Shown: positions 1 to 64,000 of the stretch, piece by piece
Layout of the letters: every line of letters begins with the position of its first letter
How positions within the stretch are numbered: position 1 is the stretch's first letter
Origin: a virus
Taxonomy: Duplodnaviria > Caudoviricetes
Length of the DNA: 64,000 nt
Direction: 5' to 3' (one strand)
IMG/VR virus record: IMGVR_UViG_3300025671_008697
Notes under the pieces: model-generated
Database searches by the model: none
What the model saw: only the letters and a program-made list of their open reading frames with translations
Told to the model about the DNA's origin: nothing
Translations under genes and position numbers: made by a program

Positions 1-558
1 ATCGACAATGAAGAGGCAAAATTACGTCGAGGTAATTTGCGTGTACGTCTACGTATGATGACCTTGTACAACATGGCCAGTGCCGTGCGAGGGTTTGTGG
101 CCAGTACAGACAACTATAGTGAACTGGCTGCAGGTTTTTGGACATTACACGGTGATGTAGGCGACGTTAGTCCTATTCAAAGTCTTAATAAGAGTTGGGA
201 GGTACCTAAACTAGCAGAGATCGCGGGCGTACCTCAAGAAACTGTGTTTGCTACACCTACAGACGGATTAGGTATCAGCAACGGTGATGAAGATCAATTT
301 GGATTTAGTTACTTAGAGTTTGATATTGTTTTACATCGTATTGGACAGACTACTATTACCTCTTCCAACCGACAGGAGATTTTAGAATCACTAGCAGTGC
401 CTGATGAGGACTTAGAAAAAGTAAATCGTATTTTAGATAGAATACAGTCAAGTGCATTTAAGCGAGCAAATCCATTTAACCTATTGCATCCCGCACAGCC
501 CACAAGGTTTCAACAACTAGAAACCATTGACACGGCTGTGTGGAATCCTGTAAAATAA
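1..558 (+). CDS. nadE: NH3-dependent NAD+ synthetase, 5'-truncated by window edge
   Basis: Frame is open from base 1 (IDNEEAKLRRGNLRVRLRM). GNLRVRLRM, STDNYSE, GFWTLHGDVGD, PTDGL and DEDQFGFSYLEFD match NadE motifs (GNxKARxRM, TxNxSE, GYxTxxGDG, PS/TAxL, DExxLGxxYxxLD). Confidence 0.85.
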   Translation: MDNEEAKLRRGNLRVRLRMMTLYNMASAVRGFVASTDNYSELAAGFWTLHGDVGDVSPIQSLNKSWEVPKLAEIAGVPQETVFATPTDGLGISNGDEDQFGFSYLEFDIVLHRIGQTTITSSNRQEILESLAVPDEDLEKVNRILDRIQSSAFKRANPFNLLHPAQPTRFQQLETIDTAVWNPVK

Positions 559-579
559 ATATTCTATCAACAATATTTT

Positions 580-1014
580 ATGATTTACGAAATACGAGAT
601 GAACAAGATCCCTACAGTTATCTATTAGCAGAAGATCCAGTAAGGGCACACATTCCATTAGCAGAACGTTTTGGAAAAAATCGCCATGTATTTGCCTTGA
701 CTGATGAAAATGTAGTAACTGCTATCGTATGTAGTAAGTTATGTCATGGTGTACCTGCCAGTGAACAGGAATTGTTAGCAGACAACGCAAACAATCCTAA
801 CACTATTGTGTTTTATACTATCTGGAGCTATAAATCCGGATCAGGACAACAATTAATAGCAGAAGGTCTTAAAATTGCCAAAGAAGCATTTACTAATGTA
901 GAGCGTTTTGTCACACTAAGTCCTCCGACGGAACTTGCACGCCGCTTTCATTTACGTAATGGTGCCACAGTGTTTAGAGTAAATCAAGATACTGTTAACT
1001 ACGAGTACAAATAA
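580..1014 (+). CDS. Small GNAT-fold protein resembling the catalytic domain of malonyl-CoA decarboxylase
   Basis: TIVFYTIWS...GQQLI...AKEAFTNVERFVTLSP resembles MCD motifs AIFYSIS...G.FLI...L..E.P.L..F.TLSP. Confidence 0.5.
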   Translation: MIYEIRDEQDPYSYLLAEDPVRAHIPLAERFGKNRHVFALTDENVVTAIVCSKLCHGVPASEQELLADNANNPNTIVFYTIWSYKSGSGQQLIAEGLKIAKEAFTNVERFVTLSPPTELARRFHLRNGATVFRVNQDTVNYEYK

Positions 1015-1016
1015 TT

Positions 1017-1757
1017 ATGGTACAAATAAAAAACTATTTGGTAGGGTGTGTTAGGCCAGTAGTAAACTATTGGGGTTATTGGCAGGGAACAGGTCCAAAC
1101 CCAAATTGGGAAAAAGACTATAAAAGTTATGCTGACATGTATAAAATTAGTCGCCAAAGCGCCAAAAAGTTTCTACAAAGCACTTGGAAAGAAGTAGCAT
1201 TAAAATCTCCGGTGCTTGATGCACGAATGAATCAAATTGCAACATACTATGCAATTAAAGAAATGTGGCATCAAGAACCATGCAACATATTGTTCATGGG
1301 TTCAGACACTATGTTTATTAAGCCAACTGAATTTTTTGGAAAATACCGAGAAATGCGTTTGTTTAATTATACTGATCCTAAATCACACCCAGAGCATACG
1401 CACTATCTAAATGATGATATTAGATACTATCCTGCTACTATGGACTCTAGTGTTTGGGAACTGGGCGAACAACTTATGGCCAAATGGTTTAGTCATAAAG
1501 AAAGCGATTGGAGTTGGGGGCAACTTCTTCACAATCATCAGATCTGGAGTCAAGGACTGACTCCTGAGCAAATGATAGATCCTACTATGGCTTTTCAGGT
1601 AGTAAGTTTAGATGAAAATCATTCAAATTCATTTAATGGGTGTACTTTAGCAGAAGCAAAAGTCTTACATTTTCACGGCAGTAGAAATGCAGGAGAGCGT
1701 AATGCAGTAATGTTGGACATTGCAAAACAAATGGACATTGACGTTGATTCAGAATAA
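1017..1757 (+). CDS. Putative GT-A fold glycosyltransferase
   Basis: NILFMGSDTMF (degenerate DxD after a beta strand), C-terminal KVLHFHG, located in a sugar cluster. Confidence 0.5.
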   Translation: MVQIKNYLVGCVRPVVNYWGYWQGTGPNPNWEKDYKSYADMYKISRQSAKKFLQSTWKEVALKSPVLDARMNQIATYYAIKEMWHQEPCNILFMGSDTMFIKPTEFFGKYREMRLFNYTDPKSHPEHTHYLNDDIRYYPATMDSSVWELGEQLMAKWFSHKESDWSWGQLLHNHQIWSQGLTPEQMIDPTMAFQVVSLDENHSNSFNGCTLAEAKVLHFHGSRNAGERNAVMLDIAKQMDIDVDSE

Positions 1758-2709
1758 AAGATTTTTAATTACAGGTGCAACGGGTTTTATTGGCAGTCAT
1801 TTAGTAGAATATTTTTCTCAGCACAATAATCAAATTGTCTGCGGTGTAAGGAAAGACACAAAAAATTCGTCACGCCTGAAGCACATTGAAAATTTAGAAT
1901 TTGTTGAGTATGGTCTTAAAGAACCTTGTAATCATCTAAGATCACAATTACTTAACATAGACTATATTTTGCACGTTGCCGCAAACCCTAGTTCAGAAGC
2001 CAGCCTACAAGATCCAATTGGCGCAATATTTGATAATGTGGTGGGTACGGGATATATTTTAGAACTAGCACGAGAATTAAATCTTAAACGATTTGTATAT
2101 TACAGTACAGCAGAAGTATTTGGTCCAGTCAGATTAGGCAATGACAGCAAAGAAGATGATCCTTACAACTCTAACAATCCATACGGAGCAACTAAAGCCG
2201 GAGGTGAAGAACTTGCGGTTGCTTACAGTTCAAGTTTTGGCATACCGACATCAGTAGTCCATCTCAATAACTCGTTTGGTGAAAGATGTCAAAGCACTCG
2301 TTTCCCAGTAACCACAATTAAAAAGATATTAAACAACGAAAAACTTGTAATTCATACAGGTGCAGATGGACATATTGGTGGCCGGCGCTGGTATTATGTT
2401 AAAGATGTAGCCGAACATACTGATTTTATTTTACAAAATCAAAAAAGCCATTGTGAAAAATGGAATAGTGCTGGTGCTGAATTCATTGATAATTTATCGT
2501 TTGCTAAGATGATTGCACAAAGTTTGAAAAAAGAGTTACGTTATGATCTTGTGCCAGTAGACAGACCAGGACATGATGCTTATAATCTAGTCAATCCCGA
2601 TAAACTTTATCGTGAAGGATATAAGAACACCAGTACCACACAGGAAAAAATAGACAACATGGTAAAATGGTATTTAAATAATACTCAATGGTTGGAAAAC
2701 GTTCAATGA
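1744..2709 (+). CDS. NAD-dependent epimerase/dehydratase (extended SDR)
   Basis: LITGATGFIG, STAEVFG, YGATK (YxxxK). TTG start at 1744 is preferred over 1720. Confidence 0.9.
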   Translation: MIQNKRFLITGATGFIGSHLVEYFSQHNNQIVCGVRKDTKNSSRLKHIENLEFVEYGLKEPCNHLRSQLLNIDYILHVAANPSSEASLQDPIGAIFDNVVGTGYILELARELNLKRFVYYSTAEVFGPVRLGNDSKEDDPYNSNNPYGATKAGGEELAVAYSSSFGIPTSVVHLNNSFGERCQSTRFPVTTIKKILNNEKLVIHTGADGHIGGRRWYYVKDVAEHTDFILQNQKSHCEKWNSAGAEFIDNLSFAKMIAQSLKKELRYDLVPVDRPGHDAYNLVNPDKLYREGYKNTSTTQEKIDNMVKWYLNNTQWLENVQ

Positions 2710-3647
2710 GTAAGAAGATTGTGTATGTTACAGGTTGCCTGGGATTTATTGGCTACCACGTAACTCGGGCCTGTTTAGAGCAAGGGTGGTATGTTAGAGG
2801 AGTTGACAAAGGCACTTATGCAGCCAATTGGAACTTATTACCAGAGTTACAAAAGTATAAAACTTTTACTTTTGAACATAAAGATATCAATGACATTGAC
2901 AGGATCTATGACAGTGACTATTTTATTAACACTGCTGCCGAAACACACGTAGACAACAGCATTGAAAGTTCAGACGAATTTGTACACAGTAACATCGATG
3001 GTGTTCATCATTTGCTCAAATTGATCAATCAAAAGAAACTGCAAAAACCGATATTTTTGCATTTTAGCACTGACGAAGTCTACGGTGATATAGAGCAGGG
3101 CAGTCATACAGAACAAGACTTGTTACGTCCTAGCAATCCTTACAGTGCCACCAAGGCCGCTGCCGACATGCTGGTGATGGCCTGGGGCAGAACCCATAAT
3201 TTGCCTTACATAATTGTACGCCCCACCAATAACTATGGCATAGGCCAGTATGTAGAGAAACTTATACCTAAAACTTGTAAATTTTTTACAATCGGCAAAC
3301 GAGTTGATCTACACAATAATGGGACTCCTGTTCGTACATGGTTACATGCTTCTGATACTGCTAGTGCAATTATTAAAATTATTGAATCTGGCGTAACTAA
3401 TGAAATTTATAATATTTCTGGTAATTTAGAATTACAAAACATTGAAGTGGTTAAAAAAGTTTCCAAAATAATGCACAACACCGACGATGTTTCCTCTTAT
3501 ATAGAAGATTCGGTTAGAAAAGGGCAAGATGTTAGGTACAGTATAGATGATTCCAAACTTAAAAAACTTGGATGGCGACCACAGGCAGAGTTTGACACGG
3601 AGTTGAAAAAAATAGTAAAATACTACAAGAACAATTTTATTTGGTAA
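2706..3647 (+). CDS. rmlB: dTDP-glucose 4,6-dehydratase-like (RmlB/RfbB family)
   Basis: TGCLGFIG, AAETHVDNS, STDEVYG, PSNPYSATKAA, NNYG, RKGQDVRY. Confidence 0.85.
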   Translation: MSKKIVYVTGCLGFIGYHVTRACLEQGWYVRGVDKGTYAANWNLLPELQKYKTFTFEHKDINDIDRIYDSDYFINTAAETHVDNSIESSDEFVHSNIDGVHHLLKLINQKKLQKPIFLHFSTDEVYGDIEQGSHTEQDLLRPSNPYSATKAAADMLVMAWGRTHNLPYIIVRPTNNYGIGQYVEKLIPKTCKFFTIGKRVDLHNNGTPVRTWLHASDTASAIIKIIESGVTNEIYNISGNLELQNIEVVKKVSKIMHNTDDVSSYIEDSVRKGQDVRYSIDDSKLKKLGWRPQAEFDTELKKIVKYYKNNFIW

Positions 3648-3648
3648 T

Positions 3649-4968
3649 ATGGAACACATTCTTAAACAGGTTCGCGAATACGTTGAACAAAAACAATCTA
3701 ATAAGTCCTGGACTGCAGGTAAAGACTTTGTAAACTATGCAGGCGCACACTATGATGCTGAAGAATACGTAGCAGGTGTAGAAAGTTTGCTTAACGGTTG
3801 GTTGGCAATGGGCACGGCAGGTATTGAGTTTGAACGACGGTTTCCTTCACAGTTCGGCAAAACACTGGGTATTGTGACCAACAGTGGATCCAGCAGTAAC
3901 TTGCTGATGATGGCTTCGCTTACCAGCAAACGTGGTTATAACTTGCCTAAAGGCACAAAAGTTTTGATGCCTATTGCAGGTTTTCCTACTACACTTAATC
4001 CTACCCTACAAGTAGGATTCTTACCTCAGTTTGTAGACATTGAATTAGACACATTAAACATTAATTTAGACCAAGTTGAACGTGCATTAGCCAATGATCC
4101 AGAAATACGTGTAATTACTTTTGCACACGTCTTGGGTAATCCTCCTAACATGGATCAGTTAATGGATCTTGTGCGTAAACACGATTTAATTTTGTTAGAA
4201 GACTGTTGCGATGCACTGGGCAGTACGTGGAACGGTCAACCTCTTGGCAGTTTTGGTTTAATGGCATCATGCAGTTTTTATCCTGCACACCATATGACCA
4301 TGGGTGAAGGTGGATTTGTTGCTACCAATGATCCACAACAAGAAGTTATATTACGCAGTTTCCGTGAATGGGGCCGCGGTTGTTACTGTGTTGGTCCAGA
4401 GGCAAACAAACTGAAATGTGGTACTTGCGGCAAACGATTTAGCGAATGGATTCCTGCCATGCCAGGAGAAATATTTGACCACAAGTATGTTTACGATGAG
4501 ATTGGTTATAACCTAAAACCCATCGAACTACAATGTGCCATGGGCTTGAAGCAGTTGGACAAATTGCCAGAAATACATCAACTACGCCGCCGCAACTACA
4601 AATTGTTACTAGACATTTACAAAAAGCACGAAGAATTTTTTATCTTACCTTATGCACAACCAGGCTCGGATCCATCATGGTTTGCTTTTCCCTTAACAAT
4701 AAGGCAGGGCGCACCATTTAGTCGTAGTGATATAGTAGACTATTTGGAAGAAAACCTTATACAGACACGCCCGTATTTTGCAGGCAATATTATGCTACAA
4801 CCTGCGTACAGCCATTTGATGGATCCGAATGTGGCCCGAAACTTAATGCCCAATGCTACACACGCCATGACTCATACTTACTTTCATGGCACCAGTCCTG
4901 TGATTACAGAACAGCAAATTCAGTACATTGGAGAAATTGTAGACGGCTTCTTAAGTTTGTTTAAGTAA
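3649..4968 (+). CDS. rfbH: NDP-4-keto-6-deoxyglucose 3-dehydrase (RfbH/DdhC/E1 type, PMP and Fe-S dependent)
   Basis: DegT-like fold (NSGSSSNL, EDCCDALG). SFYPAHHMTMGEGG carries His where aminotransferases carry Lys. Cys cluster GCYC...CGTC. Confidence 0.9.
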   Translation: MEHILKQVREYVEQKQSNKSWTAGKDFVNYAGAHYDAEEYVAGVESLLNGWLAMGTAGIEFERRFPSQFGKTLGIVTNSGSSSNLLMMASLTSKRGYNLPKGTKVLMPIAGFPTTLNPTLQVGFLPQFVDIELDTLNINLDQVERALANDPEIRVITFAHVLGNPPNMDQLMDLVRKHDLILLEDCCDALGSTWNGQPLGSFGLMASCSFYPAHHMTMGEGGFVATNDPQQEVILRSFREWGRGCYCVGPEANKLKCGTCGKRFSEWIPAMPGEIFDHKYVYDEIGYNLKPIELQCAMGLKQLDKLPEIHQLRRRNYKLLLDIYKKHEEFFILPYAQPGSDPSWFAFPLTIRQGAPFSRSDIVDYLEENLIQTRPYFAGNIMLQPAYSHLMDPNVARNLMPNATHAMTHTYFHGTSPVITEQQIQYIGEIVDGFLSLFK

Positions 4969-4988
4969 TAATATAGAAATGGTAACAG

Positions 4989-5648
4989 ATGATTAACAAC
5001 GCTATTGAAGTAAGAGAATATCAAGGAAACTCTTGGTACTGGCCCAAACAAGACGGTATTGATGAAAATTCTTGTTGGGACTATCTTACAAAACGATCAG
5101 AAGTTCCTGATAGAATAAGTGAACTAGTAAGCAATAGACAAGTGGTAGTACAAGCAGGTGGTAACTGCGGGTATTATGTTAAACCATATGCAAGAAACTT
5201 TCAAACAGTTTACACTTTCGAGCCAGACCCTACTAATTTTCTTTGTTTATGCATGAACGTTCCAGAGATTAACGTTATAAAAATGCAAGGGTGTTTAAGT
5301 AACAACCATGCACTATTAGGAATGGAAAATCATAAACTTGGACAAGATGTTGGAGCCGGACACGTAGTTCCGGGAGGAGTTTTCCCCTCATTTAGAATTG
5401 ACGATTTAGCACTAGAAGAATGCAATCTGATTCATTTAGATATTGAAGGCTTTGAGTTACAAGCATTGCGTGGTGCTGTCGACACTTTAGAAAAATTTAA
5501 GCCTGTGGTAGTTGTAGAAATTTTTGAAGACTGGGCTAATAGATACGATAGTAGTTTCATAAAATTAAAATCTTTTTTGTTCAGTTATAATTATGAACTA
5601 AAAACTCAAATTGATGGGGATTTAGTTTTTAAACATAAACAAGGATAA
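4989..5648 (+). CDS. FkbM-family SAM methyltransferase
   Basis: VQAGGNCG, VYTFEPDP, LIHLDIEGFE..AL.GA. Confidence 0.85.
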   Translation: MINNAIEVREYQGNSWYWPKQDGIDENSCWDYLTKRSEVPDRISELVSNRQVVVQAGGNCGYYVKPYARNFQTVYTFEPDPTNFLCLCMNVPEINVIKMQGCLSNNHALLGMENHKLGQDVGAGHVVPGGVFPSFRIDDLALEECNLIHLDIEGFELQALRGAVDTLEKFKPVVVVEIFEDWANRYDSSFIKLKSFLFSYNYELKTQIDGDLVFKHKQG

Positions 5649-5651
5649 ACA

Positions 5652-6659
5652 GTGAGAGTATGTGATTGGATCCCCCAATATCTGCGTTCACAAGGAGTAG
5701 AACGTGTTCATGGCTTAATGGGCGGCGGTGCAAGCGGACTCAATGATGGATTTATTAAAGCAGGAATGCCTTATATTTGCTACCATCATGAGCAAGGTGC
5801 TGGACATGCTGCCATTGGTGAAACAAAGTTTACTGGCAAAGTCAGTGTAGTAAATCCTACCACCGGTTGTGCTGGTACTAACTGCGCTACCAGCGTGCTT
5901 AATGCTTGGCAAGACAGTGTGCCTGTAATCTTTATCAGCGGCAACGTTAGACTTGATGCCTGTAGTGGATATATCAACGAGCAACGTGGTATACAATTAC
6001 GCAAGTATGGCGTACAAGAACACCACATTGTGGACACGTATGCTACAATGACTAAATGGAGCGTGTTTGTTACAGATGTACGAGATGTTGCTTATACACT
6101 AGAACGTGCAATGTGGTTAGCACAGGAAGGCAGACCTGGTCCTGTTTGGATTGACATCCCCAGCGATATACAGAACGCTCCAATGCCAGAAGATGTTAAA
6201 CATTTCGAACCTCCTGCTAGTGCCAAACTTCCTGTAGACTTCGAGTTTGTAAAAAAATCTATAGAAATGAGCGAACGTCCGCTTATACTTGCGGGCTACG
6301 GTATTAGACAGAGCCAAACAGTTGACTTGTTCAATGAATTTATTGAACGATATGAAATACCATTTGCCAGTACGTATGGTGCAAGGGATTATACTCCTGG
6401 CAACCACCATTACAGCATGGGCACAGTAGGCATTAAAGGCAGTCGTGCAGGTAACTTTGCAGTACAAAATTGTGATTTATTGTTAATATTAGGTTGCAGT
6501 CTTGGCAGTAGTGTAGTAGGATATGATCCTAAACAGTTCAGTCCCTATAGTTACAAGATTATGATAGACATAGACAACAACGAATTGAACAAGGATATTG
6601 TGTCAATCGATGCTAGATATCTTTGTGGACTAGAAAAGTTTTTTGGAGCAATGCTATGA
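5652..6659 (+). CDS. TPP-dependent enzyme (acetolactate synthase/YerE-like), Pyr + middle domains
   Basis: HHEQGAGHAA (catalytic Glu), TTGCAGTN, GRPGPVWIDIP, RPLILAG, CDLLLILG. GTG start. Confidence 0.88.
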   Translation: MRVCDWIPQYLRSQGVERVHGLMGGGASGLNDGFIKAGMPYICYHHEQGAGHAAIGETKFTGKVSVVNPTTGCAGTNCATSVLNAWQDSVPVIFISGNVRLDACSGYINEQRGIQLRKYGVQEHHIVDTYATMTKWSVFVTDVRDVAYTLERAMWLAQEGRPGPVWIDIPSDIQNAPMPEDVKHFEPPASAKLPVDFEFVKKSIEMSERPLILAGYGIRQSQTVDLFNEFIERYEIPFASTYGARDYTPGNHHYSMGTVGIKGSRAGNFAVQNCDLLLILGCSLGSSVVGYDPKQFSPYSYKIMIDIDNNELNKDIVSIDARYLCGLEKFFGAML

Positions 6660-7405
6660 CAAGAACAGAATGGTTAGCTAAATGCCTACACTGGAAAACT
6701 AAATGGCCTGTCATGCAGCCCGAATACCGTGCTGACAATGAAACTAACTCTTTAAACATTTATGCAGTTTTAGATTGGGTTAACAAGCATAGTGATTCAA
6801 AACAAGTACTAGTAGGTGATGCTGGTAGCATTAGTTACGCAGGACCTACCGCACTGGAAGCAAAACCGGGACAACGTTTGGTATTCAGTCCTGCACAAGC
6901 AGACATGGGCTGGGCAGTACCTGGTGCTATTGGTGTTGAACTAAACAATGGTGCAGGTAGAGGAACAATATGCATTACCGGCGATGGCAGTTTTATGAGT
7001 AACTTACAGGAACTGGCTGTAATTAGAGAACATAATCTCAATGTGCAGATTGTTATCCTAAACAACGGCGGCTACCTCAGTATCAAAAATACACAAAGCA
7101 AATACTATGAAGGTCGTGTATTTGGAACTAGTGCTGGAAAAGGTCTTTGGTTCCCCGACTTTGCTAAAATAGCAGACTCATTTGGTTTTGAATATTTTCA
7201 ATTAAAGAGCAAGGACGACTTAGATCGGTTTGCATTTAGAATGAGTAAGACTGGCGGTCCTATTATATGGGACTGTGTTTGCCATATGGATCAAGAAATA
7301 TTGCCTGCACAAGGATTAAAAGATGGACGTCAGGCAGGCCTACACGACTTGGTACCATTCCTACCAGAAGAAGAACTTAAGTCGGAATTACTTGTAGATT
7401 TGTAA
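6656..7405 (+). CDS. TPP-dependent enzyme, PP (cofactor-binding) domain as a separate gene
   Basis: MGWAVPGAIG and GDGSF...NNGG TPP motif. The ATG overlaps the upstream stop (ATGA at 6656-6659). Confidence 0.88.
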   Translation: MTRTEWLAKCLHWKTKWPVMQPEYRADNETNSLNIYAVLDWVNKHSDSKQVLVGDAGSISYAGPTALEAKPGQRLVFSPAQADMGWAVPGAIGVELNNGAGRGTICITGDGSFMSNLQELAVIREHNLNVQIVILNNGGYLSIKNTQSKYYEGRVFGTSAGKGLWFPDFAKIADSFGFEYFQLKSKDDLDRFAFRMSKTGGPIIWDCVCHMDQEILPAQGLKDGRQAGLHDLVPFLPEEELKSELLVDL

Positions 7406-7412
7406 ATACTGT

Positions 7413-7802
7413 ATGAGTTATACAGACCCTTTTGTAAAAGTCGCATACGACTTAATAATGGAAGGGGAAGAATTAGCAAATTGTGTACTGCCTAATTCAG
7501 TAGAAGAATATGTTGTGCTTATGTTTGCCAAAAACTTCCAGCGTACAGACATTGGTGTAAATCCAGTAGCAATACAGATGTTAACGGCTTGTCAGCATAA
7601 GGGCACAGACCAATACCAACCAATAGCCGACGAGTGTTTGTTAATCCACAGTTATCCATTAAATCGTAAACGTTGGCCCACAAAAACTTATTATATGGAA
7701 ATGGGTATGACTGCCTATGGTTTGGCTAATATCGAAATAATGGAGTCAAACTTTGAACCTGCCAGTCGTGTGCTACGCAGAGTGTTCAAAAATTTTGGTT
7801 AA
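7413..7802 (+). CDS. Hypothetical protein (leaderless candidate)
   Basis: 129-aa ORF. TAAATA at 7403-7408 lies 4 nt before the ATG. Confidence 0.7.
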   Translation: MSYTDPFVKVAYDLIMEGEELANCVLPNSVEEYVVLMFAKNFQRTDIGVNPVAIQMLTACQHKGTDQYQPIADECLLIHSYPLNRKRWPTKTYYMEMGMTAYGLANIEIMESNFEPASRVLRRVFKNFG

Positions 7803-7810
7803 ACTACAAT

Positions 7811-7839
7811 TTGACACATAATCTATAATATGCTATTAT
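7811..7839 (+). promoter_or_regulatory. sigma70-type promoter
   Basis: TTGACA(7811-7816)-N17-TATTAT(7834-7839), with TGn extension. Confidence 0.7.
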
Positions 7840-7870
7840 TACACACTCAACTATCCATTGAAGGTGTAAT

Positions 7871-8026
7871 ATGTTTGAATCTATCGAAATTCGCAAAGCC
7901 GCAAACGGTTTTATTCTTGTAGTTCATACTGAGGATGAAGACAAAGAATTTGTCTATGATACCAGCCGTAAAGCCATGCGAGTAATCAAACAGTATTTGG
8001 AAGCAGATCGCCAGGCTGAAGACTAA
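7871..8026 (+). CDS. Small hypothetical protein, 51 aa (absent from ORF track)
   Basis: MFESIEIRKAANGFILVVHTEDEDKEFVYDTSRKAMRVIKQYLEADRQAED. AAGGTG SD and a promoter lie upstream. Confidence 0.75.
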   Translation: MFESIEIRKAANGFILVVHTEDEDKEFVYDTSRKAMRVIKQYLEADRQAED

Positions 8027-8053
8027 TACTTTAGTACTAATACCTAAGTATTA
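8024..8053. promoter_or_regulatory. Two overlapping copies of the 16-bp palindromic operator TARTAC-N4-GTADTA/GTACTA
   Basis: TAATAC-TTTA-GTACTA (8024-8039) and the perfect palindrome TAATAC-CTAA-GTATTA (8038-8053). Confidence 0.65.
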
Positions 8054-8058
8054 CACCG

Positions 8059-8084
8059 GGTGTTGCTGAAAAACAACACCTTTT
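8059..8084. other. Inverted repeat (terminator or second operator)
   Basis: GGTGTTG-CTGAAAAA-CAACACC followed by TTTT. Confidence 0.5.
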
Positions 8085-8099
8085 CGGCGTGAAAAACGG

Positions 8100-8145
8100 T
8101 AGTACTAAGGTAGTACTTGCTCGAAATTCCCTATTTCGCTATAAT
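8100..8145 (+). promoter_or_regulatory. Early promoter module 1: operator + sigma70 promoter
   Basis: TAGTAC-TAAG-GTAGTA, C, TTGCTC(8117)-N17-TATAAT(8140). Confidence 0.85.
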
Positions 8146-8177
8146 TATGGCATAAGTTAACGAAACAGGAGCAGACA

Positions 8178-8447
8178 ATGACCCAAGTATATGACCAACT
8201 CACTGATAGACAAAAGCGTGAAGTTCGTATGTATGGCGTTACCGAAGCAGGTATGCGTGAAGCAGTAGAGTCCAGCATCACTTTTAAGCACTCTGGTCCT
8301 GCTATGATGGCGGCAAGTTTGATAAGCGATGCCCAAGAAATGGTTAATACTGAATACGGCGAAGTTGACTATATGCGAGCAGAAGATGCCCGCCAGGCGC
8401 TGAATCGTGCCAAGTGGATCTTGTTTGAATATGTTATGGAAAAGTAA
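8178..8447 (+). CDS. Hypothetical early protein
   Basis: 89-aa ORF with AGGAG SD, flanked by two promoter modules. Confidence 0.8.
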   Translation: MTQVYDQLTDRQKREVRMYGVTEAGMREAVESSITFKHSGPAMMAASLISDAQEMVNTEYGEVDYMRAEDARQALNRAKWILFEYVMEK

Positions 8448-8490
8448 TACTAAGGTAGTACTTGACGATAATTCGCCATTTTGCTATAAT
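8445..8490 (+). promoter_or_regulatory. Early promoter module 2: operator + sigma70 promoter
   Basis: TAATAC-TAAG-GTAGTA, C, TTGACG(8462)-N17-TATAAT(8485). Confidence 0.88.
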
Positions 8491-8523
8491 TATGGCATAA
8501 CGTAACAGAAGTAGGAGCTGACA

Positions 8524-9543
8524 GTGAGTACATACATCGAGATTGTTGAAGGCACTTATCGCAACCAGAATTGTGCTGGCATGCAGTTTGAACTGGTTAA
8601 ACAGTTTGAGCGTGGTGCTAAGAAAAGTTTTGTAACAGTCAAAAATCAAGGTCAGTTTCCTGGCTGTCCTGAGAGCATTCGCATTGCCTGCGAAGGTCCA
8701 ATGAGTTATCAATTTGTAGGAGATGCACCTGTGCAGAGTGAAGTAAAAGATCCTACCGTTCAAGAAACGGATGAGGAAGCAATCAGTCGCATCCGTGAGC
8801 GATTTGAAATCCTTACGGAGATGACCAAGGCGGCTACCACTGGTAGCATTCGTGCTATGATTGTCAGCGGCCCTCCCGGCGTTGGCAAGAGTTTTGGCGT
8901 TGAGCAAGAAATTGAAAAGGCTACCTTGCTGGATCAACTGGCTGGACGCAAGATCCGTGCTGAAGTGGTTAAAGGTAGTGCAACCGCTCTTGGCTTGTAC
9001 AGTACTTTGTACAAGTATTCGGACGAGAATTGCGTGGTTGTGTTTGACGACTGTGACAGCATTTTGTTGGATGACGTCAGTCTTAACCTGCTGAAAGGCG
9101 CATTAGATTCGGGCAAGAGTCGTAAGATTTCTTGGTTAAGTGACAGCCATTTGTTGCGCCGTGAAGGCATTCCGGACAGTTTCCAGTTTAAGGGTTCGGT
9201 AATCTTTATTACCAACCTCAAGTTCGACTCAATGAAGTCGCAGAAACTTCGGGACCACTTGGACGCACTGCAAAGCCGTTGCCACTATTTGGACCTGACC
9301 TTGGACACCATGCGTGACAAGATCCTCCGTATCAAGCAGATTGCCAGCGATGGCGAACTATTCCGTGATTATGAGGAGATTGAAACTGTGGCACAGGACG
9401 AGATCCTGGCGTTTATGGACGATAACAAGAATCGTCTGCGTGAGATGTCGTTGCGTATGGCGCTGAAGATTGCTGACTTGCGTGTCAGTTTCCCCGAGCG
9501 TTGGCAAGTAATGGCTCGTACTACTTGCATGAAGCCGGCTTAA
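8524..9543 (+). CDS. AAA+ P-loop ATPase with N-terminal extra domain
   Basis: Walker A GPPGVGKS, Walker B VVVFDDCD, sensor-1 FITN, ALQSRC Arg-finger region. GTG start with AGGAG SD. Confidence 0.85.
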   Translation: MSTYIEIVEGTYRNQNCAGMQFELVKQFERGAKKSFVTVKNQGQFPGCPESIRIACEGPMSYQFVGDAPVQSEVKDPTVQETDEEAISRIRERFEILTEMTKAATTGSIRAMIVSGPPGVGKSFGVEQEIEKATLLDQLAGRKIRAEVVKGSATALGLYSTLYKYSDENCVVVFDDCDSILLDDVSLNLLKGALDSGKSRKISWLSDSHLLRREGIPDSFQFKGSVIFITNLKFDSMKSQKLRDHLDALQSRCHYLDLTLDTMRDKILRIKQIASDGELFRDYEEIETVAQDEILAFMDDNKNRLREMSLRMALKIADLRVSFPERWQVMARTTCMKPA

Positions 9544-9633
9544 ATACAAGAACGGGAGACTTGGGGCTCATATCAAATATCCCCTCAGTCTTAAACAACC
9601 AACTGGTGTCCCTAAACAACTTGAGATTCAATT

Positions 9634-10314
9634 ATGGCAACTAAAACTAAATCTGAACAACACGAAGAACTTATCCAAACTCTTAAGTTCACACCCCGAA
9701 CATATCGTGTAAGCCTAACTGGCTATGGTGGCGAGATTGTTCTTGGAAGTGTGCCCCGAGAGACCTATGAGTACTTTCGTGACAATGAAATTGATGTAGA
9801 AGAATATGCTGGCGGCGGATGGGGTTGGGATGATGACGAAGACAGTCCTGAAGTTCCAGAAGAGCATCGTTTTGTAGAACCTGGCAGTTATTATGATTGC
9901 GATGACATTGCTCATGAAGTAGGTTGCGAGTTTAGCGAATACAATTACATTACTATTTCGGATGAAAATGGTGATGAAGTTTGGAGTTGCAAACTGGATT
10001 ATGAAGAATTGGAAAAGCACGGTGTTGAAGTCGAATACACCGAAGAGTTCATGTGCAGTGACAGGCCGGACAGAGAAAACACTGTGGGCTTTATTGGTCA
10101 GAGTGTAGAAAAAGGTACATTCTTCGATGGCGATTTAGGTTTAACTGCACCATTGGATCTAGCCAAATTAAAAATCTATGTCTACGAAGTTGAAGGTTGG
10201 GAATTAATTGCCAACGTAACTTACGGCGATGAAGACATTGAGGGTACAGATGGATATGATACTCGCGGTAAAAGCATGGAAATGAAATTTTACGACACTG
10301 GAGACGAGGATTAA
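9634..10314 (+). CDS. Acidic hypothetical protein
   Basis: 226-aa D/E-rich ORF followed by a terminator. Confidence 0.75.
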   Translation: MATKTKSEQHEELIQTLKFTPRTYRVSLTGYGGEIVLGSVPRETYEYFRDNEIDVEEYAGGGWGWDDDEDSPEVPEEHRFVEPGSYYDCDDIAHEVGCEFSEYNYITISDENGDEVWSCKLDYEELEKHGVEVEYTEEFMCSDRPDRENTVGFIGQSVEKGTFFDGDLGLTAPLDLAKLKIYVYEVEGWELIANVTYGDEDIEGTDGYDTRGKSMEMKFYDTGDED

Positions 10315-10361
10315 GTTTAGGGTTGCCAATATTCAGTCAGCTCCTGAGGCAACCTTTTTAG

Positions 10362-10392
10362 GCCCTGTCATTTTTATGGCAGGGCTTTTTTT
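10362..10392 (+). terminator. Rho-independent terminator
   Basis: GCCCTGTCAT-TTTT-ATGGCAGGGC followed by T7. Confidence 0.85.
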
Positions 10393-10419
10393 GACTTCTT
10401 TACTAGGATAAATTATAAT
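10391..10419 (+). promoter_or_regulatory. sigma70 promoter overlapping the terminator U-tract
   Basis: TTGACT(10391)-N17-TATAAT(10414). The ATG at 10425 follows after 5 nt (leaderless). Confidence 0.75.
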
Positions 10420-10424
10420 ACTGT

Positions 10425-11489
10425 ATGGAGCAAACTTTTCTTTACGTAGAAGACTACATCGAATTTATTTCTGGTTGGCGTACTCGTGGCGGCAAATTGT
10501 TAGGCTTGTTTCAAAATCAACAGAGTCCACTCAGCCTTGCCAGATATGATGTGCAGATTTTATCCAGTCTGGGCGAACAAACTGCACTCAGCCAGAAACC
10601 TTACACAGACAAACAGGCAGCTCTTGCAGTAAAGATTGTTACCAAGTATCGTAAACAGTTAGGCAATTTACCCGATCCTGTTTACATTCCTGAAGTGTTA
10701 GATAACTTCAGGTTAGGTATTAGACAAGTAGATAGAAGTCGCAAAATTTATATTGAAGACGATAAAATTATTGTTCGCTTTCCCTTTGATGGTTCATTGA
10801 TCGAGCAACTACGAGACTTGGCCAAACTAAGTCAAGGTGAATGTAAATGGAATCCCGTTCAAAAGGTGTGGTGTGGTGCCTTAACAGAATTTAATGTAAA
10901 CTACATTGTGGCTTTAGGTCGAGCACAACAGTTTGAAATCAGTGATGAAGTATTGGCACTGCAACAACAAATTCAAGCGGCAGAACAAACTGACTATCGC
11001 ATTGAACTGGTCCGGGATCGCGATGGGTGCTACACTATTACAAATTCAGAACAATCATTAATAGACTATTTGGAGCAACAACTTGGTAGTCACTGTTGGA
11101 CCAACTTGGTCGGATTGTGTGATTATGCACAAGTGTGCGGTTATGCGATAAGTACAGAAGTAGAACAAGAACTTGCAGACAAAGTCAAACCTGACTATTA
11201 TCGAGAAACTGTAAACTTTATTAAGAACAGAAAATTTGGCATTGCCAAAGAAGAGTTCAAACACGTTTTAGAGTATGCACGGTTGACCAACAGGTTGCCT
11301 GTGTACTACTATGATCCCACTTCATTGGATAAAACAGATACTGAAGAGATTGTTTATCTTAATATTGGAAGTCGTGATCCGGAATTAATGAATAAAATTA
11401 AACTGTTGGTAACTCATAGCAGTTTATTAATTGGTAGCAGACGTCAGGGTTGGGCGCAAAATGCAGAAAAGGTAATTGAATTACTATAA
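10425..11489 (+). CDS. Hypothetical protein upstream of the SF2 helicase
   Basis: 354-aa ORF whose stop overlaps the helicase ATG. Confidence 0.75.
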   Translation: MEQTFLYVEDYIEFISGWRTRGGKLLGLFQNQQSPLSLARYDVQILSSLGEQTALSQKPYTDKQAALAVKIVTKYRKQLGNLPDPVYIPEVLDNFRLGIRQVDRSRKIYIEDDKIIVRFPFDGSLIEQLRDLAKLSQGECKWNPVQKVWCGALTEFNVNYIVALGRAQQFEISDEVLALQQQIQAAEQTDYRIELVRDRDGCYTITNSEQSLIDYLEQQLGSHCWTNLVGLCDYAQVCGYAISTEVEQELADKVKPDYYRETVNFIKNRKFGIAKEEFKHVLEYARLTNRLPVYYYDPTSLDKTDTEEIVYLNIGSRDPELMNKIKLLVTHSSLLIGSRRQGWAQNAEKVIELL

Positions 11490-12943
11490 TGGAATGTAGA
11501 TTAATTATTCGTGACGAAGTTAATGTTAAACTGGAAGGTTTAGACTTAGTCACACGCAAAACACTGGTAAACAAATTCAAGTATGAAATACCTGGAGCAC
11601 GTTACTTGCCAGCAGTGAGACTGGGACGCTGGGATGGTAAGGTTCCCTACTTTAATTTAGGTGGCACAACCTACATCAACTTACTGCCCGACATCCTACC
11701 TGAACTTGAAAGTCGTGGCTATGACATTGAAGTAGATGATGTCCGTGACTACAGAACTACATTCGAGTTTGACAAAGTAACAGAGTCAACGTTTGCAGAT
11801 ATTGCTTGGCCCAAAGGACATCCTGCGGCAGGTGAGCCTATTGTATTACGGGATTACCAAATTGAAATTATCAATAAGTTTTTAGAAAATCCACAGTGTA
11901 TACAGGAAGTGGCCACAGGCGCAGGCAAAACTATTATGACCGCGGCGCTAAGTGCAAGTGTGGAGCAGTATGGTAGAACTATTGTTGTTGTGCCCAGTAA
12001 GAGTTTGGTCACACAGACAGAAGCAGACTATGTCAACATGGGTTTAGACGTTGGTGTGCTGTTCGGTGACCGTAAAGAATATACAAGAAAGCACACAATC
12101 TGTACTTGGCAAAGTCTAAACGCATTACTAAAAAATACACGCAACTACGAAGCAGATGTTACAATACAGGAGTTTGTGGAAGACGTAGTCTGTGTAATGG
12201 TAGACGAAGCACACAGTGCCAAAGCAGATGCACTAAAAAGTTTGCTGACCACAGTGTTTGCCCGCATACCTATTCGTTGGGGACTAACTGGTACCATACC
12301 TAAAGAAGATTTTGCTTTTCAGGCACTGAACTGTTGTATTGGTCCTGTGGTAGGAAAACTTAGTGCCAGCGAACTTCAAGAAGCAGGACACCTCAGTAAC
12401 TGTCACGTAAATATTGTACAGTTATCGGATTACGTAGAATACAAAGATTATCAAAGCGAACTGAGATATCTATTAGAAACAGATTCCAGACTAGATTACG
12501 TCAGTGAACTTGTAAACCGTATTGCAGAATCGGGCAATACATTAGTTCTTATTGACAGGGTGGGTCCTGGCAAGGAACTGGCAAGTAAAATCAACAACGC
12601 CGTTTTTGTCAGCGGCGCAACCAAAGCAAAGGATCGAAAGGACGAATATGACGAGATTGCTACTAGCACCGATAAGGTTATTGTTGCGACTTATGGTGTG
12701 GCCGCTGTGGGTATTAACATTCCTAGGATTTTCAATTTGGTTCTTGTGGAACCCGGAAAGAGCTTTGTACGTGTTATCCAGTCAATTGGCCGAGGCATTA
12801 GAAAGGCAGAAGATAAGGACTTTGTCCAGATCTGGGACATTACTTCCACCTGTAAATTTGCCAAAAGACACCTCACTAAACGAAAACAATTTTACCGAGA
12901 TGCACAGTACCCATTCGCCGTTGAGCGAGTAGATTGGCAGTAA
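11489..12943 (+). CDS. uvsW: SF2 DNA helicase, UvsW-like
   Basis: LRDYQ, ATGAGKT, VDEAH, GLTGT, VATYGVAAVGINIP, QSIGRGIR. Confidence 0.88.
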   Translation: MECRLIIRDEVNVKLEGLDLVTRKTLVNKFKYEIPGARYLPAVRLGRWDGKVPYFNLGGTTYINLLPDILPELESRGYDIEVDDVRDYRTTFEFDKVTESTFADIAWPKGHPAAGEPIVLRDYQIEIINKFLENPQCIQEVATGAGKTIMTAALSASVEQYGRTIVVVPSKSLVTQTEADYVNMGLDVGVLFGDRKEYTRKHTICTWQSLNALLKNTRNYEADVTIQEFVEDVVCVMVDEAHSAKADALKSLLTTVFARIPIRWGLTGTIPKEDFAFQALNCCIGPVVGKLSASELQEAGHLSNCHVNIVQLSDYVEYKDYQSELRYLLETDSRLDYVSELVNRIAESGNTLVLIDRVGPGKELASKINNAVFVSGATKAKDRKDEYDEIATSTDKVIVATYGVAAVGINIPRIFNLVLVEPGKSFVRVIQSIGRGIRKAEDKDFVQIWDITSTCKFAKRHLTKRKQFYRDAQYPFAVERVDWQ

Positions 12944-13600
12944 ATGATATCACGTGATAAATTTATACGTTATTTAGAAACAGTAGATTACCTTTACGTT
13001 GGTAATATATCTGCTGATTGGAATACAATTCTGGATGAATGTTATGCATTAGTTGACAAAAGTCCAACTTATTGGAATTCAGTATGTGCAGAAGGTTTGA
13101 AAGATTGGGGAGGAGTCCAAGGTGCAGAAAAGTGGACCGTAACAACAGATGGTGCCGCCGCAGTTGGATACACAAGCCAAAATACTAAATCATGGGGCAC
13201 AACACACGACAAACCACAGTTGCATATGGAATGGGAAAAAATTGTAAAAGATTGGTTGCCATTAGAGCATGCTATAAGCAGACCGTCTTTGCAAAAACCT
13301 GGCAATGTTTTGCCATGGCACAGAGACTATTTTGTGATGTTTAAAAAACATTATCCAGAAGAATCTGAATATGTAATTAGATTTATTGTTTTTATGAAGG
13401 ATTGGGAGCCCGGCCATATGTTTAATGCCGGCGACTCTATTTTTTCAAATTGGAAGGCAGGAGATGCTATTGTTTATCATCCTACTAGATACCACATAGG
13501 CGCGAATGCAGGAATGACAGACAAATGGACTCAAAATGTTACTGGTGTTCTTAAAGAGCAAATAAATTTTCCAGCATTAGATTTAGGTAAAATATGTTAA
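12944..13600 (+). CDS. Cupin/2OG-Fe(II) oxygenase-like protein
   Basis: VLPWHRD (HxD) and distal YHIGAN His. AT-rich. Confidence 0.65.
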   Translation: MISRDKFIRYLETVDYLYVGNISADWNTILDECYALVDKSPTYWNSVCAEGLKDWGGVQGAEKWTVTTDGAAAVGYTSQNTKSWGTTHDKPQLHMEWEKIVKDWLPLEHAISRPSLQKPGNVLPWHRDYFVMFKKHYPEESEYVIRFIVFMKDWEPGHMFNAGDSIFSNWKAGDAIVYHPTRYHIGANAGMTDKWTQNVTGVLKEQINFPALDLGKIC

Positions 13601-14448
13601 TAGGTCATAAACCATTAATTATTCCGGAAATTATAAATTTTATTGATAATATTTTTCCTAATATTACTTGGGAAAAACTAATGCAAGTGGAGCAGCAAGA
13701 TTTAGATCTTGCTTGGAGAACTTGGTTAACTGATAGTCCATGTCATGAAATTAAAGGTTTAGATCAATTTAAATTAAGTTCTTTTTGCCCGGGTACCAGT
13801 GATGCATTCGGTGAATTTATTGCAAGATATCCAAACAGGACAGTAAGGGTAAGTAGAAGCGATTTTATTTTAACTAAAATACTTTGCAAAACTTGGAATA
13901 GAAAACTAGTGTATCTAGAGGATGCACCGCTTGAAATAAACGACTGTATAATTTTGAGTATGCCATATAGCGGAAATGGTAGCGAACTACCCGATCAGGA
14001 CCAATTATTGGACAATGCAGATAAATTAAATGTTCCTGTGTTTGTGGATGGAGCTTATTTCGGAATCTCAACCTCAGTAATTTATCCATTAGATAGAAAA
14101 TGTGTAACCGACTTTACTACAAGTTTAAGTAAAAATATGGTAAGTGATCCTTTGCGATTAGGTATAAGATTTACCAAAGAAAAAATAGATGACGGTATTA
14201 CTGCTACTCTATTGGGTAGTAATGTTTTTGATAGACTTGGTGCATATTTGTCTATACAACTCTTAAAAAACTTCCCCCATAAATGGTTGATTGAAAAATT
14301 CCATAACAAGTCATTAAAAATCTGCCAAGATCTTAAATTACGACCCACCAAAACAATTACTTTAGCGTTGGGACCGGAATCAATGATAGAATTCCAAAGA
14401 GGTGATTATGTTCGAATCTGTTTAACAGACGAATTAATTGCAGATTAG
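13594..14448 (+). CDS. Short PLP-dependent fold-type I enzyme
   Basis: PVFVDGAY (PLP Asp), SLSKNM (Schiff-base Lys), LRLGIR. Only 284 aa, AT-rich. Confidence 0.65.
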   Translation: MLIGHKPLIIPEIINFIDNIFPNITWEKLMQVEQQDLDLAWRTWLTDSPCHEIKGLDQFKLSSFCPGTSDAFGEFIARYPNRTVRVSRSDFILTKILCKTWNRKLVYLEDAPLEINDCIILSMPYSGNGSELPDQDQLLDNADKLNVPVFVDGAYFGISTSVIYPLDRKCVTDFTTSLSKNMVSDPLRLGIRFTKEKIDDGITATLLGSNVFDRLGAYLSIQLLKNFPHKWLIEKFHNKSLKICQDLKLRPTKTITLALGPESMIEFQRGDYVRICLTDELIAD

Positions 14449-14451
14449 ATA

Positions 14452-14479
14452 TTGACATATTTTTATAAGAGTGTATACT
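14452..14479 (+). promoter_or_regulatory. Possible sigma70 promoter
   Basis: TTGACA(14452)-N16-TATACT(14474). Confidence 0.5.
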
Positions 14480-14502
14480 TTGCGTAACACTATTAATATT
14501 AT

Positions 14503-15006
14503 ATGAGACTATTAACATTAGACAATACCAGTTACGAATTAAATGATATACCAGAAGAAGTAGATGACATACGTTTTTGCGTATTAGATAATTCAGATCC
14601 CAAAGACCCTGACTACTTTTTTATTCCTTTAATCTTTTTAGAAAGTTTTAACAGCCCTGCTCTCGTCTTAAAGATAGGCAACGCTACTATAAAAATGCCA
14701 ATTGATTGGCAACTGCTAATAGGCGAAAAGGACTTGGGCGACTTAGAAGTAGTTCCTCTTACTAGCATCAACGACAGAGGATTTAGTGCGTTTGCTTTTA
14801 ATCCATTAACAAGTTTTAGGCCAGACTTCTTTCCTGTAGAAGTTGTTGACATCTATCAGGACGTTAAGTGGTACTTTCCTAAACTAAAACCAGGACAGAT
14901 GTTGGCCGTTCCTTTAGAAACAGGCGTAGAAAAACCTATGTGTGTTTATTTTGTTAAAGACATCAGTAGGCAAAGTGAGGTTGTTAACTATACAAAAGTA
15001 TGGTAG
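14503..15006 (+). CDS. Hypothetical beta-rich protein
   Basis: 167-aa ORF with core-genome codon usage. Confidence 0.75.
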   Translation: MRLLTLDNTSYELNDIPEEVDDIRFCVLDNSDPKDPDYFFIPLIFLESFNSPALVLKIGNATIKMPIDWQLLIGEKDLGDLEVVPLTSINDRGFSAFAFNPLTSFRPDFFPVEVVDIYQDVKWYFPKLKPGQMLAVPLETGVEKPMCVYFVKDISRQSEVVNYTKVW

Positions 15007-15007
15007 T

Positions 15008-15271
15008 ATGAGCGACTTAACTGAAAGACCGTACATTTACGAATCGCCGGATGGCGGTAAAACCATATACAGGCGATATGCAGGCGAAACTGCGAGGGAG
15101 TTAATTGGTTACAAATACGAACCAACTGACCAAGAACAGTTAGAAGTTTACCGAGAAATGATGGTTTTGGCTCGGACACATCCAGGCTTGGCAGAAGAAT
15201 TAGAACGTGTTAAAATGTATTACTATCTGTTAAAGCAACAAAACAATGAAGTTTTTTGGCATCCAGTATAA
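15008..15271 (+). CDS. Hypothetical protein (YESPDGGKT motif)
   Basis: ATG at 15008 directly after the upstream stop. The motif is typical of T4-like phage small ORFs. Confidence 0.7.
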   Translation: MSDLTERPYIYESPDGGKTIYRRYAGETARELIGYKYEPTDQEQLEVYREMMVLARTHPGLAEELERVKMYYYLLKQQNNEVFWHPV

Positions 15272-15735
15272 TGGACAAACTATCGATTAACAATGAAATG
15301 GCTCAGTTCGACACAAAGAACAGACAGTTCTATGACGAACTTACACCAGAAGAACAAAAGAAGTTTAGCACTTACTTGATGCTACGTTATGGTGCCAGCG
15401 TAGAGGGTAGTGCTGACTTTCAAGAATGGTACTTACGTGTAACTAACGAAAGGTTGAATGTAAACTTTTTTGATTTAAATAAACATCCTAAACTGCAATG
15501 GTTATTGGCTACCACAGTTAGTCCGGGTATGGGTCGGCAACGACATTATTGGCAGGCTGCAAAAAAGAAAGAAGGATCAAACAGTAAAGCAGTAAAGTTT
15601 TTGCAAAAGATATATCCAGAACGTAAGCAAGATGAAATAGAACTACTAGCCGCAATCAATGATACTAAGTCTTTAAAACTGTTGGCACAAGAGTCTGGCA
15701 TGACAGACCAGGACATTAAACGGGAATTAGGGTGA
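15271..15735 (+). CDS. Putative clamp-loader small subunit (T4 gp62-like)
   Basis: Size, helical character, F..YLMLRY.S and KHPKLQW..L segments, replication-module context. Confidence 0.5.
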   Translation: MDKLSINNEMAQFDTKNRQFYDELTPEEQKKFSTYLMLRYGASVEGSADFQEWYLRVTNERLNVNFFDLNKHPKLQWLLATTVSPGMGRQRHYWQAAKKKEGSNSKAVKFLQKIYPERKQDEIELLAAINDTKSLKLLAQESGMTDQDIKRELG

Positions 15736-16415
15736 CGTATACCTGTAGGTATTGCAACAAAAGTTACAGTAAAGAAAGCACATTGGCTGCACATCTTTGC
15801 GAGCCCAAGCGCAGGTATCAACAACAGAATGAACAGGGAGTACAGATAGGATTTAAAGCCTATTTGAGATTTTATGAACTTACACAGGGTAGTGCAAAAC
15901 TAAAAACATATGAAGATTTTGTTGGCAGTCCTTATTATATGGCTTTTGTTAAATTCGGCAGACATCTTGTGGCAATACGTTGCATTAATACTGCCAGCTT
16001 TATTGATTGGTTATTAAAAAACAATAAAAAGATTGATCACTGGACCAAAGAGTCCATGTACACAGAGTGGATGTTAGAATACATTCGTAAAGAAAATGTT
16101 AAAGACGCATTAGAACGTGCTTTACGTGAAATGCAGTTACTAGCAGACACAGATGAAAAATTGAAGGGAAATTTTAATGACTACTTTAGATTGGCTAGCA
16201 GTAATCGTGTGGTTAAGCAAATTTGTGATTGTCGTGTCACTGCTTGGATTGTGTTTAATTGCGATAGCGGAATACATTTCCTCGAAACGCTCAACGAAGA
16301 ACAAGTCGGAATGATCTTGCCTTACATTGATCCAGACTTTTGGCAACGTCGTTTCACAGACTATGTTGCAGACACAGAGTGGGTCAAAGATATACTAGCA
16401 AAGGCAGGCCTGTGA
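15732..16415 (+). CDS. Hypothetical protein with N-terminal zinc finger
   Basis: YTCRYCNKSY...LAAHLC (C2HC). GTG start overlaps the upstream stop. Confidence 0.7.
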   Translation: MTYTCRYCNKSYSKESTLAAHLCEPKRRYQQQNEQGVQIGFKAYLRFYELTQGSAKLKTYEDFVGSPYYMAFVKFGRHLVAIRCINTASFIDWLLKNNKKIDHWTKESMYTEWMLEYIRKENVKDALERALREMQLLADTDEKLKGNFNDYFRLASSNRVVKQICDCRVTAWIVFNCDSGIHFLETLNEEQVGMILPYIDPDFWQRRFTDYVADTEWVKDILAKAGL

Positions 16416-17293
16416 TGCTAATGCCGTACTTGATATTGGAAATAGATTTTGTAGGCGGAACCCATGGTAATTTCTTAGAGTTTATTCTTAACCTGTGTTT
16501 AACGAATAAAAAATTGGGGATGCCTTTTACTCAAATAGGAACCAGTCATAAAAAAAGTTATGTGGAAAAAGCGCAGTCAGTTCACAGCGACCATTATATG
16601 ACAGAAAAAATTCCGTTTAAAGGAAATAATATTATTGTTATAGAGATTGATAAAAAAGTTAACTTACTTAATTTACAATCTATAATATTATACCGTGCTG
16701 GCGATAGAAAAATAGAAACTCACGATTTACACATCAAAACTTTTCATAAATTAAACATTAAAATGTATAAATCTCTACTTCAAAATTTATGTAAAAGTTA
16801 TAATGTAAATTTGTCCGAATTGGAACCTAACTGTCCTAGACATATTCTAAGAGAGTTTTTTAAACACGCATATAGAGATAACAGTTTATTTGGTCCGACA
16901 GACGGACAAGAAGAGTTCATTAATTCTTTAATCAAAGAAGGAAAAAAATTATATAGATTTCCAGTTTCATCGTTTTATAATTACGAAAATTTTGACAGGG
17001 AAATTAAAAACATCCAACAATTTTATAATTTTAATTTTTTAAATTATGAATATAAAGAAGAGCACCGAGAATTTTTGCATTATTTAGAATATTTCTTAAG
17101 TTTAAATATCCTACCGGATAAAATAATAAATGCAGTTGAACATGAGTTAGATCTAGAATTTGATAATTTGACTATTTTACAAGAAAGTTATATTAACGGA
17201 AATCTAGAACGTATTTTTAATAAAGAAATGCCATTTTTACAAGAAAAATATTTTATCAACACAAGACAAATTATCGATTACTTGAAAACATGA
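16415..17293 (+). CDS. AT-rich hypothetical protein
   Basis: Overlaps both neighbours (TGATG at 16413-16417, ATGA at 17290-17293). N-terminal DFVGGTHGNFL segment. Confidence 0.65.
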   Translation: MLMPYLILEIDFVGGTHGNFLEFILNLCLTNKKLGMPFTQIGTSHKKSYVEKAQSVHSDHYMTEKIPFKGNNIIVIEIDKKVNLLNLQSIILYRAGDRKIETHDLHIKTFHKLNIKMYKSLLQNLCKSYNVNLSELEPNCPRHILREFFKHAYRDNSLFGPTDGQEEFINSLIKEGKKLYRFPVSSFYNYENFDREIKNIQQFYNFNFLNYEYKEEHREFLHYLEYFLSLNILPDKIINAVEHELDLEFDNLTILQESYINGNLERIFNKEMPFLQEKYFINTRQIIDYLKT

Positions 17294-17871
17294 AATTTCG
17301 TTCAGACATTGACATTGACTTTGCAGACAGAACAAAGATCTTGGACATATTGCCACATACTAGTGCCAGTATAATTAAGGATGGTTCCATCTCAAAACAC
17401 AACACAGGTGTGTACTTTACAGAAATACCGCAAGATCCATTTACAGGATATGCCAGCATAGACTATGAACGAGCAGAAGATTTGGGATATTTAAAGTTAG
17501 ATTTTCTTAATGTAAACCTGTACAGTCAAGTCAAAAGCGAACAACATCTATTAGAGTTGATAGAGCAAGAACCTGAGTGGGACAAACTGTATGATAGAGC
17601 ATTCTGTGAGCAGTTAATTCACATAGGTAATCATTACGATACACTGATCAAGATGCCTGAAGCAGTTAACAGTATTCCTAGAATGGCCATGTTTATCAGT
17701 GTAATCAGACCTGCCAAACGCCACTTAATAGGACAGGCCTGGGGTGAAGTTAGGAAAACTGTGTGGCAACGTCCCGAAGACGACAGTTATTATTTTAAGC
17801 AGAGTCACGCAGTTGCTTATGCTACACTGGTAGCAGTCAACATGAATTTGCTAGGGAATTCTGCGGACTAG
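17290..17871 (+). CDS. Miniature DNA polymerase III alpha (DnaE) catalytic core, 193 aa
   Basis: SDIDIDF, KHNTGVY, GYLKLDFL, ISVIRPA and FKQSHAVAY occur in DnaE order. Confidence 0.8.
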   Translation: MKFRSDIDIDFADRTKILDILPHTSASIIKDGSISKHNTGVYFTEIPQDPFTGYASIDYERAEDLGYLKLDFLNVNLYSQVKSEQHLLELIEQEPEWDKLYDRAFCEQLIHIGNHYDTLIKMPEAVNSIPRMAMFISVIRPAKRHLIGQAWGEVRKTVWQRPEDDSYYFKQSHAVAYATLVAVNMNLLGNSAD

Positions 17872-18225
17872 GGTAATACTACGGCGCTTACTGCGCTTTT
17901 GTGCATTTTCTTTTAGGCTGATTGTGGGCCCATACTTGATATCTACATCCTTGCTGATAAAAGTCTTTAAGCAGACCCTAAAAGGAGCCCAGTCTTGTTT
18001 AATGAAAAGATTTATAGGAACCATCCTATTACTTTCCCACCACCAAGTATCTGCTAGTTCCAAATAAACCTGCTTTTCTTCTTGGGTTCTTAGGATACCA
18101 TAGTCGTAGATAGTAGTAATACTGTCGTCACAATTCTGAATTATGCCTATGTATTCATTGCCGCCGTAGGTCAAAAGACTTAAAAAAGGATACTCTTCTA
18201 GTAGTTTTTGGTAGTATTCTTCCAC
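17851..18225 (-). CDS. Hypothetical protein (leaderless candidate)
   Basis: 124-aa ORF. A perfect TATAAATA on the minus strand (18238-18231) lies 5 nt before the GTG. Confidence 0.75.
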   Translation of the reverse strand: MEEYYQKLLEEYPFLSLLTYGGNEYIGIIQNCDDSITTIYDYGILRTQEEKQVYLELADTWWWESNRMVPINLFIKQDWAPFRVCLKTFISKDVDIKYGPTISLKENAQKRSKRRSITLVRRIP

Positions 18226-18288
18226 AGTGATATTTATAGTTCGAAAATAAGTCAGAACTTACTTATGGCGAATCCGCTAAATACACTA

Positions 18289-18810
18289 ATGCAGCAAATC
18301 TACAGTTATCTTTATGACAATACTATCAACGTCCAGTATGACATAGACCCTACTGTTGAGCAAAGGAATCGTGTAGTGTATACCAGAACTATTAATTTGT
18401 ATAAAAATATAGACAACATTGTCAAACTCAAGGTATTGAATTCGGACCAAAAGCCTGTGAATATTACAGGCTATACATTGACCTTTAACATGGTGGATGA
18501 TTATGTGTATGCTAATGCCAACGTAGTTCTACAAAGTAATGTTACTATCAGTAATGCTAATTTGGGATTATGTACAGTTACAATAAGTAGCAACGATTTG
18601 GTGCAATTAGATAGAGAAAAATACACTTTCAATGTATTGGTAGATAATGGTAGTGCAAACATTGCTGCTTATGTAGATGATAATTGGGGCGCATCGGGAC
18701 AAATATTTTTAAGTAATTCAGCCTATCCTATTAATCCTCCAGTAAACTTAGACCTTGGACAAGTTGGTGATGGAGTTACCAGTGCTACATTTAATTTTGG
18801 GAACATATAA
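18289..18810 (+). CDS. Virion protein, BppU/baseplate N-terminal-like Ig fold
   Basis: LKVLNSDQKPVNITG..LTFNM...G.CTVTI...DL...G-type pattern. Start reassigned to ATG 18289, 5 nt after TAAATA. Confidence 0.6.
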   Translation: MQQIYSYLYDNTINVQYDIDPTVEQRNRVVYTRTINLYKNIDNIVKLKVLNSDQKPVNITGYTLTFNMVDDYVYANANVVLQSNVTISNANLGLCTVTISSNDLVQLDREKYTFNVLVDNGSANIAAYVDDNWGASGQIFLSNSAYPINPPVNLDLGQVGDGVTSATFNFGNI

Positions 18811-19934
18811 TGAGTAAAGTTGTACAATGGAAACGTGGTAACGTTACAGTAAATGACAGTTATACTGGCGCTGCTGGCGAAATTACCATCGACACAGATA
18901 ATTGGAATCTGCGTGTTCATGATGGAAGCACTGCAGGAGGCTATACGATCGACAGTACCAGCGGCGGAAGCAGTTTCAGCAATTTAAGTGTATCGGGGTT
19001 TGGAAATATTGGTAACGTTGTTATAACAAACAATCAAGTTTATGCTAATACTGGAAATATTAAACTACAGTCCAGTAACACTAGTGTAGACGGAATATTC
19101 ATTCGCGGCGATAACGGCAGAATCGGTTTTAATACTGAACCTTGGGAAGATGGCGTTGGTTATGATGTTACTTTTGGTAATAGTTCTTTGTATTCAAGAG
19201 AATATTGGGCATCAGCCAACTATACAAATGGTTACCAATTCTTAACTCCAGAAGGAAGGACTGGATTTAGTCATGCCTATGATACATCACAAGGCAACGT
19301 TAGTTTAATTCAACTTAGACATGATAGTACAGTAGTAGCTAAATTTCAAGACAACAATACTTCACAATTGACAGGGAACCTTGTTGTCACATCCGATGGT
19401 TCAACATTTGGTTCATTCCCTAATGCTTTTGTGCAAATGTATGGTAATGTCGACAGTTATCAACAACTGGTAGAACAAAACCTAAGTGACGGCACTAGTG
19501 CCAGCACAGATATTGTAGCAACTGCTGACAACGGTGACGACAATATGCATTTCATCGACATGGGTATTGATGGTAGTAATTACAGTGATCCTGCATTCTT
19601 TGGTGACGTTGCAACTAAAAACGATGGTTACTTATATGTGGTAGGCAATGATGTCACAGGTCCAAGCCTAGGCAACGTAGGTAACCTAATCTTAGGCAGT
19701 ACCAATGGTTTGGTAAAAACTTTTGTAGGTAATATTGCACAGGCAAACGTTGTTACAACTGCTAGTGAGTCAGGATTTACAGTAAACAAAGGTGCGTTTG
19801 TGGTTGCAGCCAATAGTGCTCCTGCTGCTAACAACAGTACAGGAGTTGCCGGTACTATTGCATGGGATGGTGACTATGTTTATGTTTGCGTGGCCACAGA
19901 CACTTGGAAGCGAGCCAACCTTAGCACCTGGTAA
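18810..19934 (+). CDS. Tail fibre-like protein with Mtd N-terminal-type domain
   Basis: VQWKRG...GEITIDTDNWNLRVHDGSTAGG at the N-terminus, G/N/S/T-rich body, C-terminal YVYVCVATDTWKR. Confidence 0.75.
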   Translation: MSKVVQWKRGNVTVNDSYTGAAGEITIDTDNWNLRVHDGSTAGGYTIDSTSGGSSFSNLSVSGFGNIGNVVITNNQVYANTGNIKLQSSNTSVDGIFIRGDNGRIGFNTEPWEDGVGYDVTFGNSSLYSREYWASANYTNGYQFLTPEGRTGFSHAYDTSQGNVSLIQLRHDSTVVAKFQDNNTSQLTGNLVVTSDGSTFGSFPNAFVQMYGNVDSYQQLVEQNLSDGTSASTDIVATADNGDDNMHFIDMGIDGSNYSDPAFFGDVATKNDGYLYVVGNDVTGPSLGNVGNLILGSTNGLVKTFVGNIAQANVVTTASESGFTVNKGAFVVAANSAPAANNSTGVAGTIAWDGDYVYVCVATDTWKRANLSTW

Positions 19935-19954
19935 ATACTAAAACGGATAGCAAA

Positions 19955-20248
19955 ATGAAGATAGCAGAAATACTTAGAGCAGTTGCTGACATTATCGACT
20001 TAGCACAACAAGATACAGTGCCACAAGAGCCTGTGGTTGCCGTTGTAGACAACAGCCAAGAAAATCAAGAGATTGATCAGTTAGCCAAGTTGGCAGGTAT
20101 CACACAGGCCAGCACCACACCAGACGAACAAGTATTTCCTGTAGTAGCCAGTTTTCCTGCAGGCACAGACATGCACCGCAGTAAAAATCCCGCAGACATG
20201 CGTAGCGACAGTGTAAGTTTATATCCAGGTTATGGAGCATGTGACTAA
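19955..20248 (+). CDS. Hypothetical protein
   Basis: 97-aa ORF with TAAATA upstream at 19932. Confidence 0.65.
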   Translation: MKIAEILRAVADIIDLAQQDTVPQEPVVAVVDNSQENQEIDQLAKLAGITQASTTPDEQVFPVVASFPAGTDMHRSKNPADMRSDSVSLYPGYGACD

Positions 20249-21438
20249 TGGCAGCAATTGATGTAGTCTACAAAGGTCTTACAGGCTTATACAGTACACT
20301 AAGTTTAGACACTGCTAATACACTAGCAGAAGTACGCACGGCTGCTATTTCAGACGAAACACTGGACAGCAGTTACTACGGTAACTTAATACTGTTGGCC
20401 AATAACTCAGTCGACAGTGGACTATTGGGTTCCAGCACACTAGCAGACGTTGGATACACTGCTAACTCTGTATTTTTCTTTCACACCATACAAACAGGTA
20501 ATCTGCAACTACGTCAAGAACGTAGGTTAGACATACAACAACTAAAACGTCGTGGAGGCACCGCAGCAAATGTAAACATTCCTGCTTACAGAAACAGAAA
20601 TACCTATGACGTTGACACACTGCCTGCCAAGTATGTGGGCAACGTCAGCACACCAAATGTTCATCCAGACGGCCTATTGGAAGGACGTCCATGGGCCACA
20701 GTTAGTTTAATCAGCAATCCAACATCAATTAGTGAAGGTATTGACAGTGACACACTGTTGACATTTGAAGTTTGGTATGATGCAGCAGATACCAGTACGC
20801 TTATCCCCAGTGCCACAGACGAAGGACAAATCACACAATGGACTGATAAGTCTGGCCAAGAACATAATGCCAATCCAGATGGCGGCAGTGCTAAACCAAC
20901 TTACGAAAACACAGAAACACTTAACGGTTATGGTTATATAGAATTTGATGGTACAGACAGTCTGACAGTTAACCCATTTACAACACTGGCCAGCAAAGCA
21001 GGATATACTGTGTTTATATTAGCCAAACAGAGCACAACTTCGGGTACACAAACATTAACAGTTACTGATGAAAGCGATTTGCTGATCAAAGGTGGTACTG
21101 GCAACTTTATTGTAGGTATGAATGGTGCTACAGGCGACAGTGGAGTTGCTGCAAACACAAGTTGGATTATTCACAGTTTGGTCTACGATGGTACAGGATC
21201 TACCAACAGTGATAAATTACTGTACCGTATCAACAAGGCCAACACCAGTCTATCATTTACAGGCACCATTGCTGGTAATACCAGTGCCAGCAACAAGGAA
21301 TTGTTTATTGGAAACGATGAAGGCGGCACCAACGGATTGGCAGGTAATGTAGCAGAAGTAATTATGTTTAGTAAAACACTGAACAACATTGAGTACAGGA
21401 ACGTAGAAAACTATCTATCAACCAAGTGGGGATTGTAA
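20248..21438 (+). CDS. Virion protein with C-terminal LamG/concanavalin-like domain
   Basis: VWYDAAD...ITQWTDKSG, IEFDG, LFIG...G.VAEVIMF...VENYLSTKWGL. Confidence 0.7.
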   Translation: MAAIDVVYKGLTGLYSTLSLDTANTLAEVRTAAISDETLDSSYYGNLILLANNSVDSGLLGSSTLADVGYTANSVFFFHTIQTGNLQLRQERRLDIQQLKRRGGTAANVNIPAYRNRNTYDVDTLPAKYVGNVSTPNVHPDGLLEGRPWATVSLISNPTSISEGIDSDTLLTFEVWYDAADTSTLIPSATDEGQITQWTDKSGQEHNANPDGGSAKPTYENTETLNGYGYIEFDGTDSLTVNPFTTLASKAGYTVFILAKQSTTSGTQTLTVTDESDLLIKGGTGNFIVGMNGATGDSGVAANTSWIIHSLVYDGTGSTNSDKLLYRINKANTSLSFTGTIAGNTSASNKELFIGNDEGGTNGLAGNVAEVIMFSKTLNNIEYRNVENYLSTKWGL

Positions 21439-21441
21439 ACC

Positions 21442-23007
21442 ATGGCAACTAGTGCAAATACTACACCCTACATACACCCTTTCCCCAACTATCAACTAAA
21501 TGACCTGCATCAAAGCATGGAATACAATGCTGCTGGTCAGCCTATTATACGCACCGGAGTGGGCAGTATAAATGCACTCAGTGCGTGGGGAGAAAATTTA
21601 ACTGTAGCTCTACAACCAATTTTGCAATTGGATGCACTATACGGCTTGGACGCAGATAGATTTCAAACCTACGCCGCCGGCGGCGGAACTGCGGTGTCTA
21701 ACAGTGATGAGATGTTTGAATGCACTTCAAGTGCCACACTCTACAGTTATGGTGTGCTACGTTCAAGGCGTTTTTTAAGATATAGAGCAGGACAGGCCAA
21801 TATGGCACGTTTTACTGCCATGTTCAGCGGCACAGCAGGCACCAGTCTTAGAGCAGGACTGTTTAATCAAGAAAGTGCACTGCAGGTCGGTGTTAACAAT
21901 GGACAGTTCGGTGTGTTACACTTCTATGGTGCCAGAGCAGAAATCAGACAACTCACTATTGCAACAGCAAGCTCGGGTGGTACAGCCACTGTGACCGTAA
22001 ACAGTGTGGCCTATAACGTCACATTGGTCAATGGTGAAACCGCAATTCAAACAGCAGCACGTATTGCTAGAGAATTAGACGGTGTGGCCACTGGCTGGAT
22101 CGTAGAATCCAAAAGTGCTAAGGTAGTGTTTTTAAGTGAGGCTACCGGTCCTTTAGCCGGCACTTACAGTTATTCTTCCACAGGCACAAGCACAGGCACG
22201 TTCAGTCAACTAGAAGCCGGAGTTGTGGGCACAGAAAACTGGATTTATCAAAGTGATTTTAGCCTAGATAGTTTGGACGGCACCGGGCCCAGTGGTATGA
22301 CCATTGATACAACAAAACTCAATGTGTTCCAAATTGATTTTAGATGGCTTGGCGCAGGCAGAATAAGATTCAGCATTGAAAACAGTCTGACCGGTGGCAT
22401 AATGCCATTTCATGAAATCAGTTGGAGCAATGAAAACACTTTACCCTGGAGTCATAATCCCAATTATAAAATAGGCTATGTGGCCTACAACATTGGCGGC
22501 TCAGAATCGGCTTGGGTGCGTGGTGCTTCCATGGGCTGTTTCAACGAAGGCTTTACTACCAAAAACGACTATACCAGAAGTTTCAGTAACTCAAAAAGCA
22601 GTTTATCCAGCGGCACTATACATCAACTGTTTTCAATTCGCAACCCAATCACTGACAATGAAATCATTAACACCAGAGAAATCATTATACAGGATGTTTC
22701 GGTTGCACACCAAGGCAACGACCCTATAGAAATATTGTTATTTCTAAATGCCAATTTGGCCACAGGCACACAGACTTACATAGAACTGCCGGAAGCCATT
22801 CCCACAGTCAGTACCACAACAGGCACATTTACCACCACCAACAACACACCAGTAGCCAGTTTTGTTGCTGGCATTAATGGATATCAACAATACAATTTGG
22901 AACCATATAGAATCACTGTGGCTGCTGGAGATTTTGTGTCGGTGGCAGTGCGATCTGCACAGTCAATTAGTCAAATTGCTGGTGCCATAGTTTGGATAGC
23001 AGACTAA
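21442..23007 (+). CDS. Putative virion structural protein (beta-rich)
   Basis: 521-aa S/T/G-rich ORF in the tail block. LRY..GQ and FQIDFRWLGAG segments. Confidence 0.6.
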   Translation: MATSANTTPYIHPFPNYQLNDLHQSMEYNAAGQPIIRTGVGSINALSAWGENLTVALQPILQLDALYGLDADRFQTYAAGGGTAVSNSDEMFECTSSATLYSYGVLRSRRFLRYRAGQANMARFTAMFSGTAGTSLRAGLFNQESALQVGVNNGQFGVLHFYGARAEIRQLTIATASSGGTATVTVNSVAYNVTLVNGETAIQTAARIARELDGVATGWIVESKSAKVVFLSEATGPLAGTYSYSSTGTSTGTFSQLEAGVVGTENWIYQSDFSLDSLDGTGPSGMTIDTTKLNVFQIDFRWLGAGRIRFSIENSLTGGIMPFHEISWSNENTLPWSHNPNYKIGYVAYNIGGSESAWVRGASMGCFNEGFTTKNDYTRSFSNSKSSLSSGTIHQLFSIRNPITDNEIINTREIIIQDVSVAHQGNDPIEILLFLNANLATGTQTYIELPEAIPTVSTTTGTFTTTNNTPVASFVAGINGYQQYNLEPYRITVAAGDFVSVAVRSAQSISQIAGAIVWIAD

Positions 23008-23036
23008 TTGACTATTCACGGTTTTTGCTGTATAAT
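23008..23036 (+). promoter_or_regulatory. sigma70 promoter for primase-helicase
   Basis: TTGACT(23008)-N17-TATAAT(23031). The ATG follows after 8 nt. Confidence 0.75.
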
Positions 23037-23044
23037 TACAATTA

Positions 23045-24061
23045 ATGTTTAATACTGTACAAGACGCAGTCCTCGGTTTACTACCTCCGAAACGACGTCG
23101 TAGCCAAAGTGGTTGGTTAAGTTTCAACGCGGTCTGTTGCAGTCACAGAGGTGAATCAGCAGACACACGTCAACGTGGTGGTGTAATGACACAGCCCGAT
23201 GGTGCAGTCAGTTATCACTGCTTTAACTGTCAGTTCAAAACTGGCTACAAGCCAGGAGCGCCTTTGGGATTCAAATTCCGACGTTGGCTCAAATGGTTGG
23301 GCGCTGATGATGCAGAAGTAAACCGTTTGGTCATTGAAGCACTGAGAGTCAAAGACTTGGTGCAGCCAGAGAGCCAAGAGCCCGAACCCATAGACATAGA
23401 ATTTGAAGCCAGACAGTTGCCCAGTGAAGCCAAAAGTTTTATGGCCCTAGCAGACTTTTATGAACTCAATGAGTGGCGTGATGTGCCCACAGCCTACAAA
23501 GACAGTGTGGCCTATGTACACAGTAGAAACATAGACATGCAACGCTATGAGTTTTACTGGACTCCGGCAGTAGAACACAAACTCGGCCATAGAGTCATAG
23601 TGCCGTTTTACTATAAAAGAAAAATTGTGGGCTGGACTGCTAGAGCACTTAACAGCGGTATAAAACCCAAGTACCACAGTGACCATCCCAGCAACTTTGT
23701 GTTTAACTTGGACCAACAACTGTACGACAACAAGTTTGTCATAGTCTGTGAAGGCGTGTTTGATGCACTAGCCATAGATGGTGTGGCAGTGTTGGGCGCA
23801 GACATCACAGAGACACAGGCAGAACTGATTGAAAGTTTAGGTAGAGACATAATCGTTGTACCAGACTGGGACTCTGCAGGCAGCAAACTCATAGACAGAG
23901 CTGTAGAGTATGGATGGGCGGTAAGTTTTCCCTTATGGAGAGAACAGGCCAAAGACATCAGTGAAGCAGTTGCCAAGTATGGAAAACTGTATGTGTTAAA
24001 AGACATATTAAATAACAAACAGACAAACAATCTTAAAATAAAAATAATGAGTCGTCAATGA
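23045..24061 (+). CDS. DNA primase (Zn ribbon + TOPRIM, gp61-like)
   Basis: CCSH...CFNC, VCEGVFDA, VPDWDSAG, KDISEA. Confidence 0.9.
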   Translation: MFNTVQDAVLGLLPPKRRRSQSGWLSFNAVCCSHRGESADTRQRGGVMTQPDGAVSYHCFNCQFKTGYKPGAPLGFKFRRWLKWLGADDAEVNRLVIEALRVKDLVQPESQEPEPIDIEFEARQLPSEAKSFMALADFYELNEWRDVPTAYKDSVAYVHSRNIDMQRYEFYWTPAVEHKLGHRVIVPFYYKRKIVGWTARALNSGIKPKYHSDHPSNFVFNLDQQLYDNKFVIVCEGVFDALAIDGVAVLGADITETQAELIESLGRDIIVVPDWDSAGSKLIDRAVEYGWAVSFPLWREQAKDISEAVAKYGKLYVLKDILNNKQTNNLKIKIMSRQ

Positions 24062-25488
24062 GCAAAGAGTATACACCAGAACTACAGAAACTATTTTTAG
24101 AAATGGTCATGCAAAATCCTGAAAGTTATTTGAGGGTGCAGAACATTTATAACTTTGAAAACTTTGACAGAACACTACGCAGTGCTGCCAAGTTTATCAG
24201 CGAACACGTCAAAGACCATAACGCCATGCCCACTGCTGAGCAGGTCGAAGCAGTGACACAGGTACAGTTACGACCAGTACCAGACTTGCAGGACAATCAT
24301 TATGATTGGTTTATGACAGAGTTTGAAGGATTTACTCGCAAACAGGAACTGGAGCGAGCAATTCTTAAATGTGCGGACATGCTGGAAAAAGGTGACTATG
24401 ATCCAGTAGAAAAAATCATCAAAGACGCAGTGCAGATCAGTCTGACCAAGGACATGGGCACAGACTATTTTGAAGATCCCAGAGCCAGGTTAATGAAGAT
24501 CAAAAGCAACAACGGACAGGTAAGCACTGGCTGGCCCACAATGGACAAACGTTTGTTTGGTGGTATGAATCGAGGCGAACTCAACATCTTTGCAGGTGGC
24601 TCGGGTAGTGGTAAATCGTTGTTTATGCAGAACATTGCTATTAACTGGATCACACAGGGACTGAACGGTGTGTTCTTAACACTGGAACTTAGTGAAGAAC
24701 TGTGTGCTATGCGTATGGATAGTATGGTAGCAAATGTCAGTACTAAGGAGATTTTCCGAGACTTAGACACTATCGAAATTAAACTAAAGATGGTGGGCAA
24801 GAAGTCTGGTAAAATGCGTATCAAGTACATGCCAGCACAGAGCAACGTAAATCAAATACGTGCTTACCTAAAAGAACTGGAAGTGCAGACAGGACAGCGA
24901 ACAGACTTTATCATGGTAGACTACTTAGATTTGGTCATGCCAGTCAGTGCCAAAGTGTCGCCCAATGATTTGTTTGTTAAGGACAAGTATGTATCGGAAG
25001 AACTTAGAAACTTGGCTAAGGAGTTTAACATCTTAATGGTAACTGCAAGTCAGTTGAATCGTAGTGCAGTGGAAGAAATTGAATTTGACCATAGTCACAT
25101 CAGTGGTGGTATCAGTAAGATCAATACTGCTGACAACGTGTTTGGTATCTTTACAAGTCGTGCAATGCGTGAGCGTGGTAGGTATCAGATACAGTTGATG
25201 AAAACTCGTAGTTCAAGCGGTGTAGGACAGAAAGTAGACTTGGACTTTGACCTAGAGTGTTTGCGTATCACAGATCCAGGTGAAGAAGCACAGGGTACTC
25301 CGGGCAGTTTGAAGCCACAGACCGGCAGTATCATGGCACAGATCAAAGCCAAGAGCACAGTAGACGAAGATACTGATACAAAACCACAACGTGCTACAGG
25401 AACACCTGTGTGGGAACAACAACCTCAGGTAGCAGGTGAAGCACAGAGTACAAAACTCAAGCAGATGTTAGCAGGGCTTAAAAAGTAG
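24058..25488 (+). CDS. Replicative DnaB/gp41-like helicase
   Basis: GGSGSGKS, LTLELSE, VDYLD, ASQLNR, KTR. Confidence 0.92.
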   Translation: MSKEYTPELQKLFLEMVMQNPESYLRVQNIYNFENFDRTLRSAAKFISEHVKDHNAMPTAEQVEAVTQVQLRPVPDLQDNHYDWFMTEFEGFTRKQELERAILKCADMLEKGDYDPVEKIIKDAVQISLTKDMGTDYFEDPRARLMKIKSNNGQVSTGWPTMDKRLFGGMNRGELNIFAGGSGSGKSLFMQNIAINWITQGLNGVFLTLELSEELCAMRMDSMVANVSTKEIFRDLDTIEIKLKMVGKKSGKMRIKYMPAQSNVNQIRAYLKELEVQTGQRTDFIMVDYLDLVMPVSAKVSPNDLFVKDKYVSEELRNLAKEFNILMVTASQLNRSAVEEIEFDHSHISGGISKINTADNVFGIFTSRAMRERGRYQIQLMKTRSSSGVGQKVDLDFDLECLRITDPGEEAQGTPGSLKPQTGSIMAQIKAKSTVDEDTDTKPQRATGTPVWEQQPQVAGEAQSTKLKQMLAGLKK

Positions 25489-25492
25489 AATA

Positions 25493-26497
25493 ATGTTAAG
25501 ATATGAAGACATAAAACAAGTCCATTTAGAAATTTCTTCACTATGCAATGCTAGGTGTCCTTTATGTCCTAGAAATTTTCGTGGCTATAATTATAACGAT
25601 GGATATATTGAAAGGAATCTAACGTTAGATGACGTAAAAAAAATATTTCAAGTTGACTTTTTAAAACAATTATCTAAAATACGAATTAACGGGAATTTTG
25701 GAGATATCGTTATGAATCCAGAAGGACCAGAAATTGTCAAATATTTTAAATCTGCTAATTCTAAACTTCAAATTACTATAAGCACTAACGGAAGTGGCAG
25801 ATCTAAGAATTTTTGGCACCGGCTTGCTGAAAATGCAGAGATAGATTTTTGTTTAGATGGGCTAAAAGACACTCACACATTGTACCGGCAAAATACAGAT
25901 TGGAAAACTATTATAAAAAATGCACAACATGTTATTAAAAACAATGGTGTAGCCAACTGGAAATTTATTTTATTTGACCACAATAAACATCAAGTCGAAG
26001 AAGCAAAAAAACTAGCAATGGACCTTGGATTTAGACAATTCAAACTCGTCGATCATGGAAGGAATACGGGACCCGTTTTTGATAAAAAAGGAAATTTATC
26101 GCATGTAATTGGAAATTATAAAGGAGAGACTAGTTTTCCAATTTTGTTTCATAAGAAAAAAACAGACATGGTTCTTGTTGAAGATATTATAGAAAACAGA
26201 GAACCAAAATTTAATATAAAATGTCAAACAAAAAAAGATTCAGAAATTTATATAACATCAACTGGTGAAGTTTATCCTTGCTGTTTTACAGGATTTAGTC
26301 CTAGGACATATGGGCACGGAGAATATCATGAAGCCGTTAATCAACAGATAAAAGATTTGCTACCAAAAAATAATAATGCTTTAGAAAATACATTAGAGGA
26401 ATGCGTTAGTTGGTTTAATAAAATTCAAAATAGTTGGAAAATTCAGTCATATGAGCAGGGAAGACTTATTGTTTGTGATGATAATTGTGGATTATGA
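25493..26497 (+). CDS. Radical SAM protein with SPASM/twitch-like C-terminus
   Basis: CNARCPLC, C-terminal C...GEVYPCC...C...C. AT-rich. Confidence 0.88.
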   Translation: MLRYEDIKQVHLEISSLCNARCPLCPRNFRGYNYNDGYIERNLTLDDVKKIFQVDFLKQLSKIRINGNFGDIVMNPEGPEIVKYFKSANSKLQITISTNGSGRSKNFWHRLAENAEIDFCLDGLKDTHTLYRQNTDWKTIIKNAQHVIKNNGVANWKFILFDHNKHQVEEAKKLAMDLGFRQFKLVDHGRNTGPVFDKKGNLSHVIGNYKGETSFPILFHKKKTDMVLVEDIIENREPKFNIKCQTKKDSEIYITSTGEVYPCCFTGFSPRTYGHGEYHEAVNQQIKDLLPKNNNALENTLEECVSWFNKIQNSWKIQSYEQGRLIVCDDNCGL

Positions 26498-26527
26498 TAC
26501 TAAATATAACTAATCCGGAGTGAATTA

Positions 26528-26776
26528 GTGCAACGCAAGACTCGTAGCATATTAGAAGAATTAGACACCTTTAGATCGCCTAAAGACCGTGAAAATCTAA
26601 TAGAATCACGTGCAAATCACGTAATTCAGGGTGCTATCAACCTCATAAATTTCATTCGTGAAAACTATGACGCCACTCAGTCTGAAGAGTTAGAACGTAG
26701 ATTGCTTAACAGTATCAGAGCACAAGATTCTTCCAAATTCAGCCGTGGCGTAAAACGTATCAAAAATGAAAATTAA
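26528..26776 (+). CDS. Hypothetical protein
   Basis: 82 aa, GTG start, GGAG SD, TAAATA at 26501. Confidence 0.75.
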   Translation: MQRKTRSILEELDTFRSPKDRENLIESRANHVIQGAINLINFIRENYDATQSEELERRLLNSIRAQDSSKFSRGVKRIKNEN

Positions 26777-27398
26777 AGACGTTATTGTAGAACAGGGTGT
26801 AGGTCAAGAACTGTGGCGTCGAGCTACACTGCGTCCTGAGCAAAAACGGGAACTCGAGCAACTTGAAACAATGTTAGTAAGATTAACAAAACTACCGTTG
26901 CAACGAGTACAAAAGAACAGTAAAGATATTTTAAAGCAATACAAAGAACTTTTGAATCGTAACGATGATTGGGAAAAAGATCCTATTGGCAGAGAAGTAG
27001 CATTAGCAAAAGCAATTAGTCCTTATTATCCGGATACGGCCGAGCAAATTATCGCTGCGTATAGTGGTGAGAAAAAAGAAATAAACAAAACGCAGCAACA
27101 GCCATCAGCCGCAGTACAGACAAAACAACCGGCACAACAAACTAGACAATCGGTTATCCCTAGAGAACAAGGATTTGTTACCACTGTGATTGCACCAACA
27201 GCAGGTGGTGATAGAAAGTTCTGGTATGATGGAAAAAACTGGAAAGAATATTTTGGGTCAAATTGGCCAAACGATCTTCAAACATCGCAATCAGTGACAG
27301 ATGACAGAGTAATTGATTACATCGCAAAACAAGTTGCATTAAAGAATACCAGTAAAGTTCCTTACGGAACAACTAAACAAACTAAAAGAAAATCATGA
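26766..27398 (+). CDS. Hypothetical protein
   Basis: 210-aa ORF overlapping its neighbours. Confidence 0.7.
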   Translation: MKIKDVIVEQGVGQELWRRATLRPEQKRELEQLETMLVRLTKLPLQRVQKNSKDILKQYKELLNRNDDWEKDPIGREVALAKAISPYYPDTAEQIIAAYSGEKKEINKTQQQPSAAVQTKQPAQQTRQSVIPREQGFVTTVIAPTAGGDRKFWYDGKNWKEYFGSNWPNDLQTSQSVTDDRVIDYIAKQVALKNTSKVPYGTTKQTKRKS

Positions 27399-28663
27399 AG
27401 TTATTTGAAATCCGTAACACGGCCCCTCGTTGGCAACTGTGCGAAGCTGCAGAAGGTAAAAATCTACACCTTGAACATATTGAGGATTTGGTATTCAACG
27501 AAGGATACTTGGGCGCACAACGTGCTTTAAACTATCTTGAAAGCCTGCGTCAAATGTTAGCAGAAGGTGCTGGCCCTGCTAGTGCTCGTATTACAGTTAA
27601 ATGGGACGGTGCTCCGGCAATTATCTGCGGCACAGATCCTGTAGATGGTCGTTTTTTTGTGGGCACTAAGTCTGTGTTTACAAAAACAGAGCCCAAGGTC
27701 TGCAAAACACCAGGAGACATTAAAAAGTTTTATGGTGATAGACCCGAACTGTCAGAAAAACTCAGCCTTGCCTTAAAGTATCTGAGCAAATTAGGCATTG
27801 GCGGTGTGCTACAGGGCGACTTAATGTTTACACCTGGTGACATTGAACAAACACAAATTGACGGTGAAGATGTCTATGTGTTTACACCCAATACTATCAG
27901 TTACGCAGTACCTGTTAACAGTGAATTAGGTCAGCGCATCGCTAGTGCCAAAATAGGAATTATTTTCCACACTGCTTATGATGGCAGCAGTCTACCAGAA
28001 ATGACTGCCAGTTTTGGCGCTGAGGTATCCGGGCTTAACCGCAGTCGTGATGTGTGGTTTGATGACGCTACATACAAAGATTTGACTGGTGTTGCCAGTT
28101 TAACACCACAAGAAAATAGACAGATTGCGTCAGTGTTACGTGCTGGTGCTACTACACTACAAAAATTACAGAAAAACAAGTTCGACGTCATCTTAGGTAA
28201 TCCAGAGTTTAGTCAGTATATCAAGCCTTTTATCAACAACATGGTCAAAGGTGGAGAACAGGTTGGAGAGCCTATTCAGTTTTTAAATGACTTCTTGGAA
28301 TTTTATCGTGGCAAGATGCAAGACCAAATCGAAAAACTAAAAGGCGGACCTGAAAGCCGAGCAGCCCAAGCACGTATTGAAAAGATCCAGCAAAACGAGC
28401 AGTTTGTGGAAGATAACACCAACACACTGCTGGGTATATTAGCAGTCTATAAACGTATTATTGAGGCAAAAATGCTGATTTTACGCAAACTACAGACTAT
28501 AGAAAGCATTGGCACTTTCTTAAAAACCGACACAGGCTATAGAGTTACCGCACCAGAAGGGTTTGTTGCCATAGGACACGATGGTGGCGCAGTTAAACTG
28601 GTAGACAGAATCGAATTTAGCCGTGAAAACTTCCTGGCCACCAAAGCCTGGAGCAAAACCTAA
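27395..28663 (+). CDS. Ligase-like covalent nucleotidyltransferase-fold protein
   Basis: TVKWDGAP (motif I KxDG), LQGDLMF (III), GIIFH (IIIa), PEGFV (IV), VKLVDR (V). Confidence 0.6.
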   Translation: MKLFEIRNTAPRWQLCEAAEGKNLHLEHIEDLVFNEGYLGAQRALNYLESLRQMLAEGAGPASARITVKWDGAPAIICGTDPVDGRFFVGTKSVFTKTEPKVCKTPGDIKKFYGDRPELSEKLSLALKYLSKLGIGGVLQGDLMFTPGDIEQTQIDGEDVYVFTPNTISYAVPVNSELGQRIASAKIGIIFHTAYDGSSLPEMTASFGAEVSGLNRSRDVWFDDATYKDLTGVASLTPQENRQIASVLRAGATTLQKLQKNKFDVILGNPEFSQYIKPFINNMVKGGEQVGEPIQFLNDFLEFYRGKMQDQIEKLKGGPESRAAQARIEKIQQNEQFVEDNTNTLLGILAVYKRIIEAKMLILRKLQTIESIGTFLKTDTGYRVTAPEGFVAIGHDGGAVKLVDRIEFSRENFLATKAWSKT

Positions 28664-28691
28664 CCTATCCCAACCATTTTTTTCCAAAGGC

Positions 28692-28718
28692 ATAAATAAT
28701 TGTATGCGTTTCGACGCA
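28692..28718 (+). promoter_or_regulatory. Late-type promoter plus 5' hairpin
   Basis: ATAAATA (28692-28698), then TGCGT-TTCG-ACGCA (28705-28718). Confidence 0.65.
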
Positions 28719-28740
28719 GACTTTTTAAAGGAATAAGAAA

Positions 28741-29127
28741 ATGGCAGTATTTACACGTACAAATGGTAGCGCCGAAACAGTAGTAAGCGTTGGTGCAGTT
28801 TCTGTTAGCGCAGAAACATCCAGTACACCAATCATGGTTGGTGTTGGCCCAAGCCCAATTGAATTCAGAACCCTAGTAGCAAACGCTACAATGGCCGCTG
28901 AAATGGGTACAGGCGAAGCAGTTGAAGCTCTACTCAAGTGGTTAGGCACAACTTCGACAATCCTAGGATACCAAGTTGACACAACAACACTAAGTGTTAT
29001 GACACAAGCAGCCGACACAACAAGTTGGACAGCAGCAAATGCTAACACCGCTCTAGACGGTGATAGTATTATTAACATCCGTGTTCAAAGCGTTAACGAC
29101 ACAGGCTTTAAACTAGCAACAAGTTAA
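28741..29127 (+). CDS. Putative abundant small virion protein
   Basis: A/T/S/V-rich, strongly biased codons, own late promoter, AAGGA SD and terminator. Confidence 0.65.
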   Translation: MAVFTRTNGSAETVVSVGAVSVSAETSSTPIMVGVGPSPIEFRTLVANATMAAEMGTGEAVEALLKWLGTTSTILGYQVDTTTLSVMTQAADTTSWTAANANTALDGDSIINIRVQSVNDTGFKLATS

Positions 29128-29147
29128 TTTTACGGAAATTAGCAAAG

Positions 29148-29173
29148 AAGGCAGCAATTATGCTGCCTTTTTT
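29148..29173 (+). terminator. Rho-independent terminator
   Basis: AAGGCAGCA-ATTA-TGCTGCCTT followed by a T-tract. Confidence 0.88.
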
Positions 29174-29194
29174 GTTGGCTATAAATATTTGACC

Positions 29195-29596
29195 ATGCGT
29201 GATATATTAATGACCACACTGGTAGACATTACCAACACTGGTGTAATCAAAGGTGAAAGCCCGGAACGTGATCAAATGCGTAACTGGCAGTCAGTGCTAC
29301 AGGTCTTGGGACTGCGTACACAAGTAAATGTTATAGCAGGTCCTGAAGTGTTCCAGTTAGAAGACCTTGAAGGTTTAGACTTTGGTGAAGATTATCGGGG
29401 ACAGCACAACGTATGGGCCATGCGTTTTTGTGAAATGGACGCCAACGACATTTATTCAGTCAAAGAACTTAGAGAAGATTTCAATGAAGTGCCTGTTATT
29501 GTAGGATTAGAAGAAACTGCACGCTTCATGCTGCCTATATTTTTCAGCTACGGCACACTAAAAAACATACACTTTAGATATAACGAGCACAGATAA
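29195..29596 (+). CDS. Hypothetical protein
   Basis: TATAAATA at 29180-29187, ATG 7 nt later. Confidence 0.7.
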   Translation: MRDILMTTLVDITNTGVIKGESPERDQMRNWQSVLQVLGLRTQVNVIAGPEVFQLEDLEGLDFGEDYRGQHNVWAMRFCEMDANDIYSVKELREDFNEVPVIVGLEETARFMLPIFFSYGTLKNIHFRYNEHR

Positions 29597-29685
29597 ATAT
29601 TAGTTGATGCTACGGCACCACTAGGCACTCTTTATGGCTCACACTGGCTTACTAAAAAAGCATCGTATAACTATACGAGAATATA

Positions 29686-29946
29686 ATGTCATCTACAGAG
29701 ATAGAGAAAAAGAACCTGGAGGCGCACGTAGAACTATGTGCTGAAAGGTATGAAGCTTTGGACCACAAATTAACAAACTTGGACAACAGGTTAACCAAAG
29801 TCGAAGAGCACGTTATTGCGATACGTGATAACATCACTCAAAAAACAGGTGGCATTAACAAACAGACAATCACAATGTTAAGTGGAGTAGCCGGAATACT
29901 GCTAACTACTATACTAGGATTGTTATTACACTTGGCAACCAAATAA
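29686..29946 (+). CDS. Coiled-coil protein with C-terminal TM helix (holin/XhlA-like topology)
   Basis: Heptads LDHKLTNLDNRLTKVE, then hydrophobic MLSGVAGILLTTILGLLL. Confidence 0.65.
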   Translation: MSSTEIEKKNLEAHVELCAERYEALDHKLTNLDNRLTKVEEHVIAIRDNITQKTGGINKQTITMLSGVAGILLTTILGLLLHLATK

Positions 29947-29947
29947 C

Positions 29948-30166
29948 GTGAAGATCGTCGAAGTAACCAAATCATTCTCAGTGGCTATCACTAACGAAGA
30001 AGCAGACTTGTACATCAAGTTTGACACAGATACGCCCATGATGAAACGTCATGAAATGACTGAGCAACAAATAATAACGGCCAATCAACTAGTAAACAAA
30101 GATTTATTAATACGTAAAAAGAATGAAGACGGCCAAATCATCTATAGAAAAAGAAGTAGCAGGTAA
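29948..30166 (+). CDS. Hypothetical protein
   Basis: 72-aa ORF, GTG start 1 nt after the upstream stop. Confidence 0.65.
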   Translation: MKIVEVTKSFSVAITNEEADLYIKFDTDTPMMKRHEMTEQQIITANQLVNKDLLIRKKNEDGQIIYRKRSSR

Positions 30167-30653
30167 ACTGCTGGTAGACGTTGCGTTTGAACGAGCACAT
30201 CGTTGGACAGAACGCGAGTTCAATCAACTAAGATACAAAGAAGATTTTATCATACATGTACCCATGTCTAAACGTTCGTGGGCAGTGGGCAAATTTGATC
30301 TAACCTTAGTGGGCGATCATCGTTGGCACTTAACTGATAGAGACCGAATTGACCTAACGTTTTACAGCAGAAAAGCCGCAGTATTTTATGCGTACTTTAC
30401 TCAACGTCGACAGTACAAATTAGCGGATCCTCTGGTTAGATCGGATCAGGATGTTGCCAAATACAGAGATGAACTAGAATTTTATAGCCAAAAACTTGCA
30501 AAACAATTGAAAAATAAAAAAATAACATTTGACACACAACTGTATCAAAGCAGGTATTTAGAAAGTCGAGCACGGTACAATAGTGCTAGAAAAGAACTAG
30601 AAAAAACTCTAAACCAAACTAAATATACTAAAGTTTGGGACCAAATATTATGA
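30123..30653 (+). CDS. Hypothetical protein
   Basis: 176-aa ORF in a tightly packed operon. Confidence 0.65.
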   Translation: MKTAKSSIEKEVAGKLLVDVAFERAHRWTEREFNQLRYKEDFIIHVPMSKRSWAVGKFDLTLVGDHRWHLTDRDRIDLTFYSRKAAVFYAYFTQRRQYKLADPLVRSDQDVAKYRDELEFYSQKLAKQLKNKKITFDTQLYQSRYLESRARYNSARKELEKTLNQTKYTKVWDQIL

Positions 30654-31348
30654 ACTTAAAAGAATTAGCACCAAAGCCTACAAAGCGATTTAACAAAGTT
30701 ATGGAAAGCCGTTTCGGCTTCGCCATCGACTATGACAACCTAAGTCCAGTTAAGGCACAAAAGATGAGTTTCGCCATTGGCGAGCAACTAACAAAAATCC
30801 GTCAAAGTTACGGAGCACATACCGCAGAGCAAAACCCCAAGTATATGGAAATGCTCATGGTACGTGAAGGCTTAGATGCTTGGTTGGCAGAAAACTTTGA
30901 TGGAGAAGTTGAGCCTCAACAGCAACTAACAGAAGGTGAATTAGAAACCGCTGAAGTAGTATTGGCTGCAAAAGACATGCAGGACAGTGTACAGGCAATG
31001 GTTGAAGACGCCAGCAAGATGCTTAACGAGCAATTGCCCCCATTGTTAGATACCATCCGTGACCAAGTTGGTGTAGCACAAGGTGATCAGTTTAGAAATA
31101 CTGTAGCACCAGCACTGCAAACACTATTAGATCAGTTAAACACAGCACGTGACACACTAGATCAAGCAAGCCGCGCACTAGCAGGTGAGCAAACTGCTGA
31201 GCCAATGTCCATGGGCGGTGAAGAACCCGCTGCCGAATTACCTGGTGGTGATGAAGACTTAAGCGACCTAGACAGCGAAGATGATGGTTTTGCTACCAGC
31301 GACGCTGCTGCAGGTGGTGAAGAAGAAATGGGCAGAGAGCGCCGCTAA
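30650..31348 (+). CDS. Acidic helical protein, possible head scaffold/core
   Basis: Very acidic C-terminal tail, ATGA overlap with the upstream gene. Confidence 0.55.
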   Translation: MNLKELAPKPTKRFNKVMESRFGFAIDYDNLSPVKAQKMSFAIGEQLTKIRQSYGAHTAEQNPKYMEMLMVREGLDAWLAENFDGEVEPQQQLTEGELETAEVVLAAKDMQDSVQAMVEDASKMLNEQLPPLLDTIRDQVGVAQGDQFRNTVAPALQTLLDQLNTARDTLDQASRALAGEQTAEPMSMGGEEPAAELPGGDEDLSDLDSEDDGFATSDAAAGGEEEMGRERR

Positions 31349-31725
31349 TGCGTCTAAGCGAATTTGCAGGAGACAACCCAGACAGGAGCAGTGACTTATA
31401 TGCAAATGTAGTCACTGCTCTTAGTCTCATGCAGAATCAAATTAAAGATAAAAAACTTAAAGCAGAAATTCCCACAGAACTGGTATTACGATATATTCGT
31501 AATACTGGAATGGCTGGTTTTAGTTATCAGGACCTTGTTGCTGCTAATTCCCAAGAGCCAGCAATGAAATCAATAGTAAAAAATATCACACCAGACACTG
31601 TTACTGTAAACACTGACACTGCTGCAGACGTTGAAAATCCAGACGAAGTAGCGCAGGCAGTAGACAACCCAGAACAAGTTGTTTCGAACATGGCCAAAGA
31701 CGCCATGGCTCGTAGACAAGACTAA
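31348..31725 (+). CDS. Hypothetical protein
   Basis: 125-aa ORF, TAATG coupling. Confidence 0.7.
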   Translation: MRLSEFAGDNPDRSSDLYANVVTALSLMQNQIKDKKLKAEIPTELVLRYIRNTGMAGFSYQDLVAANSQEPAMKSIVKNITPDTVTVNTDTAADVENPDEVAQAVDNPEQVVSNMAKDAMARRQD

Positions 31726-31761
31726 TTAAATACTGTATAATATTTTTTTTAGGAAGATACT

Positions 31762-32142
31762 ATGGCGTATTCTGATAAAGTTCTGGACCACTATGAAAAC
31801 CCCCGTAACGTAGGCAGTTTTGCCAAAGATGAGCCAGGCGTTGGCACGGGCATGGTTGGTGCTCCGGCTTGCGGTGACGTCATGAAATTACAGATCAAAG
31901 TAGACAACGGTGTAATCACAGATGCACGGTTTAAAACTTATGGGTGCGGTTCGGCAATTGCAAGTTCCAGCTTAGTTACAGAGTGGGTCAAAGGAAGAAC
32001 ATTAGATTCTGCTGCCCAAATCACCAATAGTGAAATAGCATCAGAACTTGCATTGCCTCCAGTTAAAATACATTGCAGTATTTTGGCAGAAGATGCTATC
32101 AAGGCAGCAGTAGAGGATTATAAAAAGAAAAACTATTCATGA
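31762..32142 (+). CDS. iscU: Fe-S cluster scaffold IscU
   Basis: YSDKVLDHYENPRNVG, APACGDVM, GCGSAIAS, LPPVKIHCS. Confidence 0.97.
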   Translation: MAYSDKVLDHYENPRNVGSFAKDEPGVGTGMVGAPACGDVMKLQIKVDNGVITDARFKTYGCGSAIASSSLVTEWVKGRTLDSAAQITNSEIASELALPPVKIHCSILAEDAIKAAVEDYKKKNYS

Positions 32143-33842
32143 GGATAAAAATTTGTTCCCACGGAAAAGAAAAGATCCAAGGTTCTCATTATGATATAAC
32201 AGCAACAAAATTATACCTCAAAACATGGTATGATTTATATGGATCTAATCCAAACACAGAATGGTTATTGGGGGGTTACTGGTTAGGCAATTCTAATAAA
32301 TTGACTGCCGATTCTATATTAGATGAAAACCCAGACATAGTTGGCTTTGGTTGTTATGTATGGAATTACTTAGATCAACTTGATATTGCAAAGACTATAA
32401 AACAAAAAAATCCAAACATAATAGTGGTTTTTGGTGGTCCAGAGTTAAGTGTACACAAAGATATAGAAGGGTACGAAGAAGTCCAAAAAAATTTTTTTAT
32501 TAATAATTCTTTCGTTGATTACGTTGTATACGGTGAAGGCGAAAAACCATTTCAACAAATTATAGATTTTGAGTCGGGTTATTTACAAGATACCAATTCT
32601 TTTATTAATATAGTTAAAAACAATAATGGTACTCGTCAATTATTTCCATTTGAACGAATTACAGACCCTGCATTTTTAAATTTAAGCATCTACCTAGAAA
32701 ATAAAGATTATTTCTTAAAGGAAATACAATTATTAGAACAAGAAGGCATACATCGTGATACTCAAGCATGGGTAATTGAATATGCAAGAGGATGCATGTA
32801 TAAATGTAGTTTTTGTGACTGGAGCCAAAACCTGACCAAAAAGGTATCTAGAAAAAAACATAGTTGGAAGGATGAAATAGATTTATTTTGTACAGCAGGT
32901 GTTAGTGCAAGAGTTATTGACGCTAATTTTGGGCAATGGCCACAGGATGTTGAAATTTTTGATTATGCTATGTCAAAATTTGAAACTTATAAAAGTTTCA
33001 TATTTATGGTAAGCAATACGTCAAAGTTAAACAAAGAAAGAACATTATATTTTAATTTAAAAAGTATACAAACTTATGGTATGGGCTCAGGTATAAGACC
33101 TAAGATTTCTATCCAGGACACTCATGGTGATGTTTTAGAGAATATAAACAGACCTGGTACTGATATGGTTAAAATAGAAGAATCTATAAAAACCTTTAAA
33201 GAACTTTTATCTTGGAATGAGTTCCTTCAGATAAAAGTTGAACTTATATTGGGTTTACCTGGGCAAACTTTTAATCATATGAAAAATACGTTTAAAGAGT
33301 TATTTCGAATAGGAGTACGACAAAATATTCTTTTATTTGACTGGTATTTGCTTCCAAATAGTCCAGCCGCAGACGAAAATTACAGAAAACTTTGGGGTAT
33401 AAAAGCAAAAAAATATTATACTATCTCAGAAAGTTTTGCAAATGCTCCTTTTAAATTTTTAAGTTTAAAACATGCTTATCAAGAAATGTTAGACAATACA
33501 AAGACTGAATTTAGAAGTACAGGAAATATAGTGTCTGAAACAAAAAGTATGTCATTTTTAGAAATGCAGGCTGTTAGAATCCTTTGGAACTTTCTTCGTT
33601 CTAGACTGATTCATGTTGAACATGAATTTCCTGATCATAATTATTCGTATGATGAATATTGTAATGAAGTTGATGAATATTCAATAAAAGCTCTTAATAT
33701 GGCCGAGGAGCAATGGTTATATACAAATAAGTTAATAGATGAGTATGGATTTGTTGTATATGGATATTGGGATGATAAAGAAAAACTATTGTACCCTAGG
33801 TACCATTTTATAGATATGATAAAAGATGATATCACTTACTGA
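32139..33842 (+). CDS. Cobalamin-binding radical SAM enzyme (class B-like)
   Basis: PDIVGFGCYVWN...VVFGGPE B12-binding domain, ARGCMYKCSFC, ELILGLPG. AT-rich. Confidence 0.88.
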   Translation: MRIKICSHGKEKIQGSHYDITATKLYLKTWYDLYGSNPNTEWLLGGYWLGNSNKLTADSILDENPDIVGFGCYVWNYLDQLDIAKTIKQKNPNIIVVFGGPELSVHKDIEGYEEVQKNFFINNSFVDYVVYGEGEKPFQQIIDFESGYLQDTNSFINIVKNNNGTRQLFPFERITDPAFLNLSIYLENKDYFLKEIQLLEQEGIHRDTQAWVIEYARGCMYKCSFCDWSQNLTKKVSRKKHSWKDEIDLFCTAGVSARVIDANFGQWPQDVEIFDYAMSKFETYKSFIFMVSNTSKLNKERTLYFNLKSIQTYGMGSGIRPKISIQDTHGDVLENINRPGTDMVKIEESIKTFKELLSWNEFLQIKVELILGLPGQTFNHMKNTFKELFRIGVRQNILLFDWYLLPNSPAADENYRKLWGIKAKKYYTISESFANAPFKFLSLKHAYQEMLDNTKTEFRSTGNIVSETKSMSFLEMQAVRILWNFLRSRLIHVEHEFPDHNYSYDEYCNEVDEYSIKALNMAEEQWLYTNKLIDEYGFVVYGYWDDKEKLLYPRYHFIDMIKDDITY

Positions 33843-34149
33843 ATTAGCGGCAGAAAAAGTTAGAACTCAATTACAAAAACGTGGCCAGGGGTTAGGTATT
33901 CGTATAGGAGTAAAAACCACTGGCTGTAGCGGTTTAGCTTATGTATTGGAATATGTGGACAGACCCGATCCCATGCGACCATTGACTTTTGACTGTCATG
34001 GTGTTACAGTATACGTAAACACAAAAGACGCACCATACTTAGAAGGTTTAGAAATGGATTGGGTCAAACAAGGACTAAATGAAGGATTCGAATTTCGTAA
34101 TCCGCAGGAACGAGACCGTTGCGGCTGCGGAGAAAGTTTCCGTGTATGA
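33826..34149 (+). CDS. iscA: A-type Fe-S carrier IscA (HesB family)
   Basis: GVKTTGCSGLAY, NPQERDRCGCGESF. Confidence 0.95.
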   Translation: MISLTELAAEKVRTQLQKRGQGLGIRIGVKTTGCSGLAYVLEYVDRPDPMRPLTFDCHGVTVYVNTKDAPYLEGLEMDWVKQGLNEGFEFRNPQERDRCGCGESFRV

Positions 34150-34484
34150 AACCTTGGACCAGAGAAGACACTCAATATTGGATTAATCAACTTGAAAATA
34201 GAGTTCAAGATATTGAATTTTATTTAGACATTGCTACACGCTGGTGTGAAGACAGATTTATACACGATGAGCAACGAGTAGCAGCCTGCTATGTAATTAC
34301 AATTATTTGGGTATGTGCCCAACGAGATGAATCTGTAAGTAGACAAGAAGTAATGGAAATAATGGGCGTAGAACTTTGGGAAGATTTCGAAGATCATGAA
34401 TTTTTCCTTGGTGATGAATTTATGGATAAAGAATTAGAAGAACTACTGGAGCATGTTGTAGAGAAATTCGAAGATGATTATTGA
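34146..34484 (+). CDS. Acidic hypothetical protein
   Basis: ATG at 34146 overlaps the iscA stop. Confidence 0.65.
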   Translation: MKPWTREDTQYWINQLENRVQDIEFYLDIATRWCEDRFIHDEQRVAACYVITIIWVCAQRDESVSRQEVMEIMGVELWEDFEDHEFFLGDEFMDKELEELLEHVVEKFEDDY

Positions 34485-35154
34485 ACGATATAATTATAAA
34501 ACTATTACAAGAGAAAGCGTAGACGGAAAACGGCATTACTGTTTGCCTGATGGATCTAAAGTACCTAGTGTAACTACAATCCTGGACAAAACTAAACCTT
34601 TGGAAAAACGGCAGGCACTAGCCAACTGGAAGAAGCGTGTGGGCGAAGAACGTGCTCAACAGATTACCACGGAAGCAGCCGGGCGTGGTACTAGAATGCA
34701 CAAGTGGTTAGAGGATTATGTAAAAACAGATGTGCTGAACGAGCCAGGCACAAATCCTTACAGCCAACAAAGCCACACAATGGCTCAGAAAATTATCTCC
34801 GAAGGTCTAAACAAAGTGGACGAGTTTTGGGGTATGGAAATTCCCTTATACTACAGCGGACTGTATGCTGGTACTACAGACTGCTTGGGCTTATGGCAAG
34901 GTCAGCCTGCAATAATGGACTTTAAGCAGACCAACAAACCCAAGCGGCGCGAATGGATTGAAGACTATTTTTTACAACTCAGTGCCTATGCACAGGCGCA
35001 CAATATAACACACGGAACTGACATCAAAACCGGTGTTATTTTAATGTGTAGCGCCGATTTTGAGTACCAAGAGTTTGTTTTAGAGCCCGAAGATTTTGAG
35101 TATTGGAGTCAGCGCTGGTTCGACAGAGTAGAGCAGTATTATAGAGAAAACTAA
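34474..35154 (+). CDS. PD-(D/E)XK exonuclease
   Basis: PSVTTIL, GTRMH, E..LY, YAGTTD, IMDFKQ, LQLSAY. Confidence 0.88.
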   Translation: MIIERYNYKTITRESVDGKRHYCLPDGSKVPSVTTILDKTKPLEKRQALANWKKRVGEERAQQITTEAAGRGTRMHKWLEDYVKTDVLNEPGTNPYSQQSHTMAQKIISEGLNKVDEFWGMEIPLYYSGLYAGTTDCLGLWQGQPAIMDFKQTNKPKRREWIEDYFLQLSAYAQAHNITHGTDIKTGVILMCSADFEYQEFVLEPEDFEYWSQRWFDRVEQYYREN

Positions 35155-35181
35155 ATATACTATAGGACATAGAACGAAAAC

Positions 35182-35703
35182 ATGGCTATAGTACAAATCA
35201 GTCAAATCAAGCATCGCAGAGGTACAAATGAAACACTACCTCAACTTGCCAGCGCAGAACTAGGCTGGAGCATTGATACCCGTCAACTTTATATCGGAAA
35301 TGGCACACTAGAAGAAGGTGCACCTGAAGTTGGTAACACAGAAATTTTAACTGAATTTAGTAATATTGCTGGAGTTACAAAATATACTCAACAATTAACA
35401 AATAACACCACTGCAAATATTGCCAGTCTAGTATTTGATTCAAGCGATCCTAGTGTAATTATAACTTACAGTCTTGTAAGAACACACACTGATACAGTTA
35501 ATGCCAATGTTAAAACAGGAACACTAACTGTAAGCCAATATCTTTCCAGAAATTCCAGTACTGATACAAACGTTGAACTAGGAGACACCGGATTTAGTTT
35601 CACTGTAACTCAGGTAAACAATGTTTGTTTTATTGCAGGTACTATTACTGACCAAAGTATTGACGCAAATTTAACATATACAATTAATAACTTAGCAGTT
35701 TAA
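35182..35703 (+). CDS. Virion protein with Mtd-N-like N-terminus
   Basis: IKHRRG...ELGWSIDTRQLYIGNG. Confidence 0.65.
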   Translation: MAIVQISQIKHRRGTNETLPQLASAELGWSIDTRQLYIGNGTLEEGAPEVGNTEILTEFSNIAGVTKYTQQLTNNTTANIASLVFDSSDPSVIITYSLVRTHTDTVNANVKTGTLTVSQYLSRNSSTDTNVELGDTGFSFTVTQVNNVCFIAGTITDQSIDANLTYTINNLAV

Positions 35704-35706
35704 TCA

Positions 35707-36153
35707 ATGTGGAATCTACTACCGCATGAGCGTCTGCGTTCATGGCAAGAGTTTCGAAATGATCTATCTAATTTAGATTTGGCATCTGCTTGTTACCAAA
35801 CAGAGCATCTTTGGAGTTATGCTCCCTACGTCCAAAACTACTTACATTTTGATTATGTAGATGAATGGCCCAATCCTTGGGAATTATTATATGATAATTA
35901 CTATTGTGGACTTGCAAAAGCATTGGCAATAGTGTATACTTTATATCTTAGTAGCCATAAACCCCAAATCGAAATAAGAGTATATAATGACCCGTCAACC
36001 ATGGAACAATATAATTTAGTTTATGTTGACAAAGGAAAATATGTTCTTAATTACATTCATGACGAGGTTGTAAATAGTACACAGGTTAGCAAACAGTTAG
36101 TGCTAAAGAGAACGATTAGCACTGAAGAATTAAAATTAGAACAATTAGTTTAA
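35707..36153 (+). CDS. Hypothetical protein, weak transglutaminase-like cysteine proteinase similarity
   Basis: WPNPWELL....YCGLAKALAI..TL resembles W.TP.E.L...GDCEDYAIAK..L. Confidence 0.45.
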   Translation: MWNLLPHERLRSWQEFRNDLSNLDLASACYQTEHLWSYAPYVQNYLHFDYVDEWPNPWELLYDNYYCGLAKALAIVYTLYLSSHKPQIEIRVYNDPSTMEQYNLVYVDKGKYVLNYIHDEVVNSTQVSKQLVLKRTISTEELKLEQLV

Positions 36154-36162
36154 GAGAGATCA

Positions 36163-38466
36163 ATGACACAAATTCAAGTATTAAAAAGAAACGGTGAGAA
36201 AGAACCACTAGATTTAGAAAAACTACACAAAGTTGTTTTCTGGGCTACCAAAGACATTACAGGTGTAAGTGCAAGCGAAGTAGAAATTAAAAGTCATATT
36301 CAATTTTACAATGGCATCAAAACATCGGATATCCAGGAAACACTAATTAAAAGTGCTGCTGATTTAATCAGTGAAGAAACTCCTAACTATCAATTTGTAG
36401 CAGGTAGGTTAATTAACTACCACTTGCGTAAAGAAGTCTATGGTGAGTATGAGCCATGGCCATTGTTAGACATTGTTAAGAAAAATGTAGACAAAGGGTT
36501 TTATGACCGGGGCCTGCTAGAAGCATACTCAGAAGAGGAATGGGCTGAACTGGAACGTGCAATCGACCATCACAAAGACGAGCACTTTACTTACGTGGCC
36601 ATGGAACAGTTCCGCGGCAAGTACCTTGTGCAAAACCGTGTAACAGGTGATATCTTTGAAACACCGCAGGTAGCATACATGCTTATTGCGGCAACATTGT
36701 TCCAGAGTTATGACAAATCCGTTAGACTACAATGGGTAAAGGATTATTATAATGCTGTTAGCAACCACGATATTAGTCTTCCTACTCCAGTTATGGCTGG
36801 TGTACGCACACCGCAAAAACAGTTTAGTAGTTGCGTTCTCATTGAGTCTGATGACAGTCTTGATAGTATCAATGCTACTGCAAGTAGTATTGTTCGTTAC
36901 GTAAGTCAAAAAGCCGGCATTGGCATTGGCGCAGGACGTATTCGTGCATTAGGTTCGCCTATTCGCAATGGTGATGCTTATCACACAGGAGTAATTCCTT
37001 TCTACAAGCACTTTCAAAGTGCCACACGCAGTTGCAGCCAAGGTGGTGTACGCAACGGTGCTGCTACTTTGTACTATCCTATCTGGCACTTGGAAGTAGA
37101 AGATCTGTTGGTTCTTAAAAACAACAAAGGAACAGAAGACAATCGTGTGCGTCATATGGACTACGGCATCCAGTTTAACAAGTTGATGTATGAACGCCTA
37201 ATCCAAGGTGGTGATATTACTTGCTTTAGTCCTCATGATGTTCCTGAAATGTACGAAGCATTCTTTAACGATCAAGAACGGTTCAAAGAACTGTACGAAC
37301 GTGCAGAGCGTAACACACGTCTACGCAAAAAGACTTACAAAGCAGTTGAACTGTTTGGTAAGTTCATGCAAGAGCGCAAGGATACAGGACGCATCTATTT
37401 GCAGAACGTAGACCATGCCAATACACACAGTCCCTTCAAAGAGGATCGTGCTCCTATTAAGATGAGCAACTTGTGTTGCGAAATTGACTTGCCCACAACG
37501 CCATTGTCAGATGTAAATGACCCCGATGGCAGAATTGCACTTTGCACATTGAGCGCAATTAACTGGGGCAATGTTAAGCAGCCACAAGACTTTGAACGTA
37601 TGTGTACATTAGCAGTGCGTGGTTTGGATGCACTACTAAGTTATCAGAACTATCCTGTACTTGCTGCCAAATTGGCCACTGACGAATTTAGACCTTTGGG
37701 CATTGGTATTATTAACTTTGCCTACTTCTTGGCCAAGCACGATGTCAGTTACAGTGATCCCAGTGCTCTTGCTCTTGTCGACGAGTACGCAGAAGCATGG
37801 AGTTACTACTTGCTGAAAGCCAGTGTAGAGTTAGCCAAAGAATTCGGCCCATGCACACGTTGGCAAGACCTAAAAAGTGCCAATGGCATCATGCCAATTG
37901 ATACACGCAAACGTGAAGTTGATGAACTTGTGGCACACCAAGAGCGTATGCCATGGGCAGAACTGCGCCGTGAAGCACAACAACATGGACAACGGAATGC
38001 TACCTTAATGGCATTGATGCCAGCAGAAACTTCAGCACAGATTTCAAACAGTACAAATGGCATTGAACCTCCAAGAAGTTATGTCAGTGTCAAGCAAAGC
38101 AAGCATGGTGTACTCAAGCAAGTGGTGCCTGAATATCGACGTCTAAAGAACAAATATGAACTACTTTGGGACCAAAAATCGCCCGAAGGATACCTAAAAA
38201 TCTGCGCTGTGTTGCAGAAATATATTGACCAAGGTATCAGTGTAAACACCAGTTACAATCCTCACTACTTTGAAGATGAAAAGATTCCAATGAGTGAGAT
38301 GTTGAAGCATTTGTTGATGTGTTATAAATATGGTACTAAACAGTTGTACTACTTTAACACCATGGATGGCCAAGGTGAGATCGACGTAGACAAACTAACA
38401 CAACGGCAAGACGAACCTGTTGAAGTTTTGGAAGACCAAGAAAACTGCGACAGTTGCGTAATCTAA
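36163..38466 (+). CDS. nrdA: Ribonucleotide reductase class Ia alpha subunit with ATP cone
   Basis: VLKRNG ATP cone, FSSCVL, SNLCCEI, MPAETS, KQLYY, CDSCVI. Confidence 0.98.
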   Translation: MTQIQVLKRNGEKEPLDLEKLHKVVFWATKDITGVSASEVEIKSHIQFYNGIKTSDIQETLIKSAADLISEETPNYQFVAGRLINYHLRKEVYGEYEPWPLLDIVKKNVDKGFYDRGLLEAYSEEEWAELERAIDHHKDEHFTYVAMEQFRGKYLVQNRVTGDIFETPQVAYMLIAATLFQSYDKSVRLQWVKDYYNAVSNHDISLPTPVMAGVRTPQKQFSSCVLIESDDSLDSINATASSIVRYVSQKAGIGIGAGRIRALGSPIRNGDAYHTGVIPFYKHFQSATRSCSQGGVRNGAATLYYPIWHLEVEDLLVLKNNKGTEDNRVRHMDYGIQFNKLMYERLIQGGDITCFSPHDVPEMYEAFFNDQERFKELYERAERNTRLRKKTYKAVELFGKFMQERKDTGRIYLQNVDHANTHSPFKEDRAPIKMSNLCCEIDLPTTPLSDVNDPDGRIALCTLSAINWGNVKQPQDFERMCTLAVRGLDALLSYQNYPVLAAKLATDEFRPLGIGIINFAYFLAKHDVSYSDPSALALVDEYAEAWSYYLLKASVELAKEFGPCTRWQDLKSANGIMPIDTRKREVDELVAHQERMPWAELRREAQQHGQRNATLMALMPAETSAQISNSTNGIEPPRSYVSVKQSKHGVLKQVVPEYRRLKNKYELLWDQKSPEGYLKICAVLQKYIDQGISVNTSYNPHYFEDEKIPMSEMLKHLLMCYKYGTKQLYYFNTMDGQGEIDVDKLTQRQDEPVEVLEDQENCDSCVI

Positions 38467-38481
38467 TAGGAATAATAACAA

Positions 38482-39600
38482 ATGAGCGTTTTTAAAGTTA
38501 ATGAAAAAAGTAATCTATCCCGTACCATGTTTTTTGATGGCGGAGTTGATATTGCACGTTATGACACTATCAAGTATCGTCAATTTGAAAAACTAACAGA
38601 CAAGCAGTTAGGTTTCTTTTGGCGTCCAGAAGAAGTTGATGTGCTACGTGATGCCAAAGACTTTAAAGAACTAACACCATTTGAACAACATATTTTTACC
38701 AGCAACTTAAAACGCCAGATCCTATTAGACAGTGTACAGGGACGCAGTCCTAACATGGCATTTTTGCCTGTAGTCAGTATTCCAGAATTAGAAACTTGGA
38801 TTCAGACTTGGGCATTCAACGAAACTATTCACAGCCGCAGTTACACTCACTTGATTCGTAACGTTTATAGTGATCCCAGCACAGTGTTTGATGAACTAAC
38901 CACAATTCCTGAAATTCTTGACTGTGCCAAAGACATCAGCAAATACTATGATGACTTTATTGACGCAGCCACGGCCTATGGTTACTTGGGTTTAGGCACA
39001 CACACTGTTAACGGCGAGTCTGTGGTTGTTGATATGTATGATCTTAAAAAGAAACTATGGTTGTGTTTAAACTCAGTTAATGCACTTGAGGGCATTCGTT
39101 TCTATGTAAGTTTTGCATGTTCGTGGGCTTTTGCAGAACTCAAGAAGATGGAAGGTAATGCTAAAATTATCAAACTGATCGCAAGAGACGAAAATATACA
39201 TTTAGGTTCAACGCAGACCCTTATAAAATTGTTACCACAAGACGATAGTGATTTTGCAAAAATCAAATCGGAAACTGTTGCGGAATGTGAACAAATGTTC
39301 TTGAGTGCTGCTGAACAAGAAAAACGTTGGGCAGAATACTTGTTTAAAGATGGATCAATGATTGGTTTGAATGCCAAACTACTCAGCGACTATGTTGACT
39401 GGTTGACCTGTAAGCGTATGACCGCTGTTGGTTTAAACTGCGGCATCAAGCCCGGCAGTAATCCTTTACCTTGGACTGCTAAATGGATTGCAGGTGCCGA
39501 AGTGCAAGTTGCCCCACAGGAAACAGAAATTTCCAGTTATGTTATTGGTGGAACAAAGCAGGACGTAGACACAGACACATTCAAAGGTTTTAGTCTTTAA
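38482..39600 (+). CDS. nrdB: Ribonucleotide reductase class Ia beta subunit
   Basis: FFWRPEE, LDSVQ, ETIHSRSY, EGIRFYVSF, RDENIH, APQETEISSY. Confidence 0.98.
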   Translation: MSVFKVNEKSNLSRTMFFDGGVDIARYDTIKYRQFEKLTDKQLGFFWRPEEVDVLRDAKDFKELTPFEQHIFTSNLKRQILLDSVQGRSPNMAFLPVVSIPELETWIQTWAFNETIHSRSYTHLIRNVYSDPSTVFDELTTIPEILDCAKDISKYYDDFIDAATAYGYLGLGTHTVNGESVVVDMYDLKKKLWLCLNSVNALEGIRFYVSFACSWAFAELKKMEGNAKIIKLIARDENIHLGSTQTLIKLLPQDDSDFAKIKSETVAECEQMFLSAAEQEKRWAEYLFKDGSMIGLNAKLLSDYVDWLTCKRMTAVGLNCGIKPGSNPLPWTAKWIAGAEVQVAPQETEISSYVIGGTKQDVDTDTFKGFSL

Positions 39601-39612
39601 GGCCTTAAATTC

Positions 39613-39648
39613 AAAAACAGAGCAGAAATATTACTGCTCTGTTTTTTT
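39613..39648. terminator. Rho-independent terminator (bidirectional geometry)
   Basis: AAAAACAGAGCAG-N8-CTGCTCTGTTTTTTT. Confidence 0.88.
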
Positions 39649-39677
39649 GTGGTATATAATACAATAAAGGAATAACG

Positions 39678-39926
39678 ATGCTGACAGTATATTCAAAAAA
39701 CAATTGTCCATTTTGCGTACAGGCAAAAAATCTATTAAAACTCAAAGGTATTGACTTCGAAGAAATTAATATTGAACAACAACCAGAAGCAAGAGAGTTT
39801 GTTGTAAGTGAAGGTCACAGAACTGTGCCTCAAATTTACAAAGATGGTGAGTTGTTTGTACAAGGCGGATTTCAAGGACTACAAAAACTTACAGAAGAAG
39901 AACTACGAACAAAGGCAGGTGTTTAA
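39678..39926 (+). CDS. Glutaredoxin
   Basis: CPFC, RTVPQI, GGF. Confidence 0.93.
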   Translation: MLTVYSKNNCPFCVQAKNLLKLKGIDFEEINIEQQPEAREFVVSEGHRTVPQIYKDGELFVQGGFQGLQKLTEEELRTKAGV

Positions 39927-40243
39927 TGTTAGTTAGTAATCAAACGCAGTACAGCAAAGGTGACTTGGTTAGTTTTAAATTAGCCAACGGTGACGAAATC
40001 GTGGCAGAAATTGTAGACAGTACAACGTTCGGATGGACTATTAAAAAGCCTTGCGTAGTAGTGCCCAGTCAGCAGGGCATTGGTTTAATGCAGGCATTGT
40101 TTACAGGCAAGGTAGATGCCAACATGGATCTCAGCAAAAACAGTGTGTTGCTACACGCAGAAACTGTAGCAGAACTGCACAGCCACTACTGGAAAACTAC
40201 CACAGGGTTTGAACTAGCACCTAAAGCCAGTATTGCCAAATAG
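39926..40243 (+). CDS. Hypothetical protein, Sm/SH3-like beta fold
   Basis: KGDLVSFKLANGDEIVAEI motif typical of T4-like phage small proteins. Confidence 0.6.
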   Translation: MLVSNQTQYSKGDLVSFKLANGDEIVAEIVDSTTFGWTIKKPCVVVPSQQGIGLMQALFTGKVDANMDLSKNSVLLHAETVAELHSHYWKTTTGFELAPKASIAK

Positions 40244-40282
40244 ACAGTTTTAAGAGCCATAAATACCGTATAAGGTTAATTT

Positions 40283-40681
40283 ATGCCAGGAATAGCAAGA
40301 GTTGGTGATACATATGGACCAGGAGGAGTACTTACTTCTCCCGTCAGTCCCAATGTCATTGTGAATGGTAGACCAGTTGCACTTAACGCAGTTGCCTACA
40401 CACCTCACCCGTGCTGCGGTAAAATTGGTTGTCCTCCAACACACTGTGGCGGCACAGTACCAGGAATGCAAGCATTGGGATTTCAAGTTTTTGTTAATGG
40501 AGTCCCGCCTGTGCTTAAAGGTGATAATGGCATATGTGGACATGCTGTACGTACTGCTAGTGGTGACGTAAAAGTTGGTACCGGCGACGGCTTTGCAGAA
40601 AATCCAGATTTTGGCACATTTGATACATTATTAGAGCCAGAACTGGCTTTTGATGGCATAACAAACTTTGATTTTGGATAA
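40283..40681 (+). CDS. PAAR-family spike tip protein
   Basis: IARVGD, VIVNGRPVA, H..C...H, VFVNG.P....GD...CGH. ATAAATA at 40258. Confidence 0.88.
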   Translation: MPGIARVGDTYGPGGVLTSPVSPNVIVNGRPVALNAVAYTPHPCCGKIGCPPTHCGGTVPGMQALGFQVFVNGVPPVLKGDNGICGHAVRTASGDVKVGTGDGFAENPDFGTFDTLLEPELAFDGITNFDFG

Positions 40682-40687
40682 TATAGT

Positions 40688-41626
40688 ATGGCAGAACCAA
40701 GTGCAGTATATCAAGGTAACACACCCTCATTAGAAAGCGGTGGACTTAATGCTCTACAGTTATCATTGGCCAACTTTATGGCTATTGGCAATCCTCCTCC
40801 GTTTGCAGTAAACGATGCTTTTATGCAGACAATGAAAACGTTTAGTGACTCGGGTGTATTGAGTCCATTTACACTAGATCCAGTAACGGGCCTGCCTAGA
40901 ATCCCAGACTTAAATTATAGCATTAGTGATGGCATCGCTTATGTTGCCCGAGGTGATGATATGTATTTGTTACGTCGAGCACAAGACTGCGGCCCAGACG
41001 AAAACAGATTAGAAGAGATTTATTTAGGACGTAGGCCTGATGTTGCTGAGGGTACTTGGGCGTTTTACGGGCAAGTTGTTGGCGGAACTGTTTCCAGTGG
41101 TGCAAACGATGGTTCGTGGGGCGGCGAGGCAACAGTTACAAACGTTGTTAGCCTGGGTTATGTTGACGTAAACGTGGCTGACTTCTCACTCGGGTTCAAT
41201 CCTTATTCTGATAGCTCGACGAGCGGTGGCAGTACAGGTAGTTTTGGCGCTACATCAGTAAACGGCGGCACAGATCCAAATGATCCTAAGTATGTCTGTA
41301 CTGCAATGTGTCGTACTTATGGCTTCGGTGAGTTTAGAACTAAGATATGGTTAGCATGGAGTCGTAAACATCTCAATGACTATCACCAAATTGGTTATCA
41401 TACTTTATTCCTCCCAATGGTAAACTATGCTTACTACTCTGGTACAGACAGCGTAGGTAAAAAAGCAGTTAGAGCCACATTAGAATTCTTGATGCGCCAC
41501 AGAACAGCAGACCTGCGTGCAAGACTCAGGGGCAATTCAGTAAAACGTGACACCATTGGCAGAATTTGGAACGCTATCTTCGAACCTTTAATTTATATTA
41601 CAGGTAAGATAAAAGGACGCAAGTAA
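40688..41626 (+). CDS. Virion-associated protein with G/S linker and C-terminal VCTA..YG domain
   Basis: Low-complexity linker, then YVCTAMCRTYGFG...YHQIGYH...EPL. Confidence 0.65.
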   Translation: MAEPSAVYQGNTPSLESGGLNALQLSLANFMAIGNPPPFAVNDAFMQTMKTFSDSGVLSPFTLDPVTGLPRIPDLNYSISDGIAYVARGDDMYLLRRAQDCGPDENRLEEIYLGRRPDVAEGTWAFYGQVVGGTVSSGANDGSWGGEATVTNVVSLGYVDVNVADFSLGFNPYSDSSTSGGSTGSFGATSVNGGTDPNDPKYVCTAMCRTYGFGEFRTKIWLAWSRKHLNDYHQIGYHTLFLPMVNYAYYSGTDSVGKKAVRATLEFLMRHRTADLRARLRGNSVKRDTIGRIWNAIFEPLIYITGKIKGRK

Positions 41627-44074
41627 ATGGCTGGGATTTTTAACATTAACTTAGCCCGTGATGGTGCTTACAACGTAAACGGCAATTACTACAGTAGAGA
41701 AAAGTTAATTTATCCTACGCCACGAAAGTTATGGTACAACTACAATGCTTTGGCCATACTGGCCTATATTACTGAAGCAGAATATGATTTAATCGTTGCA
41801 AACTTTCCTGGCTACGTTTATCCTCCACAACAAGTTGGTTATTCGAGAATAGAAAATTTTAATAATTTTCAAAAAGCAGATCAACCACAGCCAAACATCG
41901 ACACCGAACAGGGTGAAATTACTGTATTACAACAACAAACAGATTACTTATTGAATCGACAAAACCAAGGAATTGACTTCATCGGCCCGATACTGCCTAA
42001 TCCTCCTTTGTTTAGAAGGACACAGGATCCAGAAGTTAGCGGCGCTCCTTACTATTACATAGATAAAAATCCTGGTTCTCCCGTACACAAATTAGTTTAT
42101 ATTACCTACGAAGCACAACAATTCTTAATTCAAACAGACTATTACAATATCAATTTGGCAACCCTTAATTACTACGGTCCTTTTGGTATTCCTATGTATT
42201 ATGATGATGGCACGGACGGTGTAAACGGTCCACCAGGTAGTGGTATAACTGGCTCATCTCCAAGCGTTAGTGGCGAGTCATGCCCGCCTGGAAGTTTTAG
42301 CGTCAACGGTGGTTATTGTGCCCCAGGAGTATTTGACAGTTCCGGACAAGTAGTCACTGACGGTCAAGGAAACCCTGTCACAGTTGGAGGCGGCGGCTTT
42401 AGTTTCGCTGGAGGTGCTTCGGGTTACGACGCCGGCCAAAGACTAACTGGTTTTTCTGTGTTTTCTGGTAGCGGTGTATATGACGGTTCACTGAGTGCTC
42501 AAGGTAATATGGTTGCCATGCAGTTAAATGAAGGAAAATATCAGACTGAAGTACAAGGCAGATATCTTGTTGCTAAACCTTATCACCAAGGATATTTTAA
42601 AACTTATTATAGAGATCCTGCTGCTGATATTTTTGGTGCAAACACACAGATGCCTGCGCTAACAGGTGTCATGCCGGAAAAATACTCAGATGTGCCTGGC
42701 AATGCAGTATACTATACAGATCTGCAACTATATAGAATGAGTGGTAGCAACCAGTGGGATCAGTTTTATTTCATAAACACATTTGGTCAGATTGTAGGCT
42801 GGGTATTACAATGCAATAATTATCTTGAAGCACTTAAAAAAGCAGAAGATACTAATTTGGCTTACTACGGTGCAGACAGTTTTCAAGTCCTGACTACACA
42901 GGGATTTAGTAGGTACCAAACGGGAACTGCACTTGTTCAGGCATTTAGGAATTTGGGGACAATGGCCAGTCTGATAACAGCAAAAAACAGTGTTGGCCAA
43001 CCTTATTTTGGAACTGCAAATGCAGTTGCAGAAGTTCTAATAGATAATGGCCTTGGGTATATCAACAACCTAAGTACAAACATATATGCTGCAGGTGTAA
43101 ATTTCGATGACATAGGTAACACTCTTTATACCGACTTTATAACAGATCAGTTAAGGCAGATAACAAACGCCGCAGACCTACAGACTATTCAAGAAGTGCT
43201 GCAGAGTAACATTCCTAATATTGCCAACCCTCTTGATTATACAAGAATAGATAGGGCCAGCGGATTACCCAATGACAGTGAATTTACAGACTTTCAGGCA
43301 GTGGGCCAAGACTTTGTAAATCGTGCGCCAAATCTCACACTGACCAACGGCATAGATATTGCAAACTTGATTGATAAAATTCAAAGCGGTGTAACTCAAA
43401 GCGTAGAAGACTTGGCAGGAACTGACACATTGCTAACCCAGGCGCAAATTGATAGTTTAAGAAGTTTCTTACCATTTGGCGCAAATAACGAACCCATTAC
43501 AATGCTAAATGTTATTGGTATGTCAAGTGGCTATCAAAACGTGATTATGTCAGAAGTAAATGATGGCATTGCTCAATTGTTTGCAACAAGTTATGGACCA
43601 CAGATCAGAGATACTTTTACAGAAATCAGTAGATTGAGTGCAAGGCTACCATTAACCACTGCTGAATTTAGTCAAAGTGCGGCAACTTGGGATACACAAT
43701 TAGAAAACAAGAAAAACGATTACTATACTTTAATCAACACAATCATGGCAGATACTACAGGAAACATTCCTGCTATTGTAGATCAGATTAATTCAAATTG
43801 GGATAAGTTTACCAGTAACTTGTACTACGAGTTTAAAAATTATGCTAAAGCCAACATTACAGCCGGCAACTTTGGTGACAATCAAACTGTGTTTAGTTTT
43901 GTCCAAAGCATGCCAGGTTATGCAGCAGACCAAGCTAACATTGCTACAGACTACATGTTGTATGGGTTAACTCAGGACAATACGGGCGGTGAAGTAGCAA
44001 GAACAGTTTTGGATACTGGCAAAAACGACGACTTTTTACAGCAGGCTGGTGTAACCATAAACAGCACATTGTAA
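41627..44074 (+). CDS. Large putative virion/baseplate-associated protein
   Basis: 815 aa, N/T/Q-rich with a G/S-rich central linker, following the PAAR module. Confidence 0.6.
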   Translation: MAGIFNINLARDGAYNVNGNYYSREKLIYPTPRKLWYNYNALAILAYITEAEYDLIVANFPGYVYPPQQVGYSRIENFNNFQKADQPQPNIDTEQGEITVLQQQTDYLLNRQNQGIDFIGPILPNPPLFRRTQDPEVSGAPYYYIDKNPGSPVHKLVYITYEAQQFLIQTDYYNINLATLNYYGPFGIPMYYDDGTDGVNGPPGSGITGSSPSVSGESCPPGSFSVNGGYCAPGVFDSSGQVVTDGQGNPVTVGGGGFSFAGGASGYDAGQRLTGFSVFSGSGVYDGSLSAQGNMVAMQLNEGKYQTEVQGRYLVAKPYHQGYFKTYYRDPAADIFGANTQMPALTGVMPEKYSDVPGNAVYYTDLQLYRMSGSNQWDQFYFINTFGQIVGWVLQCNNYLEALKKAEDTNLAYYGADSFQVLTTQGFSRYQTGTALVQAFRNLGTMASLITAKNSVGQPYFGTANAVAEVLIDNGLGYINNLSTNIYAAGVNFDDIGNTLYTDFITDQLRQITNAADLQTIQEVLQSNIPNIANPLDYTRIDRASGLPNDSEFTDFQAVGQDFVNRAPNLTLTNGIDIANLIDKIQSGVTQSVEDLAGTDTLLTQAQIDSLRSFLPFGANNEPITMLNVIGMSSGYQNVIMSEVNDGIAQLFATSYGPQIRDTFTEISRLSARLPLTTAEFSQSAATWDTQLENKKNDYYTLINTIMADTTGNIPAIVDQINSNWDKFTSNLYYEFKNYAKANITAGNFGDNQTVFSFVQSMPGYAADQANIATDYMLYGLTQDNTGGEVARTVLDTGKNDDFLQQAGVTINSTL

Positions 44075-44208
44075 CAAAACTGCCAAAAAACTTGTAAAAA
44101 CCCAATAAATTCAATATAATACACGCAGTTTTTACAGTTCTGTATGTAGTTTATTGCTTTGAACACTCAAGGTATATAAGTTACTACTCAAAAAGAAGGA
44201 GTAAGAAT

Positions 44209-44799
44209 ATGACAACAAGAGCAACCGAAGTTGCCGGTTCAGCATTTTTTTATCTTTTCAAATTGGCAATGTTTACTGCATTGGCAATTGTGACTGGCAT
44301 AGTAATTGCTGACTATACACAAAAACAGTTCGACGAACACGGAGCAAGTCTATTAGCCAGCGCCGACTTTACACCCAGCCTGGCTGAAAAAGATAGACAG
44401 TTAAGATGTTTGGCACGCAACATTTATTTTGAAGGTGCCAACGAACCTGTGGAAGGCAAAATTGCCATTGCACAAGTAACCATGAATCGTGTGGCACATG
44501 AAAACTTCCCTAATGATGTTTGCAGTGTGGTGCATCAAAAATTCAAAGTGGCGGGAAAATATGTTTGTCAATTTAGTTGGGTCTGTGTGACCAAACACAA
44601 ACCAAAACACATAGACAATCCGCAGTATACAGAAAGCCTACAGATAGCCAAACGTGTGTTCTATGAAAACTATAGACTACCAGGACTGACTGAAGCACTC
44701 TACTACCATGCTACTTATGTGCGACCAAATTGGCGTAGGTGGAAAACTAAACTTACTAAAATTGGTTTACACATCTTTTACAAAGAACGTGAAGCATAA
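44209..44799 (+). CDS. SleB/Hydrolase_2 cell wall hydrolase with N-terminal TM
   Basis: CLARNIYFEG..E...G.IAIAQVTMNR, CQFSW, YYHATYV, IG.HIFY. Confidence 0.92.
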   Translation: MTTRATEVAGSAFFYLFKLAMFTALAIVTGIVIADYTQKQFDEHGASLLASADFTPSLAEKDRQLRCLARNIYFEGANEPVEGKIAIAQVTMNRVAHENFPNDVCSVVHQKFKVAGKYVCQFSWVCVTKHKPKHIDNPQYTESLQIAKRVFYENYRLPGLTEALYYHATYVRPNWRRWKTKLTKIGLHIFYKEREA

Positions 44800-45131
44800 T
44801 GTTTACTGAAGAGCAAAAACAACGGATCCAAGAATTTGTAAACAAAGTCGGTGCATGGCCCGTATGGTCTATGTTACGACATGCCATTGGAGAAAGTTTT
44901 GGCTGGGTTGCAATTTTAGTTTTACATAGTGCAACCATACCAAACTTGCTGGCTTACAAAGAAGGCTTAATCGAACAGCCCATGGACTTTGATGTTGTTG
45001 TGTTTATTTGGTCTTCTTTAGTACTAATGTTCATAAAAGGTTTGGTCAACCGAGAATGGTTAAATACAGTTACCATCGGTATAGGCTTTATTGTACAGGC
45101 TGTACTTTTAGGAATTTTAGTATTTAGGTAA
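44799..45131 (+). CDS. Small multi-pass membrane protein
   Basis: Three hydrophobic segments, coupled to the hydrolase gene. Confidence 0.7.
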   Translation: MFTEEQKQRIQEFVNKVGAWPVWSMLRHAIGESFGWVAILVLHSATIPNLLAYKEGLIEQPMDFDVVVFIWSSLVLMFIKGLVNREWLNTVTIGIGFIVQAVLLGILVFR

Positions 45132-45135
45132 CAAA

Positions 45136-45804
45136 GTGAACTATTTCGACTTACTGGACCGATTACATCAACTGTATTATAAATGCATAGGTCAGGAGTT
45201 GACTGCCAAACAGATTTGTTACAAACTAAACAGAAACATTCCCAGTAGAGACATTAGAGTATACGGCTTAGAAAGCATAGGCGTATTAGACAACAAGTTT
45301 GAAACATCAGGCTTATACGATCCTGAACTGGATCAAGACAGTAAACAGTGTATCCTAATTGAAATACAGTTTCCGGTTCGCAAACCCACTTTTTGTTTTG
45401 ATGAATCTGACTTGTCATTTGCTCACTGGCATGAACTGGCAGTGGACATTGCCAGCATCATAGGGCACGAGTTTGTACACATGGGTCAGTTCAGACGCAG
45501 ACATTTTAATGAAGGCAGACTTTATCGTAGTAGAGAAAAGAATCTATTCTTTAAAGAACACCAAGAATATTACGGCATGAATGATGAAATAGATGCCTAT
45601 GCTTTTACTGCGGCTGCAGGTATGGCATTGGAAAAATTTGTTTATCAAAAGAAAAATGTCAATATTAAAAAGACACCAACTTATCAAATATATAGACATT
45701 ATTTTCGTAAAGACACTAAAATAATAGACTTGTTGGTCAAAAAGAGTACGACATATTATCGTAAATTAGAAAGGCAATATCGTGACAAATACAATAAAAA
45801 ATAA
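45136..45804 (+). CDS. HExxH zinc metallopeptidase-like protein
   Basis: IGHEFVHMGQ with downstream EIDAYA. Confidence 0.6.
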   Translation: MNYFDLLDRLHQLYYKCIGQELTAKQICYKLNRNIPSRDIRVYGLESIGVLDNKFETSGLYDPELDQDSKQCILIEIQFPVRKPTFCFDESDLSFAHWHELAVDIASIIGHEFVHMGQFRRRHFNEGRLYRSREKNLFFKEHQEYYGMNDEIDAYAFTAAAGMALEKFVYQKKNVNIKKTPTYQIYRHYFRKDTKIIDLLVKKSTTYYRKLERQYRDKYNKK

Positions 45805-46006
45805 TTTAGACATTACTGAAGAAGATTTAGAAGAAATTAATGACACAATTGAGGGAAATGAATTTGTATTTGTTTTAGATGTTGAAGGTAATTTAAAAAC
45901 TGTAATTTTACCGGGCGAAGCAGATGAGAATGATTTACCCGAAAATGTAACTAAAGTATTACAGGTATTTGAATTAGACGATTTAAACCCACAAACTCTG
46001 CACTAA
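45782..46006 (+). CDS. Small acidic hypothetical protein
   Basis: 74-aa ORF. Confidence 0.65.
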   Translation: MTNTIKNNLDITEEDLEEINDTIEGNEFVFVLDVEGNLKTVILPGEADENDLPENVTKVLQVFELDDLNPQTLH

Positions 46007-46049
46007 TACTTAAGTAGTACTTGCTCAAAAATACCCAATTTAGTATAAT
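46004..46049 (+). promoter_or_regulatory. Early promoter module 3: operator + sigma70 promoter
   Basis: TAATAC-TTAA-GTAGTA, C, TTGCTC(46021)-N17-TATAAT(46044). Confidence 0.85.
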
Positions 46050-46055
46050 ATGGGT

Positions 46056-46370
46056 ATGATGAAAAGAAAGCGTCGGCAAGACACCAACCATTGCGTATAC
46101 GTTATTACCAATCGTGTTACTCTAGAGCAATACATTGGTATTACTGTGTGCGGGCAGAAACTAAGCCGGGCATTGAAAGTTCGGATGCAGAAGCACGTTC
46201 GTAGAGCACTTACTGAGGGCAAAGATTGGCCTTTATGCGAAAGTATTAGAACTTACGGCAGTAAAGCATTCGAGTACGGCATTGTGGACATTGTACGGGG
46301 TCGCAAACCCGCACACGGCTTGGAGCGTGAGTTAATACGTAAGTATGCACCTGCGCTGAATCAATACTAA
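46056..46370 (+). CDS. Stand-alone GIY-YIG nuclease domain (leaderless candidate)
   Basis: CVYVIT...EQYIG, R..KH, E(R)ELI, P.LN. ATG 46056 sits at the expected transcription start. Confidence 0.8.
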   Translation: MMKRKRRQDTNHCVYVITNRVTLEQYIGITVCGQKLSRALKVRMQKHVRRALTEGKDWPLCESIRTYGSKAFEYGIVDIVRGRKPAHGLERELIRKYAPALNQY

Positions 46371-46374
46371 AAAG

Positions 46375-46420
46375 TAATACTAAGGTAGTACTTGCTCGAA
46401 ATTCTGAATTTTGCTATAAT
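46375..46420 (+). promoter_or_regulatory. Early promoter module 4: operator + sigma70 promoter
   Basis: TAATAC-TAAG-GTAGTA, C, TTGCTC(46392)-N17-TATAAT(46415). Confidence 0.88.
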
Positions 46421-46452
46421 TATTCCATACAGTAACAAAACAGGAGTTGAAC

Positions 46453-46710
46453 ATGGAAAAAGCACTTTATCGTAGCCCGGTGTTTAGTAGCGGTGTTCCT
46501 TTCTTGGTTCCCGTTGAGGCACTTAGCACCTATGCCAAGCGCGATGAATGCTTGCTACAGATGCAGGCCCTAGGTGGCATTCATGCCGAACCCACTAAGG
46601 AGTTTTTGAAACTTCGCAGTAAGATGTTGGCCGCTCGCCGCAAAATTGAGCGTAACCGTTGGTGGGGCGAAGCTGCACCTGTGCATGGTTGGGAATCCGT
46701 AACCGTTTAA
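46453..46710 (+). CDS. Hypothetical early protein
   Basis: AGGAG SD, ATG 46453. Confidence 0.75.
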   Translation: MEKALYRSPVFSSGVPFLVPVEALSTYAKRDECLLQMQALGGIHAEPTKEFLKLRSKMLAARRKIERNRWWGEAAPVHGWESVTV

Positions 46711-46725
46711 CCTAAGGAGAAAAAA

Positions 46726-46890
46726 ATGGGACGAGTCAAAGGCATGTTGATTGACCTTGCCGAAGATGCTACCTACATCGAACCCGATGAGTGGGCCGCG
46801 GCTTTTGAGCATGTTGTGGACAACGACTACATTGATAGTCTTGCCGAAGAATATGAGAGTTACAACAACCAAGGTTCGGAATTTGATTAA
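46726..46890 (+). CDS. Small acidic early protein, 54 aa (absent from ORF track)
   Basis: MGRVKGMLIDLAEDATYIEPDEWAAAFEHVVDNDYIDSLAEEYESYNNQGSEFD, AAGGAG SD. Confidence 0.75.
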   Translation: MGRVKGMLIDLAEDATYIEPDEWAAAFEHVVDNDYIDSLAEEYESYNNQGSEFD

Positions 46891-46960
46891 CCGGGGGAAT
46901 CGGATGTCTGGAGCCTAGGGCTAGGACTTTTGTCACTGCTCATCCGATTTAATTTTTAAC

Positions 46961-46983
46961 AACCCGCTTCGGCGGGTTTTTTT
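46961..46983 (+). terminator. Rho-independent terminator with cUUCGg loop
   Basis: AACCCGC-TTCG-GCGGGTT followed by a T-tract. Confidence 0.92.
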
Positions 46984-47058
46984 ATTGGTAAAATAAAACT
47001 TGCTTTTTTAATACCTTAGAAATTAAAATAAGTAATATTTGCACTATAAAAATTATAA

Positions 47059-48861
47059 ATGTTCTTAGCAAGTTTAACTTTTTTAACTGGTCTGAGTATC
47101 TCAGCAGTTGCAATATATTATTCGGTAATTGGCTTGACTGCAATCTTTGCGGCCGCAGTTATTCCAATTGTAATCATGGGCACGGTATTGGAAGTAGCCA
47201 AGTTGGTTTCGGCTTGGTGGCTTAAAGCAAATTGGGAACGTGCTCCTGTACTGTTAAAGAGTTACATGTTCATTGCCGTGCTGGTTCTGATGTTTATTAC
47301 CAGCATGGGTATTTTTGGTTTCTTAAGTAAGGCACACATCGAACAAACTGCCATGAGCACAGAGCAAGTGGCACAGATCTCTACTCTCGATGACAAGATG
47401 GCTCGCAGTGAAGCCAAGATAAAACGTTGGCAAGATGAAATCAGTAGGCTGCTCAAGGGTGAAGATGTTCGTGTTGACAACTTAGTGGACAATGAGCAGA
47501 AAGAGTTAGACAAAATCTACAGTCGCATTAAAGATGAAAAAGCCACACTTCGTGCCGCCGCTGACAAAAAGGTTGAACAACAGAACCAACGACTAGCACA
47601 GGCTACTGCACGTAAAGAAGCAGACATCAAAGCCGCAGAAGAAAGATTCAAAGGCAGTTTTGCTGGCGGCAGTCAATATGATGAAGCAGTAGACAAAGCC
47701 AAAAAGACTGAACTTGGGGTTGCCAGTGCCGCACAACGTGAAATCAGAAACGTCAACCGCACATTGGACCAGGATCTTAAACGGGTTGACGACAAGTATG
47801 CAACTGCAATTAAAGACATACAAACTCGCATTGCACAACTACGCAAACAGGCTTCCAATAAAACAGTAGACATTGACAAGCGTATTGAAGAACTTGAAGG
47901 TAATGTCAACAAAGAACAGGCCATAGTTGACGGTGCTAGAGAAGAAAAGTTTGTGTTTGAGAAAAACTATCGCAAACTGGAAGCAGAAGTTGGTCCTGTA
48001 AAATATATTGCTGAGTTTATCTATGGTGAACAAGCAGACAAGAACTTGTTAGAAAAAGCAGTAACTTGGGTTATTATCACAATCATATTTGTGTTTGATC
48101 CATTGGCTGTGCTGTTACTGTTAGCCAGTCAGATGAGTTTTGGCTGGGCAAGAGAACAAAAGCAAGAACCTGAAATAGAACATAAACTTGAGGAACTGGT
48201 AGAACAGATTCCAGAACCAGAAGAGCCCAAGGTTGATCCCTACGATGCAAAACACACACCGGAAACACATCCCTATTTAAGATCAGGATTCGATCAACCT
48301 GAGGGTTGGCCAGGGGATCCTGTTGCGGCCCAAGAACCAGAATCTAAAGAGGAGATAATTGATGAAGTACAAGATGAGACAGCGCCGCTGGGCGACACTA
48401 CAGAAGCGCAAGAAGATTCTAAGCAAGTTGAGATAGATGGAGAACACTTCGATATTAATGAAGTTAAAATAAAAAATCACGCTGGCGGCTATGTTCAAGT
48501 AAATCAGAAATTAATGGCAGGCGATGTATTCCGAAGCCAATATCCAGAACTTGCTAAAAAATTTAGTTTACAAGCAGGTAGAGAAAGTCGTAGCGGCTTT
48601 GGTACAGCCTTTCCAAAGGATGCCGAAAAAGGAGACGTATATCTAAGAGTAGATGTAATGCCAAATAAATTGTTCAAATTTAATGGAAGTAAGTGGATAG
48701 AGATTGACAAATCCACATCTGACAGTTATACTTACGATGAACAATATATACAATACTTGATTGAAAAACTTGCATCAGGAGAATACGAACTTGATCAATT
48801 AAGCCCAAGCGAACAAGAACTTGTGGCGGAACAACTCGAAAGACAGAATGGCAAAACCTAA
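47059..48861 (+). CDS. Membrane-anchored long coiled-coil protein
   Basis: Three N-terminal TM segments, ~230-aa coiled coil, TM segment, acidic linker, small C-terminal beta domain. Confidence 0.75.
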   Translation: MFLASLTFLTGLSISAVAIYYSVIGLTAIFAAAVIPIVIMGTVLEVAKLVSAWWLKANWERAPVLLKSYMFIAVLVLMFITSMGIFGFLSKAHIEQTAMSTEQVAQISTLDDKMARSEAKIKRWQDEISRLLKGEDVRVDNLVDNEQKELDKIYSRIKDEKATLRAAADKKVEQQNQRLAQATARKEADIKAAEERFKGSFAGGSQYDEAVDKAKKTELGVASAAQREIRNVNRTLDQDLKRVDDKYATAIKDIQTRIAQLRKQASNKTVDIDKRIEELEGNVNKEQAIVDGAREEKFVFEKNYRKLEAEVGPVKYIAEFIYGEQADKNLLEKAVTWVIITIIFVFDPLAVLLLLASQMSFGWAREQKQEPEIEHKLEELVEQIPEPEEPKVDPYDAKHTPETHPYLRSGFDQPEGWPGDPVAAQEPESKEEIIDEVQDETAPLGDTTEAQEDSKQVEIDGEHFDINEVKIKNHAGGYVQVNQKLMAGDVFRSQYPELAKKFSLQAGRESRSGFGTAFPKDAEKGDVYLRVDVMPNKLFKFNGSKWIEIDKSTSDSYTYDEQYIQYLIEKLASGEYELDQLSPSEQELVAEQLERQNGKT

Positions 48862-49567
48862 AATATCTATATTATTACCAACAAGAAAACGTACAGAAGC
48901 AGTTATAAAAAGCATAGGCAGTTTACTTGCCTATGCTAAAAACACTGCTGACATTGAAATCTTAATTGCCTACGATGACGATGATGAAGAAAGCAGAGAA
49001 TTTTTCTCATCGACTTGGTTTGATTTTGTTGGGCAAACAGAAGCAACTACCAAAGTATTCGAAACTGAACGTTTTGGTTATTTAAAGTTGAATCGCTATG
49101 TTAATTTGTTGGGCGAGGAAGCAACAGGCGACTGGATTATGTTTTGGAATGATGACGCCTTAATGCAAACAGAAAATTGGGACGAGCATATTGTCAATGA
49201 AACAGGTTGGTTTGGCTGTTTGCGTATGCCTTGTACTTCAATGAATCATCCTTTTGCACTATTTCCAATAATTCCTAGATCTTGGGTAGATATTTTTGAA
49301 AAAATTAGTCCTGTTGCACACAGCGATTGGTGGATTTATCATGTGGCCAAATCAGCGGGAAGATTTAAAGATATTCCAGTTTTTGTTTACCATGATAGAG
49401 CAGATGTTACAGGTGGAAATAACGACGAAACGTACCAAGAACGAAGTTATGCCGCAGATGGACGAGATGCAACAAATCCAGATGATTATAGCCATCCCGA
49501 CAGACGCAAAGAACTTGAAGAATGGATTACTAAATTAAATACTCTACTTCAAGATAAAGTTTATTAA
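48848..49567 (+). CDS. GT2-family glycosyltransferase
   Basis: ISILLPTR.R, ILIAYDDDD, FWNDDA. Confidence 0.85.
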   Translation: MAKPKISILLPTRKRTEAVIKSIGSLLAYAKNTADIEILIAYDDDDEESREFFSSTWFDFVGQTEATTKVFETERFGYLKLNRYVNLLGEEATGDWIMFWNDDALMQTENWDEHIVNETGWFGCLRMPCTSMNHPFALFPIIPRSWVDIFEKISPVAHSDWWIYHVAKSAGRFKDIPVFVYHDRADVTGGNNDETYQERSYAADGRDATNPDDYSHPDRRKELEEWITKLNTLLQDKVY

Positions 49568-49574
49568 AGGATTA

Positions 49575-49856
49575 ATGATGCCAAGACTAATTACATATCC
49601 AGATATAAGTTTTGATGTTAACATACCTAAAGTTTTAATTAAAAATGCTAATTGGGACACAGAACTATGCCAACGAATTGTTAACGAATTATCTGAAAAA
49701 GAATATGACATTTACCTTTCTCATTCAGATATTGGGGATGTTCAGTGGGAAGAAGGTGTAAGGACAAAAGCGAAAATTACACTAGATGCTGATAATTTTA
49801 AACATAGGGATACTGTAGAATGGCTCAAGGAATTTGACGGAGACTTTCCAGCATGA
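49575..49856 (+). CDS. Hypothetical protein
   Basis: 93-aa ORF. Confidence 0.65.
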   Translation: MMPRLITYPDISFDVNIPKVLIKNANWDTELCQRIVNELSEKEYDIYLSHSDIGDVQWEEGVRTKAKITLDADNFKHRDTVEWLKEFDGDFPA

Positions 49857-50062
49857 CCAAGGTATTTGTCAAAGACGACAACGTAGAAAGAGCATTACGT
49901 AAGTTTAAAAAGAAAGTAAATGAAAGTGGGTTACTGCAAAACTTGCGAGATCGCGAGCAGTATGAAAAACCCACTACAGAACGTAAACGTAAAAAAGCCG
50001 CCGCCAAAAATCGCTGGCGCAAAAAAGTTGAAAGCCAAAAATTGCCAGTTCGGCAGTTTTAA
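49853..50062 (+). CDS. rpsU: Ribosomal protein bS21
   Basis: VERALRKFKK, YEKPTTERKRKKAAA. Confidence 0.93.
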   Translation: MTKVFVKDDNVERALRKFKKKVNESGLLQNLRDREQYEKPTTERKRKKAAAKNRWRKKVESQKLPVRQF

Positions 50063-50065
50063 TCA

Positions 50066-50099
50066 TTGACTTTTTCTCCCTAAGAAATTATAATAAATA
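50066..50099 (+). promoter_or_regulatory. Overlapping sigma70 and late-type promoters for hsp20
   Basis: TTGACT(50066)-N17-TATAAT(50089), and ATAAATA at 50093-50099. Confidence 0.75.
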
Positions 50100-50102
50100 A
50101 TA

Positions 50103-50162
50103 TTGTAGATGCCCGGGTGGGGTCTACAAGTCATAAACTTGCTTATTAAGGAGAAAAAAATG
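50103..50162 (+). ncRNA. ROSE-like RNA thermometer candidate in the hsp20 5' UTR
   Basis: Hairpin 1 is TTGTAGA/TCTACAA. Hairpin 2 is CTTGCTT-ATT-AAGGAG, where UUGCU pairs with the SD leaving a bulged G. Confidence 0.6.
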
Positions 50163-50603
50163 ACAAACTTTCACATTCAAACAATCGACTTACCTACTTT
50201 TGCTCGTCATGCTATCGGCTTTGACCGTGTGTTCAACGAATTGAACCGCACCTTTGCCAATAGTCGTACCAGCGACAACTATCCTCCCTACAACATCGCA
50301 CGTCTTGATGACACTCACTATGTTATCGAAGTGGCTGTTGCAGGTTTTGCCGAAAACGAAATTGACGTTGAAATCAAAGACAGCGTATTGACCGTAACTG
50401 GCAAGCAGGAAAAGAAAGAAAAGGAAGTTGACTATGTACACAAAGGCATCAGCACTCGCGCATTTGAGCGCACCTTTACGTTGGCAGACAACGTAGAAGT
50501 ACGTGCAGCCAGTGTACAGAATGGTATCCTAGCAATTGCACTTGAGCATGTTGTTCCAGAAGAACAAAAGCCTAAGAAAATTGCTATTAGTTACCAGAAG
50601 TAA
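50160..50603 (+). CDS. Small heat-shock protein (Hsp20/IbpA family)
   Basis: IGFDR.F, NYPPYNI, IEVAVAGF, HKGI..RAFER.F.L, NGIL.I.L. Start reassigned to 50160. Confidence 0.95.
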   Translation: MTNFHIQTIDLPTFARHAIGFDRVFNELNRTFANSRTSDNYPPYNIARLDDTHYVIEVAVAGFAENEIDVEIKDSVLTVTGKQEKKEKEVDYVHKGISTRAFERTFTLADNVEVRAASVQNGILAIALEHVVPEEQKPKKIAISYQK

Positions 50604-50609
50604 CAGCCA

Positions 50610-50630
50610 GGGGGATCCGTCCCCCTTTTT
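50610..50630 (+). terminator. Rho-independent terminator
   Basis: GGGGGA-TCCG-TCCCCC followed by T5. Confidence 0.8.
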
Positions 50631-50639
50631 GGATTATCA

Positions 50640-50954
50640 ATGAGCACAGAAACAGAAACCACAGTAGATGTCAAAATTAAGGCACGAGAGGACATTCCCG
50701 AGCCTGTCAATTATAATGTGATTTACATCAATGACGAAGTTACTACGCAGGAATTTGTCAGCGAAACTTTAGTGGTAATATTTCATTACACTAAGATGGC
50801 GGCAGACGATATGACAATGAAAGTGCATCAGGAAGGCAGTGCTGTGGTAGCAACACTGCCATTCGAAATGGCTGAGCAAAAAGGTATTGAAGTTACCATG
50901 CTGGCTCGTAACAACGGATTCCCACTACAGGTTAAACTAGAACCCGAGGCCTAA
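50640..50954 (+). CDS. clpS: Clp protease adaptor ClpS
   Basis: YNVIYINDEVT..EFV, VHQEGSAVV, AEQK, FPLQVKLE. Confidence 0.9.
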   Translation: MSTETETTVDVKIKAREDIPEPVNYNVIYINDEVTTQEFVSETLVVIFHYTKMAADDMTMKVHQEGSAVVATLPFEMAEQKGIEVTMLARNNGFPLQVKLEPEA

Positions 50955-51479
50955 ATGGACGTAATGCTTGACTTGGAAACACTGGCCACAAGTCCAGACT
51001 GTGTAGTGCTGACTTTTGGTGCAGTAAAGTTTGATCCATTCACTGACACTATAGACAAAGGCATGTACATTCGTTTAGACGTAGACGAACAGATTGCGCT
51101 AGGACGCAGAGTTGACGAAGGCACACTGGAGTGGTGGGGCCGACAAAATGAACAAGTCAGAGAAGAAGCCTTGGGCGAAGATGGCAGAATTTCAATTGAT
51201 GAATTTACCAGTCAACTTAATCAGTTTATAGTGGGTGCAAACAGAATATGGGCACAGGGTCCTGTGTTTGACATTGTGATTTTAGAAAACTTGTACAGAC
51301 AGGCGAGTAAACCTGCTCCTTGGCCTTATTACACTATTAGAGACAGTCGCACACTATTGAAGGCCTTGGGCGATGACAGAGAAGGTGGAGCAAACTTACA
51401 CAATGCACTAGCAGACTGTGTCAGTCAAGCAGAGGCAGTACAATCAGCAGTAAAACGATATAAACTAACAGAACTATGA
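50955..51479 (+). CDS. DEDDh 3'-5' exonuclease (RNase H-like, phage type)
   Basis: VMLDLETL, WAQG..FD, RDSRT, HNALADC. Confidence 0.85.
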   Translation: MDVMLDLETLATSPDCVVLTFGAVKFDPFTDTIDKGMYIRLDVDEQIALGRRVDEGTLEWWGRQNEQVREEALGEDGRISIDEFTSQLNQFIVGANRIWAQGPVFDIVILENLYRQASKPAPWPYYTIRDSRTLLKALGDDREGGANLHNALADCVSQAEAVQSAVKRYKLTEL

Positions 51480-51928
51480 AATACTATCTAGCATACGGAA
51501 TGAATACTAACATTGAGGAAATGCGGCGCCGTTGCCCTCAGGCACAGAGTTTAGGTAAAGTTACTGTGCCCAACTATAGACTGGCCTTCAAAACACATTG
51601 CGATGTTGTTTACACTCCAGGAGAAACAATGGAATGTGTGCTATGGAGCATTTCAGATCAATGCGAACTGGCCTTGGATCAATTAGAAGGCTTTCCGGAT
51701 TACTATGACAAGCGCGAAGTACAAATCAAATACAACGGCAAAACTATTAGACCTATGATTTACTACATGTGTTCTGGGTTCGGTTATGCGGCGCCCAGTG
51801 AACATTACTTAACAATGGTGGCTGAAGGATATAGCAAACACAACATTCCTATCGCACAAATTATTACAGCATTAGAGGATATCACACGATGTACATTATT
51901 GTCGGCGAACAAAGAGCCAGTGTATTAA
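51476..51928 (+). CDS. Gamma-glutamylcyclotransferase-fold protein
   Basis: YLAYGMN, RCP, LDQLEG.P..Y, APSEHY. Confidence 0.85.
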   Translation: MKYYLAYGMNTNIEEMRRRCPQAQSLGKVTVPNYRLAFKTHCDVVYTPGETMECVLWSISDQCELALDQLEGFPDYYDKREVQIKYNGKTIRPMIYYMCSGFGYAAPSEHYLTMVAEGYSKHNIPIAQIITALEDITRCTLLSANKEPVY

Positions 51929-52191
51929 GGGATACTCATACAGTACTCAGTCTTGAAAAGATTGTTCACGAAGGCACAGAAGACAGAGCCTACTGTGTTA
52001 TTCCCAGTGAAGTTGTGAATTTCATGGAAATTCCACAACTCGAACAACACGTGGGTTTGCACGAACAGTTTGTAGCAGAATACGAAAAAGAAAACTATCA
52101 GTACTGCCGAGATGCTGCTGAACATTTATATGGTAAGTTTGGCGGCGAACTTGATACATTTTACGATGAAATATTAAAACGCATCAGTTAA
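51889..52191 (+). CDS. Hypothetical protein
   Basis: 100-aa ORF. Confidence 0.65.
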   Translation: MYIIVGEQRASVLRDTHTVLSLEKIVHEGTEDRAYCVIPSEVVNFMEIPQLEQHVGLHEQFVAEYEKENYQYCRDAAEHLYGKFGGELDTFYDEILKRIS

Positions 52192-52199
52192 CTTAAGCC

Positions 52200-52232
52200 A
52201 AACCCTCTGTAAATATCTATGGAGGGTTTTTT
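52200..52232 (+). promoter_or_regulatory. Terminator-like hairpin enclosing a late promoter and pairing the downstream SD
   Basis: AAACCCTC(52200-52207)/GAGGGTTT(52222-52229) plus T-tract, TAAATA at 52210-52215, GGAGG at 52221-52225. Confidence 0.7.
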
Positions 52233-52391
52233 ATGACTTGGTTCAAGCACAGACCAAAACCCAAGGATGGGGTTAGTTATCATCCTAACAAAAACACACC
52301 GGTGCAGCGAGCACTGTGGGATTCCGCAAAGAATCCACCCAAAGAACGGGACAATAAACTGCCACAAGAATTCAATAACCAAAATCAATAA
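52233..52391 (+). CDS. Small basic Pro-rich protein, 52 aa (absent from ORF track)
   Basis: MTWFKHRPKPKDGVSYHPNKNTPVQRALWDSAKNPPKERDNKLPQEFNNQNQ, with GGAGG SD 7 nt upstream. Confidence 0.65.
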   Translation: MTWFKHRPKPKDGVSYHPNKNTPVQRALWDSAKNPPKERDNKLPQEFNNQNQ

Positions 52392-52437
52392 ATACTGCTG
52401 TCCACTTATAATCAAAACAAGGACAGAGGAGCAAAAA

Positions 52438-53355
52438 ATGCCTAAGGCGTTTCGTTTAGCAAAAGCATTCAGTGCGTTTGCGTTTTTTATGATGGTTGCA
52501 GGTGCACATGCACAGACTTATGATAGCACCACAAAGGTTGATACAAACAATACTAGTACCAGTACCAGCACGGTAAACAGCACAAACACTAACAACAATA
52601 CTAATACTAACACCAATACAACAACGGTGGACAGTACCAGCACGAATACTAATACTAATACTAATACTAACACCAACTATAATGTTAATAGTGGTGAGCA
52701 GACTTTTAACAATAACAATGTAACTACCAGTACAAACACTAACACAAACATCAACACAAATACTACCACAAGCACAAACACAAATACCAATAACAACACC
52801 AGTACGAGTACAAACACTAACACAAATACGAATACAAATAATAACACTACCACTAGTACCAATACAAACACGAACAACAATGTGAATACTGGCGACATGA
52901 CCAATCGTAATATAAACGACAGTAAGATAGAGCAGACAGTAAAAAGTCCACCTCCCACTGCTGTAGCACCGTCAATGATGAGCGGAGGTAACAGTGATTT
53001 GTGTACTACAGGAACAAGTGGCGCATTACAGACGCAGATACTGGGTATTAGCACAGGCGGCACTGTAAGAGATCTAAATTGTGAAAGATTGAAGAATGCC
53101 AAAGTACTCTATGATATGGGCATGAAAGTAGCTGCAGTGGCAGTAATGTGCCAAGACAGACGTGTGTTTGATGCTATGTGGAATGCAGGTACGCCTTGTC
53201 CCTACGAGGGTAAAATTGGAGACGCCGCAAGAGCAAGTTGGATATTAAACAACGATAAAATACCTAAACCAGAGGATCCACCACAGGATGAAACTATTAA
53301 GAAAATTGGCATCAGTGCTGCTGTTGCCATTGTGCTTGGTCTCGCAGTATTCTAA
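52438..53355 (+). CDS. Secreted Thr/Asn-repeat protein with Cys-rich conserved domain and C-terminal TM
   Basis: Signal peptide (AHA/Q), (TN)n region, DLCT...NCERLK...MCQD...PCPY, terminal hydrophobic helix. AGGAG SD supports start at 52438. Confidence 0.8.
   Translation: MPKAFRLAKAFSAFAFFMMVAGAHAQTYDSTTKVDTNNTSTSTSTVNSTNTNNNTNTNTNTTTVDSTSTNTNTNTNTNTNYNVNSGEQTFNNNNVTTSTNTNTNINTNTTTSTNTNTNNNTSTSTNTNTNTNTNNNTTTSTNTNTNNNVNTGDMTNRNINDSKIEQTVKSPPPTAVAPSMMSGGNSDLCTTGTSGALQTQILGISTGGTVRDLNCERLKNAKVLYDMGMKVAAVAVMCQDRRVFDAMWNAGTPCPYEGKIGDAARASWILNNDKIPKPEDPPQDETIKKIGISAAVAIVLGLAVF
52543..52890 (+). repeat. Degenerate coding repeat (ACN AAY)n
   Basis: Alternating Thr/Asn codons with varied third positions. 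Protein units such as NNTTTSTNTNTN. Confidence 0.9.
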
Positions 53356-54883
53356 CGCTCAAACAAGTACAACAGGTCAACTTTTCCAAGACAACCAATG
53401 GTCGGGCTGTTATACCTATGCCTCCGGAGGATTTTGGGGTGGAACTAGTGGCGGGCCCTGTCCGGCAATGAGTTTTGATGAAGGATATGCAGGCAGTAAT
53501 CAGATAATTTTTAGTTATGGCAGAGAGACGCTCAGTCAGACATACTCTCTTGCCAACGCATTACCTAACTCGGGCACAGGTCTTCAAGTTAACGGATACA
53601 ACTGGCACTGGCATGTAAAGAATTCTAATATTAACGGAACGCAACCTGGCAGTTACGATCAGGTTGCCTACGTAAACGTTAGTTTATTAAGTTCAACTGG
53701 TTCTGTGCTCGAATCAGACACTTATGATTACGGTTATCACTTACCCGATTGGATTAATCCAAGTGGCACAAGAACTTATACTAATCCTTATAGCACGACT
53801 CAAGCCAGTTCAATTCGATTGAGCGTGACAGGTCAGGATGGTGGGAACTGGGCAGGTTATTATGGTCCAGAGTTTATGCACTTTAGTTTAACTGTAAATT
53901 ATTCAGTTGACCCTTGTGCCGACAATCCATTCTATTCACCAACCTGTCCAGGTTTTGCTGAAGCACTTGCAAAACTTTCTGAAACTGCAAACACAGGCAC
54001 TGAAGAACAAACTGCGGCCACTGACAGCGCCTCTACAGGAATGGACACAGATTCAAACACGCAGACTGCCGCTGCTGATCCGATACGGTCTGTAACAGAA
54101 GTAACTACAGATGTTGGAGGTGCCGAACTATCTGCAACAGGAGAAATAGTTATTGACGATGGTGTACCTAGTGCTGCAAAAGAAAGTGCAAAAGAAAGCA
54201 TGGTAAAAGAAGAACAACAAGCACAGGAAAGTGCAGTGGCTTCAACAGAAAGAAAACCAGGCGCAAAAGTTAATGCACTCAGTATTGCTCAAAATGCAGC
54301 AAGACAAGCAGAACAAACCGCTCTTAGTGTGGCAGCACAGAGTACAGAACAAAGTTTATCTGCAATGTCTAATCCCGCAGACGGAGTTGGTTTAGACAGT
54401 TTAGGCACAGGTATTAGGATACCGGGACTTACTTCTTTACAAAACCTTGCTATGACAACAACCGAATCAATGCCTTCACAGTCTTACAGTTTAACAAGAA
54501 CACAGTCTATGAGAAATCAAGATCAAGCCATCATATCTACAAACTTGTCACAGTCTGAAACTAAAACAACCGCTGCAGTTGATACCACAGTGACACAGTC
54601 GCAAGTAGCACAGCCGCAAGAACAAACACAAACAACTGCCAAAAGCGCAGTGCGTAATGGCGGAAAAGTAGAAGGTATGGAGGGAGGAGCGGACATGACC
54701 GCATTGACAAAACCTCCTGCCAACTTTAATCAATACTTACAGGCACAATTAGTGGATGCAGCATTTTATCAACAACGTGAAATATATCGCGGGCAAAGAA
54801 CTGTTGATAATGTTAGAGCGCTGCGTGGATTAGGCACAGACAGATTACACCAACAAATGGTAGACCAACAATACGGGAGATAA
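53288..54883 (+). CDS. Secreted protein: beta-sandwich-like N-domain, Cys motif, A/T/S/Q-rich tail
   Basis: Signal peptide, DPCADNPFYSPTCPG, low-complexity C-half. Overlaps the upstream gene by 68 nt. Confidence 0.75.
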   Translation: MKLLRKLASVLLLPLCLVSQYSNAQTSTTGQLFQDNQWSGCYTYASGGFWGGTSGGPCPAMSFDEGYAGSNQIIFSYGRETLSQTYSLANALPNSGTGLQVNGYNWHWHVKNSNINGTQPGSYDQVAYVNVSLLSSTGSVLESDTYDYGYHLPDWINPSGTRTYTNPYSTTQASSIRLSVTGQDGGNWAGYYGPEFMHFSLTVNYSVDPCADNPFYSPTCPGFAEALAKLSETANTGTEEQTAATDSASTGMDTDSNTQTAAADPIRSVTEVTTDVGGAELSATGEIVIDDGVPSAAKESAKESMVKEEQQAQESAVASTERKPGAKVNALSIAQNAARQAEQTALSVAAQSTEQSLSAMSNPADGVGLDSLGTGIRIPGLTSLQNLAMTTTESMPSQSYSLTRTQSMRNQDQAIISTNLSQSETKTTAAVDTTVTQSQVAQPQEQTQTTAKSAVRNGGKVEGMEGGADMTALTKPPANFNQYLQAQLVDAAFYQQREIYRGQRTVDNVRALRGLGTDRLHQQMVDQQYGR

Positions 54884-54885
54884 CG

Positions 54886-55428
54886 ATGTCAGATAAAGAT
54901 TTAGGCGAAGGCATTGAAAAATTTGAAGAAGAAATAGAAGGTCTTAAAAACAAAGAGTTCAGACTGTTTGGCGTTAAGATGACGGCCATGACTGTAAGTG
55001 CTGCATTTGCACTGATATCAGCCATAGTAGGTTCACTGTACGGAGCATTTGAAGTCTACAAAGACTACATGGAGATGAAGGAGCAGATTCAAAGTTATGT
55101 TGCTCCTGATCTGAGTGGTATTAATGAACGCTTAACAGCAGTTGATAAAAAGATGGAAGGCATTGCTGCCAACGTACAGCAATCCACAGAATACACCAAT
55201 GAGATTAAAAATGATTTAAAAGGTGATATTCGTAGAGTTGAAAAGGTAGTTGAGGGCGTAGAGCGTTCAACAAAGGAACAACAACGTCAGGTTGATGCTG
55301 ATTTAAAGACAGCTAGAAATGAAATGCGCGATTTACAAAAAGAAGTGGATCGAGGGTTAAAAGAAGTTCGTACAGACTTAGAGAAAAAACTTAAGGAAGC
55401 ATTAGACAATCCATTGGCCGGGCAGTAA
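54886..55428 (+). CDS. Single-TM coiled-coil protein
   Basis: TM MTVSAAFALISAIVGSLYGAF, long heptad region, terminal LDNPL. Confidence 0.8.
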   Translation: MSDKDLGEGIEKFEEEIEGLKNKEFRLFGVKMTAMTVSAAFALISAIVGSLYGAFEVYKDYMEMKEQIQSYVAPDLSGINERLTAVDKKMEGIAANVQQSTEYTNEIKNDLKGDIRRVEKVVEGVERSTKEQQRQVDADLKTARNEMRDLQKEVDRGLKEVRTDLEKKLKEALDNPLAGQ

Positions 55429-55485
55429 ACAGCACACTATTAGTTTTTGCTAGTTGCTAGTAAATACTAGTAAGGAGTAAGACCA

Positions 55486-55959
55486 ATGGATCCGCTGACA
55501 CTGTTAGCCGGAGCCAGTGCCGCATTTAAAGGTGTGCAAACACTGGTAAATCACGGACGTGATATTGAAGATGTATTTGGACAGTTAGCCAAATGGGCTA
55601 CACACGTCAGCGACTTACAGGAATGGGTCAGAGGGCAAGAAAGCAAGCCCAGCATCTGGAAAAAACTCAGTTTTAAAGACGACACTGCTGAAGCACTAAA
55701 CACCATGGTAGTGCGTCAACGTATTGCCAATCAAGAAAAAGAAATACGTGAAATGTTTCAATGGTATGGGCCACCTGGTGCATACGAAGAATTTATCCAA
55801 GAACGCCGTCGCATTAAAGATCAACGTGAGCGCATGATCTATGAACAACGCAGGCGTCGTCAAGCATTTTTCTGGAACTGTGTAAACGGGGTGGCGATAG
55901 CAACACTGTTGGGTATAATCGGCGGTGTTGTATATGGATTAATTGTACTCGTAAGTTAA
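55486..55959 (+). CDS. Hypothetical protein with C-terminal TM
   Basis: TAAATA and AAGGAG upstream, hydrophobic C-terminus. Confidence 0.75.
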   Translation: MDPLTLLAGASAAFKGVQTLVNHGRDIEDVFGQLAKWATHVSDLQEWVRGQESKPSIWKKLSFKDDTAEALNTMVVRQRIANQEKEIREMFQWYGPPGAYEEFIQERRRIKDQRERMIYEQRRRRQAFFWNCVNGVAIATLLGIIGGVVYGLIVLVS

Positions 55960-56008
55960 CCTCAGGAGCAAAAAAAATTTATATATTAGTTTAAAGGAAA
56001 ACACCGCC

Positions 56009-56323
56009 ATGATAAAAACAATAATAACCGCGGGTGTTTTGTTCATTCTGCCAACCTTAGCGATAAGTCAACAGGTACAACAAAAGCCCGTACTCTGTGA
56101 TCAAACAGTAAACGTTCTACCTTTTCTCGACAAGACATACAAAGAGCAACCTCATTGGATAGGCAAGTCCTCAAAAGACAGTGAAGGTTGGTTTGTAGTC
56201 ATGCTGAATGAGGAAACAAAAACTTGGACTCTTGTGCAATATAATCGCGAAGTAGCATGTATACTGGGTGATGGCAAAGATTTTAGAGTGCCAGAAAAAT
56301 CCGCCAAAAAAGCAGACTTGTAA
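56009..56323 (+). CDS. Small secreted protein with Cys pair
   Basis: Signal peptide, KPVLCD...ACIL..G. Confidence 0.7.
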   Translation: MIKTIITAGVLFILPTLAISQQVQQKPVLCDQTVNVLPFLDKTYKEQPHWIGKSSKDSEGWFVVMLNEETKTWTLVQYNREVACILGDGKDFRVPEKSAKKADL

Positions 56324-56335
56324 TTTTTCTGTAAC
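56318..56335 (+). promoter_or_regulatory. PHO-box-like direct repeat
   Basis: TTGTAAT-TTTT-CTGTAAC, 7-4-7 spacing against consensus CTGTCAT-N4-CTGTMAY. Confidence 0.45.
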
Positions 56336-56356
56336 ATTTGTCAAGTTAAATACTGT

Positions 56357-57325
56357 ATGGAACTACTAACATTTTGGATGGTAGTTGGATTTCTATTAGC
56401 TGCATATTCGGTTATAGCCAACGACTCGATACAGACATTAGGGACATGGTTAGCGTCAAACAACGACCGATTTCACTGGACAACATTATGGGCCGCCGCT
56501 AGTGCGGTTTTATTATGGGCAATTTGGTTTGGGTGGTATGTAAACGGCGGTGACATTTCCTACGATAGATTAGCAAGAATACCTTTTAAAGAAGTACAAT
56601 GGTACCATGCACTTGCTCCTGCTATTTTGTTATTTTTAACACGGTGGGGTGTGCCTGTAAGCACAAGTTTCTTAGTGCTAAGTGCCTTTGCCAACAGTTT
56701 TGTACTTGAAGGCATGCTGTTAAAAAGTGTTGTTGGCTACGGATTAGCCGCAGCCATTGGTTATGTAACGTGGTGGTTTTTAACTACACGCTACGATGAG
56801 CACAGACCTATACCTGAACACCACAAACCTTATTGGCGTTGCGGACAATGGTTGGCTACTGGTTTACTTTGGTGGACATGGCTAACACACGACATGGCCA
56901 ACATAGCAGTATTCTTACCAAGACAAATACCTGTAGATTTAATGGTTATAATTTCATTAATATTCGTAGGTGGACTTGGTTGGATGTTTAAAGAACGTGG
57001 AGGAGCAATACAAAAAATTGTGTTAGAAAAACACAACACACGTTATGTGCGTAGTGCTACTCTTATTGTTTTGGTCTATATGGCTATTCTTTACTTCTTT
57101 AAAGAACTAAACAACTTACCTATGAGCACCACTTGGGTGTTTGTAGGTTTGCTGTCTGGTAGAGAACTTGCACACGCCACATTCAGTGACAAGGTTGAAT
57201 TCAAAGGTGTGTTTCCTTTGGTGGCCAAAGACTTCGGCAAACTTATGATAGGTGTGTTGGCCAGTGTAGGTATTATATTGCTAATCCACTTGGTAATTCT
57301 TCCACAGACACAGATTACATTATAG
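56357..57325 (+). CDS. PiT/PHO4-like inorganic phosphate transporter
   Basis: Multi-TM. IANDSIQTLG and THDMANIA resemble the two GAND(V)AN signature repeats. PVSTS and PMSTT match the P(V)STT(H) motifs. Confidence 0.65.
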   Translation: MELLTFWMVVGFLLAAYSVIANDSIQTLGTWLASNNDRFHWTTLWAAASAVLLWAIWFGWYVNGGDISYDRLARIPFKEVQWYHALAPAILLFLTRWGVPVSTSFLVLSAFANSFVLEGMLLKSVVGYGLAAAIGYVTWWFLTTRYDEHRPIPEHHKPYWRCGQWLATGLLWWTWLTHDMANIAVFLPRQIPVDLMVIISLIFVGGLGWMFKERGGAIQKIVLEKHNTRYVRSATLIVLVYMAILYFFKELNNLPMSTTWVFVGLLSGRELAHATFSDKVEFKGVFPLVAKDFGKLMIGVLASVGIILLIHLVILPQTQITL

Positions 57326-57478
57326 ATGCCTGAAGAAATAAAGTTCTACCCAAAGCCAGAAGAACCAACGTGGTGTTGCGGCAGAGGTTGTGAAAATTGT
57401 GTGCTGATAGATTACTATCATGCACTAAAACGTTGGGAAGAACTTTTTAGTGAACAAGAAATTAATAAAGCCATATAA
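57326..57478 (+). CDS. Cys-rich Oxidored-like mini-protein, 50 aa (absent from ORF track)
   Basis: PKPEEPTWCCGRGCENCVLIDYYHALKRW matches P..P..CCGxGCxxCV...Y...L..W. ATG immediately after the upstream stop. Confidence 0.75.
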   Translation: MPEEIKFYPKPEEPTWCCGRGCENCVLIDYYHALKRWEELFSEQEINKAI

Positions 57479-57550
57479 AATATAGATCATCAGTTGTTAA
57501 ATACTCTGCACAAAAAATAATAAGAATAAATTCAGTGCGGAGCAGATATC

Positions 57551-59050
57551 ATGAAAAAATTATTAGCGACAGCAGTCGCACTTGCCGTGGCCGCGGCAGT
57601 ATCTACAGCCACCTTGGCACACACAAACAGTATTGGTTATGTTGGAGACGGTAACGGAGGTTTAAACTTCTGGTACGGTAGTTGGCATGATGGAACAACG
57701 TTCAACGAAGCAGAAATTAAAATTGTTAAGCCAGATGGAACAACAAGTATTGATGCTTTTACTTTGTTGTCACAGGATAGTCCTGCAGGCTTGATTAGTG
57801 GTGTTAACTTCTTTGGTTCAGACGGAACACAGTTGATACCTTACGACATTAATGCAGGTGGCGGTGAGTCATACACTTGGCAAGGTATAAACTATCAAAA
57901 TCTTGTAACAGGACAATATACATTTGTTTATATTCCGTTAGGCGATGCTGAAAGTACAATTTGTCCTCAGGCAGATTATCAAGCAGGTACTTGTAACGGC
58001 CCAACAGCAGATTGGGATCCAATGGATCAAGTTATTCGCAGTTTGACAATTAACCTTACTACAGGCGACCTAACGGGTGATGCTAACAACAACGGCATTC
58101 TTGATATTAACGAAGTAGCCGCTGGTTCAGCATCAGGTGGCCCAGTTGCACCAACAGTAGTAAGTCAAGGTTCAAGCCGTGTAGTCGGTTATGTTGCTGT
58201 TAGTGGCGGTGTTATTCAGATTGTACAACGTACACAAACAGACACTACTTGGGACAACATGAGTGATGGTACTACACAAAATGTACAAACTACTAGTACA
58301 GCATTACCAGACTGGACTGGACGTATTGACCAAATAGCAACAGGTAATCAAATGCTATCCGTTGTTAATCGTGGGTTAAACTTCAACGGTGTTAACTCAG
58401 TCGGCAACATGGCAAAAATGAACAACGGCATGTCAGGTGGTGTCAGTGGTGTTACGGTTGGTGGCAATAAGGATCTGGGCAATGGCTTACGCATCGGTGG
58501 TGGTGCTGGTAAATTGTCTACTCGTGTTCGAGACAACGGTAGTGCTGATGTTGATTCAACACTGGTAAATCTACACGGTAGCAAAGAAGTTACACAAGGA
58601 ACAGTAAACTTCGCATTAACACACAGTCAAAATGATTATACCACATCAAGAACTATTGGTGATTTTGTTAATGCGGGTGTAACTAATGGAACCGATACAT
58701 GGGTAAACGTAACTTTTGTTGGCCTTGGTGAACGAGTTCGTCCAGTATTTGGAGTAACTCGCGGTGTTCGTGGTGTAAACGGATACACAGAAACTGGTGA
58801 TGTACAAACTGCTAGAACAGTTGCCAAAACAACAGACTGGTATACATATGGTACTATAGGAGCACAAGCAACATTAAAAGAAGGCATTATTGCTCAAGCA
58901 CTACACCACTCAGACGGTGTGAACTCTTTAAGTATTGCAGTCAAGAAGAATCTAGAAAAAGATGCAGTATTGACAGCAGGAGTCAGTCGCAACATGACAC
59001 GTGATGGTGCGTCGACTTCAATTAATGTAGGACTGGTTAAGAAGTTCTGA
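57551..59050 (+). CDS. Autotransporter-like outer-membrane protein
   Basis: Signal peptide, passenger domain, G/P linker, C-terminal amphipathic beta strands ending SINVGLVKKF (terminal Phe). Confidence 0.75.
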   Translation: MKKLLATAVALAVAAAVSTATLAHTNSIGYVGDGNGGLNFWYGSWHDGTTFNEAEIKIVKPDGTTSIDAFTLLSQDSPAGLISGVNFFGSDGTQLIPYDINAGGGESYTWQGINYQNLVTGQYTFVYIPLGDAESTICPQADYQAGTCNGPTADWDPMDQVIRSLTINLTTGDLTGDANNNGILDINEVAAGSASGGPVAPTVVSQGSSRVVGYVAVSGGVIQIVQRTQTDTTWDNMSDGTTQNVQTTSTALPDWTGRIDQIATGNQMLSVVNRGLNFNGVNSVGNMAKMNNGMSGGVSGVTVGGNKDLGNGLRIGGGAGKLSTRVRDNGSADVDSTLVNLHGSKEVTQGTVNFALTHSQNDYTTSRTIGDFVNAGVTNGTDTWVNVTFVGLGERVRPVFGVTRGVRGVNGYTETGDVQTARTVAKTTDWYTYGTIGAQATLKEGIIAQALHHSDGVNSLSIAVKKNLEKDAVLTAGVSRNMTRDGASTSINVGLVKKF

Positions 59051-59069
59051 GTATAGTGCTTTGCATTTT

Positions 59070-59096
59070 AAAGCCCACAGATGTGGGCTTTTTTTA
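59070..59096. terminator. Bidirectional terminator between convergent genes
   Basis: AAAGCCCAC-AGAT-GTGGGCTTT followed by a T-tract. Confidence 0.88.
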
Positions 59097-59870
59097 TGTC
59101 TGTGGATTTTCCTTGCCTTCGGCATAGTTCTTTAAGTAAGCACAGTACTGTATCATACTGTGATCACTGAAACTGTCTACCTTGCCTTGTTTTAGTCCTG
59201 ACCACATGCCGCGCAGTTTGTCTTTAACTAACTGCCAACCGTTGGGATTGCGAACGTTGCCATAACTGTTCAAGTAGTGTAACGTACCGTCATGTCTAAA
59301 ACCCATTAGGGCCAAAGGCACTGTGGTAACTATGTCGTTGTTGTTTCTCCAACGATGGTGTACCACTGGAAATGTGTTTACATAGGCTTTGTTGCCTACT
59401 CGAGGACTGCCATATGTATAAATTTCAACAATGTCTGGCATACTGACGTCGCAGTGGCAACGGTTAGCCATAATAGTGGCCATTGCAGCACCTAGACTGT
59501 GTCCGCAGAACCATGCTTGCCGTGTTTTTCCTACTGCCAGTAAGTCTTCTTTGACCATAGGCCATAGTTCGTCTACTTCAGACTTAAACCCCATGTGTAC
59601 ACGGCCTATTGTTTCTGCTGCAACTTTAAGTGCTTTCAAGTCTGCACTAATGTCGTTTAACTGTGTAGGTTCTGTGCCTCTGCAGGCAATTACGATGTCG
59701 TCCTGGTTCATAAATCTATAAGACTGTGCACCTTTTTTATCGTAAAATTCTGTTTCTGTAAATCCCAATTGCAGTGCTGCTGCACGGGCCTGTTCTTCTG
59801 GTTGATATGCGATGTTTGCCAATTGAGCAAACAGATAGCTCCTTTCGGCAAAGGTCATTTGCGAAATCAT
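59094..59870 (-). CDS. Class 3 lipase (alpha/beta hydrolase)
   Basis: IACRGT, RVHMGF, GHSLGAA, YTYGSPRVG, NNNDIVTTVP, DHSM. Minus-strand TAAATA and AAGGAG upstream. Confidence 0.92.
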   Translation of the reverse strand: MISQMTFAERSYLFAQLANIAYQPEEQARAAALQLGFTETEFYDKKGAQSYRFMNQDDIVIACRGTEPTQLNDISADLKALKVAAETIGRVHMGFKSEVDELWPMVKEDLLAVGKTRQAWFCGHSLGAAMATIMANRCHCDVSMPDIVEIYTYGSPRVGNKAYVNTFPVVHHRWRNNNDIVTTVPLALMGFRHDGTLHYLNSYGNVRNPNGWQLVKDKLRGMWSGLKQGKVDSFSDHSMIQYCAYLKNYAEGKENPQT

Positions 59871-59927
59871 AGTTCTTACTCCTTTTCAATTATATTTACT
59901 GGATTAAATATAAAATTGGGAACTACA

Positions 59928-60077
59928 ATGAATCAGTTATTAGATTACTATGCGTGGGTTTGGGTACAGTGGGCATTCTTGCCCTATAGAATCATGGGCA
60001 GCACCAACGATGCCACAATGATTAGTTTAAACGGAGTTAAGGCTGCGAACCTTTGCAAGCCCACAGTAACTGAGTAG
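59928..60077 (+). CDS. Possible small protein (49 aa)
   Basis: ATG downstream of TAAATA (~59905). The 3' end overlaps the desaturase antisense. Confidence 0.3.
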   Translation: MNQLLDYYAWVWVQWAFLPYRIMGSTNDATMISLNGVKAANLCKPTVTE

Positions 60078-60743
60078 TTGAATATAAAGCCAACCTACGT
60101 CGAATTCAAACCAACGACGACTTAACTTGGCACTGCCTGGATTCAAGTGATGATTATTATGTAACTCTTCACCGCCAACAATAATACCAAAAGGTACAAG
60201 ATTACGGCTTTGATCAGTTGTCTGTCCATTTCTATATCCCCACCAATGCGCCACACCATTAATTACACCTGCTGCCCAGAACGGTATCCACAGCATCTGT
60301 ATAGCCCATACTATAACACCTACAGCACCAAATAGCAATAAATCTATCGATAATAAAATTAAAATACCTATCCAGTTGTAGGGTGTGTAAAGTCTGCGTT
60401 CTATATAATCATCAGGTGTGCCAACACCGTAAACACTGATAGTTTTTTCATTCCGGCCTTCTTGACGGTATAAGAAAGCACCCCCAAACAGCACACGCCA
60501 AATACCAAACTGATGCGGACTGTGCGGATCTCCTGGTTGGTCACTGCGACTGTGATGCTTGCGATGAATTGCTACCCATTCACGAGTTATCTGACCTGTA
60601 GTCAGCCATAACCAAAAACGCATAAAGTGACTGATTATGGGATGAAATGTGACTGCTCTGTGGCTCTGACTTCGGTGCAAATATAAAGTCACACAGGCAA
60701 TAGTTATATGGGTAGTTATTAATGTATAAAGAATTTCTGTCAT
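60027..60743 (-). CDS. Delta-9-type membrane fatty acid desaturase
   Basis: His boxes HRSQSH, HRKHH, HNNHH, and FDVGW. Start may alternatively be GTG 60773. Confidence 0.93.
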   Translation of the reverse strand: MTEILYTLITTHITIACVTLYLHRSQSHRAVTFHPIISHFMRFWLWLTTGQITREWVAIHRKHHSRSDQPGDPHSPHQFGIWRVLFGGAFLYRQEGRNEKTISVYGVGTPDDYIERRLYTPYNWIGILILLSIDLLLFGAVGVIVWAIQMLWIPFWAAGVINGVAHWWGYRNGQTTDQSRNLVPFGIIVGGEELHNNHHLNPGSAKLSRRWFEFDVGWLYIQLLSYCGLAKVRSLNSV

Positions 60744-60779
60744 AGAGTTACCACGACAGAATTTGTGCCGCACAAGTAT

Positions 60780-61934
60780 TTATTGAGCCAACAGTTTTTT
60801 AACTTCTGGTAAGTTTAAACTTTCTATGTTATAAATTTGGTCATTTGGATTATTTTTATTGTGCCAAAGCATATAACCTTCAAAATTATCTACAAGTTCG
60901 TCAACTATAATCTTTTTAAAATCTGTATAAAAATGTCGATAGTTGTGTTCTAACACTTCTTTCATATCCCAATACATTTCTTCAATTTTATCTTCTGGTA
61001 ACATTGCAATTTTTTCAACTTGATCACAGACCATCATTAATCGTTTTTCATTGTCTGGCTCACTGTCATAACTTTCATCTATCCATTTGTCAAAAGTCTT
61101 AAATCCATAGGACTTTAAGTATTCAAGATTTTTATAGGCGCCCAGCAGTATAAATGGACGTTGACTTACAATTGGTTTGAATATTTTTTCTGTAAGATGT
61201 AACTTTCGATCAAAGAAAACTGTTTCAGATACTATATGTAAAAAACAAGATTGCCACAGTGTGAATTCTTCTACTCCTAAGTGAGCACTTGCTGCACCTG
61301 TTACTTCTTTGTCTATGATATAATTATTTTTTATATGAGCAAGGTTAGTGTAAATTTTTATTTTTGATTTTTTTGAAAGTTTTGAGTTGGGATCGGCTAT
61401 TTCTTTTTTTGCAACATTTTTGTCATTTTTTATTATCTGTAGACTGACCATACCCTTATTCATAATTTTGCGTTCTTGTAACTCGCTAACAAAAAGCAGT
61501 CTGTGACTACGTAGTTGAGTACATAACCTATTAAAACTTAAAAATTTATTAGAAAATATAGGATCTTCTTTAGTAAAAAATTTGCAATCATTATACCAAT
61601 CTAAGCAGGCAAATCCATGAAAGAAATAATAGATATTATAAATTTCGTTTTTTCTGCAATATTGCTCTACTAAATTCGAATACTCGCTGGCAACTAAAAT
61701 TATTTTTTCGTTTGGATGAGCATATTTTGCAAAAATATTATCTAAAACATATTCTTGAACTGGCTCTTGATCATAATGATAAAAACAAGTACTAGATCTG
61801 TTTTCTGTTCCAAAGTTTACTGTTAGATCGTTTATGTCGATACTACCAAACAGCCAGAAATATATAATGTCAGCCTTGATTTTCTTAAATAAGTTACAGT
61901 ACAATACGTAGTATAGATTTTCAACGGAGAACAT
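60780..61934 (-). CDS. AT-rich putative glycosyltransferase-like protein
   Basis: KFLSFNR, HIVSETVF, LTEKIFKP, PFILLG...L..L...GFKTF, EHNY (GT-B C-terminal-like). Confidence 0.55.
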   Translation of the reverse strand: MFSVENLYYVLYCNLFKKIKADIIYFWLFGSIDINDLTVNFGTENRSSTCFYHYDQEPVQEYVLDNIFAKYAHPNEKIILVASEYSNLVEQYCRKNEIYNIYYFFHGFACLDWYNDCKFFTKEDPIFSNKFLSFNRLCTQLRSHRLLFVSELQERKIMNKGMVSLQIIKNDKNVAKKEIADPNSKLSKKSKIKIYTNLAHIKNNYIIDKEVTGAASAHLGVEEFTLWQSCFLHIVSETVFFDRKLHLTEKIFKPIVSQRPFILLGAYKNLEYLKSYGFKTFDKWIDESYDSEPDNEKRLMMVCDQVEKIAMLPEDKIEEMYWDMKEVLEHNYRHFYTDFKKIIVDELVDNFEGYMLWHNKNNPNDQIYNIESLNLPEVKKLLAQ

Positions 61935-63185
61935 ATGTTAAATCAAAAAATTGGTTTTATCGGTATCGGTAAACTTGGGCTAGACTGTGCAGAAGTTATG
62001 GCTGAAAAACATGAAGTTAGAGGCTATGATATTTACCCTAGGCAAAGTGACACAGTAAAAGTTTGTGGTATTGAAGAACTAGTCAATGAAAGTGATTGGA
62101 TTTTCATTGCAGTGCCTACACCCCATGCAGAAGGTTACGACGGCAGCGTACCTAGCAGTCACATGGAGCCAAAAGATTTTGGCCACGATGCAGTAATCGA
62201 TGCTATTAAAAATGTAAACAAGTATGCAAAAACAAGTAAAAAGGTTGTGCTGATCAGCACAGTATTACCGGGAACAACCAGACGTAAATTTATCCCATTG
62301 TTAGATAGTAAACACGAGTTTTGTTACAATCCATATCTAATTGCTATGGGTTCAGTAAAATGGGATATGACTAACCCAGAAATGGTTATTGTTGGAACAG
62401 AGGACGGAGAAATCAGCGGCGTTGCAGGCGAACTAATTGACTTGTATAAAACAATTATGGAAAATGATCCACGCTATGAAGTTGGCACCTGGGATGAATG
62501 CGAAGCAATAAAAATCTTTTATAACACTTATATCAGCGCCAAAGTCGGCATCGTTAACATGATTCAGGACTTTGCCATGCGTATTGGTAATATTGACGTA
62601 GACGTTGTTACTAATGCATTAGCACGTAGTACTATGCGACTACAAGGCCCCAAGTACATGACTGCTGGAATGGGGGATGCAGGTGCATGCCATCCTAGAG
62701 ATAATATTGCCTTACGTTGGCTAGCAGAAGAATATGATATTGGATACGACTTGTTTGATACAATTATGCACGCTCGAGAGATTCAAGCAGAAAACTTGGC
62801 CAAATTCTTAATTGATCAAAGCAGGGACGCCGGGGATTTGCCAATTGTTATTCATGGTAAAGCCTATAAGCCAGACGTAGAATACTGTATTGGTAGTTAT
62901 AGTACACTAGTTGGACATTATGTTACTAAGCATAGTGGCAAATCTGTTATGTACGTTGACCCTTTGTCTGATGATCCAACTGACGTGGTTTCGGAAGTCA
63001 GAGAACCGGCTGTTTATCTATGGGCACACAATCGTAAAATTACCTACGAATATACCGGACAGCAAGAAGATACGCAACCATATACCGTAATTCAACCAGG
63101 CAGTATAATTGTAGATCCTTGGAGAAAACTAAAATCTACTGATACCGTAAAAGTTGTGCATTATGGTAACACAAGGGTACAGTGA
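61935..63185 (+). CDS. UDP-glucose/GDP-mannose dehydrogenase family protein
   Basis: IGIGKLG, AVPTP, YNP, IKIFYNTY...K, GACHPRD, GKAYKP. Confidence 0.88.
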   Translation: MLNQKIGFIGIGKLGLDCAEVMAEKHEVRGYDIYPRQSDTVKVCGIEELVNESDWIFIAVPTPHAEGYDGSVPSSHMEPKDFGHDAVIDAIKNVNKYAKTSKKVVLISTVLPGTTRRKFIPLLDSKHEFCYNPYLIAMGSVKWDMTNPEMVIVGTEDGEISGVAGELIDLYKTIMENDPRYEVGTWDECEAIKIFYNTYISAKVGIVNMIQDFAMRIGNIDVDVVTNALARSTMRLQGPKYMTAGMGDAGACHPRDNIALRWLAEEYDIGYDLFDTIMHAREIQAENLAKFLIDQSRDAGDLPIVIHGKAYKPDVEYCIGSYSTLVGHYVTKHSGKSVMYVDPLSDDPTDVVSEVREPAVYLWAHNRKITYEYTGQQEDTQPYTVIQPGSIIVDPWRKLKSTDTVKVVHYGNTRVQ

Positions 63186-63681
63186 AGATTACATAAAACC
63201 TTTTTGGGATGACAGTTATAAAAGATTGCACTATATCCAAGAAGGTTTTAATGACATTGACAGTGTAAACCGTTGGCGTAATCAAGGTTACAGTAATCAG
63301 TTCACTGGTTATATGTGCGACATGTGCAGTCCGCAGCCAGAGTGGAATCACCAATTTATTGAGCACTTTAGTAATAAAGGTTGGCGTGATATTGGTACCA
63401 GTTACTATAGAATGGATACTAGTACAGTCCTACCTGTTCATAAAGATTTGTACAAAAAATACGTAGAACTTTTCAATTTACAAGGAAAAGAATCCACAAT
63501 CTATCGAGCAATTATATTTCTTGAAGATTGGCAAAGTGGACATTATGCTGAATATAACGGCGAACCGTATGTAAATTGGCTCGCAGGCAATGTCGTAGAA
63601 TGGCAGTATGATTTAACGCACATGGCCGCAAACTTGGGATTAACGCCCAGATACACACTGCAAATCACAGGTCACGTTTGA
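63160..63681 (+). CDS. Cupin/2OG-Fe(II) oxygenase-like protein
   Basis: VLPVHKD (HxD), IFLEDWQSGH, HMAAN. Paralogous to 12944..13600. Confidence 0.65.
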   Translation: MMVTQGYSEDYIKPFWDDSYKRLHYIQEGFNDIDSVNRWRNQGYSNQFTGYMCDMCSPQPEWNHQFIEHFSNKGWRDIGTSYYRMDTSTVLPVHKDLYKKYVELFNLQGKESTIYRAIIFLEDWQSGHYAEYNGEPYVNWLAGNVVEWQYDLTHMAANLGLTPRYTLQITGHV

Positions 63682-64000
63682 TGTTAAACAGTCATAATGA
63701 ATGGGACACTCTTAAAGAAATTGTTGTAGGCAAAGCGGATTACGCTAATTGGCCCAGTAATGATCCAGTGTTTGCTAAAGAAAGTGAACGCACACTTTGG
63801 AAAGAATCTCCTGTGCCCAGCGGTCCTATACCTCAACAGATCATCGATGAATCTAACGAAGACTTGGAAGCATTGTGCGATGCACTACGCAAGGAAAGTG
63901 TCATCGTACATAGACCTAACGACATCAACTTCCAAGAGTCAGGTGGCATGTATAACTACTGCCCCAGAGATAGATTAATTGTTGCAGGATCAGAAATAGT
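63681..64000 (+). CDS. Amidinotransferase (glycine/inosamine-phosphate type), 3'-truncated
   Basis: MLNSHNEWDTLKEIVVG...VHRP...YNYCPRDRLIVAGSEI. Open to the window end, so absent from the ORF track. Confidence 0.85.
   Translation, partial: MLNSHNEWDTLKEIVVGKADYANWPSNDPVFAKESERTLWKESPVPSGPIPQQIIDESNEDLEALCDALRKESVIVHRPNDINFQESGGMYNYCPRDRLIVAGSEI

Follow-up and report, generated by a model that had tools for sequence, protein, structure and literature searches.

The window analysed here, a stretch of 64,000 nucleotides, corresponds to G000:C1:90141-154140 (minus strand) of its own IMG/VR record (G000), which comprises 167,330 bp and is approximately 45% complete. An intact ORF of 193 residues is located at positions 17290-17871 on the plus strand of the window (136270-136851 on the minus strand of the record), and its ATG start codon shares an ATGA overlap with the stop codon of the preceding ORF. 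This ORF very probably encodes the C-terminal half of a split, minimal DNA polymerase III alpha (Pol III alpha), namely the putative Mg2+- and template-binding half that consists of palm strands and reduced helical fingers, and its product is referred to below as the C-half.

The C-half gene lies in a replication context, with an SF2 helicase (ResIII/DEAD/Helicase_C; 11489-12943, plus strand) upstream and a DnaB-like replicative helicase (24058-25488, plus strand) downstream. A Toprim primase (23045-24061, plus strand) is also present downstream, and its position after the C-half is shared by PA5oct, RaK2, and Phosso. The overlapping upstream ORF (16340-17293, plus strand) has no family match and comprises 317 residues from a TTG at 16340 or, more likely, 292 residues from an ATG at 16415. 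A C2H2 zinc-finger-like protein of 227 residues (15732-16415, plus strand; phrog_11058) is a further upstream neighbour and is conserved in close relatives. In the closest relatives, the slot upstream of the C-half is occupied by a 131-aa Endonuclease_7 gene, which indicates that the family-less ORF is an insert that varies among relatives rather than a conserved partner.

On the opposite strand, a convergent gene for a 124-aa protein (phrog_11637; 17851-18225, minus strand) overlaps the 3' end of the C-half gene by 21 nt. The order C-half, convergent gene of ~120 aa, virion structural protein, primase, and DnaB is common to PA5oct, RaK2, Atu_ph07, and Phosso, and the 124-aa gene occupies the same position in these four phages and in ~77 IMG/VR loci. 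It is homologous across these phages (44% identity and an E value of 6e-36 against PA5oct) and is found in 89 phage records, the host-genus counts of which match the split-polymerase clade. Its product, which has a basic tail, was modelled with a pLDDT of 78.7. No Pfam family is matched, the Atlas features gave nothing usable, the best Foldseek match in the PDB is Hfq-like and not significant (E 0.12), and the sole matches in BFVD are two unnamed viral proteins. The 124-aa protein is a possible candidate for an accessory partner or subunit of the split polymerase.

Motifs, conservation, and fold of the C-half

The preliminary description of this DNA reported DnaE motifs in order in an intact, coupled ORF. 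All of these motifs are present, in the order D6-I-D8-I-D10, H37..G40-V41, K69-L-D71-F-L73, R140-P141, and F169-K-Q-S-H173-A-V-A-Y177, and a chance resemblance is excluded by the match to phrog_11778, by the profile of homologues, and by the fold. D6/D8/D10 and K69/D71 are located on palm strands, and R140-P141 and K170/H173 lie in the reduced helical fingers; the structural elements retained on the chain are the DxD strand, the hairpin with HxxGV, the KxD strand, and a fingers helix bundle of reduced length.

As a single sequence, the C-half matches no Pfam family at E values up to 1, is not matched in a PF07733 profile search of its own genome, and has no significant match in a phmmer search of the PDB. 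The beta-glucosidase rows of the latter search (E 0.66) were rejected as chance matches through 'KLDFL'. Demonstrating the homology requires a profile or a fold. The phrog_11778 family ('DNA polymerase') matches the C-half end to end (E 7.6e-66, positions 4-192 of 197). When a profile was built from 85 diverse C-half sequences with 28-64% identity to the query (alignment A1) and compared with the PDB, C-family polymerases (DnaE/PolC) were the sole matches, with an E value of 7e-6 for the E. coli structure 2HNH. Profile positions 54-140 align with residues 538-641 of E. coli DnaE (from K553/D555 to 'FRPG'), and positions 151-180 align with residues 739-769 ('FNKSHSAAYA'), in which FKxSH corresponds to E. 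coli 756-760.

The three catalytic aspartates claimed earlier are borne out by these alignments. K69/D71 correspond to K553/D555 of E. coli DnaE in the profile alignment, and D6/D8/D10 correspond to D401/D403/D405 when mapped through a natural fused homologue, P0278, so that D6/D8 and D71 are the counterparts of D401/D403 and D555 and are kept across the 85 homologues. K69, D71, and P141 are invariant among these sequences, and D6, D8, D10, A26, H37, G40, W97, A133, I139, R140, K143, K170, H173, and A178 are conserved in at least 90% of them. The dN/dS of the C-half against its three nearest DNA relatives is 0.067-0.081 at dS values of 0.72-1.6; the low ratio of ~0.07 shows that strong purifying selection acts on the gene, which is hence no remnant. 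In metagenomes, clustering at 90% identity yields more than 8000 clusters for each half, and the lengths are tightly conserved.

Structure prediction, a check proposed in the preliminary description, supports the C-family assignment. The AlphaFold2 model of the C-half has a pLDDT of 96.8 and a pTM of 0.89, and the first 13 rows of a Foldseek search with this model are all Pol III alpha or PolC. In VIA-align, the model superimposes onto the palm-fingers region of Taq Pol III alpha (residues 459-837) with a Z score of 9.4 and an rmsd of 3.6 Å over 188 of the 193 residues, and the Z scores are 8.4 for E. coli 397-780 and 6.8 for PolC. C-family polymerases occupy all of the best ten rows, and the row that follows has a Z score of 3.6.

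In E. coli DnaE, the PHP domain comprises residues 1-280, the palm-fingers 281-432 and 510-810, the thumb 433-509, the tip-of-fingers 811-928, and the tail 929-1160, and the clamp-binding motif is located at 920-924 (Fernandez-Leiro et al. 2015, PMC4703070). The C-half corresponds to residues ~396-780 of this protein and has 193 residues in place of ~385. The thumb is wholly absent, because residues 11-36 correspond to 406-432 and are directly followed by H37 at the 'HAGGV' position, and the finger segment 642-738 is reduced to about ten residues. The PHP domain, tip-of-fingers, clamp-binding motif, and OB/tail are missing as well, as had been stated for the PHP, thumb, clamp-binding, and OB parts in the preliminary description. 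Because the thumb and the finger segment 642-738 are absent, templated, DNA-dependent synthesis is an assumption.

The C-half chain starts five residues before the DxD motif, which begins at residue 6, and lacks the GRGS nucleotide-binding strand and the first palm strand and helix; the hG[GS] motif is not on the DxD chain and is found, as GRGSS, on a partner of 170 residues. An active site cannot be completed by the C-half alone, because the Gly-Ser loop and the first strand and helix are on another chain. Judged by its sequence, the 193-aa protein is apparently not able to work alone, and the earlier proposal of a self-sufficient polymerase or nucleotidyltransferase of this size fails on the finding that the Gly-Ser element and the first palm strand are on a separate protein encoded in the same genome.

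The partner N-half and the predicted pairing of the two chains

The partner, referred to as the N-half (GS-motif, NTP-binding), is a protein of 170 residues encoded outside the window at G000:C1:42032-42544 (minus strand), approximately 94 kb from the C-half and on the same strand. It was recognised by PF07733 and by alignment with Taq Pol III alpha: positions 18-94 match PF07733 with 32.8 bits (cut-off 23.9), and the N-half, which aligns with Taq residues 377-454, stops at the very point at which the C-half starts. Its C-terminal end, '...GVGRGSS...DLDIQEFLK', corresponds to E. coli '...GPGRGSG...FERFLN', which stands directly before 'PERVSMPDFDVDF'. The two halves are colinear on phrog_405, a DnaE profile of 1190 positions, with the N-half at 366-429 and the C-half at 554-608 and 776-809. 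In an alignment of N-halves (A2), GxGRGSS is invariant and every member stops at EF(L/I)(K/R). The alternative raised in the preliminary description, that the ORF represents a single part of a polymerase divided over several genes, is therefore the one that stands, with the N-half found in the same genome and the arrangement published in 2021 (PMC7824862).

The two halves occur together. In the phage collection, 96 records contain the C-half, each at a coverage of 80% or more, and 97 contain the N-half; the host-genus counts are almost identical, and the halves are always far apart (43 kb in PA5oct, 182 kb in Atu_ph07, and 224 kb in Phosso). The relatives G001 (338.5 kb, 97% complete), G002 (near-complete), and Phosso each carry both halves at a distance of ~100 kb or more. 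When G001 was searched with a full-length DnaE profile, the N and C pieces were the sole matches, other hits being at chance level (E 0.01 or more), which argues that no third DnaE piece is present in this genome. The preliminary description named complementary fragments that reconstitute an ordinary DnaE as grounds against its reading; the pieces do complement each other, but the product would be a minimal enzyme of ~363 residues and not an ordinary DnaE.

A natural fusion of the two halves is also known. An exhaustive search with the C-half over 1.84 billion representatives returned 419 clusters at E values up to 0.001, nearly all of which are about 190-200 residues in length; one of them is P0278, a protein of 375 residues in which the N-half (15-180) is joined by a 9-residue linker to the C-half (190-372). 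P0278 aligns with E. coli 319-417 and thereby spans the N/C junction. It originates from a contig of 2.4 kb in a single sample, and the relatives closest to it, at 48% and 45% identity, have the length of the split form. A word-index search for longer or fused forms of the C-half returned none; P0278 surfaced in the exhaustive search.

Complex prediction supports binding of the N-half and the C-half to each other. The predicted pair has an ipSAE of 0.92, and the best of three controls has 0.00; 58 of 80 solved complexes and 2 of 110 mismatched pairs attain the same mark, and the pass may reflect likeness, because the two chains derive from a split gene and are similar to DnaE structures already solved. 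The contacts agree by at least 93% between runs, the partner pLDDT is at least 91, and the interface comprises 165-184 contacts, with residues 131-144 of the N-half placed on residues 1-12 of the C-half.

Relation to known polymerases

The split minimal Pol III alpha of group 2.2 jumbo phages was described by Iyer, Anantharaman, Krishnan, Burroughs, and Aravind (2021, Viruses 13:63, PMC7824862), who noted that it occurs alongside a family B polymerase, suggested a role in one-strand synthesis or repair, and proposed the split minimal core as a picture of the ancestral enzyme. GenBank orthologues are already labelled 'DNA polymerase' or 'DnaE-like DNA polymerase III alpha', and the orthologues of the C-half in phrog_11778 include RaK2 ORF124, PA5oct gp264, Atu_ph07 gp074, and Phosso gene 437. 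The split minimal Pol III alpha is thus real and conserved, and it has been known since 2021; the split polymerase in the window repeats that description (PMC7824862) and the existing GenBank annotations and is not to be ranked as new.

The enzyme in the window shares with the group 2.2 enzymes its family (42-50% identity over the full length), its encoding by two distant genes on one strand, and its neighbours (the convergent ~120-aa gene, the structural protein, primase, and DnaB). A family B polymerase is present in the complete relatives. The enzyme in the window differs in that the phage is an uncultured freshwater member, in that the upstream slot holds the family-less ORF instead of Endonuclease_7, and in that its genome adds a contiguous mini-DnaE of 557 residues, which was unreported for the group by Iyer et al. 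(PMC7824862).

The mini-DnaE is encoded at G000 66668-68341 (minus strand); it is matched by PF07733 at an E value of 2e-41 and by PF17657 at 9e-16, and it can be aligned with Taq 386-845. Like the split enzyme and other contiguous phage mini-DnaEs (LR756508.1 and the 'DnaE-like DNA polymerase III alpha' of Streptomyces phages and other actinophages), it is a PHP-less, shortened, phage-encoded C-family polymerase, but it is a single chain that retains an insert in the thumb region as well as the complete finger segment, the latter missing from the C-half, and its similarity to the C-half is weak (BLAST E 0.006). G001, G002, and Phosso lack it, and its best relative (39% identity) is found in an uncultured phage of 484 kb, LR756508.1, in which a family B polymerase is present and the split halves are absent. 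For these reasons, the mini-DnaE is an accessory acquisition and not a partner of the split pair.

A search for other DnaE fragments and a family B polymerase, recommended in the preliminary description, was productive for the former, with the N-half and the mini-DnaE, and gave a divided answer for the latter: no family B polymerase (PF00136) was found in the phage's own 167-kb record, which is ~45% complete, but one is present in G001, G002, and Phosso. PHP likewise has no match in this record of ~45% completeness.

In comparison with cellular DnaE and PolC (E. coli 2HNH, Taq 2HPI/3E0D, and M. tuberculosis DnaE1 5LEW), the phage enzyme has the same Pol-beta-like palm, DxD motif and third aspartate, HxxGV hairpin, and RP and FNKSH finger motifs, with Z scores of 8-9.4 over nearly the whole C-half. 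The major differences are that the phage palm is divided over two polypeptides, that 193 residues take the place of ~385, and that the C-half is not matched by PF07733. With its two-gene split, it is the smallest known C-family polymerase core and offers a naturally occurring minimal model for the active site of Pol III alpha.

Proposed function and alternative readings

The ORF at 17290-17871 is best explained, with a probability of roughly 0.9, as the C-terminal half of a split, minimal DNA polymerase III alpha (C-family, Pol-beta-like nucleotidyltransferase fold) that is typical of jumbo phages of the RaK2/PA5oct/Atu_ph07 type ('group 2.2'). The two halves would associate non-covalently and without an intein. 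In the predicted complex, strand 133-137 of the N-half pairs with strand 7-11 of the C-half, which would complete one palm sheet and one active site in an enzyme of ~363 residues. Such a heterodimer may act as a low-processivity (distributive), clamp-independent, non-proofreading DNA polymerase and may support the family B replicase of the phage when gaps are filled, during repair, or in recombination-dependent synthesis. Among the papers searched, none reports a biochemical or genetic test of any member of the split enzyme.

The pairing of the halves may be real and the chemistry nevertheless different, in that the heterodimer could be a specialised nucleotidyltransferase that performs untemplated tailing, primer or short-oligonucleotide synthesis, or synthesis of a nucleotide signal, perhaps with the 124-aa neighbour. 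A Pol-beta-like fold underlies many untemplated transferases, the thumb (433-509), the finger segment 642-738, the tip-of-fingers, the clamp motif, and the OB part are all missing, and a small clade-specific gene is always convergent to the C-half. We nevertheless consider this unlikely, given that the finger motifs RP(x)K and FK(x)SH(x)xAY, which are specific to DnaE and foreign to generic Pol-beta-like transferases, are kept in at least 90% of the sequences, that the C-half gene is set among helicase, primase, and DnaB genes, and that Iyer et al. take the C-half as template-binding (PMC7824862). A broader form of the proposal, that the heterodimer is no conventional template copier and, as it lacks the thumb and the finger segment 642-738, either depends on a third clade-specific subunit, for which the 124-aa protein is a candidate, or carries out specialised transfer beside the family B replicase and the contiguous mini-DnaE, appears equally improbable.

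Much less credible is a 193-aa protein that serves by itself as a hyper-minimal polymerase or transferase. The three catalytic aspartates and several finger motifs are indeed on one chain, and the C-half folds confidently alone in silico. However, this chain begins five residues before DxD, without the Gly-Ser loop and the adjoining palm strand and helix; moreover, the N-half co-occurs with it (96 and 97 records, and both halves in each relative checked), the fused form P0278 exists in nature, and the predicted interface, with its 165-184 contacts, is large.

Split DnaE with trans-splicing inteins is known from cyanobacteria, and the phage enzyme resembles cyanobacterial DnaE-n/DnaE-c in that a C-family polymerase arises from two distant genes. 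The cyanobacterial halves are spliced by split inteins to a full-length protein, whereas the phage halves are intein-less, are broken before DxD, and yield a minimal product. A covalent joining of the phage halves in this manner is given almost no weight, and the same applies to the suggestion that the gene is decaying into a remnant. Neither half contains an intein or Hint domain, the ends (EFLK-stop and MKF(R/K)SDIDIDF) and the lengths of 170 and 193 residues leave no space for intein halves, and the break site at E. coli ~393/396 is unlike the cyanobacterial one. Decay is contradicted by the dN/dS of ~0.07, by the more than 8000 clusters of conserved length at 90% identity, and by the retention of the catalytic residues.

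One DNA run contained a joint that skips 607, with 20 letters on one side, and this was rejected as originating from another organism. Two salt-marsh metatranscriptome libraries contain small contigs with ~98-99% identity, one of which (267 nt, at 17453-17719) lies inside the ORF; these contigs do not prove transcription, because such libraries may also contain DNA. With respect to habitat, the stretch is present at full length in many freshwater metagenome runs from 2017-18.

Single-chain and contiguous polymerases

The minimal enzyme also exists naturally as a single chain, P0278, a protein of 375 residues encoded on a 2.4-kb metagenome contig (L009:1066-2193, + strand), in which the N-half is joined to the C-half through a 9-residue linker. 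Because the closest relatives of P0278 are proteins of split length, sequence comparison indicates that a fusion or fission event, in either direction, took place within the split-polymerase family.

The genome carrying the split N/C pair additionally encodes, outside the window, a contiguous PHP-less DnaE-like polymerase of 557 aa (G000:C1:66668-68341, corresponding to L002:517-2190, - strand; PF07733 and PF17657). The aligned span of this protein covers Taq 386-845, and approximately 140 C-terminal residues lie beyond the assigned part. Its top match (39%) is found in the uncultured 484-kb phage LR756508.1, which is without the split pair, and the gene was not found in the 97%-complete relative G001.

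Gene neighborhoods of the two halves

A clade-specific 124-aa gene (phrog_11637; window 17851-18225, - strand) is convergent to the C-half gene and overlaps its 3' end in every case, from this phage through PA5oct, RaK2, Atu_ph07 and Phosso. The encoded protein contains the invariant motifs YGGN.Y and WWWESNR and a basic tail, and its predicted model matched no known fold in Foldseek searches of the PDB and BFVD; the product could be an accessory factor for the split polymerase.

The slot directly upstream of the C-half is a variable cassette in an otherwise syntenic block: in the window it holds an ORF of 292/317 aa without a family match (16340-17293, + strand), and in the closest relatives a 131-aa Endonuclease_7 gene (L094:5609-6004, L096:5609-6004 and L097:4977-5372). 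The gene context of the N-half, outside the window, is nucleotide metabolism: of its two flanking genes, one is cytidylyltransferase-like and the other encodes a MazG-type nucleotide pyrophosphohydrolase (L003:2-439 and 2395-2805, both - strand).

Other features of the window

The window differs from its stored genome record (G000:C1:90141-154140) at 16 of 64,000 positions, none of which lies within the C-half ORF; the differences cluster at reverse-complement offsets of approximately 4457-5534. The gene that directly follows the DnaB helicase gene (25493-26497, + strand) matches radical-SAM weakly, at 26 bits and under the cut-off, and a weak aminotransferase match lies upstream (13594-14448, + strand); these genes may have auxiliary roles in metabolism or in modification.
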